From the NCBI GenBank assembly GCA_000934665.2, contig KZ538721.1, positions 1 through 51,569 on the forward strand: a DNA stretch of 51,569 bases. Reading direction: 5' to 3'. A program made the translations under genes and the position numbers. The DNA comes from Catajapyx aquilonaris (Eukaryota). Under the pieces are notes generated by a model. It searched no databases. It was not told the DNA's origin and worked only from the letters and a program-made list of their open reading frames with translations. This document shows, piece after piece, positions 1-51,569 of the stretch. Each line of letters begins with the position of its first letter. Positions within the stretch are counted from its first letter, which is position 1.

Positions 1-32
1 CCCCCCTGAAAACATTTCTGGATCCGCGCCTG
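1..32 (-). mobile_element. End of hAT-like MITE (same family as 7465-7769), cut by window edge
   Basis: 1-32 is the reverse complement of the left end caggcgcggatccagaaatgttttcagggggg at 7465. Confidence 0.75.
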
Positions 33-167
33 ATTGCAACTCTGTCACATGGCATTTCCAAATCGGTCACATAGACCTGAAACAACCCTCCGTACTTTGA
101 TAAAATTATTTTTTTGCGAATTAAATTGAAGGTTTAAATGAGAATACGGCAATTCCTTGGTATACTG

Positions 168-1240
168 CAGGGGTTCTTATAACCTTTTGTATGTCCCGCA
201 CCCCTATAGGAAATGTTCGATTGATGTTCGCACCCCCTATAAAAGTAACGTCAGATGAAAAAGTCTAATATTAATTTTTGAACCACAAATTGAACCACAG
301 TACCTCATGGTGCGGAACCAGTCGAAGTTCATGTTCAAATTATGTTTTTTGGCCCTCAGTTATAAGTAGAGTCCCTATTTTTAGGCAAATGCCTATTTTA
401 GTTCCTTTACAGTTGGGATGGTTTTGTGAAGAGATCTATCCGTTTTTTTCATAAGTGCAGGATGTGGAAAATGTAGGTTTTATAGACACTAAAATTGCTT
501 ATTTCGTGGTTTTGGGAACTATGTATTTGGCCTATTTTGGGATAGCTTTTGAACTTTTTGAAGCTATTTCAGGCCTTTTTGGGCCTATTCCTCAGAGGCA
601 CGTTTTTTTTGCGGAGTATTTTTTGTGCTCCTGAAAGGACCAAAATGGTTCCAAGTAATTATTTACTCTTGATTTTACTAATGAAAATCCAGAAAAATAT
701 TTGGTAACATACTGTGCAAGTGGAAACGGGCTTTAAACGGTAGAGTCCAGAGCAAGTTATACCAGGGATTACTTAAGTAAAGCAATCCCTGGTATAACTT
801 GCTTGCACTTTGTGTCTTTTGCCCAAGTTTTGTGATTTTCTGTCAGACTATTATCAGTTGTTCGGTTTTTGCTCTGGTTTGTGACATATTTATATTTTAG
901 GACTATAAAATTTGTCTAGCTTTTTTTATTTTCTGTTACATTATCCTCCATATCCCCGCAAAAGTAAAAATTTTGTGCCTATTTGAGGTTCTTTTCGTGC
1001 CTATTTCAGGGATTTTTTGCCTCAAAATCCGGACTCTAATATTATAAGTGCCATTGGCGAGATTTCTGGTTCATGGAAGTTTCTTGGACTGGGGAATACA
1101 GTATTTCGTAAGGCCTGAAATAGTGAATTATGCAACTTACCACCCTGTCAGTGTCCCTTTGTTGTTTATTCCCTGGCACAAGCTTCTCTGTGTCCGCACC
1201 CCCTGAAACTTCATCTCGCACCCCAGATTAAGAACCCCTG
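168..1240. mobile_element. Non-autonomous hAT-like element with a probable nested second element (367-1038)
   Basis: TIRs CAGGGGTTCTTA/TAAGAACCCCTG; 8-bp TSD gtatactg/ctatactg (7/8). Internal TAGAGTCC...GGACTCTA termini at 367 and 1038. Confidence 0.7.
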
Positions 1241-2911
1241 CTATACTGTATCTGATGATACATTAACAAACTAATGAATATTAGACTAGAACGCCAGACT
1301 TTACCTGTTCACTGTGGGTGAGGTACCATCCCTGAATGAACTGGTGTACCAAAGGACAGATACCGTATATTACCAGTGGAAGTGGAGCTGCTCTTAGAGA
1401 TCCAAGGATCCTGAATCAGGCAGGGCAGCAATGCTGTCAGGAAAGTTAGGATGTAGGGACAGGAGAGGAATCAGCTGTTGAAGGATTTCAGGAAGTAACC
1501 CAACCCCTAGTATGAGGAGGGGCACCTGGTGTTGGTCAAAGTGTTGGTTTACCAGCAAGCTGATGCACCAGGCCAACAAAAGAAGCTGCAAAGGCAACAG
1601 ACAGGTCCATACTGGGTGGTATTTTAAAAACTGGTCTGGTGATGCATGTAGTGGTCTGTCAGCAAGAAATCATGAAGAAGCTCATGGCCCTCCTTCAGAA
1701 CCCATGTAAGCTGCCTGAAAAGGTACGTTGCTTGGAAGGCCATTGACTGGCCTCTGAATCCCCTGGCTGAAGCAGAACCACAGTCAGAAGCCCAAGAACC
1801 TAGGCATCCACACAGGGACACTGGACTGCCTTCCTACCTGTTTGACTATGTCCAAGCCCAAGGAGAGACTGAAGAAGACAGTCCACATCACCTGTGGGGC
1901 TTAAGGGGGAAGGGGGTGAATCAGGCTCTGAAGCAAGCCATTAAGACAAACCAAGTACATGTAATACAAAGATGTGCATCACGAACAGACGCTTGGGCAT
2001 GTGACCATGCATTATCATTTTGATAGGATCATAAAAATTTACTATACGTGCGTTATATGGCCCAAAAGTTTGCAATGTGGGTAGATCGGACCAGTGCACG
2101 TGTTGCAGTGGGGTGGAGGGTAACTTTACCAAATAATGATAATAGGTGACAAGATGTTAATCTGTAGCTCTTATGGGCCCATTTCCACTTCTGACAGTTC
2201 ATCAAATGACAGAAAGAAGGACCACAAGAAAAATGAGGAGAAAAAGAGCAGCAGCCATGACACACATTATTGTGTTCAAGCATAGTACCTTGGCCTTTAG
2301 GCCTGACTTGTCATTGGCTAATATACCGGTAGCAATAAATCCACGAAGTCAATGAAAAGATTATTTTTTCATTGAGTTTGTGGATTCGTTCTCCCCCTAC
2401 AAGTTTCATTTTTTCCCATGAAAGAACTTACCTGGTCTCATACAATAGTTCACCTTGCTAATATGTTGTTTCAAGTTGCCCCACACCATGGGGAAGGTTG
2501 GACCACTGTCATACCCAATGTGGAAGTGCTCCAATAAAGGTGAATAACTTGACAACTGTTATAATTATTGTGAAAATGAAGAGGCGACTAGAGAAAGCTT
2601 AAAGAATAATAACAATATGAGATACAAAATAAAAATATTATTGGGAAAAAATTGAAATGCAAAAAAATTTATTCATTACGTTCCACTCCCCCCTTCCTGC
2701 CGATAACTTGCATTCTCCTGTGTATATTGATACATGAATAATCTGGATCAATATCCTATCCTTCACATCAACTTTTAAAGGTGAAAGGTAGCACTCATAA
2801 CAGGTAAGGCCAAACTGAATGTCTCACACATGCAGTATTAACATATAAATGAGGTTCTTTGCAATTTCTTTATTGAATTAATATGTATTCCCTAAGCATC
2901 TGTTTAACAAC

Positions 2912-5900
2912 TCAGAATCCTGGATCCCATCGAGTTTTTTGAGGCACTTTAATGATTTCATAACAATGTATCGAGTCCCCAGGTTGGAAGTGAACTTGAG
3001 GATCACTAAGTTTCAAGCCACACTCAACATCCTTCTTGATACTGTCCACTTCACTCTTTTCATGCCTCATGGATGATAGTGAGCCTAATCAAGATGCTTA
3101 AAATTAGTTACATATCACACATTGTAATATTGTATAGCCTAATGCAAATATGCCATACCATCAAATATCACATCTTCTCCACGTATTAGTCTAAATCGAG
3201 CTGACTTCTTCAGATGACCTTTGTTGCATCGGCAGCCAGCCACAGGAATCTTTTTCTTACCTTCATTAATTATGAACTCTTGAATCACATGTGCTTCTCC
3301 TTGTATAAACAATTAAGCAAAAGCAATATTATTCCTACACATACACTAAATTCATGTCAACTTATACTGTACCTAACATTTCTTCTGCATCAAGGGGAGG
3401 AAGAAGTTTGTTTATCTCATCCTTGAGGTCATCTATTACACGATATATGATATTGTACATCTTGAGAGGAACATTTTTCTCCTTGGCCAACTTCTTAACC
3501 TTCTCAGGTAAGGTCACATTGAAGCCATATATGATCCCTACAAATTGACAGCAGCATATAAAATATCAAGAGTGAGCTATGTCCCTTACACTTTACACAT
3601 TACGTTACAACCTAACCAAAACCATACCTTGAAATGCTTCAGCTAATTCCACATCATTCTCAGTGATCATTCCTACTCCATAGTGAACCATATCAACCCT
3701 GCACTGGTCATGAAGCTTGTATGTGTCAAGTACATCCAAGATAGCCTCTGCTGATCCATCAACATCAGCCTTCACAACCAAAGCCAGGCTTAGTGACCCA
3801 TCATCTTTAATCTCCTTCTCCCTTGGACCAGTTGGCTTTATCTTGTACCGACCCAGTTTCCTCTTGTTCTCCAAAGCCACCCTGTACTCTTGCAAGTGTT
3901 GTTCCACTTTGGACTCAATTGCTGCCCGATCCTGTTCCTGTTTTTGAATTAATGCTTGTCTTTCCCGCCATTGTACAATTCCTTTCGCCTCTTGCTCAGA
4001 TTCAACCTCAATGATTTCCTCTCCAGCAGATGGAAGGCTTCGCCACCCAATGACTTCCACTGGGGTGGATGGTGGGGCCGAGGAAATTGTGTTGCCATGC
4101 GAGTCAAACATAATGCGCACTTTGGCCCATGCAGTGCCTGCTACCAGGACACAGCCTTTAAGTAGGGTGCCCCGCTGGATGACAGCAGTGCATAATTTTC
4201 TGGATGGGAAAAAATAGCATCACATGAAAAAGTAATAACAAATAAACAAGTTACAAAATTCTATTATTTCATCAATATTCAGCATTTTAACTCACCCTCT
4301 TCCTGGATCAGTGCATGATTCAACCACTACCCCTTCAACAAGTCCCTTCGAATCACCCTTTAGTTGCATCAATTCAGCCTGCAGAAATATAGATTCCAGC
4401 AGCATGTCCACATTAGTTGCCTTTAATGCAGATATTGGAATAGCTTGGACTTCTCCTCCCATGTCTTCCAGCTGGATACCTAATTCCATTAACATGCGTT
4501 TTGTCCTTTCCTGAAAAAGGTACGAAAGTAGAGTGTGATATACCAGTGATTTTATCACCCTACAACAACATTAATCTCCCATGTTCAAATGATATTGTGC
4601 AAAATTGTCATTTTATTCCATTATCTTAGGCAAGAGAAGATAACACTATTATACTCCTGCCTTAGCAAAACACTATCAAATTCAAGTAGTTTGGAGGCAT
4701 ATACTCCACCCCTATACAGTATAAAAACTTGTGCACCAGTGTTGGGGTAGAATGGCCCTCTGGTCAACTTTGTTTTATACTGGCATCCTGCTACTGCTAA
4801 TATGTTAGTAATAGTAACTTTAATATGATGCAAATCTTACCATTACTTCTTGTTATGACTGTTTACTTGCACTTAAAAAAAGGAATATGGTACTTAAAGA
4901 AGTTAATGCTTGCCTAGCTACTGAAATCAAAAGAATCCTTACAATGTCAGCTTCTGGTTTGTCAATCTTATTAATGGCAACAATAATAGGCACTGATGCC
5001 TCTTTGGCCAGGTTAATCGACTCAATAGTCTGCTGCATGACTCCATCATCTGCAGCAACAACCAGTACTATGATGTCCGTCACATGTGCTCCTCGGGCCC
5101 TCATTGCACTGAAGGCTGCATGCCCAGGCGTGTCCAAAAAAGTAATCAATCCTGAGCCTTTCAAGTTGACTGAGAAGGCACCAATATGCTGAGTGATACC
5201 ACCAAATTCAGATGCTACTACATTTGAATTTCTCAAAGTGTCCAAGAGAGTGGTCTTCCCATGGTCCACATGACCCATTATTGTTACTACAGGTGGTCTT
5301 GGTGTCAGAAGTGACGAATCTGGCAGTGGCCTGGAAGCAGTAGTTGTAAAGGTTAGCATGAAGGTGAAAATATGGCAACCAGTATTGTGGTGATTAGATT
5401 TAAAATATTCTAACTCACCTCCGTTTGACATCTTTTACTTGCTCCTCCTCCAGTTCAGTAGGTACTGGGACTAATTTGGTCCTCATCCCAAGCTTTTTGA
5501 TGATGTTCTGACTCATATATATGTTGTCAATCACACTGTCAGCAGTATCATACTTTTCTGCTCCTTCCACATATAATATTGCCTCAAAAACTTTGTCTGT
5601 AAAGTAATAGTTAAATGGAGATTAAACAAGTGCCAAATATATGGGTGATTCAAATGAAAGTGAGCTAGTCAAAGCATCTGGTAAGCCTACAGGTGTTAGT
5701 AAATACAGCGTGAAGAATTGATTATGTGCATATTGGGACTATGGTCAGCCTTTTCAGAAGTACATTTGTATGACTGGCATCACCATTCTGATATGCTGCC
5801 TTGGTCCAAGTCATCTATTGAACATGGCACATGTGCACCAATAATTATGTGTAAGTGTGAAAGACAATATGTAAACACGACAAATTAATAAAGGGATCCC

Positions 5901-8204
5901 TAAGTCCAATGGATGACGCATCCCAAGGCTGCAAGCAATCCCAAAATATTATAACATGACACACAGTTTAAAGTGGGGGATGACTTTGCACTTGCTTGCA
6001 GCAGTGACAAGGCGCAGCTACATCATTCACACCTCTCCCCCCTCCCCCTCCCAACAAACCTCTGACCAGGTTCGCCAGTCCAGAGCTCTTCCCCAGGAGG
6101 CTTCTTGTATGACCTCCCTCCCTTCCATCTGCCTACTACAGTCGACATCTTTACGCTCGTTACTGTATGTACAAAATCGATAATACTTGATTTTGTACAT
6201 ACAGTAAAGAGCATAACAGACAACAGGTTCTTATTTACAGTAAATGAAACTCATTCTACAGGCAGTATGCTTTCTTTCATTAATGATGGGCCCAAATATT
6301 TATTACCTTCTTGTGTGAGAGCTGCACATGACTAAATGCAACCTCTTGCTAAATGACAGTGGCAATGGTGACTGTACTCAGAGCAACTTATTATTATTAC
6401 CAAATCATGAACAAATACTATGAACAATATTGTAACCTGCACTCAAGCATAAACACACCCAGACTAGTCATTGGTAAAGGCCCACCATACTTACAGTGTT
6501 GGACATTAATCGAGGCATGCTGCTAGCGACATTTTCCGAAGCAGCAGAAGAAGGAATCTTGCTCGCCCGGCTTGCACTATCCCTATCTTCGATTCGTTCT
6601 TCTGCCGTTTAGGAAAATGTCGCTAGGAGAATGTCTCGATTAATGTCCAACACTGTACAAGTAAAAATTCATATGTCCATTAATTAATTATTATCTGTGA
6701 AGTTATTACAGCAAGAATTATTGCTAGACAAATCAGGTTTTCTTCAATGAGAATCAGGCATAGGCATATTTTTTGTTAAATCAAAATGTATTCCTTGGAT
6801 GCAAAAAAGGGGGGTTAGCACGTGCCTAATCCTCGGTTCATTGACAAGGAGTCTTACCTATGTCAGCTTCAGCGGCTTTTGCCAGTTGCTCCACAGTCAT
6901 CCCTTTCCATATAGAAATTATCTTGTCTGGTTTGTGGAATGACTTGGGTGAAAAAACCAACGCATTCTTGTGCTTCTGCAAAACAAAATAATTACATTGT
7001 GGATATGTATTAAAACAAAACTTTAAACTTTAAAAAAACATGGTCTCATGATGGCACACAACTTTTACTAATACTGGACACAAACAATATTTTGATTGAA
7101 GCACTTTTTGATCTGTGAAGTAGTACCAGATTTGGTAAGCCTACGTATACAGTGGCTGAAGCTACCTTCCTACACCTTGCCTACATAAGGCTGAGAGTCA
7201 ATGCTACTACACAACTATTCTATTTTAAATAAGTGCGAGGTTTAATATCTTGCCTCATCATAACTTGCCTTGGAAATCTTATTTACTTGGGCAAGCCAAG
7301 CATCTTGCATCCTTCAATGAATTCATTTCAACAATATTAATAAAATTCGCCATGACCTGTTGCAAGCACATAATTGATTGTGAATTAAAATGCACATTAA
7401 GTCAGCTACACTGCCATCATACTTCACACTTATAAAATAATATTCCATGCTGGCATACAGTAATCAGGCGCGGATCCAGAAATGTTTTCAGGGGGGGGCA
7501 CAAGGGTATAGGTGGGGGGGGGGGGGGGTANNNNNNNNNNNNNNNNNNNNNNNNNNNNNNNNNNNNNNNNNNNNNNNNNNNNNNNNNNNNNNNNNNNNNN
7601 NNNNNNNNNNNNNNNNNNNNNNNNNNNNNNNNNNNNNNNNNNNNNNNNNNNNNNNNNNNNNNNNNNNNNNNNNNNNNNNNNNNNNNNNNNNNNNNNNNNN
7701 NNNNNNNNNNNNNNNNNNNNNNNNNNNNNNNNNNNNNNNNCCCCCCCCCCCCCCCTGGATCCGCGCCTGACAGTAATGCAGTTCAATAAATCCTTGTGTG
7801 TTTCAAAATCCAATTAACACCCACCTTCTCCTCTGCAGTCTTCCTCTTCTTGTAAACTGGCACAGTGGTAGAAAGTAATCTTCTCCACAAGCAGCCACAC
7901 ATACATATTGAATTCACGGCTGCTTCCACATCCACAAACGCGACCAAACAATGAGGTCTCCAGCTCGAAATACCTTGTGATGCTGCTAGCAAGGAGGCAC
8001 ACCTAGGCAGAAAAATTACCACACCATCAATTGTTATACATGTCATGGGCGAAAGGCATATTTAATTTTAGCGTCACCTAACTGGCCGTCATCCGAGCTA
8101 TTAAGGCACAAGAAAAAGTGGAGCACATTGTGAATGATGACACTAACAGTCATATCTTACCTAAAAACACGAGTCGAAACAATGCGCAACATGGGGAAAG
8201 CCAT
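2912..8204 (-). CDS. MTIF2: Translation initiation factor IF-2, mitochondrial (10 coding exons, ~723 aa)
   Basis: Exons 8161-8204, 7825-8002, 6858-6975, 5419-5596, 4943-5330, 4296-4510, 3628-4199, 3373-3537, 3159-3299, 2912-3084; all GT-AG and phase-consistent (2172 nt). Motifs [59 protein letters not shown]-terminal WDPGF. Arg-containing N-terminus fits a mitochondrial presequence. Minus-strand AATAAA at ~2868-2873. Confidence 0.96.
6494..6655. mobile_element. Tc1/mariner-type MITE (intronic)
   Basis: TA|CAGTGTTGGACATTAATCGAG...CTCGATTAATGTCCAACACTG|TA; almost wholly palindromic. Confidence 0.85.
7465..7769. mobile_element. hAT-like MITE spanning the assembly gap
   Basis: TIR CAGGCGCGGATCCAG; perfect 8-bp TSD acagtaat (7457-7464, 7770-7777); poly-G and poly-C flank the N-run. 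Confidence 0.85.
7531..7740. other. Assembly gap (210 N)
   Basis: Run of N. Confidence 1.
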
Positions 8205-8995
8205 CTTTAAGGGATGCCAACGACAGAGCAGTGTAGCCAACGGATTCGGCCCTTACCGTAAAGGAATATACAGTACAATACTTGCATTACACTCGAGATT
8301 ACACTACAGTAACCACTCCTCCGTGCAGTAACCATCTCGTGTATCAGAATTATTTTTGATTGAATGCCGATGAACTGTTGTTTAGTGGCGTATAATTACA
8401 AGCAGCTACATGATATGATGGCTTGATGAGGCGTATTTTGTCATTTGGTGACGGATAATGTAACGAACAATAACGTTTATGAGAGTTCGTTCCAGCCGGC
8501 AGCCGCTATATTTACACCATAAAAATATGGGTTGTACATACTGATATTTTAATAATTATGGCGCAGAGCAGCTATGATACCAACAAAATCAGAATTGCCG
8601 CCGGAACGAAAGCATAGTGTCATTTTCACAAATGTGCGCTTTGCTCACCAAGTTTATTGCCTTAGTTGCAAACTTGTGCCTTTCCCGCGAACTTTGTTTC
8701 AGAAACGGCGAACTCATGTGGCAAATAACCTGCTTAAAATGGAGAGAAACACCGAAAATGCCAATAGATCCACGTCTTCATATAGGCGCAGGCGCCAAAT
8801 CTGCAACTTTGCCGATCCGAAATCGATGGCACCAGCAGTAGACGAATATAACTCACAAAGGTGTAAAACACATGGAAAAGTAGCGGCTGGACCTGTGTGT
8901 CCTAGTGATCAGCACCATCATCTTCATATATCAGGCTGCTCCTGATATTTGCAGTCTATATCGCCCCAGAATATTGTCTGGAGTATTTGTCAGGT
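8205..8995. promoter_or_regulatory. Probable bidirectional promoter/5'UTR region between MTIF2 and the oxygenase-like gene
   Basis: Divergent ATGs ~790 bp apart; relatively CpG-rich; no TE recognised. TSSs cannot be placed from sequence. Confidence 0.55.
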
Positions 8996-10042
8996 ATGGC
9001 AGGCTTGTTAAGCCTGGAGTCTTTGCTGGAAGGCGCCAACGTTCCAGGTGACATTTCCGGCACCAATGAATCCCCACCTCCATGGTTGGATCGCACCAAG
9101 TTTCGACGTGGGCAAAACTTCTTCCAGAAGCATTTCTTCTGTGTCTACTTTGCCCACCTGCTTTCTTTATTGGTGGCCATGGCATGGTCAAGGAGCCTTC
9201 GTGTGCTAATCCATACTGGCAAATCCAACACTCCAGAAAAGGCTTTTAGAAGATATCTGAGCACTTTGCTGCATATCAAACGGTGGTATGAGGGTGATGT
9301 GTGGAGTGATGGGGATGCAGCAAAGTGCAGTGTGCATACTGTGCGGGCCATTCATCGACGTGTTGCGCAGCAAGCAAATGTTAATAAAGACAAGGTGGCG
9401 AATGCTACATGCGTTGGCAAGGCACAACTGTGGCCATTAGTGCAACGTGACCTTGGCTCTGTAGCACCAGCACCCAATATAGGATGTGACACACCATTAT
9501 ATGTGTCGCAATTGGACATGGCTATAACACAGTATGAATTTGTGGGATTAGTCATAATGTGTCCGGAAAAGCTTGGCATGCATGCCACACCACATGATCT
9601 TGATGGCTTCCTACACTTTTGGCGGGGCATGGGATACCTACTGGGCATACAGGATCAATATAACTTATGCTCTGGTGACTTAGATGCAACTCGAAAATTG
9701 TGTTGTGACATAACTGACCGACTCATTGCCCCAAACCTCCGCCTATTTTCTGCTGACTCGGAACTCATGTCTCGTGCGCTGATGGAAGGTACCCGACACA
9801 TAGTGTGCCGCCTTAGCTTCGAATCCATGCTGCTGTACCTGTGCTGGTGCCTCGGACTACACCTACCTTCATTTTATCATGCGCTTCCATGGCACTATCG
9901 CCTACGTTACTGGATGCTACGTTTTGTGTTTGGTGTGCTGGTGCGGATCCCTGGCGTCCTGCCCTCCCTTAACCGGATGCTTGAAAGAGATATATGTGCT
10001 GCTGTCAACCAAATGGAGCAGCGTGATGCACTACCAGTGTAA
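8996..10042 (+). CDS. ER-bound oxygenase MpaB/rubber oxygenase catalytic-domain (DUF2236-type) protein, 348 aa, uninterrupted ORF
   Basis: Family-like motifs P.WLD..KF.RGQ.FF, A.RRYLSTLLHI..WY, VR.IH, SQ.DMAITQ..FVG, F.HFWR..GYLLGI.D.YNLC. First ATG at 8996 follows a CAG acceptor, so an upstream exon is possible. AATAAA at 10161-10166. Confidence 0.85.
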   Translation: MAGLLSLESLLEGANVPGDISGTNESPPPWLDRTKFRRGQNFFQKHFFCVYFAHLLSLLVAMAWSRSLRVLIHTGKSNTPEKAFRRYLSTLLHIKRWYEGDVWSDGDAAKCSVHTVRAIHRRVAQQANVNKDKVANATCVGKAQLWPLVQRDLGSVAPAPNIGCDTPLYVSQLDMAITQYEFVGLVIMCPEKLGMHATPHDLDGFLHFWRGMGYLLGIQDQYNLCSGDLDATRKLCCDITDRLIAPNLRLFSADSELMSRALMEGTRHIVCRLSFESMLLYLCWCLGLHLPSFYHALPWHYRLRYWMLRFVFGVLVRIPGVLPSLNRMLERDICAAVNQMEQRDALPV

Positions 10043-10409
10043 AATATATACTGTACTACACATACAAAATTATTGCAGGTGTGCTGAGCAACTTTAATTT
10101 CTGCAAATATCTATACTACTGTGCCTTTTGCATGATGATGCCAACTGGCAAATAGTGAATAATAAAATGCTGATGATAAAGCCTTTGGTGTCATATTCAT
10201 CATCAGAGACTGATGGACCTTTCATAGCATCATTTCTTTGGTGTCAATATCAAAGTTTAGGCTTCAGGTGCTACAGAGAATATTGAAATGAAGTTAGTAG
10301 AACTTCAGTACCTTGGGGTCATAATCACTGACAGCTACCTTCAGGATAATACAAGGTTATGTAAAATTCCAGGCCAGCTACCACTAGGGTACTTGTTGTT
10401 GAATACAAG

Positions 10410-10625
10410 GTCAGTGACTTTTCGCCGGGAGGTAGAAAAGTGACAGTGCGCCTTCCTTCGGAGGGGAAGTACAGCCGTCAGGCCCATGTGCTTGTGCCAT
10501 TGTGCAAGTGCACGTTAAAGATCCCCAAGTGGCCAAATTTCCAGGAGGAGGACCACCCCCTGGTGTCGGTGTTGAGCCTAGCGGCAGAAATAGGCCGATG
10601 TTAATCCCCACTAAAGTGATTATCA
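10410..10625 (+). mobile_element. SINE fragment (central domain)
   Basis: ccttccttcggaggggaagt...gcacgttaaagatcccca...aaatttcc resembles the central domain of widespread arthropod SINEs (recalled, not aligned); no tRNA head or TSD found. Confidence 0.45.
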
Positions 10626-12671
10626 TCAATCTCATTACCTGAGTTTTTAGCCACTGGTGGTTGGATGAGCTGGAATTACTCCTGACTCACTCTGTATAAC
10701 TCTGCTTAATTGTTAGCTATGCATGGAGTTTCTTACTTGTGAAAATATGTCATTATAATACCAGTTCCAAGTAATTTCACAAGATTGGTAGTGAGGGGGC
10801 ATATGCTCCACTATGTTCCTGCAGTGGGTGGTCATTTGAATTACAGTGTCATGTTAAAGGCTGGAACAAATAAAACATGAGGATCTAATAGCCAATTTAA
10901 TATTTGGCATTTGGATAAGATCATAAGATGAACTAAATTGATAGTTTGCCAAAAAATATATTTAATTGTAAGGTTTAATATAATTTTCTCTTCATATTGT
11001 ATACATTACTTCTAAAATTTCATTTAATATTACTAAATTTAAATTATAATTCACTGCAGAAAACAACATGTATACATCCATATTACATTTGAAAGATGCC
11101 ACAAGGTCATTGCTAGATACAAGATGTTTTTTACTAGTATTCAGGCTGGTAGGGTACTTATTGGCCCAAAACAAGTAAAAAATATAGGAGCCAGAAATGT
11201 CAAGGGTACGTACAACAGGTAGTGAGGTAGATGACCAGACACTTTAATCTGTGCCTAGACATGTGTCAACCAGTTATGGTAGCAATATGCCCTTTTTTCT
11301 ATTGTTTATGAAGTGGGTCCCTCTCCAAAAAAAATTCTGGCTATGCCAGTGCATCAACACATGACACCTTTTCGTAAGGATATCACCTGACTGCATGATG
11401 GACCTGCCTACTTACAGTGGTTGCCTAGAAAATATTTTCCAGCTGGAAAATCAAGGCAATGCCACACATTTTATTTTAGTATTTTGTCATTGAGCAAAAA
11501 ACATAGTTCCAAAGTAGATTGTGGATTGTGGGAGTGACTTCATATACTGTATGTAAGTTTCCACATTTATGCCTCTACGTCCACAGCGCGCACAGCGTGA
11601 TGCATTAAAAGTTTCAGCCTACACATCTTTTTAAAAGTGGTGTGACAGCTTCTAAGTGGATAAGTATTTAAGAGTTTATTATTTAAGAGAGGAGGTAAGC
11701 ACACTCTTCTGGGATTATGCTGTCTACTACTTCCTGCAGTTTGTCCTTCAGGTCATTCATCATGATAAATCAGAGTGGCAGATAATGAAGATATAGTTTC
11801 ATCCTGAATAGTAATCAGATCATTGCTGTTTTGATGCCAGAATTTCTGAAGGGGATGTATAGTTGTGAGATCTTCTGACCATTTTGCCACCGTACTGGAA
11901 AAAGTCACATCTGCGCATTGTGATAATGTCGTGTTTTCAAGTTGACAGGTCCAAACAACCTTATCGTAATGTGCACATATGACATTTTTTCCTGGTAAGA
12001 TAGCAGCATTGCCAATGTGTACAATTCACATGCATGTTGATGCCTAGCAGGGGTGTGTGGGCTGCGAGGTGGGCTGGCTTCTTGGGGCCTGGGTGAGAAT
12101 AGAAGGATCTGCTGGAGGTCCTCAATGTGATGGTTTGTCTCTAAAAATTAAAAGGCCTGGATGAGTTCAATTTTTGGCCCATTTAAGTTTTTGTTTGTAA
12201 AACATTCTCTACATGGATATGCCACTATTATTTTAACATTCCAAGTCCCCTAGAATACTCTAGAAGTTTGCCAGAAAACTGGTACCTATTTTTAATGATG
12301 AACAATTCGTCATTCATGACCTGTTCATGACCCAATCATCGGCGCTCGCGTGCACACAGACGACACCACACTGTGTACTTCGTGCCAATGATGACCCATG
12401 AGTACAAAAGGTACCTTAGTGGGCTTCACACAAGTCAGACCTGAGCAAGACCACCATGCGTGAGCCAGACAATTCCTACCTTGATTCCTACATTACATGC
12501 TGAACCAGCCATGATTCGTAAATAAGTGGTACCAACAGTAAGTCAGTAACACAATGTCTTTTAATTACACACATCTTAGGAAATTTTATATATCTTGTTA
12601 AGAAATAAACATAGCAGCAACCAGAAGACTACAGGTTCCACTTAATAATGAATATAATTTAGAAGGCATAT

Positions 12672-12681
12672 GTCACGTGAC
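12672..12681. promoter_or_regulatory. Palindromic extended E-box (CLEAR-type GTCACGTGAC) in the probable SIRT2 promoter
   Basis: Exact GTCACGTGAC at the start of a CpG-rich patch (12670-12880) upstream of the candidate first exon. Confidence 0.4.
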
Positions 12682-12871
12682 TGACTAGTTGCCGTCTAGC
12701 CGAAAGTGTCATGGCCGCGCAGTGAGGAACGTTAGGAGCCGGTTTTTGGAGGAAAGACTGACTTGGCTGTAAAAACAAGAGACGGTTGGGCACTTGCGCT
12801 TGGTAAGCCGCTCGCTGCCAGGTCTAACAAGCCAACTCAGTCTCAGCGGAGTGTAAAATAGAAGAAAAGAT

Positions 12872-12881
12872 ATGGCGGAAG
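12872..12881 (+). CDS. SIRT2: Candidate first coding exon of SIRT2 (ATG GCG GAA G|gtgaga)
   Basis: Phase-1 donor matches the phase-1 acceptor at 24626, giving [12 protein letters not shown]; CpG-rich context. Inferred, no transcript data. Confidence 0.55.
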
Positions 12882-13514
12882 GTGAGAGCTGAAGAGAATT
12901 TGACCTGGCCAGTTGTGCATAGTTGACTGCACTGCAGTCTCTTCGCTGTGTAGGTAGCTGGGTTTGTGTAAATGCTACTGGTTGTGTGATTGAAGATAAA
13001 CTTTCTATAATTTAGTAGCCGATAAAAGACTAAGACATATGCATACCATTGACACAGGAATGGTGCAAATACATATTTGCAAGGAGGAACATCATGTGAC
13101 ATAAAATGAGGGGCTGAGGATCAAAAATTGCCAATTGACATTTTCATGAAAAATGAGTTAGGCACGGCATAGGGTTCTTAGGGGTGCACTGCACATTACC
13201 TTTGAATGTCGTATCAAAACTAGCACTCCTTCCCATGGTAATCAAGGGGAGAAAAGACTCTGAGGATCAAAACCCAACGACTATTTTCGAGATATGCGAA
13301 ACAAAAGCCGCCAACTGCAGTGTCTTGTGTGTCTGTGTCAGAAACTGCCAACTACTGTGTGCAAAATGAGTGAAGAATGAATGCAATAATTACTTCCACC
13401 ACTGACTTTTCGCGTCAAAAAGTGCCAATTACGTTGTGTCGGAATCAAAACCCACCAACTGCAACAAACAAGATTTAATTGTTGATGAACAAATGCAACT
13501 AGATTTTAAATATA

Positions 13515-13991
13515 CAGTAAAACTTCTGTAAGTCGAACTTCCCTAAGTCAAAGTTCTCTATATAAGTCGAAGAAAATGATGAGCTTGGTTGGTCACAATG
13601 TAAAATAATTGGAAATAAATTTCCCTAACTCGAATTTTTATAACTCGAAGTTCTCCATAACTCAAAGTGCTTGCGGGGCCTTACGATGGGCTATCAATTT
13701 ATTTTCAGTCTCCCTAAGTCGAAGTTCATATTGGTGAGTACGGATAGTTTTCTCATTTCCCAGCCGAAGGGTCGAGAGTAGGCCACATGTACAGAAAGGC
13801 TCAATTTCCTGATATCTGTCTACCAGACATACCGAAAGAAGTGTTTGACTCGATTGTGACAATTTATTGAATCCTTGAATCCAAGAGTAGGCAAATGTCC
13901 GTAACAGAGTTTTTTTTTTTACAACAAAACAACGAGGTACATTGTAAGTGTGATAGTGACAGTTATTTTTAAGTTTTGAACACCTTTCGTC
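13515..13991 (+). mobile_element. Truncated pogo/Tigger-like MITE (left part of the family complete at 22420-23012)
   Basis: TA|CAGTAAAACTTCT...; colinear with the 22420 copy up to gaacacctttcgtc, then switches to Helitron sequence. Confidence 0.85.
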
Positions 13992-15603
13992 ACGTGCACA
14001 TGGTCCTCTGGATAAAGAATGCGCCAGTGTTGGGGCGCGAATCAGTAGAAGAAATCTCCCGCTTCATTCAAAACCACGTGACTTGCGAACTCCCCAACGC
14101 TAATGTCCGTCCCAAACTGCATCAGCTTGTAAGCAAGTTTCAGGCTCACATGTGTAGTAGATACTGCAAGAGACCTACCCAGATGGAAGGAAGGTTCGTT
14201 ACCCGCTGCAAGTTCAGCTTCCCCAGAAAAGAGACAGAACATTTCATGCTCCACGATCTCATTTCTTCCGTTCGTCACAGGCAGAGCGCCAAGTCTGGCC
14301 AAGTCTAGACGGTCCTTTCAGACGTGTGAGACGAAATGTCCAAGTGCAACTCGCTCGTGCAGCAACTATGGAAGTTTGCCATGCGTGTCCTCACCGGCAG
14401 AGAGTGCGGAGCCTACGAAGCTGCAGGAAGACTTATCGGTGTCAGCATGTACGGAAAGACCTCCTCTATCAAGTACGTTAATGTGCTCATGACCCACCTA
14501 AGGACAAGGCGCCTAAAGAGCATTTCTGATATCGAAGACATACGAGTCAAGTCTCCGGAGTCTGAGAATATTTTCGAGAACAGTTGGGTGGACGACTATT
14601 ACCCCAATAGGCCTATGTCTATGGAAGACATATGCCTGTACGACGTTCTACGACTACACGACTATGTGAAGCGATCCAAGTCAACCGAAGGGCTCATCGT
14701 CCTCCAGTACAACAAGGGTTTGTTTAGGCTGAGGGTAAAACCCCACCTCATCAGCCACCGTCGATTCAACCCGTCGAAGGACATGGAGAGAGAACAGTAT
14801 TACTTTTCCATGCTGTTTCTGTTCTGCCCCTGGTGCGTCGAGAGCAACATTATACAGGGTCATTCCACTTTTGAGTCTGCGTTTAGGGTAGTCCTACCCA
14901 AAATCAAGACGCTCCATGAGTACCACGATAAGTTGTATACCATAAGAGAGGCAGAAGAAGAACTTATGAAGAACCTAGAAAAGGAAACACAGAACAACGA
15001 CTCCGATCCAGCACAAACATCTGGTGAGAGATTTATTCAGGGAGAAGAGCTCGAGACAGCAGCTATGATGGCTATGAAGGATCTTGCCAACGCTATGACA
15101 CATGATCCCATGGAGGACCTGGACCTCTTGGTATCACACCTAAACACCGATCAATCACGAGTATATTCCAGGATAAAAGATAAGATCTCTTCCGGACAAG
15201 TTGTACGCATGTTTGTCAGTGGCTGCGGAGGAACTGGAAAGAGTTTCCTGATAAATTCCCTAAAAGTAATGATGATGAAGATGTTTAGGGGAGACGGAGT
15301 GGCGCCGCGGTAACGTGTGCGCCCACGGATGTTAAGGTCCCGGGTTCGATCCCAGCCCGGGGACACCCCCTTCATCTCGTGCAGAGTTCTGGGGTCGTCT
15401 CTGGCTTCGTCTCGGGTGGTATATCCGCAGACTAAACCACCCGGGGGAGTTCACAAAACGACCAAGCACCGTTACCGCACTGCACTTGCACATCCCCTCC
15501 TGTCATCCTGCCCGTGGGCCCGGGCAGGTTACAATGTACTGTACCACTAATTAACAAGTAAAGGTCTGTGCTGATACCGATAAGGTGAGCACTATACCCA
15601 ACA

Positions 15604-15658
<55 letters not shown>

Positions 15659-17773
15659 GATGAAGATGTTTCCTTCTGAGAACATCGTGGTGGCAGTAGC
15701 GGCACCAACGGGACTAGCAGCGTTCAACGTCAGTGGAGTTACCATCCACAAGTTGGTGCAGGTGCCAGTAGAGCACGGTTCTACTGCTTCATACAGGCCA
15801 CTAACCGACGACACAGTCCAAGTCCTGAGATGTTGGTTCAGGAATCTGAAGCTCCTCATCGTAGACGAGGTGTCTATGGTGTCCAACCTCCTACTACTAT
15901 ATATTCACCTCCGACTACGTGAGATATTTTGCTGCAGAGAAGAGTGGTTTGGCAGAATCAGCGTCATTCTCTTTGGGGACCTTCTGTAGTTAATGCCAGT
16001 TAAAGGTCAGCCTGCTTTTAAGGAATTCAGGAGCAAGGAGATGTCAGAAAAGGTGGGGGGAGCAGGCGCCATCAACTTGTGGCGTGAGCTCTTAGAGTAA
16101 GAAGAGCTCCTCATAAACATGAGGCAGGAAAAGGACACTACCTACCAGAGGCTTCTGGCCGAGGTGCGAATCGGACAAGTGTCAGAGCCTACCTCCGTCT
16201 CCTATCAAGCAGGGTCTCACCATCTGACAGCGACCCATGTGACGTCTACAACCATTGCAAGACTGGAGGCTTGAATCCAGTTTGTCTCCTGCCTACAAAC
16301 GATGTGTGCCACCACTTCAACAAACGTATGCTTCTCTATCGTCTTGCCAACAGACGGTTCGACTCGAGGCTGAAGACAAGTTCACAGGCAACTTCGCAGG
16401 CAGGCAGAGGGGAAGCAAGCATTTGGAGAGTCTTCAAAATGATTCCTCCCGTACCGCCGGCCTCGAGACCATCCTCACCCTTGGTGTTGGATGTCGCATC
16501 ATGCTTCGTCAAAATATAGACCTACAAGAGGGTCTGGTTAATGGCACCATGGGCACAGTGTCAGGCTTTAGGTTGGAGAGTGGGCGGATCTCGGCTGTAA
16601 AAGTACAATTTGACAACATACCCGAGAACAACAAATGTATTGTCAGATGTGTGGTCAAGTTCAAACTAGGGTCAAACATATATGTGGAACGCAAGCAATT
16701 TCCTTTGATCCTGGCCTACGCCATCACTATCCACAAGTGCCAGGGCTTAACTTTAGATTCAGCAGTGATCGACCTCAGCAAGTCTGTGTTTGCCAGCGGC
16801 ATGGCATACGTCGCACTGTCACGGGTCAAGTCACTCCAGAGCCTTCACATCCTTCGGCTAGACGAATGTTGCATCAAGGCAGACGTAAGCAGCTTGAGAG
16901 AATACAATCGACTACGAGGCACTCTTTCACTGCCGCCTTTGTCACTGCTTAAGACCACCACGAAACGCCCCTGTGCAGCTACTGCAGCTCCAGTTATTAA
17001 AGGATTCCACAACCCTACCCCTAAGGTCTTGTGCTATGCTAATGCCACATTAGTCCGCCTCTTCGCACAAGACAAATTTAGGGTACTCCTAGTGAGTTCG
17101 AATGCAAGCAACAATGTCGTGCGAGCGATGCCTCTACAAAACAAAAAATTCAAAGGAAGAACTAGACTTGTCGCCCCCTCTTTATACTGCGTGAGAACAT
17201 CTGTTGGAGGACCCTTTGTCCTGGAGGAGCAGCAGGACTGCATGGAATTCCTCGAACATCTCGTAGAGAAATTGCCCCCGCAAATTAGACAATGGGGGAC
17301 GCACCAGCGCCGAGACCAGTACCATTGTAACTACTGCAACGCCAGATGGGAAGGGCCAGAAATAACTCATCGCTATCTACCTCTTGTCCCGAGACAGGAG
17401 AGCGTCAAGTTCGACACCCTGTTCCTACAGAAGGACGAGGAACTTGCGCACACAATGGGTACACACCAGGTCCGTCAGTATCAAGCACGTTGATAATTGC
17501 ATAATATTATACCTGGTACGGTATGATGACAAGGGGGTGAAAATCGAGACAGAAGTTGAAGCCTTCAACCCAGATAGGATTGTCGTGGATTCCCTGCAAT
17601 TCTACTGCAATGCTGCAATTATTCACAACGGCAAAACATCAAATGCCGGTCATTACACCTCCATTATCAAAGAAGCAGATCAATGGCTACACTTGAATGA
17701 CTCAGTAGAGCCAGAAGTACACCCTCAAAAAATACTTAGACATGCATATGTGATATTTTTGGCCCCTACCTAA
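13992..17773 (+). pseudogene. Disrupted Rep / Pif1 helicase / USP (peptidase C19) polyprotein
   Basis: Pif1 motifs GCGGTGKS, AAPTGLAAFNVSGVTIH, LIVDEVSMV, FGDLL*L.PV, NMRQ, RKQFPLILAYAITIHKCQGLTL, GMAYVALSRV. USP motifs GFHNPTPKVLCYANATL, QQDCMEFL, CNYC, HNGKTSNAGHYTS, WLHLNDS, AYVIF. Lesions: stops at 15987-15989 and 16098-16100, frameshifts at ~14310, ~16200-16340 and ~17450, and a SINE insertion. Confidence 0.85.
15287..15656 (+). mobile_element. Full-length tRNA-derived SINE (family A) inside the helicase ORF
   Basis: A-box-like TGGCGCCGCGGT, B box GGTTCGATCCC, (ATT)n tail; 15-bp TSD atgatgaagatgttt (15272-15286, 15657-15671). Confidence 0.92.
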
Positions 17774-17788
17774 ATTGCTCTGCATAAT

Positions 17789-17878
17789 CAGGGATGGAAA
17801 AAGAACCGAAGAAGCGGTTCTTTGTCCATATGCCCTTATGGAAAAAGAACCGCTTCTTCAGTTCTTTTTCCATCCCTG
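17789..17878. mobile_element. 90-bp double-hairpin MITE (hAT-like)
   Basis: TIR CAGGGATGGAAAAAGAAC; flanks tgcataat/gtcataat (6/8). Confidence 0.65.
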
Positions 17879-18085
17879 GTCATAATAAATGTCATTAAAA
17901 TGCATACTCTGTCAAGTTTCCTTCAAATAAACTGTTTGACAGCATGTACCGAGCATATAAATTTTATATGCGTGGCAGAATAGTTGGCACTTAGGCCACT
18001 ATTCTCGAAAGTCAATTTTCATAATTTTAAAACTCGTAGTGAGGTTTTTTTTTTTTTTGTCAAATAAACCTGATATATTCTAGTG

Positions 18086-18423
18086 CAGTGGTTTCCAACC
18101 TGGGGGTCGTGAGCTTTGGTTCAATATTCCTTTTCAATATACTGCATGTGCAATGATGAATAATTTATAATTAACAATGAATAATCCCCATATGAATATA
18201 CGTATATGCCTGCTGTATAGCAGTCAAGGTGATGTTTGCAGAACACTATTTTTATAAGCAAAGGAGAATTAGAAAAGGCAAAAATTTTCAAAATTCAGAG
18301 GAGTAAAATGTACCACTTTGACTGTGAGTGTATGTTTTCTTGAAAAGGGGAGGTATAGTAGAACAGGCCAGGGCAGGTTGGATAGGGAGGGGGTCGCAAT
18401 CGGTAAAAGGTTGGAAACCACTG
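18086..18423. mobile_element. hAT (Charlie/Buster-like) MITE
   Basis: CAGTGGTTTCCAACCT...AGGTTGGAAACCACTG; TSD ttctagtg on both sides. Confidence 0.85.
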
Positions 18424-18431
18424 TTCTAGTG

Positions 18432-19574
18432 CAGCGGTTTTCAAACTGGGGTACGCGAAAGATTTCGTGCAATGGCGTCCGCTGTCCACATACATATTTT
18501 GTGGGGAATAAACGGGGGAAAAATTATGGGAAAAAAAACAAACCTGGGATCATCTATAAGGATATGGATCTGATATAAAGTGGAAAACATGTGGAAATAT
18601 CGGGAGGAGAGATGATGGGAGGGTGGGTTTGGTGGGGGCTGGGGCTTCAAATGAGCAGCCTAAATAATACTATTACTTCTGATTACTTCCATATGGGGAC
18701 CGTGGAACTGCAAATTAGATACAGAGTCTCCCTAACTGTGGAAAACAACTGCACACTTATTCCCAGATATTAGTGATTAGTGCTCCAACTGGCGCAGCAG
18801 TATAGGAATAATATCATTTTCCCGAAATGGACACGTCAATGAATTGGATAAGGAACCAGTTTGATATTTTTTATTGCCAATTCCAAACATGCCAGTACAG
18901 GACCAAGGAGAAGATAATAATAATAATAATTAATAATAATAATTGGGTATAGGCGTACCCCTATTGGGGTCTTGCCGGACCTCTATTAATTTGTCAGAAT
19001 ACAATTTTGGCTCCTATTTGTACAGCGCCCGGGCCCACGGGCAGGAAGGGATGACAGGAGGGGATGTGCAAGTGCAGTGCCTTGTCCGCATGTGGTCGTT
19101 TTGTGAGCTCCCCCGGGTGGATTAGTCCAAGGAGAAGATTGAAACATCATATTATTATTTAAATAAAAAAAAACAACGGGAATTTGGACATAAAAAACTC
19201 TCGTCACCTTTTGGGCGGAAGGCATTGACGATTATCCTAGCATGGCCCCAGGCTGTCTGTGCTTTGAAACACTTCATTCCATTATTTTACCGCAACCTAT
19301 TTACGTGAAGCTGCTTTTCATCAATTAACAAAATACCGGAATCGACTGACTGCGGGGGGAAAAAACTACTTGAGACTCAAATTGACATCACTTGTCCCAA
19401 ACATTGACCACTTGTGCGCAAGGAAGCAAGCAAGCAGACCCATCACACTAACTGGTAATTAGTGCTCACAATATTACTATACGTATTATAATATGGTAGG
19501 ATGAGAATGGGGGTACAAACTGTCTTGGCAAATTTGAAAAGGGGTACACGACGAAAAAAGTTTGGGAAGCCCTG
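18432..19574. mobile_element. hAT (Charlie/Buster-like) non-autonomous element containing a SINE
   Basis: CAGCGGTTTTCAAACT...AGTTTGGGAAGCCCTG; TSD ttctagtg (18424-18431, 19575-19582). Confidence 0.75.
18916..19126 (-). mobile_element. 5'-truncated SINE family A
   Basis: Reverse complement matches the 3' half of 15287-15656; (AAT)n tail; 13-bp TSD ccaaggagaagat (18903-18915, 19127-19139). Confidence 0.9.
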
Positions 19575-19587
19575 TTCTAGTGGATAT

Positions 19588-19780
19588 GGGTGTGTGTGTG
19601 TGTATATACAGGGTGGTCCAACATCAAGTGTCGTTTTATAACGGCTATTAATAGAAGCGCTTTACGATTGACGTAGCAGCGACGTGTAAAATTGCCCACT
19701 TCGATGGCGCCGAAGATGCGCCGAAGTGGGACATTTTACGCATCGCATAGCAGTGATTTTGCGATGACGTAGCACGGGGT

Positions 19781-19826
<46 letters not shown>

Positions 19827-20029
19827 TCGGTTTATAGTCACTCACGACTCTCTCAGATACACCAGACCTTTTCTCTGGCCCCGGGCAGCTAAGGGAGTGC
19901 AATGCTGCCCCGGCGTGTCGGGTGAAAGCGGAAAAAGACCTGGCCAAGCAGAGGTGACGGGGACGGGATTTGAACCCCGGCCTCCCGCTTGGCTAGCCAG
20001 TGGCGTAACCACTGGACTACCACGCCTCC
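19588..20029 (-). mobile_element. tRNA-derived SINE (family D) with (TA)n tail and extra MITE-derived sequence inside the TSD
   Basis: Minus-strand head GGAGGCGTGGTAGTCCAGTGGTT...GGTTCAAATCCC; TSD ctgttctagtggatat (19572-19587, 20030-20045). Confidence 0.85.
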
Positions 20030-20312
20030 CTGTTCTAGTGGATATAGATAATGCCTATGAGGATTTCACAACGAAATGCAATGGTAGGCCTACCCACTTT
20101 AGTGTTCGTGACGAACAAAAAATGCTTTCCTGAAAAATTGGTTTACATGGCACTTAGGCCCCTCTGCAGTGGCACCACTCAAATGTGCATGAAGTTCATT
20201 TTTGTGATGTGGTACCACAACCCCCTCTTCCATTCTCATCCCTCTCTGCTGTATATCCCTACTCCCATCACTGCCCTCCTCCGCCATCCATACTGCATTT
20301 TTTTCAGAAAGT

Positions 20313-21117
20313 CTATCGTTTATCCGCACCTAGCGACGCGGCAGGGTTGGGAGGGCATGGTGGGCTCCAAACATGTTGTCTACAGGTCGCAAACAACCGG
20401 TTGCCGGGAGAGCACAACAAAGGGGGTCTTCTTACCTCTGCCACGCGAACCGATCAGATGAGTGCTAGGACCACAGTATTAATGAAGGAGGTGGGAAATA
20501 TGAAAGCCCTGATGGTTGCTGCAGTCCGTTAACCCAAAGAACGACATGATGTCACAACAACCGTGTTTTCTGAGCATGTGCAGTAGAATGCTTGCAGAGT
20601 GAGTCGTGGGCATGATTGGAGGGGAGAGCTGGGTGGAGGCGGGCGGAACTTGGCATCATGTCGTTCATTGGTTTAACGGACTGTGTGAAGGTGTACTTCG
20701 CGCTTGGCAAAGCCACAATAACGTTCGTTGACCTGCGGCGCACAATGAGGACCGCATTGTACGCGTATACAAACCGACAATAAGTGCCCAGCTCCGGTTT
20801 CGCTCCGCAAAGACTCAAAATATCACGCACGGTCAACGTACCGTGCCTGGCAGGGCTACAACAATGTACAGTACTGTTGCGGTAACAAAAAGCCATACAG
20901 CAACACCAAGACAAAGGGCTATTCCATCCACTTAATCACCTCAAAATCCCGAATTGAATCCCCGAAAGCCCGAAAAGAAGAATCAACCAGAGTTCCATGT
21001 AACCATGCAGCAGTATCAATAGGCACCCGATTGTTTGCGACGCAACGTTTTTAACCGTCGGGAGGCCCCCTGCCCGCCCAACCCCGACTGTGTTGTTAAG
21101 GTGCGGATAAACAATAG
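20313..21117. mobile_element. Non-autonomous TIR element, superfamily unclear
   Basis: ctatcgtttatccgcacct...aggtgcggataaacaatag inverted termini extending ~45 bp. Confidence 0.65.
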
Positions 21118-22149
21118 TTTATCATTTTTTTTCACTCAGTAGAGCTGCAAGGCAACAGGCATGTAAAATGGCTAGAGTTGAAAAAGACCAATACTGGTGT
21201 GATGCTTTTTAGATGTATAGCAAGCATAGGACGGAGAAATCTGACATTCCAGGTAATTGAATTTCTCACAGGCATTTCTGCCACCATAGTCAAAGGTTTC
21301 CTCCATTATATCAGTCATTCAGTCAGAAAATCTTGTCACAGAAGAGTGATCTACATGTTGCACTGATCTACCCCTCTGAAGAGGTCTTAGCCATATGCCA
21401 GATATGACTGTCATAGCTGTAGGAGATGCCCTACTCCGCAGTGCTTCCCAATCTTTTTCGTTGGCGGCCCCAGAAAATCGTCTTGTAAAATTCGCGACCC
21501 ATACTTCCATTTCAATCCCACGTCCCTCAGTGGTAGTCAATGACAAGAATCGCGAAATTAACACATCTTCTCATTTACAGGTGTATTTTTTCCACAGAGA
21601 GAATCATTTTGTAAAAATAATTTGCTACCCTCCCTCGCGACCCCACATATTATGTTTGCTATCCCATTTGGGGTTGTGACACAGTTTGGGAAGCTCTACC
21701 CTACTGGATTATTATAATCCCAGGACAGTTTCCAAATAGTCAGAGTTGAAAAAGGAATACCAAATAATATTTGAGAAGAATACATTAAGTGATAAAAGCC
21801 GTTACATATTTTCAAGCCAATCTGTTATTCTGGGTGGGTGGATGCAAGTATCAGTGTGGCACATATGTTAGTGTTGATGTGGCAATATTTTCATGCTGAT
21901 ATGATGGAGAAGAGCTTCCATTACAGCTGCAGCTATGGCGACAGCTGCAGACAGCTATATCAGTAAGAAATTCACCTCCTTGGGGAGGTCAAAGCTTGCA
22001 GGTACTAGCTTGAGACACTGAAAATTTCCACCTGAATTCCTTTGAGAATCAAACTCCTTGGGATGCTGTATTTATCTGTCCACTGCTGGTTATGCAGTTG
22101 GGAAGAGTAACAATCTCATTGGTCTTCTCTGATTCTAGACATTCTAGGT

Positions 22150-23054
22150 CAGTGGTTCCCAATCCCTGGGTCATGCCCCAAAATGGGATCACCAGCATGT
22201 TTTTAAGGGTCGCAGGGAAAGTCTGGAAAAAGGAATAGATTTTAAAAAACAGAAGAAAAAATAAGGGAAAGAAGGAAACTTTTGGGGAGAAAGTCATCTC
22301 AAATCTACATAAGCATTGTACGTGGTTGAACGTTGTGGTAATAAAATTTTTCGAGAAAAAGCGGGATTGGAGGAGGGAGGGGGAGTCCATAAGAGTCACC
22401 AGGTCAAGGAAAGGTTGTACAGTAAAACTTCTATAAGTCGAACTTCCCTAAGTCGAAGTTCTCTATAAGTCGAAGAAAATTATGAACTTGGTTGGTCACA
22501 ATGTAAAAGAATAGGAAATAAACTTTCCTAACTCGAATTTCTATAGCTCGAAGTTCTCCATAACTTGAAGTGCTGGCAGGACCTTACGATGGGATGTCAA
22601 TGCATTTTCAGTCTCCCTAAGTCGAAGTTCATGTTGGCGAGTACGGAAAATTTTCTCATTTCTCAGACAAAGGGTAGAGAGTAGGCCACATGTACAGAAA
22701 GGCTCTATTTCCTGATTTCCGTCTACCAGACGTACCGAAAGAAGTGTTTGGCTCGATTGTGACAATTGAATCCTTGAATCTAAGAGTAGGCACATGTCCA
22801 TAACGGAGATTTTTTTACAACAAAACAACGAGGAACATTGTAAGTGTGATAGTGACAGTAATTTTTAAGTATTGAACACCTTTCGTCGCTGGATATAAAG
22901 GTAGGCTTCCTTATAGAGTTCTGTGATTTAAAAAAGCCAAACTTCTCTAACTCGAATCTTCTATAACTCTAAGTTTTTTCCCGTGGAGATTCGACTTATA
23001 GAAGTTTTACTGTACGTGGATAGGGCCGCGACGAAAAACAGTTGGGAACCACTG
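22150..23054. mobile_element. hAT (Charlie-like) MITE with nested pogo-like MITE
   Basis: CAGTGGTTCCCAA...TTGGGAACCACTG; flanks ttctaggt/ctctagat (NTCTAGAN-type site). Confidence 0.75.
22420..23012. mobile_element. Complete pogo/Tigger-like MITE (593 bp)
   Basis: TA|CAGTAAAACTTCTATAAGTCGAA...TTCGACTTATAGAAGTTTTACTG|TA. Confidence 0.9.
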
Positions 23055-23699
23055 CTCTAGATGCTTGATGTGTAATAGCTTCATTGGGTGAAAAAGGTGC
23101 AGTATGGATGACAAGAGGAGAGGAGTGAAGGATATACAGTAAAATCTAGATATAAAGCTCTTCAAGGGACACTCAAAAGTAGGGTTATAAGCAGGAATTC
23201 GTTATATGCGGGAAATGTGATTTAATTCACCCTTTTCTCAGGGAATAAGTGCCTTCACTGTTGCTATGCATATGGATGCTGATAAACCAGGTTAACTTGA
23301 ACTGACCTGCCCATGTACCGCGTAGATTCTGAAAGTATCCCCTGAAGCACCCAAAACAATTGTGACTAACCAGGGTAATAGTTCACATAAGCCGCCTCTC
23401 CGCAACATTCACATGTTTAACACTTGGCAACAAGGCCCACTACCTTACATCATTCCACAAAGGCTCTCATACATCCAAGGTGCATGTAGGGGAAAAAATT
23501 CCACATTCTTTATCACTTTTTGTCAATTGCCCATCAATCCCATACTGCCAGCCTGCTTTCGAGTCCTCCCAGCCCTTCCCGTGGGTCTCAGGCCTCATCC
23601 CGCCAGGATGCTGCAAGCCTATCAGCTCAGTAGAGTCTCCCTGCCATTGCCACATCACTCGCCCAACCATACCTCAGCCTGAAGGGTGAACTTTAAGTC

Positions 23700-24181
23700 C
23701 TTTATGTACACACATGCGCCTTTTAACATTATATGAAGGAACAATTTTTTGGAGGTTCGGTGCACCCCCTCCCGGACAACTGCTTACAGTCAACAGTGTC
23801 CTCGAAATTGCATCAGCGAAGGAGTTTTTTTCATGGATCTGAACAGGTGAAAGTCACTGGGGGCCAAGCCGGGTGAGTGCAGCGGGTGTGAAAGCATCCA
23901 AACCCAGATCCATGAAGTAAACCCTTTGCCGACGCCATTTCGAGGACACTGTTGACAGTTGTTTACGTTGTTGATTGTGCACAGGTGTCCGGTTGTGGGT
24001 GCGTCGCACCTCCATAAAGTGGTTCCTGGAGGGCCTGGAGAGGTTGACACACCTGTGGTGGTAGTGCATTCGGCTCCAGTAGGATTCTATATCTATAAAG
24101 TGTGACTATCTACCGACCTGTGTGGAAACTGTATTTGTGGCAAAAAAATAAATTGTTAATCATTTTAGTACGGCCCTCGTA
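23700..24181 (-). mobile_element. Mariner deletion derivative
   Basis: Minus-strand terminus TACGAGGGCCG and translated HPLHSPGLAPSDFHLFRSMK (mariner HPPYSPDLAPSDF motif). Left boundary approximate. Confidence 0.7.
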
Positions 24182-24625
24182 CATATGTGTATAATAGCTG
24201 TGTAATAGAATAGGTCTTATCAAGAAACTTGATACCGCATTCATAGCATTCCCTTGTGAGACAACTTGTCTGACCTGGAAAATAGATGTGGTTTGATTGA
24301 TGTATGTTACAATGTGCATGTGGGAACTGGTGTGTTAGTAGGCTTTTTAATGGTAGCCTGTTCATAGGCTCATCCTGTTGCACTCGAAGACTGTGAATTG
24401 ATAGGCGCAAAATAATGTTCATGAAATTTCTGGTAATATGGATCCGAGCAACTTTTTTGTACCTGTTATATAAATTTTTGTTACAAATATTATTTTGTGA
24501 GTAATTTAAAAAAATGGTTAGGTTTTCCGCTCCTTGACCTTGACAACAACCTGTTTTCTGTCGCCTGCATCATTTTGTCATGTATTGTTGAACATATTAA
24601 AAAGTATGCTTTGTGTTAAACAAAG

Positions 24626-27600
24626 GTGGAAATGAGCAGCCTTCCCCTCCAAGAGAGCCTGGTGAAGGTGAGAGTTCTGATGAAGGAACACTGGAGAAAC
24701 TGCGTCAGTACTTTGCCCAGAAGCTTGGCATGACCCCTACTGGTGGAGAGGAAGAGGATGCAAATGTAATGGGTTGTCAGAGTAAACCTCTTTAAAATAG
24801 TGTGAAGTGCATCCTTCTTTTTGTCATGCCTAGGCATTTTCACCGACCATGCAAGGCAAGAAAAGTTCCCTCATGCAGAAGGTCAAAGATCTGTTTCGCC
24901 TCCCACAGATTCTGGAGGATGTCTCATTGGAAGGAGTGGCCAAATACATCAAGGAAAACAAGTGCAAGAACATAATTGTCATGGCTGGAGCAGGAATTTC
25001 AACTTGTAAGTTTCCCTATTAATTGCTATTTCAAATGCTTAACTATGTTTTCCTGAATTTTAGCTGCAGGAATACCAGATTTTCGTAGCCCTGGTTCAGG
25101 GCTGTATGACAACCTTCAGAAGTATGATCTGCCTGATCCACAAGCAATTTTTGAGATTGGTTTTTTTAAGCAGAATCCACAACCATTTTATGCACTAGCC
25201 AAAGAGATCTTTCCAGAAACTTTTAAACCTACTCCTTGCCACTACTTTATACGTCTTCTAAGTGAGAAGGGAATGCTCATGAGACATTTTACTCAGGTTA
25301 GTATATGCCTTATTTCGCTGACTTGTTAATGTTAATACAAATGCCTATTACGCACAGGACTGTAAAACCCCAATGAGATATACTCTATGCAGTACGTGAG
25401 GAAGTAAATCCAATTTTCTGATACAAAGTTTGGGGATTCCAGTGTTTCATAGGTTGAATAAGATGAAATTGAGATATCAAGTAGATGAAGTCTCTTTGAG
25501 GTTCTGACATTGACAATCCAGTCCCATACCTTGGTGCAGCCCTATGACACTCCTCGAATACGGTAGTGTAATAACTGTGTCCCATCGTTCGCTAAGACGC
25601 CATATTGTTCAAGGTGCAACTCCTGTGGTAGGTAGCGGGTAGTCAGCCGCGATTGGCTCTATCTTTCTTTCCTTCCCCTCCTTGCATCATGTATTTGTGC
25701 CTGCTCCTCCTGCTACTCCCAAGAGCAGTCTCTCTATCACATTCCAGCAGGGTGCTATTCAGACACACACTGACAGAAAGTTGTTTGCTTATAGGAAATT
25801 AGAAATCTGCATGGAACAGTTAGAGGGAAGGTTTGTGGCATCACTACAGTGTATGCGGAGCGAGTATGAAGGCAACTACTCCTCAAATGTCATAAATTCT
25901 AACTATGAAAAGTTGATATAATTAGGGGGAAAGGTTACTGCCAATGCCAGCACTTTTTGCGCTGTATGAAAAGGATACTACAAAAGAAACTGTTGACACC
26001 CCCCCCCCCCCTCCCTTTTTTTTGTATGGATGGCCCTTGAAAGACCTGGTCAACATTTCCTACCCAAAAGTTTACTTTGAGGGATTATTTGTAGTTTCAA
26101 AAAATAATTAATCGTTAGTAAGTGCACTGTCAAGGAGAACACCCCCTGGAGGTCTGACTGCCTTCCTCAGGTAGGCCATGAATGCGCCACAAATAGGGTT
26201 GGCCTTGCAAGAGATGGCTTTGCTAGTGGGGTATTGTTTGTTAACCTTTGGACCCTGGGGTTTTGCCAGTCATATGACACATACTAGGTCAAAGGGCACC
26301 ACCAGACCAGACCAGTTGATATGAGCTTCATCAAATACTAATCTGTATAAAAAAGTGTAAAAATTATAGGTACAAAGACCCTTGTACTCCAAGTGTGTCT
26401 GTTGTTCGATTCCCCACCCCATAGGGAGAGAATCGTTTATCTGCTGTTACCGTTGTGAGGACCCTTGACCTGACCCCTGACCTACCTAGGTCGCAGGGTG
26501 TGGGAATAAGAGTCCGGTAGGAGGTTAAATGAGTGCTGTATGCAGGAGTGATACAGGAGAGAGAGTCTCTCGAGGGCCGAAGCCCCCTTCCTTTTATACA
26601 GTATTACAGCCACCAGATGGCGCACAAGAACAGGGACAATTTCCAAAAGAGGATAAATGCTGGAACCACACACGTGGTCCCCACACCGTCACTGTCTTAA
26701 CTGTGTAGATCATAGTCTGGCTGACCAACCTAGAATTTTTACTCTACATTAGATTCTGTAGGATACATCGAAATTAATGAAAACGTTGCTTTCACTGAGA
26801 TTTGCCCACTGTGCTACCTGGCTTCTCAATATTGTGTCATGCCTTCTTTTAACATCAGTGACAGCCTGCATGCAAGCAGCATAGAGTCAAACGGCTTGAT
26901 ACATGACTCTTCAAGAGAATGTGACAATTTTTAGAGACCCAGCCAAAGTCAGGTATGACTAGTGCAGTGAAAAAAATTTTATGCTATTCTGAATTAATGC
27001 ATTTTTATCATGAAATGTTGGAGTAAAGTAACTTGCAGACTGACCCGGTGTTGTTGAGCTATATGTTACAGATCGCCCGGTGTATTTGTGGGCATACAGG
27101 AAAATCCACCAAGTCCAATTTCGTCGGTTTTGAGTTTTTATATCTAAGTACGAGTAGCATTTTTTCTTTGGATTATCTCAAAATTGGCTGTTTCTCTCTT
27201 TTGTCTATGATGTGTATGCTGTAGACTAATAGGGAAAAATTATATTTTTTTGCAACAGAACATAGATACTCTGGAGCATATTGCTGGAATCCCAAGTGAT
27301 AAGATAGTGGAAGCCCATGGCACATTCTTTACATCTCACTGCTTGTCCACATTTTGTCATAAGCAGTATGACCTGAAATGGATGAAAGGTGAGGGCCTTG
27401 TTTTAATTTTTATGCTATCAGGGAAGCAGAATCCACAACATCAAACAGAGATTAAGAATTAGAAGTTGGATAGTTGTAAGATTCACCAACAAATGCATGC
27501 AAAGATTGTTGAAATGCTGACCAAATATGCTAAATAATTCTTTAAAAATTGCATAATGAGCAATGAAAGTGATTATACAGTGAAATCCCGAATACTCGAA

Positions 27601-30600
27601 CCACCATGGGACCGAGAAAAAAATTCAACTTATCGAAAATAGTGGGGAAAACAGCACCTGCACAAATTAAACACCTACAGTATGCGTCTCGCTACTGGGA
27701 CACGATTGCAAGTGACTGCTAGACGATTGTAGACTAGGGTCTCTGTCTGCTCTCAGGCAAAAGGCATGTCACCACCGCAAAGGAATGCATGAGTCACTAC
27801 CTACAGGAAAGGGAGCTTAAAACATGTGGCTTTCTGAGGGCTTTGTGCATTCCTTCGTGGATTATCGAGAATAATAATCACCTGGGGTGGAAATCTCCAA
27901 GAATGAATCATACCACATGTTTTCCCAACTTGGAAATTCCCTGGTGTTGACAAAATTCAACTTATTAATAGTGAAAGTGCTGCGGAATTCACAAAATATA
28001 TTCGACTGATCGAGAAAATCGAGTTATACAAATTTGAGTTATCGGAATTCAATTTGCATTACATATATGGAGAATCTGCCAAGTCCCAAGATTTTCTTTG
28101 GCTTATTGAGAATTTCGAGTTGTCGGGATTTAACTGTATGTATTTTTATGACAGGGGCCATGCTACGCCTCAGTTATACAGTCGAGGGCGTTAGGAAAGG
28201 AATTTACAGGAGGTGCGATGATTGTATTCCTGCCAAATTAATGTAGCTGTGTCCTGGTCATGTTCTGATCAAAGAGGTATAAGCACTTGCTGGTTCAAAC
28301 ACCAGCAGCCTGCGTGTGCACTTGTGAAGACACGGTGGTCCAGAAAGCTGCAGACAGTCAGACAAAAATGGAAGGCGATAAGCATGGACAACAGTGGTGG
28401 GTGTGGAGGGATTCTTCTGACGTCTCGTGATCGGTGACAAGTCATGACTACATTTTCACGAGCCACAGGCAAAGGAACAATCAAATAAGTGGAAGCATGT
28501 TGACAGTCTGCCACCAAAGAAGTTCAAGCCTGCTGCTTCGGCGGGGAAAAGGATGGCTTCAGTATTCTGGGATACTGAGGGAATCCTGCTTGCCACCTGG
28601 TATGACAGTCAATGGACCAGGGTACCTAGAGACTCTTAAGACGTCCATGACGGGCCATGCAGAAGAAAGATTCGGGGGTTTTGCTACAGCAGGACAATGC
28701 TTGGCCGCACACTAGCAATTTCACGAAAGCCAGCATCTGGGACTTGTGCTTCCAGACCATCATACACCCTCCCTACTCCTCAGACCTGGCCCCCAGTGAC
28801 TCACCTTTTAGGAAGAATCCCTCCACACCGACCACCGTTGTCCATGCTTATCACCTTCCATTTTTGTCTGACTGTCCGCAACTATCTGCACCACCGTGTC
28901 TTCACAAGCGCACACGCAGCCTGCTGGTGTTTGAACCAGCAAGTGCTTATACCTCTTTGATCAGAACATGACCAGGACACAGCTACATTAATTTGGCGGA
29001 AATACGATCATCTGTAAAAAAAAACAACTTGTAAAGACCAAAGCCCCTTGTATATAAGAAAAATGTGATTTGGTCAATATTAATTATACAGTATTATTTG
29101 GTAAAACTGGGATGGTCCAGATTTAGATATTACACTGACCAGAAAGTGAGAGAGCCATTGGAGCAATTTAAAATATTTAAGGACTCCTTGAAATATACAG
29201 TTGACGCCAGATATAACAGCCTGGGCTGTAACAGATTCTTGGTTGTAGCAAATTCACAAGGTTGGTCCCGGCATACTTCCATATATGGCCTGCGCATTAG
29301 GCCATAACAGACCTGTGTTATAGCAGACTGATTTCTGTGGTCCTTTGAAGTCTGTGATATCCAGAGTCTACTGCACTTTGAAGGACAATCATCATATTTT
29401 TTATTTACCACCCAGTATTAATCATCGCTAGCCAGCTGTCTGGCTATCAGGGTCATTCTTAAATCTTGTCTGGTCATCGGGGCTTAATTTACTTACAATG
29501 ATCAGTTATATGAAATACAAAAATAAAAATATAAAGAAAAAATATAGAGAAAAAAATTACATTAGGCTGTGTCGGGGACACAAGCCGCAGCATTTGCGGG
29601 CTCAACCGACATTATGTTTCACGTTTCTCGACTATAATGGCGGTGGCATGCAGGCGTGGATACGTCTTTAAAATCGGATCAAGGGCCATGTAGGCAAACT
29701 CGAGCATTACAGAAAAGCGTAGGTTATAGCAGACTCGGTTATAGCATACTCAGTTATAATATACTGTAACGCTCGAGTTTGCCTGCATGCCCCCTGATCC
29801 GATTTTAAAGACGTATCCACTTCAAAAAGGGGGGTCAAGAGGAGACATTCTGATAATGGGAGAGAGTGTAAAATGCATAAGGAAGAGGTTGCGTTACGCT
29901 AGTATCCTGGGAGCATAGTGACCAAGAATTACGATATTCAGCAGGTCCTTGATGTTTACATATTTGAGTGCCACTTAGCCACATATGTTAGGTAGTAAAA
30001 TAATGTTTTAGTGGACTCTATATGGGAGTTATCGCCCAACGATACCATGCCACTCCTAGGGACCAGGGGAAAATTTTTAAAGTATGATGTCCTTCCTCCC
30101 TCAAGCATGGGGCATTCGTATATCATGTGATACCAGTCATCTGGTAACTTTAGGTTACATAGTGAACAAATCTCAAGAGGGTCCGTTTTTATGTGACGGT
30201 ATCCTCGTAGCGGGATCCAGTTAGCATTGGTTCTCAAACATGCTAACATCCTGCTTACGGAGAAATCCATTTGTAATAGCATATAAAAGGCAGGGAAATA
30301 TCTGCAGGCCTAATTATTATAAAGTGGAGCTTTTTCTCAATTTGATTTTGATTGATTTAAACTGTTACAATCCTTTATAATTCCATTGTCCATCATAATT
30401 TGGGCCAGGAGGGGAGGTGTAGATGGCCGAGATGGTAACGTTTCGGCTTGCTGAGTGAAAGGCCCCAGGTTCGATCCCCGCCTGGGGAACTTTCCTTTCA
30501 CCTGCGTCAGGAGGGTCTCTGACCTGCACCTTGGAGGTGTCTGGCAACCTAACCTCCTGGGGAACAGCACATGACCCCTTTACCGACATTGCACTTGCAC

Positions 30601-33600
30601 CAATGTTCCCTCCCCCAAAAAATCCCTATCCCTACCCTACATCCTTGACTCCTTACGCTGGTGAATGAAGTTAATATAGGAAAATGGAGTGAAATGGTGG
30701 TATTCCATCCCCCTAAAACGGCTCAGCCTTATCACGGGGTAACATTAAAAAACAACAACAACAACAACAACAACAAGGAATTGGGCCAGGATCGCATATT
30801 TTTAAATCCAAGTTTGATCATTTGATGTCATAAAGATCTTCAGTGTTTGGCCATAGTCTTCCAGCCAACTCTCTAACTGTTTAATCCAATTGTACTTTTT
30901 TTTTTTGGGGGGGGGGGGGGGGGTGCCACTGGCCGACATTAGATATGTTACAGCCTTGTTTGGTAATCTAACTGTTTCCATTTTTTGAAATCTTCTCAAG
31001 TAACGGAGGGCACGAAGAATTATTTTAATTTTCAGAGGTGGGCGTCCTGTTTCCAAACGTAGTAAGTATTCTGCAGTTCTAGTTCCAAACGCTAATAATT
31101 TCCTTATTGCAAAAGTTTGGATAAGTTCAATGTCTTGTAGCAGATTCAGGCCCCATATAGGGATTGCGTATAAGGCTGCTAATATGATCGTTGAATCGAT
31201 AAACTTTAAGGCTGACGTTAGAAGTGGCAGCCTAGCTTGCTTAAGTATAGGCCAAGATACATTCATATTTGATTTCACCTCACAAATTTTATCTTCGAGT
31301 TCTTTCCTAAATTGGCCTGATGTGGAGAAATTAACCCCTAGATAACAGTAACTGCTAACAATTTCAATTGGAATATCGTTAATCAGTAATTTATCGGCTA
31401 TCGGTAATTGGCCTCCTTTCCTAAATATTATACAGCCTTAGTTTTAGCGAAATTTAATTTGAGTTCATTTTTTTCCAAGTACTCATATGTATGCGAAAGA
31501 AGCTTTTGCATTTATGGACGATTGTCAGACATAAAACTATGTCATCAGCGAACATCAAGGTTTTTAGTTCATAGTGTACCCCTGGGAGTTGAATGCCCCC
31601 AGCCGAGTGGTGATTTAACCAGTCATAAAAATCATGAAGATATAGTGAGAAAAGTATCGGGGATAACGGATCGCCTTGTAACACCCGTTTGCCTACCTGC
31701 ACCTTTAATATTTTTTTCCTCCACCCGCGTGATGAATCTTAGCTTTCTGGTAGAAGTCCATGACCACTGCCAGATATCTTTGAAGGACAATGGCGCATCT
31801 TGGCTCTCATTTGTCAAAAACTTTTATGAAATGGCGAAACATTTGGTGGTCACTTGGTGCATGGTCTGGAGTTATGGAGAGTGTTTCAAGATGCTCCACT
31901 TGACATGTTTGAAAAAGGTGCATGACAGTGCCTGATTGCATATTTTTTTGCTACTCCTTACAAAGATATTATTTAAAATTTCAAGTGGTGCACTTTGCAC
32001 ATCCTATCCATGCAGTCCAGACCATGGTCCATACCTTTCACCAAGTGATCTGTAGCATTTTCCATCACCTCAGGAAAATTTTTGGCTGGCATGGGCCTAC
32101 AGAGAGGTGACAGATTTGGTTTGGCAGAGAGAGTTTCTAACATGTGCTTACAGTATCCGGTACCACAATAAGACAGCTGCTTCAATTGTCACTGATCTTA
32201 TGCCTATTTCACCTCCTTTAACAATGCAGCCAGCAACTTTTTTTTGATTGCTTACTGTTGTACAACAATTGAGTTTTGAGATAATTTAAGTGAAAAATCC
32301 GGTTATAACAGACTTCAAGGGACCGAGGCAATCAGTCTATTATAGCCATATACACAGGCCATATATGGAAGTATGGCAGGACCAGCCTTTACAGTCAGCT
32401 ATAACCGAGAATCTGTTATAGCCGAGGCTATTATATCCAGAGCCAACTGTATTTGCCTTTTTGGAACAAAGAACTGTTTTTAATGATAATTTACTGTCAT
32501 TAAATTCCGGGAGGGCCGTGGTCAACCCAGATCCCTCTGCATGGAAAGTGTCGTTTACTTGCCAGTGTGTTTCACAACAATGTTTTATAACGAAATAATT
32601 TGACAAACCTTAGAGATTGATTTACAATTAACCCCTGACTACACATACTTGAACACAGAAAATAATGTCTTAGTCAAATCTTTATAAAACCCACTTTAAC
32701 AAGATAAAGATAAACAAAAACATTAGACTGTACGACGTACATATGTCCGTATTTTTCTTTAAGGTTGTAATACAAGCCTTATTTCAGAGAGAGTCTTCAA
32801 TGATGTGGTTCCCACCTGTGACATCTGCAATGGCCTGGTGAAGCCAGATATTGTTTTCTTTGGAGAAAACTTGCCATCAAGATTCTTCGAGTGCATGAAG
32901 TCAGATTTCGGCAAATGTGATGCCCTCATTGTTCTTGGGACATCACTTGTGGTTCAGCCTTTTGCATCATTGGTTGACAGGTTTGAATGTTGCTGCCAAT
33001 CTAAATCTGATCTAATCTAATCTGCTTGTAAAATTAACAGACTCTGTAAAAATGTTTCAGTAAGCAAGATTAGAATGCTACTTCATCTTTATTGACGAAA
33101 ATCTGTAGTGTGGGAGTGAATACTAATAACTATTATCATCTAACGTAGCGATATCCTACAGGGTTAGGGTATTGTAATTCTAATCTTAACACTTCAATGA
33201 GAGGTGTAACATGCTGAGATGGCAGCTAAAAAAAAAAAAGGATCTCTTCTGCAATTGAATTTGTAGTGGGGAATTATAATTTTTGTTAATACTCCCAAGT
33301 CATTCGTAGTACTAGATGAAAAAGTGAAACCTCAGTTTTTAAATATTTGTTCTCTGAGTAATGGAAATCTGGGCTTGAAAGTTGAGGATTTGCATTTTTT
33401 GCATTTAAAATGGCCACTGAAGTAATTAAGAACGTGGCAGAATTTTACTTTTAATTTTTATAACAATGGTGGATTATTGCCAATTTTTTGAGTGGCATAA
33501 AGGAAGGGTTCAGTGATTTTGCATGTGGGCTTCAAAGATCAAGGTAGACTCCCTGATTCCAAAAATGTGGTCAGTTTTTAAATATGACGCCGCATAAGCA

Positions 33601-36600
33601 AATGCTGTTAGGTGAAAGTCAATCTCTGCTACTGTATTCGATACGGTAAGCGTACAGCTAGCGCCTCCCACGGAGATCCCAGTAACATGCCTGGGCCGAT
33701 GTTGGCTTAGCCGCAAAGTCAATTTTTGAACTAGGAATAAGTGGATGAATCACTTGGCCCTTCCTTTGACGCCGTCACATGCAGCCAAGATGTGGGCAAT
33801 GTATTCCTCCTCTCTCTCTCCGGATTATACCTCGCGACACTACCCGCCTTGTAAGTCTCGAGCTGATACGGAAGTATCCCGTCGTGGCCGTCACTCTGTC
33901 ACATGGTCCGACCACTGGCACCCCTCTCTCCCACTCTGCCTCCCCTTCTCATCCTCCCCTGCATTCCCATGGCCCTTGGCACCTGGGGCGGGCTCCGCTC
34001 GGGTCGAAAACACAAAAACCTGGCTTGCACATGGTTTGTCGCTATGGGGGCGGACATCGTGATTGTATGTGGGATCTTCCATCGCTGCCGCTAGAGGCAA
34101 CCCGTGTTCGGCGCTGATTTTCAAAAAAATCAACTTTGACTTGAAATTTTACGCTTATGGTGCATTTGCCACCAAAACGGACCGGATATTCAGAATCAGA
34201 GTCCTGCTCGATTTTTGAAGCTCAACATGCAAAATCACTGAACCCTTCCTTTAAGTATACTGTATACAGGGTGTAAATGAATTTGGAGGACAAACTGGTA
34301 GGGGTAATAGAGGGGACCAAGACAAACATATTTGACATAAGAACCCGTGTCCGGAAACGCCATCTAGAGGGGGTTTATGGACAAGGAACGGGTGCGCTCA
34401 GACGCGTCACGCGGGAGGCGCTAACGAGCGGACCGTTTAGTTGCTAGGTGGCGCGCGGATTGTACACAACTTTGCAATTCGCCATAACTTGGCAACAGCA
34501 GAGTTGTTGTTTATTACCTGTGCGCTACCTAACATTCTGACTTTAGTTGTTAGGTGGCTCTGTTGTTGCCAGGTTATGGCAAATTGCGAAGTTGTGTACA
34601 ATCCGCGTGCCACCTAGCAACTCAACGGTCCGCTCGCTAACGCCGCCCGCCTGACGTGTCTGAGCGCACCCATTCCTTGTCTATGAACCCCCTCTAGATG
34701 GCGTTTCCGGACACGGGTTCCTATGTCAAATATGTTTGTCTTGGCCCCCTCTATTACCCCTACAAGTTTGTCCCCCGGATTCATTTACACCCTGTATTTA
34801 ATTTATATGCTCTGTGGTGTTCGAGCAATGTGGCAAACCTAAAATTGGGTATTACAATGTAGAATAAGTTAAAATTGTATTCGAATTAGTGTTCATGAAC
34901 AATTGGTCATCATTACTATTGCCACAAAAGTTAAAATAAAAATTCTGGAAGGTTCCTAATGCCTTATGCAGCCATTTCAAATGTGAAAAAATTGTGGATT
35001 CTCAACTCTAGAACCCAGGTTTTCACTGCTCACAGTCAGAGAGCAGGCATTTGAAAACTGTGTTTCACTTTTTCGCCTAATATTAGGAGCAACTTCCAAT
35101 AAAAATTATGACTCACTGCAAAATCAATTCTGGAAGATATCCTTTACTGTGGCAGGTCTAAATATTTCTCACTCAAAGTACACTGTACTCTCGATTATCC
35201 ATGCTAATTAATACACAGGTGTGCTCAGAAAACACGGATAACACTAGGGAACAAAATGGAACTTTTTTTGGCCCATGTACATGAATGTGAAATTCTTATT
35301 GTATAACATGCACTGATTGCAAATATGTTAACCAAAATCTTCTATTACCCACAGTTTTTGAGTAATCATCATTTTATGGTAGCAATGAACTTCCTTCAAT
35401 GTATATGTAGCACTGATATACAAAATTACAATTATTTTGGCGCATGTACATGAATGTGCGATTCCTATAGTACCCTACTCTCTGACCTGATTTTAAATCT
35501 GTTAACCATTTGACTCTATCACCTACAGTTTTTGAGTAATTGGCATTTTTACAGTAAAAAAGTACTTCATTTATATCACTGATCAACAAAATTAAAATCT
35601 TTCCGGCACATGTACATAAATGTGCTATTCTTATTGCATTCTTTATGCTGATTTCAAATATGTTAACCGATATTTTCTATCACCTACAGTCTTCGAGTAA
35701 TTGGCATTTATACGGTATCAAAACACCTATCTTAATGTAGGTTAGAGTAATACACTTTGAAATAAATTTCTGAGTAAGTAAGGACTAATAGGACCTAGTA
35801 TGGGCTTGGTATGGATTAGTTATGATGCTCCCATTGTAGATATACCAAAATCCTCATATGGAATAGTGTTTACAAAAAAATATGCATAAGGTGACAATGA
35901 GCAACATGCAGTACAGTAATGGGGAAGTAGCCTTGGTCTGGGATTTGGGATTTTTGTTCATAACTAGCTAGCCCATGCCTGTAAACATACATTCCATCAC
36001 TTTGTTGCATCAAAATGACATTACTGGATAAATTACGGCACATTTAAAAGTGCCTTCAAAATTGGCGGGAAAAACGCCGCTGCCAATCGAAAGGGTACAC
36101 GGAAATGCCTGGTTGACTGCGAGATATGAGGAATTTGACTTTGAATTAACCGCGGACACGACGGAAAGCATTCGCAAGGCGGCTGTAGGCCATCGAGGTG
36201 GAGAAAGGGGGCCTTCATGTGCCGAATTCGGGTGACAGATAATTCCTACCAGTTGGCACCCCTGCCAGCCCCTGAGCTGATTGAGCGGCGTGAAGTAAAA
36301 ACGCACCCCGGCCGCTATCTTGCTCACGGAATGGGACGGTTGCTAACCACAGCGAAGCATTTTACAACAATGACGGGGCGCGTTCTATAACACCATTTTT
36401 GCGTTCATTTCACTTCGCGTGACGTCAACATTTTCTAGGGAAACAGTGACGTCACCATTTCCCTACATAAAACCCCCAATTACTCCTGAACGGGAACTGA
36501 TATCTTAAAACGGAATATGCCAAAAAAATCCAAAAAATATGGGCGAATTTATTATGTAGTTTCCAAAATGAAGGCTAGTTCCCCATTATAGAAAACAAGG

Positions 36601-38040
36601 TATATGGTTGTTACAAGAAAATGGATGCCGATATTAAAATTCTGACTTCATATTCACAATCAGCGCCTACTAATACATGGGAGACATCAAAAATGGCGCC
36701 TTAAACAAAACCCAATGTTGCCCAAAAAATTAATGCAAAATTATGCAAAATAGGCCTATTCTCGGTAGAGTAAGGCCTGTTGCAAGAAAATGGATGCTTA
36801 TATTGAAATTTTGACTTCATATTCGGAATCAGCGCATAGGAATACATGGTAAAAAGTGAAAATGGAGTAACTAACGAAACCGTTGTTGACCATATATGTT
36901 AGTCATATTGATCAATGGGCAGTATACTTTCTGCAAAATAAGGTGTGGCTGTTACAAAAAAATGGAGGGTGATGGACACTTTCTGGCTTCATATTCGCAA
37001 ACAGCGCGTGTGAATGCATTAGAAACAGCTAAAATTGTTCATGGGCCAAAAACCTTGTTGACTAATGTAATCTGAAAATGGTCCTAGTTACTGTAAGATT
37101 GAGTGATTCACAGGTTTCTAATGAAATACTTTGCATACTGTGTGATGCATGATGGGAAAAAACAAACAAATAGTAATGGTGCCTTTTTATTGGTGTGGCT
37201 GAACTCTTCAAATTAGCACTGTACTGATGTCAGTATAAATATAAGACACTGGTGTAAGAAAGAACAAAATGGAGATCAGTTTGATGGACTTTGAGTGAAT
37301 GTCCATTGCATCTTGAGGGTCCTCCTGCTCTTCAGTTTGCAAGTCATCACAAGTTTAGAATGATATCAGGTCCATGAGTTGAGAATACATATTAACACTG
37401 GTAGAAAGGTTTCCCGAAAACGCCCAATAGCAACCCCCAAAAAATAAGGCTGAGACATGTTACAGGAAAGGCCTAAGTTTAAGCTTTTATGAGTATTTCT
37501 AAGCTCACACATATCATGATTCTTAAAATATTTCATTTAAAGAATTATGTATGTGTAGGGGTCTTGTGTGATACCACTGTTGATTGTAAGTTAATAATTA
37601 ATAATGCCTTCCCCTTTCTTTTCACTTGTAGAGTGCCCAGAAAGAGTCCCCGCCTACTTATCAATCGTGAAAAAGCAGGTGAAAGGGATCAGCTCTCTTG
37701 TCTTCTGGGATTTGGTTGTGGGTTAGATTTTGATTCACCCAAGAACACAAGGGATGTTGCTTGGCTTGGTGACTGCGATGATGGATGTCAAGCTCTGGCA
37801 GATGCTCTGGGCTTTGGGGTATGGTATTGTAATTTGTGTGAATATGACAATTTGCATCCCCAATGAGGAATTGTAAATTTTCAGGAGGAACTGAAGGAAC
37901 TGGTAGCTAGAGACCATGCTCGTTTGGATGCAGAAAAGGCAAAAAATAATGATGCAGAAAAGGCAAAGAAGGATGGTAAGGAAAAGACAGAGGTTGTAGA
38001 GGAAACCAAAGAAGAAGTGAAGGAACATGCATCTTTATGA
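24626..38040 (+). CDS. SIRT2: NAD-dependent protein deacetylase sirtuin-2 (exons 2-8; ~406 aa with exon 1 at 12872)
   Basis: Exons 24626-24765, 24834-25005, 25064-25296, 27259-27388, 32788-32980, 37632-37818, 37885-38040; all GT-AG and phase-consistent. Motifs [29 protein letters not shown] (catalytic His), Zn-binding Cys pairs, [30 protein letters not shown], and SIRT2-type DFDS...[13 protein letters not shown]. Confidence 0.95.
27578..28136. mobile_element. pogo/Tigger-like MITE
   Basis: TA|CAGTGAAATCCCGA...TCGGGATTTAACTG|TA. Confidence 0.75.
28217..29012 (+). mobile_element. Mariner transposase remnant flanked by ~200-bp inverted duplication
   Basis: Decayed motifs [58 protein letters not shown]. 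Arms at 28217-28417 and 28812-29012. Confidence 0.85.
29198..29373. mobile_element. Short pogo-like MITE (second, oppositely oriented copy at ~32300-32449)
   Basis: TA|CAGTTGACGCCAGATATAAC...GATATCCAGAGTCTACTG; the reverse complement of 32300-32451 aligns to it. Confidence 0.65.
29822..31800 (-). mobile_element. Truncated, decayed non-LTR retrotransposon (RT plus C-terminal CCHC)
   Basis: [51 protein letters not shown]...HMIYEC; frameshifts; SINE insertion; boundaries approximate. Confidence 0.88.
30411..30780 (+). mobile_element. tRNA-derived SINE (family B) nested in the LINE
   Basis: TGGCCGAGATGG A box, GGTTCGATCCC B box, (AAC)n tail; TSD ttgggccagga (30400-30410, 30781-30791). Confidence 0.9.
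33501..34250. mobile_element. Kolobok-like non-autonomous element
   Basis: ATAA|AGGAAGGGTTCAGTGATTTTGCATGT...ACATGCAAAATCACTGAACCCTTCCT|TTAA; purine-purine termini at a TTAA-type site. Confidence 0.7.
34267..34794. mobile_element. Tc1/mariner-type MITE, 528-bp near-palindrome
   Basis: TA|CAGGGTGTAAATGAAT...ATTCATTTACACCCTG|TA; arms pair over ~240 bp. Confidence 0.9.
35237..37070. mobile_element. Non-autonomous DNA element with tandem ~170-bp subterminal repeats at both ends (foldback/MULE-like)
   Basis: Three left units (~35265, 35435, 35600), three right units (~36610, 36780, 36950), GC-rich core at 36010-36480, imperfect termini sharing tttttggcccatg. Confidence 0.55.
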
Positions 38041-38481
38041 ATAGGATAGGTAGGGTAGTTCATTGTGTATGGTGTTGGTATGATTTGCTTTATTTACCTC
38101 ATGTGGTTCTGCTGCAATGTAGGCAGAGATGCCTTGTGATACCCCTTTTTTTTAAAGAGTTAAGCCAGTGGTGCCATGACAATTCTAGGAATGCCTGGTG
38201 ATGTCATAGATGCTCAGATAACATACGGTCCTATTTGGATTTATGGGTGACCAGTCATGTGAGCATCATTGTCAAGGCAGTCTTATGTCACGTGCCCCTA
38301 ATCTGTGACTTCAGCTGTGCCTTGTGCATTTCTCCTCCCTCCTCCTCCTCTTTCTCCCATGACAGTGTAACAGGAATTCTTTCCATTACCTTTTGTGTTA
38401 AGATAGTTGGGGAACTGTTATTTGAAAAGTAATGTGGCATCATTATTGCTGAAAAACTTCAAAACTATTTAGACTTTAGAG

Positions 38482-38573
38482 CAGTGGTTCTCAACCTTTT
38501 TCGGGTTGCGACCCCCTTTTATGATAGTCAAGTAACCTGCGGCCACGCGCGACCCCCAGGTTGGGAACTACTG
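38482..38573. mobile_element. 92-bp hAT MITE
   Basis: CAGTGGTTCTCAACCT...AGGTTGGGAACTACTG; perfect TSD ctttagag. Confidence 0.85.
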
Positions 38574-38682
38574 CTTTAGAGAAAGGTCGAAGTGTGTGCA
38601 CAACAGCCTAAATAGCAAAAACTGGTGCCCAAGGAAGACACTGCTGGGTAGTTTTTGAGTCATTTCTGGTCACCAGATATGC

Positions 38683-38857
38683 CAGACTTTTTTTTTTCTC
38701 TTGGCTCTAGGAAGAGAAGGGTGTGCAAATCTACCTGGATACATGTGGTTAAAAGCATAAAAATTGCCAACCAAGCACAGGTGATGGGGACAGGATTTGG
38801 ACCCCAGACCTACAACTTGGCTGGCGAGTGACATAACCACTAGATCACCATGCCTCC
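38683..38857 (-). mobile_element. Degenerate SINE family D
   Basis: Aligns by eye with 19860-20029 (ggtga.ggggac.ggattt...taaccact.ga...cca.gcctcc). Confidence 0.65.
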
Positions 38858-40505
38858 CTTAAAAGGACCCATATGAACCTGGGATTTGTGTGGTGTGTTA
38901 AAACCACACATGCATATCTGAATTTTGTTTAGAGATTCTCAACTGCCAGAGTCTGGTGCTGTTGCACATTCCATTGCACCTCGGGGGACATGACACAATC
39001 TGTTACCACGAGCTAACGGTACATCAAAATTAGCCTGATAGCTTCTGTAACTTGCCTCCCATTGGCATTTCCAGATTTAGCCTGAAAATATAGAATGCTT
39101 AAAAATGTGTACAAATTTTAATGGAAGATAAGGAATGCCCAAACAAACCATTTTCATTGATGAATGTATGTCCCCTGATGTCATCCTTCAACACTAGAGG
39201 GCTCTGTTTGGCAGTGTTGCATTTGGCTAGAGAGGTGAAATGGGAATGGTGGTAGGACCTGTGTTTGCATTGGGATTTGTAAATCAAACACAGCACACAT
39301 AACACGGACCTTTTCATGACTGCTGAGATGGCATTGACTCAGTGGAAGCCCTTATTGCAAGAACCGCTGTCACTGCTACAACTGTTTGTGAAATGTGGGA
39401 ATCTTTGAAAGTGTACAGCAATCAATGCTTGGATGCTGTTGCCATTGCATATTTGAGTACCTTCTTCAAATAAACATTTTGTTCAGATGTGTTTCCATTC
39501 ATTTGTGTACCAGCTCCACTGATATCTGTCAGTGCCTTCTAGTTCTAGCATATAAGGATGGCATCAGTCAACATATGAGTTAGTCGGCCCAAAAAAGGAT
39601 TGTCGCGGATCCTGGCTTGGATGCAACCCATTGCACAGGTGCGCTTATCTGACCCTGTCTCTTATCTGCCTTTCAAATCTCTCTCTCTCTCTGGTTCCCT
39701 TTTCCACATCTAATTGTCCCAATGAGTAGAGCCCAGCACAGCAGTACTACTGCCTCCAGAAATGGCATCCATCCCCAGCAACATGGATGTCATGGATGTT
39801 CTCGGAACATCAACAATCCAGGTCTTCCTGTCCAATATGTTTGCCACCCTGTAACTTTGTCTCTTTTGTGTGACTTCACCTCAGATTATTTGAAATGTGC
39901 CTGGGACCTCTGATACAAGCCATGACATCATGCAGTGGAGTAGTCCTTGCAAATCCACATGGGAATATTGACTGAAAAGGTGCATTATGTGTGCTGAAAC
40001 ATAGGGATGTTTGGGGGAGACTGTCTCAGAGGTTTTCATCAGGGAATAGTTGAAATTCAGATCATTGGTAAATCTTCTTGGTAGAGCTTTCTTGCACTTG
40101 GAATCTGTCAAAATGAAATGTTTTTAGATCTGGAAAGTGCAACATTATTTTGATGTTCCCAGGTATAAACTTGGGAGATTCTATACTCAAATGGTACAAT
40201 ACAAGTGACTGACAAGCGTTAATACATAAAATAGTCATTCAAATGAAAATGAGCCAGTCAAATGTGCAGAGACATGGCTATGAATAAGTCCAGGTAAAAA
40301 CATACAAAAATTCAGTCAGGTCTCATCTATTAGTATTCTGGTTCACACTGAGGAGGTAGCTGAGTCAGGGGGTGGGATGGTATGGTATATGGTATGCATA
40401 TACCCAGCATCCCCATCCCTATCTTTTATTCCTATGCCCTTCTTCCCCTACAGTCAATCCTAGCAGGGAACATGTCAGTTCACTTGCATGTTGGGCCACC
40501 TATAT

Positions 40506-40642
40506 CCTCCTGAGACCTGATGTCTAATATATTGGACATCAGCAAAAAAAAAAAGGCGTCAACTGAAATTGACGTTTTTTTTTTTTTTTGGTTTGTTTTT
40601 TTTTGCTGATATTCAATATATTGGACATCAGGTCTCAGGAGG
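40506..40642. mobile_element. piggyBac-like MITE
   Basis: ATAT|CCTCCTGAGACCTGATGTC...GACATCAGGTCTCAGGAGG|ATAT; 4-bp duplication, CC termini. Confidence 0.65.
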
Positions 40643-41735
40643 ATATGATAGTTTCCTATGAAACACTAACATGAAGAAAATTGGTGAAAGAGAATGACTT
40701 CTAAGCCATATGATCGAATCAGCCTGGATGGTGGCTCGACCACGTACAATTGCCATGAAAAAATAATGGGTCATTTCCCCACCAAATGATTGCCAAATCA
40801 CAGATATTACACTTTGGAAAGAAAATCTGACAAAAACCCAGACATTATTTTTTTTAAATTTTTACTGAATTGGTGTCTAGGATGCCATATACTATTGCAG
40901 ACGGGCTTCGCGGTAAACATGGCTTGTATACAAGGTGAAGAAAACTCGCTCGTAATTGCCAGGTAGCCTGATAGCATGTGTAAAAGGAATATAGGGATGT
41001 CTAAGTAGTTTTCAGGTACTTCGCATAGTTTTTGTGCAAAGGGACTTTAACGTTTTGTGACATCATATGCACCCTGCCAGCTACACAGCAGAAAAGCATA
41101 ATCTGCATAATCAGGCCTTGTTCAAGTAAAGGCCTCTACACATGGTAGTGAAACACGCTTGTGGGTTTGACAGAGAGGGAGGATCCAATCGTGCACGATA
41201 TATACCTATAGACTTTTATACCACAGCTCTGACATTTGCCTGGTCACGTAACCACTGCCAAGTTATGCAGTGTTGCAATGTCATACATAATCTTGGTTTA
41301 GAGAGAAAGATGGGAAATAAAGTGCAGACTAGTGAATCCAGCATATTCTGACGTCTCATCTATTCTCCTAATCATCAGGTCCATGAGCCTGTCAAGTCTC
41401 CAGAGTTGACTACCAATACCTTGGCTGTTGTTCCACATGGATGCTACGTGTTGGCATCCATGAGACCAGAATCAGGTGACATGGGGCTTAGCACAGCTGG
41501 GCATGAAACATCTCTCTTAATGGACGTAGGAATGAAACCTAGATCCCACATGTAACCTGCAAGGATAAATGGCATGGCGGGTTTTTATTCATTTTCTTCC
41601 TCTCTGTGTGCCCCCTTGCAATTGAACTATTGCCCCTTGGTGCAAGCCAGTCGTGTACGAGTTTGTTCATGTTTTTAATATTGGCTAGGGGGACACATGA
41701 GGCCTTACTTCCACTGCAAGAATATTCAAATTTTT

Positions 41736-43467
41736 TTAGTAAGCAATGTAATCCTCACTGTCATGCGCATCGTCAGATCCAGGCATTACAGTTCCTTCCG
41801 AGTGCTTGACTTCAGGGCACCTTAATTCGCGATCGAATTCAAAGGATATGCTCATCACGGCTACCTCAGGTACTAGAGTGGACTGCGATGGCACAGTTGG
41901 ATCTGCAAGTAACATTTAACATGACATTTATAACAAAGTGTCACTGTAAAATGATTGTGGCATCATTCAAGCTTTTCACATCGCATTATGAAAAGTCACA
42001 ACTGATTTGGATGCATCCTAAAACCCATGCCGATTTTAGCGAACAAAGATTTTAAATCCTATCAATTCATGAAATTTATTCTGAGGCACATGCACTTACC
42101 ATCTTCATCATCGGAAATGTCAAATATTGACCGAACATTGCGCTTTTTGATTGACGCTGGTTTTGTAGAAGTGGCCACTAAAAAATACAATTGGCAATTT
42201 TAATTTTACAACTCCATATTATTTACGTATTATTAATTTCATTATGAGCCCCATTCACTTACCATCTTCGTCATCGGAGAGGTCAAATCTTGATCCAACA
42301 TTGCGCTTTTTGACACGTTTTGGTTGCGATGGTGGTTTCGGAAACGCAGCCGCTAAAAATATACAATTGAAAATATTAGTTGTATCCACCACCCATTCAT
42401 GATTTATGCAAAATAAACTGATTCAAAGGTCGAGATCATACACTGGTCTCATTTTCCTGGCTTTAAGCACACTCTTATGTAGTGATATTAAGGTATTATT
42501 TATTAATTTGTACTGAGTCCCTTGCACTGCTCCTTCATTGGAGAGATCAAATAATGACCCAATGTTGCGCTTTTTGGCACATGTTACTTGTGGATCTGAT
42601 TTTGGAGATGCAGCCACAAAAAATGCATAATTAAAATTTTTTAGTCGTACATCAGGTTAGTGCAAACTTTTAAGAATCTAGTATAATATTATAGTGCACA
42701 ACTCCTTCATTAGAAGCAGCTTCAACTTCAATTGGATCAGGTGTGCCTGAACCGCATGTATTCGCTTGCTCAGATTTATTAAAATCTGAAAGAAAAAGTA
42801 CAAGTAACTAATAAGTCCTTGGGATTAAACTAGGTCCACTAATTAATTGCATTGTGATGAAAATGCTTAAGAAACTGCCATATCTTACAGCAAATATATT
42901 ATGTAACTAGCAGGTTACCGGGAGTTGCCTGGGTATGTTACGGTGGTAGGCCTATATCTATAAATGAGGATGTTTGTGGGTGAGTTTGTTCGCTATAGAA
43001 ATCCAGGGGAATGCCCCTACACCGCACATCCTTAAAACTGGCCTTATGGGTCATTGTGTACTTATTGAAAGGAATAAGCCAAAGTTTTTCATTAGATGTT
43101 AAGGGGTCAATCTGGCGTCATGAGATCATTAATGGCATCGGGGCGGTGTGGTGGCCGAGATGGTAACGTCTCGGCTTGCTGTGTGAAAGGCCCCTGGTTC
43201 GATCCCCGCCTGGGGAACTTTCCTTTCACCTGCGTCAGGAGGGTCTCTGACCTGCACCAAGGAGGTGTCTGGCAACCTAGCCTCCTGGGGGACTGCACAT
43301 GACCCGTTTAACGACATTGCACTTGAACCCGTGTCCCCTCCCCGAAAATCCCTATCCTTACCCAATTTCCTTGATTCCTTGCACCGAAGTTGAGAAAATT
43401 GAAAAAATAAAAATAAATAAAGGTTCATGCGATATACCCCTGTTTGGGGGTGAAAGCATTACCCACA

Positions 43468-43540
<73 letters not shown>

Positions 43541-46500
43541 GCATCAATTCAATTGTAATTTTATTACAGCCGTTTTATACATTCCAGCTCTCAACCGAAG
43601 CAGTGGTGGCGGAGGGGATGTGGTATCCGACTGCTAATCGGGAGGTCCTGGGTTCGAATCCCGGTGCCGGCAACTCTAACAGTGGTTTTCTGTGGTTTCC
43701 CACGGTTCCTCCAGGAGAATTCCGGAGTTGTTTCCTAAAACTAATAGGCCACAGCCTCCTCCTTCCTTTCCTATCCTATCCCAAAAAGCGCAGTAAAAAC
43801 GAAACGAAGAGTTCCAGTCAAAAAAAAAAATCCCCCCTAAAGAGCCGCTGGCTGATAACGGGGTATGAATTATTATTATTATTATACATTCCAGCTCTCA
43901 ATTAGAGCCTCGCACAACATTTGAAACTCTGAGTCGTGTTTTACTTTTAGTTACTGTGTCCAAATTGCAATATATCTGTGCAGGTTGAGCATGCAGCTAT
44001 GCCCTAGTCATCATGAGCCTGGTCATCAGGGCCTGGGGGTGGGGGTGGGGGGCTTACAAGAGGCTGTAAGGGGCCAAAATTTTTGGCATGCATTTGGACT
44101 AGAGGCCACAAGTAAAACCGGCTGCTGCTAGGGACTGGCTTATCTTTCCACTCAGGTGTCTTCAATAAGTCAATTATTAGGAATCCTAAATGACTTATAG
44201 TCTAGCGTCTATTGGGGACAAGGGTCGGGTGATTCCAGAACAGAATGGCCACAAAAAATCTAGATGAAATTCCAGATGTCGGCACTCTATGATTTGTATC
44301 CCCTCCCCTTTCCCCATTTCTGCGAGTACCCGATCAGTTTCCAGAATTTTTATAATGGTCATGTGAGGGTAGCAAGCACCACCCACCCCCTCGTTATCCG
44401 CTGGCTACCCCAGTTATTGGGAAAATGCTACGATGTATATGATGATGATGTACCGTAATGGCGTATATGATGATCATGATTCATGATGTATATCATGTTT
44501 TTTTGATGGATTTTCGAAATGGAAGTATTTGCCTATTATAGTTTATGCCAAGCAACAATCAATAAATTGTAATAAAAGTGATAGTTCCTGTCATTTTGTA
44601 CGAACAAAGACAGCATAAAGGAGGTAGGCCTAATGCTCATGGGGGGAGGGGAGGGGGGCGAAATTTCGGAAGGGGTCGGAATTTTTTGGCTTCTCCCCCC
44701 AGGTCTGCCAAGTTATATCCAGCACTGCTGGTCATTATTTTCAGACGCGACACTTTCAACAGCATGGCTGGTGAGCAATGCAAATGAGACAGATGCACCG
44801 CCACATGGTCGGTGCAATTGTCCATCATCACAGTCAATGCACCTTTTTTTAGCAATTTTCTAAAAACCATACGTCACCAAGTTCAAATGGAAATTGACAG
44901 TGCACATATTTGGATGCATCTTTTCATTCAAACAAAAAAAGTGCAGGAAGATCTCACAACTCCCTGCAGCAAAATGTTACATTTACCATAATGCTGTTCC
45001 ACATAATTTATTGTATCTGACGAGGTTCCTTCCTGTCGATCATGGTCTAGCGGCTGGAATATGCCTGGCTCCCAACAGAGTGAAAGGGTAAACCACGCCT
45101 ATTGCTATGGCTCAATCACTTTCCAACATCCCCTGTTTTTTTGTTTTGTTTTTGGTTTTGTTTTGTATTTTTGGGATAGGCAAAAAAGAAGAAAGAACTA
45201 AACGACACGAGAGAAACATGTATGATACCTTGATGATACTGATACCCAGCTGAAATAGTAAGGTTCAGTTGTATTATAAATAGCAAGTGAAACAACTGGT
45301 CCTTCTTATGCGGACTTACAGCAGGTAGTTTCATGAGGAAATATTGCACAATTCATAAAAAATTACAAAGAATGTTGAAATTATACTGTCCCTGAAAGTT
45401 TCACAAGATATAATTATTTTAATCCCCATCCCTACCCCATGTCCTTTCGTCCTTGCACCAGTGCTGGAGAAAAATAAGAAAACGGTATTTACCCCCCCCC
45501 CCCCTCCCATGGGGTAAAATAATAAAATAATAAAATAATAAATAAATAAATAAATAATTTTAGTCTCACCTTGATGACCATCAAATTCAGAATTGGTGGA
45601 CAGTGAAGGTGTTTCCATGTCCATTAGACTATCTTCTCGTCCAGTACTTCCTGCTAACTGGATCTGTCCCTCAGATTCCACACATTCAGTGCACTTCTGG
45701 GATGCAACCAACTTTTCCAGCTCAGCGCACTTTTCTTGCCAGTTACCCACTTCAACTGCAAAATACAATAAAATAAACAATGAGCAATATGTTATAATTT
45801 TCTGCACTTATCCTGATGTGTCAATCAAGGTGTCAATGCACCAGTAAAAGTGAATGCCTGATTTTAGAAATGTTTTGTCAGATATTACGCTCTCATACAC
45901 TGACTAAACGACAACACTGTATGTAATGACAGGTCAAATAAATAATTAATTTGAAAAAGTCCTGATGAAATTTTACAACATTACAGTGTATTAAAACACA
46001 CGCACAGAATTCAGGAAGTAAAATAATAATGACTGGAAAATGATTTATTAACACGCTTAATTTGACCCTTTACCAAATTTTGATCCGATTGAACTTAAAC
46101 TTTGACACTACTATTAAATGGATAACCACACCTTTGAGTATTGCATGTATCAGGATCAAACTTACCTTGCAGGTGGCCTTCTCTTTGCAGCAACTTCCTA
46201 ACCTTCAACTTTAAGTCCTTCAGCTGCTCCTTGTTTACCTCTACTCCACCGTTTTTCTGCTTTTCCATGAACAAGGCTGCTTCCAATTCTTTTATTCTGG
46301 AATCCTTCTGCTTTAATAGATCTTGGTGTTGATGGACATTCTGTGAATTAAAGTACAAAAATTAATTTGCAAGTTTAAAGTGAAAAAGTGTCATTGCACA
46401 CCACACTAACTTGACACCATTAATTTGATAAGAAAACTTGCATTTGGAATTATTCCCATTGCATGCCCACACCTTACGATGCAAGGTGACAAGTACTTAA

Positions 46501-47085
46501 ATTACCTGCTCCACCTCTTCCTTAGCCTTCCTCATCCCCTCAAATCTCTGCCTCATTAACTCATATAACTTTGTATTTTTCATCATCGCCTCATTATCTC
46601 TCCGAATTTTGCTGATCTTTGATCGCAGATCTCTGACGGTCTGAACCACCTGACTGTGGGGGAAAAAACATTGTGAGAAACCGCAAGTAAATTACTCTAC
46701 GAATCTACGCAAATGAACCTCACCGATATGACTTGCAGCGACTCATCAACACCCTCAGCAGCTTACGGTCCACGAGAACCTTGTTCTCATCGTAGGTCTG
46801 AAAAAATTCAGTCGCTTGGTCATACTCATCAGAATTATTTACACAAACCAAAGGGCTTTTCATGCAATAGAGTCCGTTCTTCAAGAGGCATGTTGCCATG
46901 GTAACCGCCCACAGACAGCCTTTTATATAATTACATGTAACAGCACGATTTACCTGCACCGAATTTCTGGATCCAACTGCCAGCATCGTCACGAACTCAG
47001 GGTCTCCATTGGTCTCACCCTCGGGTTGGGCCACGGGTTGAGCCAAGGCTGATAGCTCAAGAGATGTGGACGATAGAAGCTCCAT
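41736..47085 (-). CDS. Uncharacterised multi-exon protein: N-terminal coiled coil, acidic low-complexity C-terminus with repeated exons
   Basis: Phase-consistent GT-AG exons 46724-47085 (possibly split), 46506-46653, 46166-46340, 45570-45755; candidates 45229-45249 and ~44987-45064; then 42263-42352, 42100-42177, 41736-41902. Heptad-like E/K/Q/L-rich segments. 3' model uncertain; no family recognised. Confidence 0.65.
43140..43533 (+). mobile_element. tRNA-derived SINE (family B head) with (ATT)n tail
   Basis: Head and body near-identical to the 30411 copy; TSD attaatggcatc (43128-43139, 43534-43545). Confidence 0.9.
43595..43881 (+). mobile_element. tRNA-derived SINE (family C)
   Basis: CTGCTAATC anticodon-loop-like segment, GGTTCGAATCCC B box, (ATT)n tail; TSD ttatacattccagctctcaa (43575-43594, 43882-43901). 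Confidence 0.9.
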
Positions 47086-47269
47086 GCTTATGATAGGGTC
47101 ATCTCTCTCTCTCTCTCAGACAAGAATAACGACGACGACGGAGATAACGACATAACAGAATATTAACAAACAATAAACTCGTGTGAACAACAAACTGAAC
47201 AAAGAACAAAATGGCAAGAAAAGTTTTTTGTGTGCCGAATCGAACAAAAGGCTGGTCGGGCGGTTGGAC

Positions 47270-47345
47270 AGAACCCGGATGATTGGAGCGAGTTTAGTGG
47301 ACGTGGTCTAGTGATGGGAGGGAGCCAATCAGAACTCCCTTCTCA
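47270..47345. promoter_or_regulatory. Probable promoter of the minus-strand coiled-coil gene (CCAAT boxes)
   Basis: GATTGG at 47281-47286 and CCAATC at 47325-47330 in a CpG-rich patch ~200 bp upstream of the ATG at 47085. Confidence 0.4.
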
Positions 47346-47709
47346 ACGGTTTTTCTCTCAATTGAGTGGGGTCGGCGAGCCTATACACTTTCAGACGGTA
47401 AAAGTGGCGCCGAATAATCCCCTGTTGGAACGTAGTACTAACTACCCCATATATGGTAGATATGACATCACCGCCTCAACATTTAATTTAATTTTTTGGC
47501 AATTATTGAAATATTTAATTGCTGTTTATTCACAAACAAATTAATGTTTCATAAAATGAGACATATTGCAACCCTGTTTGAACAACCCTTAAAATGAGGG
47601 CGAAATAATTCGCACAATTGTACACTCTGCACAGGACTGCACAGATTCGATTGGCAGGTGACATTTAGAGTCCAAAAGTCACTGGTGCGTTTCGACGCCA
47701 TGGTACTTA

Positions 47710-47870
47710 TGGGGCTGAAATTGTTTTGACCACTTTATCCTGGTCTTTAAGCAACCCTTCACACACACCCACACACCCTCTCACACACCTGCTCACCGTG
47801 GCCGTGGGGCCTGTGCGAAGGATTGCTTAAAGACCAGGATAAAGACGTGTCCAAAACAATTTGAGCCCCA
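47710..47870. mobile_element. PIF/Harbinger (Tourist)-like MITE
   Basis: TTA|TGGGGCT...AGCCCCA|TAA palindrome; shares ctttatcctggtctt.aagcaacccttc with 49950-50079. Confidence 0.65.
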
Positions 47871-48622
47871 TAATACTTCCAGAAAGCTGTTTCAAGGAAC
47901 ATTTCCAAAGCCTTCCGCTTTTTACTCCGCAGAAACGTCTCTGTGGACCTGACTGACTCAAGAGTGACCATATTATACTCCAGAGAGGCAGAGGCAGACA
48001 GGTAGCAGTCATCCTCTAGACTCTAGAGTCTAGAACAGCCACCTGCAAGTTCTGTACCAGACAATGGACCATGTGAGCCTGTTCACTCAAGACTCCGTGC
48101 ATTATGTGAGTACAGGCCTCGTTCTGGAGGAGTGGAGGTGAAGCCTCCTGTCAAGATGAACATATGTGACCTCCAAAGAAGGGGACATGTTGTAGGGTGC
48201 TAGTCTTAATAGTACTGCTGTATTGTCATTGTTGATTTCAAAAAATATTGATGAAGTTCTAAAGACTATACGTGTCTTTTTGCTGACTCTTGTTCCAACC
48301 CCGAACACAACATACTTACTCTTGTATTGCTTACTTACTTACTGTATTGCACTATGAAACCTGAGAGATTGAAATCCTAATACCGGTATGTTGGACAATT
48401 TTCTTGGAACCTTCCGTGTCCAACATAGACAGGGTTTACAATGAAAATTAGTTCATGAGCTGATAGAAGACACTAGTGAATTCAATGTAGATATCATCAT
48501 TGTTATTTGACGTAGCCTTTTAATTTAACAACCTGTAGGCTATGTTTGACAACAATTTCATGGAGCTCATTGCTCGTCCTGTTCGGTATAGCCTTCCCCA
48601 TGAAACTTACTAAACTCCAAGA

Positions 48623-48876
48623 ACCGAAGCAGGCCGGTGTAGGGGATAAGGAGCTGGCCTGCTAATCGGGATGTGCTGGGTTCGAATCCCGGGGCCGGCG
48701 ACCCTGACCATGGTTTTCTGTGGTTTTCCATGGTCCCCCCTGCAGGACAATTCCAGGGTCGTTTCCATAAAAATAGGCTGCTTCCTTCCTTCCCTATCCC
48801 TGGTCCCATCCAATGGTGGTAATCCACCCCCCTAAGGGAGCCTAGCACAGGGTATGATAAATAAAAAAAATAAATG
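48623..48876 (+). mobile_element. tRNA-derived SINE (family C)
   Basis: Same head as 43595 (accgaagcag...ctgctaatcggga...gggttcgaatccc); TSD ctaaactccaaga (48610-48622, 48877-48889). Confidence 0.9.
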
Positions 48877-49802
48877 CTAAACTCCAAGACATATATGCAG
48901 ATGAGGACAGAAACATCTGATGCAAATTATCTGTCAAAATTCATTGCACACCCTTCTCTAGGAGACCGTACACTATATTGGAGGATGGAGGATGGAGGAT
49001 AAGGTTCTATAGGTGTGGACTATACAGACAATATACTGCATTAGCTGTGACATGGACTATAGACAGGTAAAGGTTATTGAATATTGACGCTTCATTTTAC
49101 ACAAGCATCACTAAAAACATAAGGTCAAGGTGCATACTTTCTCTTTGCATCCATATATGCTCAACCGTTGAGGCCCATGGAGGTTTCATAGAGATATAAC
49201 AAACTACATTTACATACGCAGCAGCCTGGAAAAGTCATATTGGGACAAGATATCAGTTTTGTCGTTTGAGACAATATATTTGACTACAAAAAGAAGTCTG
49301 TCACTTTCAACTACTAAAAGCAGAATTTCTCTAACCTCGAGCCGTCATAGATCCCCCCCCCGTACAGTTTAAAATCTTCTTCACGTTATGGTACTTCCAA
49401 AAATGGCAAAAGTGGTCGACACATAAATGGATAACACAAGTGCAGCACCTAACAAGCTCCCCCATCATCATGCTCCAGAGGCGACAGTGACTGTATAGTG
49501 ATAGGAGGCCCTTTGTGGGGATTGTCCTAGAAATCCTATACAGTAGGCCTACCCCATACTTCGAACGTTCCCGAGTTCGAACGCTTAATTCGAGAGAAAT
49601 TCGATCTGGAGTTCGAGCTATGCTTCTAAGTTCGAACTGGAGCTGCATGAACCATTGTGCCAAACACTTACTTAAGAGGACTCAGAAATAAAGAGGTTGT
49701 TGATCAGAAAAGAGCTGGCCATCACTATGGTGTGGTGACACGCCAAGTGCCACGTGACGACATGCCAAGAGAAGAGGTGGTAAATCACCTTTAGCAGATA
49801 TA

Positions 49803-50345
49803 CAGGGTGTTCCCGAATTCGTCTGCCAAAATGATATCGGTGGTAAGGGATGCATATTATGTAAGTAGCATGGCATGGATCCGTAAAGCCGGCGACGACG
49901 TCGACGTCGACGATGTCTATCTTGTCAAGTATGGATACCCCCGTACTAGCGGGTTCAAATACTTTTGGCCCCTTTATCCTGGTCTTGAAGCAACCCTTCG
50001 CACAGACCCCACGTTAAGGAGGTGTGTGTGAAGGGTTGCTTCAAGACCAGGATAAAGTGGCCAAAAGTATTTGAACCCGATAGTATACATGCCTGCATTG
50101 CTGGTTTGCCGGAGTCAGGCTGGTTGAGCAATAGTCTGGTAGTGCGAGCGCCTGACTCCGGCAACCAGGGATACAGGCAAGTACGGCGGTATCCACACTC
50201 TTGTCAGTATAGACATCGTCAACGACAAATGTCGACATCTCCTAGACAGCGTCGATGACCTCTCGGGCCCATGCCGCATGCATTTACCACACCCACCCCC
50301 TACCACACCCATATCATTTTGGCGGACGAATTCGGGAACACCCTG
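49803..50345. mobile_element. Tc1/mariner-type MITE with nested Harbinger-like MITE (49950-50079)
   Basis: TA|CAGGGTGTTCCCGAATTCGTC...GACGAATTCGGGAACACCCTG|TA; internal 130-bp palindrome related to 47710-47870. Confidence 0.85.
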
Positions 50346-50357
50346 TACAGACACTCG

Positions 50358-50485
50358 ACTTCTTGTTGAGGAAGTGGGACGCCTGCAGGCGTCCCACTTC
50401 CTCAACAAGAAGTTGCTGGCATGTGACCTGCCAGCAAGACTACTTCCATGGAAGTAGTCATGCTGGCAGGTCACATGCCAGCAAC
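50358..50485. repeat. Two abutting spacer-less palindromes (56 bp perfect; 74 bp with one mismatch)
   Basis: 50358-50413 centred on CTGCAG; 50412-50485 centred on CCATGG. Confidence 0.95.
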
Positions 50486-51569
50486 AATCAATAAGGGGAT
50501 TTGTACCCTGCAGCATAGCCTGATGTATATTACTTCATGAAGGTGGGAAAGACCTGGCATGGACTTTGCGGTATATATTCCCTGGACCATAAATAATAGA
50601 GAGCTTACAAAATGCAGTATGCGGAGGTACCCGGATGGAGATACCAATGAGAACTTGAACAACTGGAAAGTAGACTATGACAATAGACAAAAGAGCTATG
50701 ATGCAACATCCTGCAGTCATCTCATCGAGGAAAGTATGCACAGTAAAGGCAATGATCAGATCCAGGGCACAATAATAGACAATCTCCTTCAATACATATT
50801 TATTGATGACCATTTATTACAAAGTAAAGCTGCAGCCTACATTTTTGCGGGCATCGAAACCTATCCGAGTTCTTCAGAGAGAGTTGGGTACGTCCACGTA
50901 GGTGCCTGGAGGAGAGGGAAGGACATGATGGTTAGCCTCTCCCTCCATCCAGACTTTCATCTCGTCCTGGCCCTCCTCTTGGATGCAAAATAATATATCA
51001 TAAACAGGCAAAAATAACTTCTCGCATTCAATGCCGACAACGGGTCATCAAGATGGTCTTTGAGGAGTGCGTATAAACAACATCACTCTTCCTCTCATCA
51101 TTTCGCTTTTTAATTCAGAAGTTATCTACGAGGAAGGGGAAGGGGATCTGCAGTGGGCTTGACAAGAAATGTCATCCATTGCCAATCATTATAGTCAGAG
51201 TCATACTGGAGTCTCTCGAATGCCGACAGTACACAATCTTTTGCACCATCCTATATGACTTGCTTCGTTTTTCGTGTATTAAAAATTCATAAATTTAACA
51301 GCCTTGAGCAGTCTTGAGCTGTCCAAGTATTTTGGACGCAGTCTGTACTGTACGCAGGGTAGTGTACTATCACGGTCAAAAAGATTGTCGGACTGTTATG
51401 GAATCGTCCGCGACTTTTTCTCCCGCCAATCAGTGTGCCAGGTGCAGGTGATTTGGGCGAGTGCCATCGACAGCTTTCCTCCCGCGACCTCATGACACGT
51501 GCTCGAATTTTCATCGGTGGGGGGGAGGGGGGGGGGGTGCTGATTAGGCGAGTTGGGGACGATGGGGGG

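Follow-up and report, generated by a model that had tools for sequence, protein, structure and literature searches.

In-frame fusion of a ubiquitin-specific protease domain to the Rep-Pif1 transposase of an HLE2 rolling-circle element in Catajapyx aquilonaris

Results

A decayed transposon copy in the window

The window (51,569 nucleotides of C. aquilonaris contig KZ538721.1) contains the remains of a rolling-circle transposon, comprising a Rep remnant, a Pif1 helicase interrupted by a SINE-like insertion and a ubiquitin-specific protease (USP, family C19) domain (Table 1). The last Pif1 motif, YVALSRV, and the Cys box GFHNPTPKVLCYAN (17002-17043) lie within one stop-free ORF (16243-17493) that also encodes QQDCMEFL and CNYC; the next frame (ORF 17366-17773) encodes HNGKTSNAGHY, WLHLNDS and AYVIF. 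All of the USP motifs that an earlier note on this DNA had claimed downstream of the last Pif1 motif were found where it placed them. In a profile scan of the kind the note had proposed, Pfam UCH (PF00443) matched both halves of the domain, the C-half with 30.6 bits exceeding the 23.9 cut-off and the N-half (E 7.5e-4, 19.6 bits) falling below it, while PIF1 and Pif1_2B matched pieces upstream. These results confirm that a USP domain continues in frame after Pif1 motif VI.

Table 1. Features of the window copy and adjoining repeats.
Feature	Positions	Strand	Evidence or remark
MITE-like high-copy repeat, unrelated to the element	13513-13991		last ~125 bp missing
Rep remnant from the HUH motif (HVHMVLW)	13991-14305	+	66% identity to sister L023 residues 722-825
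Rep C-terminal part, linker and Pif1 Walker A (GCGGTGKS, 15221-15244)	14309-15286	+	PIF1 E 9.7e-7
SINE-like insertion with (ATT)n tail	15287-15656	+	15-bp target-site duplication (15272-15286, 15657-15671); dispersed copies
Remaining Pif1 helicase: DEVSMV (15864), GDLL (15975), 2B domain, HKCQG (16732), YVALSRV (16807-16827)	15657-16827	+	PIF1 E 6.5e-12, Pif1_2B E 9.1e-7
Stretch from helicase motif VI to USP, 58 codons, in frame, without Gly-Gly	16828-17001	+	translation
USP N-half: Cys box (Cys codon 17032-17034), QQD box (17230-17253), first zinc CxxC (17326-17337)	17002-17447	+	UCH, alignment
Break: 13-bp and 1-bp deletions, shifting the frame	17447-17467	+	blastn to sisters L029 and L030
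USP C-half: His box (17624-17656; His 17651-17653), WLHLNDS (17684-17704; Asp 17699-17701), AYVIF (17744-17758), stop (17771-17773)	17468-17773	+	UCH E 3.3e-7
Palindromic insertion, 90 bp, 3' non-coding	17789-17878		self-inverted match 91%; absent from sister L029
Last family-specific 3' sequence	17879-17965	+	then another repeat

The window copy lacks the N-terminal ~720 aa together with DUF6570 and Rep motif 1, and blastx of window positions 10101-13990 revealed no Rep remnant upstream of 13991. The sequence abutting the Rep remnant is a MITE-like repeat present in at least 38 other contigs at 89-93% identity among the best 40 of 5021 candidates scored, with a fuller copy carrying terminal inverted repeats at window positions ~22420-23012. 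Since the end of the abutting repeat is missing, the 5' break of the element is a deletion that fused the MITE interior to the Rep interior. No Pfam Rep family was matched by the window's own 111-aa Rep remnant, the identity of which was assigned from its similarity to the sister Rep. Approximately 55 codons containing the Rep tyrosine motif (YVTKYITK, residue 869 in the sister) were lost at ~14305, as revealed by a tblastn gap opposite sister residues 825-880. Stops occur at 14306, 15987 and 16098; the frame also shifts near 16196 and again near 16335. The SINE-like insertion contains A and B boxes as read by eye, and ARAGORN detected no tRNA in it.

The single frameshift near 17450 described earlier is a genuine break in the frame, but it consists of two deletions when compared with two sisters. 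These deletions removed the second zinc CxxC; thus, the earlier description of the catalytic residues as intact holds for the Cys-His-Asp triad, whereas the fingers are damaged. The palindromic insertion downstream of the stop is bordered by a near-identical 8-bp duplication. Sister copies extend ~900 bp beyond the stretch matching the last family-specific sequence, ending in a long fold-back and the true terminus, and neither element terminus was found in the window. The copy is decayed and non-mobile with no likely function, in agreement with the earlier judgement that it is dead: it is truncated at 13991, has lost both termini and most of Rep, and carries the SINE, stops and frameshifts. 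The damage is therefore more extensive than the SINE and one frameshift first supposed. Assembly error was rejected as the cause of decay, the SINE and multi-base deletions being real lesions.

Sister families and element class

Three related families carrying the USP (A, B and C) were found in the genome, with Pif1 immediately upstream in 22 of the 29 USP-bearing contigs examined, loci that were themselves picked through USP matches. Three sister loci encode the whole 282-aa USP without a stop and in the helicase frame; their UCH matches have E values of 5e-17 to 3e-16 (60-63 bits) and cover positions 4-253 of the 254 in the profile. The USP reading frame is intronless. A look-up of sequencing runs for the helicase-USP stretch of one sister gave none. 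Sister L023 encodes Helitron_like_N (E 1e-27) and PIF1 in a single 1289-aa frame; the window copy retains the HVH and Pif1 motifs, and most of its pieces share 62-76% identity with L023. DUF6570 lies upstream of Rep in family C (E 2e-14 and 4e-14), a region deleted in the window copy, and family C has a comparable in-frame stretch between helicase and USP. The transposase is a single ORF ordered N-region, DUF6570, Rep (HUH), Pif1 and USP, and we regard the in-frame fusion as real and conserved with near certainty.

The termini were located in family A, where TAGTAAGACC stands after a stem-loop at the left and GGTCTTACTA is found ~35 nt in from the right end. The ends are sharp and bounded by T: the left junction is A/TT in all six family-A loci with a left end, four of which also have the right end, and the right end reads ...GATAAT followed by unique flank, fitting insertion at AT/T. 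The family-B left end was not found in the loci examined. In a tree built without curated Repbase references, the helicase clusters with DUF6570-bearing proteins and is distant from one DUF6570-less protein taken as HLE1. Based on DUF6570 and the sister-copy termini, the element is of the HLE2 class (Helitron2-type, Helentron-group) without an endonuclease. The Helentron label in its strict, endonuclease-bearing sense was rejected, since in families A, B and C the ORF stops at the USP and no Exo_endo_phos match was found after the helicase. The proposal that a compact USP occupies the place where related elements carry an endonuclease was borne out: the 282-aa domain is C-terminal and in frame, at the AP endonuclease position.

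Conservation and predicted fold of the USP

USP identity between families A, B and C is only ~33-50%, and the Cys, His and Asp are kept in all three. In an alignment of 62 rows the His and Asp are nearly invariant, as are the four zinc-finger Cys. In all three families the Cys box departs from the cellular consensus: the loop preceding the Cys is longer, and CxxN is not followed by a Gln four residues on. Family B has NHY in place of GHY. No Gly-Gly was found between helicase and USP in any of the three families. In family C, the best preserved, dN/dS of the USP was 0.13-0.77 (median 0.32, 15 pairs) and that of Pif1 was lower (0.06-0.34, 10 pairs), the pairs being non-independent and the values including neutral decay. 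The comparison suggested earlier thus gave values below 1 for every USP pair, supporting the view that the USP is a trait of the lineage under purifying selection.

The structure prediction that had been proposed was obtained for an intact sister domain (L022), which is 43% identical to the window copy and was modelled with AlphaFold2 from an alignment containing USP relatives (pLDDT 90.9, pTM 0.89). The best Foldseek match was USP2-ubiquitin (2ibi, E 1.2e-17, TM 0.68), and every top PDB match among those listed was a USP, with TM of 0.64-0.71. The model is similarly close to USP1, USP21, USP12/46, Ubp8 and USP2; viral USP-like and papain-like domains are also among its structural neighbours. 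The sister domain is therefore predicted to have the USP thumb-palm-fingers fold with the Cys-His-Asp triad and zinc CxxC pairs.

Relatives elsewhere and domain phylogeny

A USP-only query against long proteins returned none among the 2921 candidates scored, and a query comprising helicase plus USP returned 30 proteins. Pif1 and USP occur in one chain in 23 proteins from other sources, so that the search for further copies with the domain extended it beyond the three diverged families found here. Single DUF6570-Rep-Pif1-UCH chains include those of Bemisia tabaci and Caenorhabditis auriculariae; in the Bemisia protein the first USP copy has Ser at the Cys position. Pif1 sequence was found upstream in 16 of the best 150 USP-profile matches.

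Twenty-six of the 27 transposon-linked USP domains fall on one side of a branch with 99/98 support, with subgroups matching the helicase tree, which shows long co-inheritance of USP and helicase. The remaining one, P0006, sits on a long branch among USPs of cellular type, so that fresh captures may occur. OTU tails were found at the same C-terminal position within the same helicase clade. The helicase tree was a 40-row quick tree followed by 22 rows under LG+G4, the 18 dropped rows being near-duplicate, partial, tail-less or distant. Interchange of USP and OTU at this position gave AU p values of 0.007 and 0.028, which are optimistic in that the two groups were named after the quick tree was seen. 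Many HLE2 transposases (for example P0020, P0022, P0025, P0026 and P0030) have no recognisable deubiquitinase tail, indicating that the tail is dispensable for transposition in general.

Discussion

Proposed function of the fused USP

The best overall explanation, to which we assign a probability of roughly 0.5, is that the domain is a tethered deubiquitinase acting in cis on the HLE2 transposase. In intact elements the USP is probably an active enzyme whose target is ubiquitin or a ubiquitin-like protein; that its main role is protection of the transposition complex is a plausible proposal to which we give a little less than even odds. Protein-DNA adducts and stalled helicases are removed by the host through ubiquitin-directed extraction and proteolysis. 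Rep would nick the DNA and remain covalently attached through its tyrosine while Pif1 unwinds ~10 kb, and a tethered USP could clear the transposase, or whatever lies directly beside it, of ubiquitin chains, allowing the round to be completed. Since OTU takes the same position in close relatives, the selected property would be deubiquitinase activity of any class.

Helitrons capture host fragments, and the grouping of P0006 with cellular-type USPs would suit a one-off fusion to a fragment of a host USP gene carried as neutral cargo. This origin was rejected and is hardly tenable for the elements described here, given the three diverged families, the 23 outside proteins, dN/dS below 1 in all pairs, the intronless in-frame arrangement and the transposon-specific clade. 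Retention of the domain for ubiquitin binding or a structural role, or as a NEDD8 or SUMO enzyme with incidental ubiquitin hydrolysis, is improbable: the divergent Cys box, the Ser in the Bemisia copy and the cleavage of NEDD8 by Helitron-borne VTDs in the available text of PMC9741609 fit such a role, whereas retention of Cys, His and Asp in three families and the near invariance of His and Asp across 62 rows argue against it.

A protease that mainly processes a polyprotein, trimming the ~2000-aa transposase in the manner of USP-fold viral papain-like proteases, finds some favour in the viral structural neighbours and in the cleavage of Rep/Hel subunits by OTU proposed in the available part of PMC4067079; we consider it very improbable in view of the missing Gly-Gly between helicase and USP and the conservation of the ubiquitin-holding zinc fingers. 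Finally, the USP could target chromatin or replication and repair factors (H2A/H2B ubiquitin, PCNA, FANCD2) at donor and target sites, to open silenced chromatin or direct how gaps are filled, instead of acting on the transposase. Fusion to a DNA-tracking helicase would bring it to chromatin, the fold matches to USP1, USP21, USP12/46 and Ubp8 are roughly on a par with that to USP2, and the available part of PMC4067079 suggests a role in chromatin for the OTU domains of Helentrons. The near-equal TM across all USPs is however uninformative as to substrate. The 282 aa include no additional module for targeting, and the exchange with OTU points to an enzyme that is not very selective for its substrate, so that we view this role as unlikely compared with action on the transposase itself.

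A wider interpretation extends the cis-acting deubiquitinase to a large HLE2 branch and is put forward tentatively, as a possibility open to considerable doubt. The branch would have a dedicated C-terminal deubiquitinase site because host ubiquitin-dependent adduct removal attacks the covalent Rep-DNA intermediate; an early transposon-specific USP would have co-diverged with the helicase in insects, nematodes and others, with replacement by OTU at least twice. If true, hosts would generally restrict rolling-circle transposition by means of ubiquitin, and the compact USPs would be a distinct, assayable subfamily. The fusion, the selection and the USP/OTU interchange make it testable why rolling-circle transposons repeatedly acquire deubiquitinases of different classes. 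The intact sister domains in this genome, such as those at L022 7251-8096 and L023 7391-8236, are a direct substrate for such tests; few USPs with zinc fingers may be as compact.

Comparison with known systems

The association of UCH with HLE2 elements is already on record, as a Pfam row in a survey, which removes its novelty: in the available text of the HELIANO paper (Li et al., NAR 2024, PMC11417382), UCH/PF00443 is listed as a stably captured HLE2 domain of subgroups c and d, mostly from lungfish and axolotl, although among 17 domains "encoded in different ORFs", and in the accessible supplement it was found only in a row of Table S11. Those subgroups resemble the present elements in the HLE2 transposase with DUF6570, stable UCH and lack of endonuclease; here, in contrast, the USP is inside the transposase ORF, and the named relatives are insects and a nematode. 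An in-frame Helitron-USP fusion was not found in the literature covered by the search, Repbase, Dfam and most subscription journals lying outside it, and a Repbase entry may describe it; nor did that search yield a transposon-specific USP clade or USP/OTU interchange at the same C-terminal position. Ubiquitin, UCH, protease, C19 and OTU all go unmentioned in the available part of PMC8788227. Apart from HELIANO and the VTD paper, the search yielded a Ginger paper in which a C19-bearing DDE transposase of Trichomonas is cited.

In their termini the elements resemble Helentron/DINE-1 and FoHeli as described in the available parts of PMC4067079, PMC5148889 and PMC11417382, with short inverted repeats near both ends, a small stem-loop at one end and apparently T-rich insertion sites. 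The stem-loop is upstream of the ORF, as described there for HLE2-reverse elements (Fusarium FoHeli, Helitron2). Unlike the short inverted repeat of DINE-1, the downstream fold-back of all three families is far longer, with arms of ~150-220 bp that are 350-510 bp apart at the inner edge.

A further parallel is with the Helentrons that have VTD and/or OTU domains (Erven et al., Nat Commun 2022), which, according to the available text of PMC9741609, likewise carry a deubiquitinase with retained catalytic residues inside the rolling-circle transposase ORF; those VTDs are active on K48 and K63 chains, and the authors propose that the VTD protects transposition proteins, the same purpose as suggested here. 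The present domain differs in being of the USP/C19 class, C-terminal after Pif1, and in elements with no AP endonuclease; the VTDs were assayed for activity, whereas the USP is known from sequence and model. With cellular USPs (USP2, USP21, USP35, USP46) and the compact USPs of giant viruses it shares the Cys, QQD and His boxes, two CxxC pairs and the predicted fold (TM 0.64-0.72). It differs from them in having only ~20% identity and a Cys box of the form G[FL]xNP..CYAN instead of GLxNxGNTC[YF]xN, and the USPs of the elements form a transposon-linked clade.

The USP domain of the window copy

Translation of the sequence placed every USP motif where an earlier note on this DNA had located it. 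The stop-free ORF 16243-17493 extends in a single frame from the Pif1 2B domain through YVALSRV (16807) to the USP Cys box. A scan with the Pfam UCH profile returned the C-terminal half of the domain above the cut-off (E 3.3e-7) and the N-terminal half below it (E 7.5e-4). All 44 PDB sequences matched by a profile of the USP domain are named ubiquitin carboxyl-terminal hydrolases, the best match being USP2 (E 2e-14).

Lesions and USP motifs of the window copy
Feature	Position	Strand	Remark
Truncated high-copy MITE adjoining Rep	13513-13991		5' break of element copy
SINE-like insertion in helicase	15287-15656		15-bp duplication
USP catalytic Cys	17032	+	in ORF 16243-17493
QQD box	17230	+	same frame as Cys box (16243-17493)
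USP CxxC	17326	+	in ORF 16243-17493
USP His box, His	17651	+	next frame, 17366-17773
USP Asp	17699	+	frame 17366-17773

The copy is decayed as the earlier note had claimed, but more extensively. It is truncated at the 5' side, where the first residues are the HUH motif of Rep and ∼720 N-terminal residues are lost, and a further loss at ∼14305 took ∼55 codons, the Rep tyrosine motif among them. The helicase is broken by the SINE-like insertion, further stops and two frameshifts, and the USP by a 13-bp and a 1-bp deletion that removed a second CxxC present in sister copies. The 3' non-coding part contains a 90-bp palindrome and the family sequence ends at 17965; neither terminus of the element is present within the window. 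Elsewhere in the window, a 377-codon intronless frame at 8909-10042 (+) matched Pfam MPAB_Lcp_cat (mpaB/rubber oxygenase, E 7e-6).

The structure prediction proposed earlier bore out the USP assignment. The AlphaFold2 model of the domain from the sister copy L022, built from a 62-row alignment, had a pLDDT of 90.9 and a pTM of 0.89, and Foldseek returned USP2-ubiquitin as the top match (E 1.2e-17, TM 0.68) followed by USP35, USP46, USP8 and USP21. Compact giant-virus USPs matched the model as well as cellular USPs. The Cys box of families A, B and C has a longer loop without the usual Gln, and family B has NHY where GHY is expected, divergences that count against a simple reading.

Families in the genome

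The genome yielded 60 matches for one half of the USP and 53 for the other (70 and 63 candidates scored) and contains three families, A (which includes the window copy), B and C, with USP identity between them of ∼33-50%. Pif1 sequence lies directly upstream of the USP in 22 of 29 USP-bearing contigs examined and the USP piece stands alone in 7, the contigs having been picked via USP hits so that USP-less family copies fall outside the sample. The search for related copies recovered intact domains in family C, where three loci encode the complete 282-aa USP without a stop and in the reading frame of the helicase (UCH E 5e-17 to 3e-16); DUF6570 and Helitron_like_N are encoded in the ORF upstream. 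Pairwise dN/dS was 0.13-0.77 (median 0.32, 15 pairs) for the family C USP, 0.06-0.34 (10 pairs) for its Pif1, and 0.39 over 186 USP codons between the window copy and the most diverged family-A sister, the pairs being non-independent and the ratio raised because they include decay after insertion. The USP is a family trait, conserved, selected, in frame and equipped with the triad.

At L026:4887-7640 (-) and L031:6296-8488 (-), on different contigs, a long intronless ORF with glycine-rich repeats lies upstream of a family-B copy; the two ORFs look related, and the pairing may reflect cargo, a shared duplication or chance. A second, divergent HLE2 transposase was found within or beside family-C copies (L025:3300-6302, L024:8814-9635), consistent with rolling-circle elements inserting into one another.

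Termini

Copies of families A and C have a sharply defined start, TT followed by a small stem-loop and TAGTAAGACC, with the reverse repeat placed ∼35 nt inward of the far end. The layout is that of HLE2, and the stem-loop precedes the ORF as has been described for "HLE2-reverse" and some Helentrons. A long fold-back terminates families A, B and C, and family B ends sharply against unique flanks. Fold-backs, absent from the window, were located in sister copies (L065:3394-4296, L028:667-1341, L052:64-881), with arms of ∼150-220 bp that are 92-100% complementary inside a copy and contain repeated GTAAGA(C/T)CT words. Since the arms match within each family and differ between families, they suggest regeneration or homogenisation in transposition. 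A high-copy non-autonomous family (L022:858-1316, L077-L089) shares the family-C left end and diverges beyond it, a DINE-1-like partner. Scoring of 40 out of 644 candidates placed it on no fewer than 38 additional contigs.

Linked proteins in other organisms

A helicase-plus-USP query recovered 30 long proteins. In six of them, one named Bemisia tabaci, a single chain combines a C-terminal UCH with Pif1 and with DUF6570, Rep or both. A Caenorhabditis auriculariae protein of this set reached the UCH cut-off, and one further protein was matched by a custom USP profile. Pif1 lies upstream in the same chain in 16 of the 150 best matches to the USP profile, the named ones coming from Trichogramma kaykai and Anthonomus grandis. 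The distinct linked proteins total 23 which, together with the three families and the 22 contigs of 29 with Pif1, speaks against the one-off fusion that the earlier note had considered.

Of 27 transposon-linked domains in the USP tree, 26 are separated by a 99/98 branch from 16 USPs assigned to the cellular type on motif alone; the sole exception sits on a long branch. The agreement of the USP subgroups with the helicase tree points to inheritance of USP and helicase as a unit. The full-length HLE2 transposase P0006 ends in a USP with a cellular-type Cys box that groups with cellular USPs on a long branch, possibly a second, independent capture. The Bemisia tabaci protein P0002 has a tandem USP pair after Pif1 (residues ∼2390-2990), the first with Ser in the catalytic Cys position and the second retaining Cys; the two are sisters in the tree and therefore the product of local duplication. 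In proteins P0031-P0034 USP-like stretches recur many times in tandem, with as many as 19 matched in 3205 aa, and Pif1 similarity is absent.

OTU is present in 7 of the 30 long proteins, following Pif1 in all six whose tail or domain position was inspected; others of the set carry AP endonuclease. In P0052 from Anthonomus grandis an AP-endonuclease-like stretch, recognized by eye from motifs, lies between Pif1 and a transposon-type USP; endonuclease and USP are therefore able to co-occur. USP-tailed and OTU-tailed helicases intermingle in one clade, supported at 100/99 versus endonuclease-bearing outgroups. In AU tests, monophyly of the OTU-tailed helicases was rejected at p 0.007; the rejection of USP monophyly was weaker (p 0.028). 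With the groups defined once an initial tree was known and 18 of its 40 rows left out of the helicase tree, these results are suggestive of the deubiquitinase class having been exchanged at least twice.

Proposed role and relation to known elements

Rep remains covalently attached to DNA while Pif1 unwinds, and the host removes protein-DNA adducts with ubiquitin, p97 and proteases. The USP, a predicted active deubiquitinase, would act in cis on the DNA-bound transposase and strip ubiquitin chains locally as the host attempts to clear the adduct. The constant tethering and the apparent interchange with OTU agree with a requirement for ubiquitin chains to be removed locally and with little specificity. 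Chromatin or repair factors are a less probable target, although one to be taken seriously. A role in binding ubiquitin, or activity on a ubiquitin-like substrate, is improbable, and slightly more doubtful is a protease for self-processing of the transposase, against which stands the absence of Gly-Gly between helicase and USP. That the domain is neutral cargo is very hard to credit.

The Rep-Pif1-USP element is a real feature, the association of which is already listed and some details of which are under-described. The novelty entertained in the earlier note does not extend to the association itself, since the accessible part of the HELIANO survey (PMC11417382) counts 20 domains as stably captured, one of them UCH, which is nearly confined to HLE2 and enriched in its subgroups c and d. 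In literature searches, with Repbase and Dfam outside their reach, neither the in-frame fusion nor a USP clade specific to transposons nor an exchange between USP and OTU was found described. The same part of HELIANO assigns UCH to the separate-ORF domains, in contrast to the USP reported here, which is in frame within the transposase ORF. In the accessible part of the work on Helitron deubiquitinases of the VTD class (PMC9741609) the enzymes are active and the authors propose the same purpose; they differ from the present domain in class, and in that activity is shown there and predicted here.
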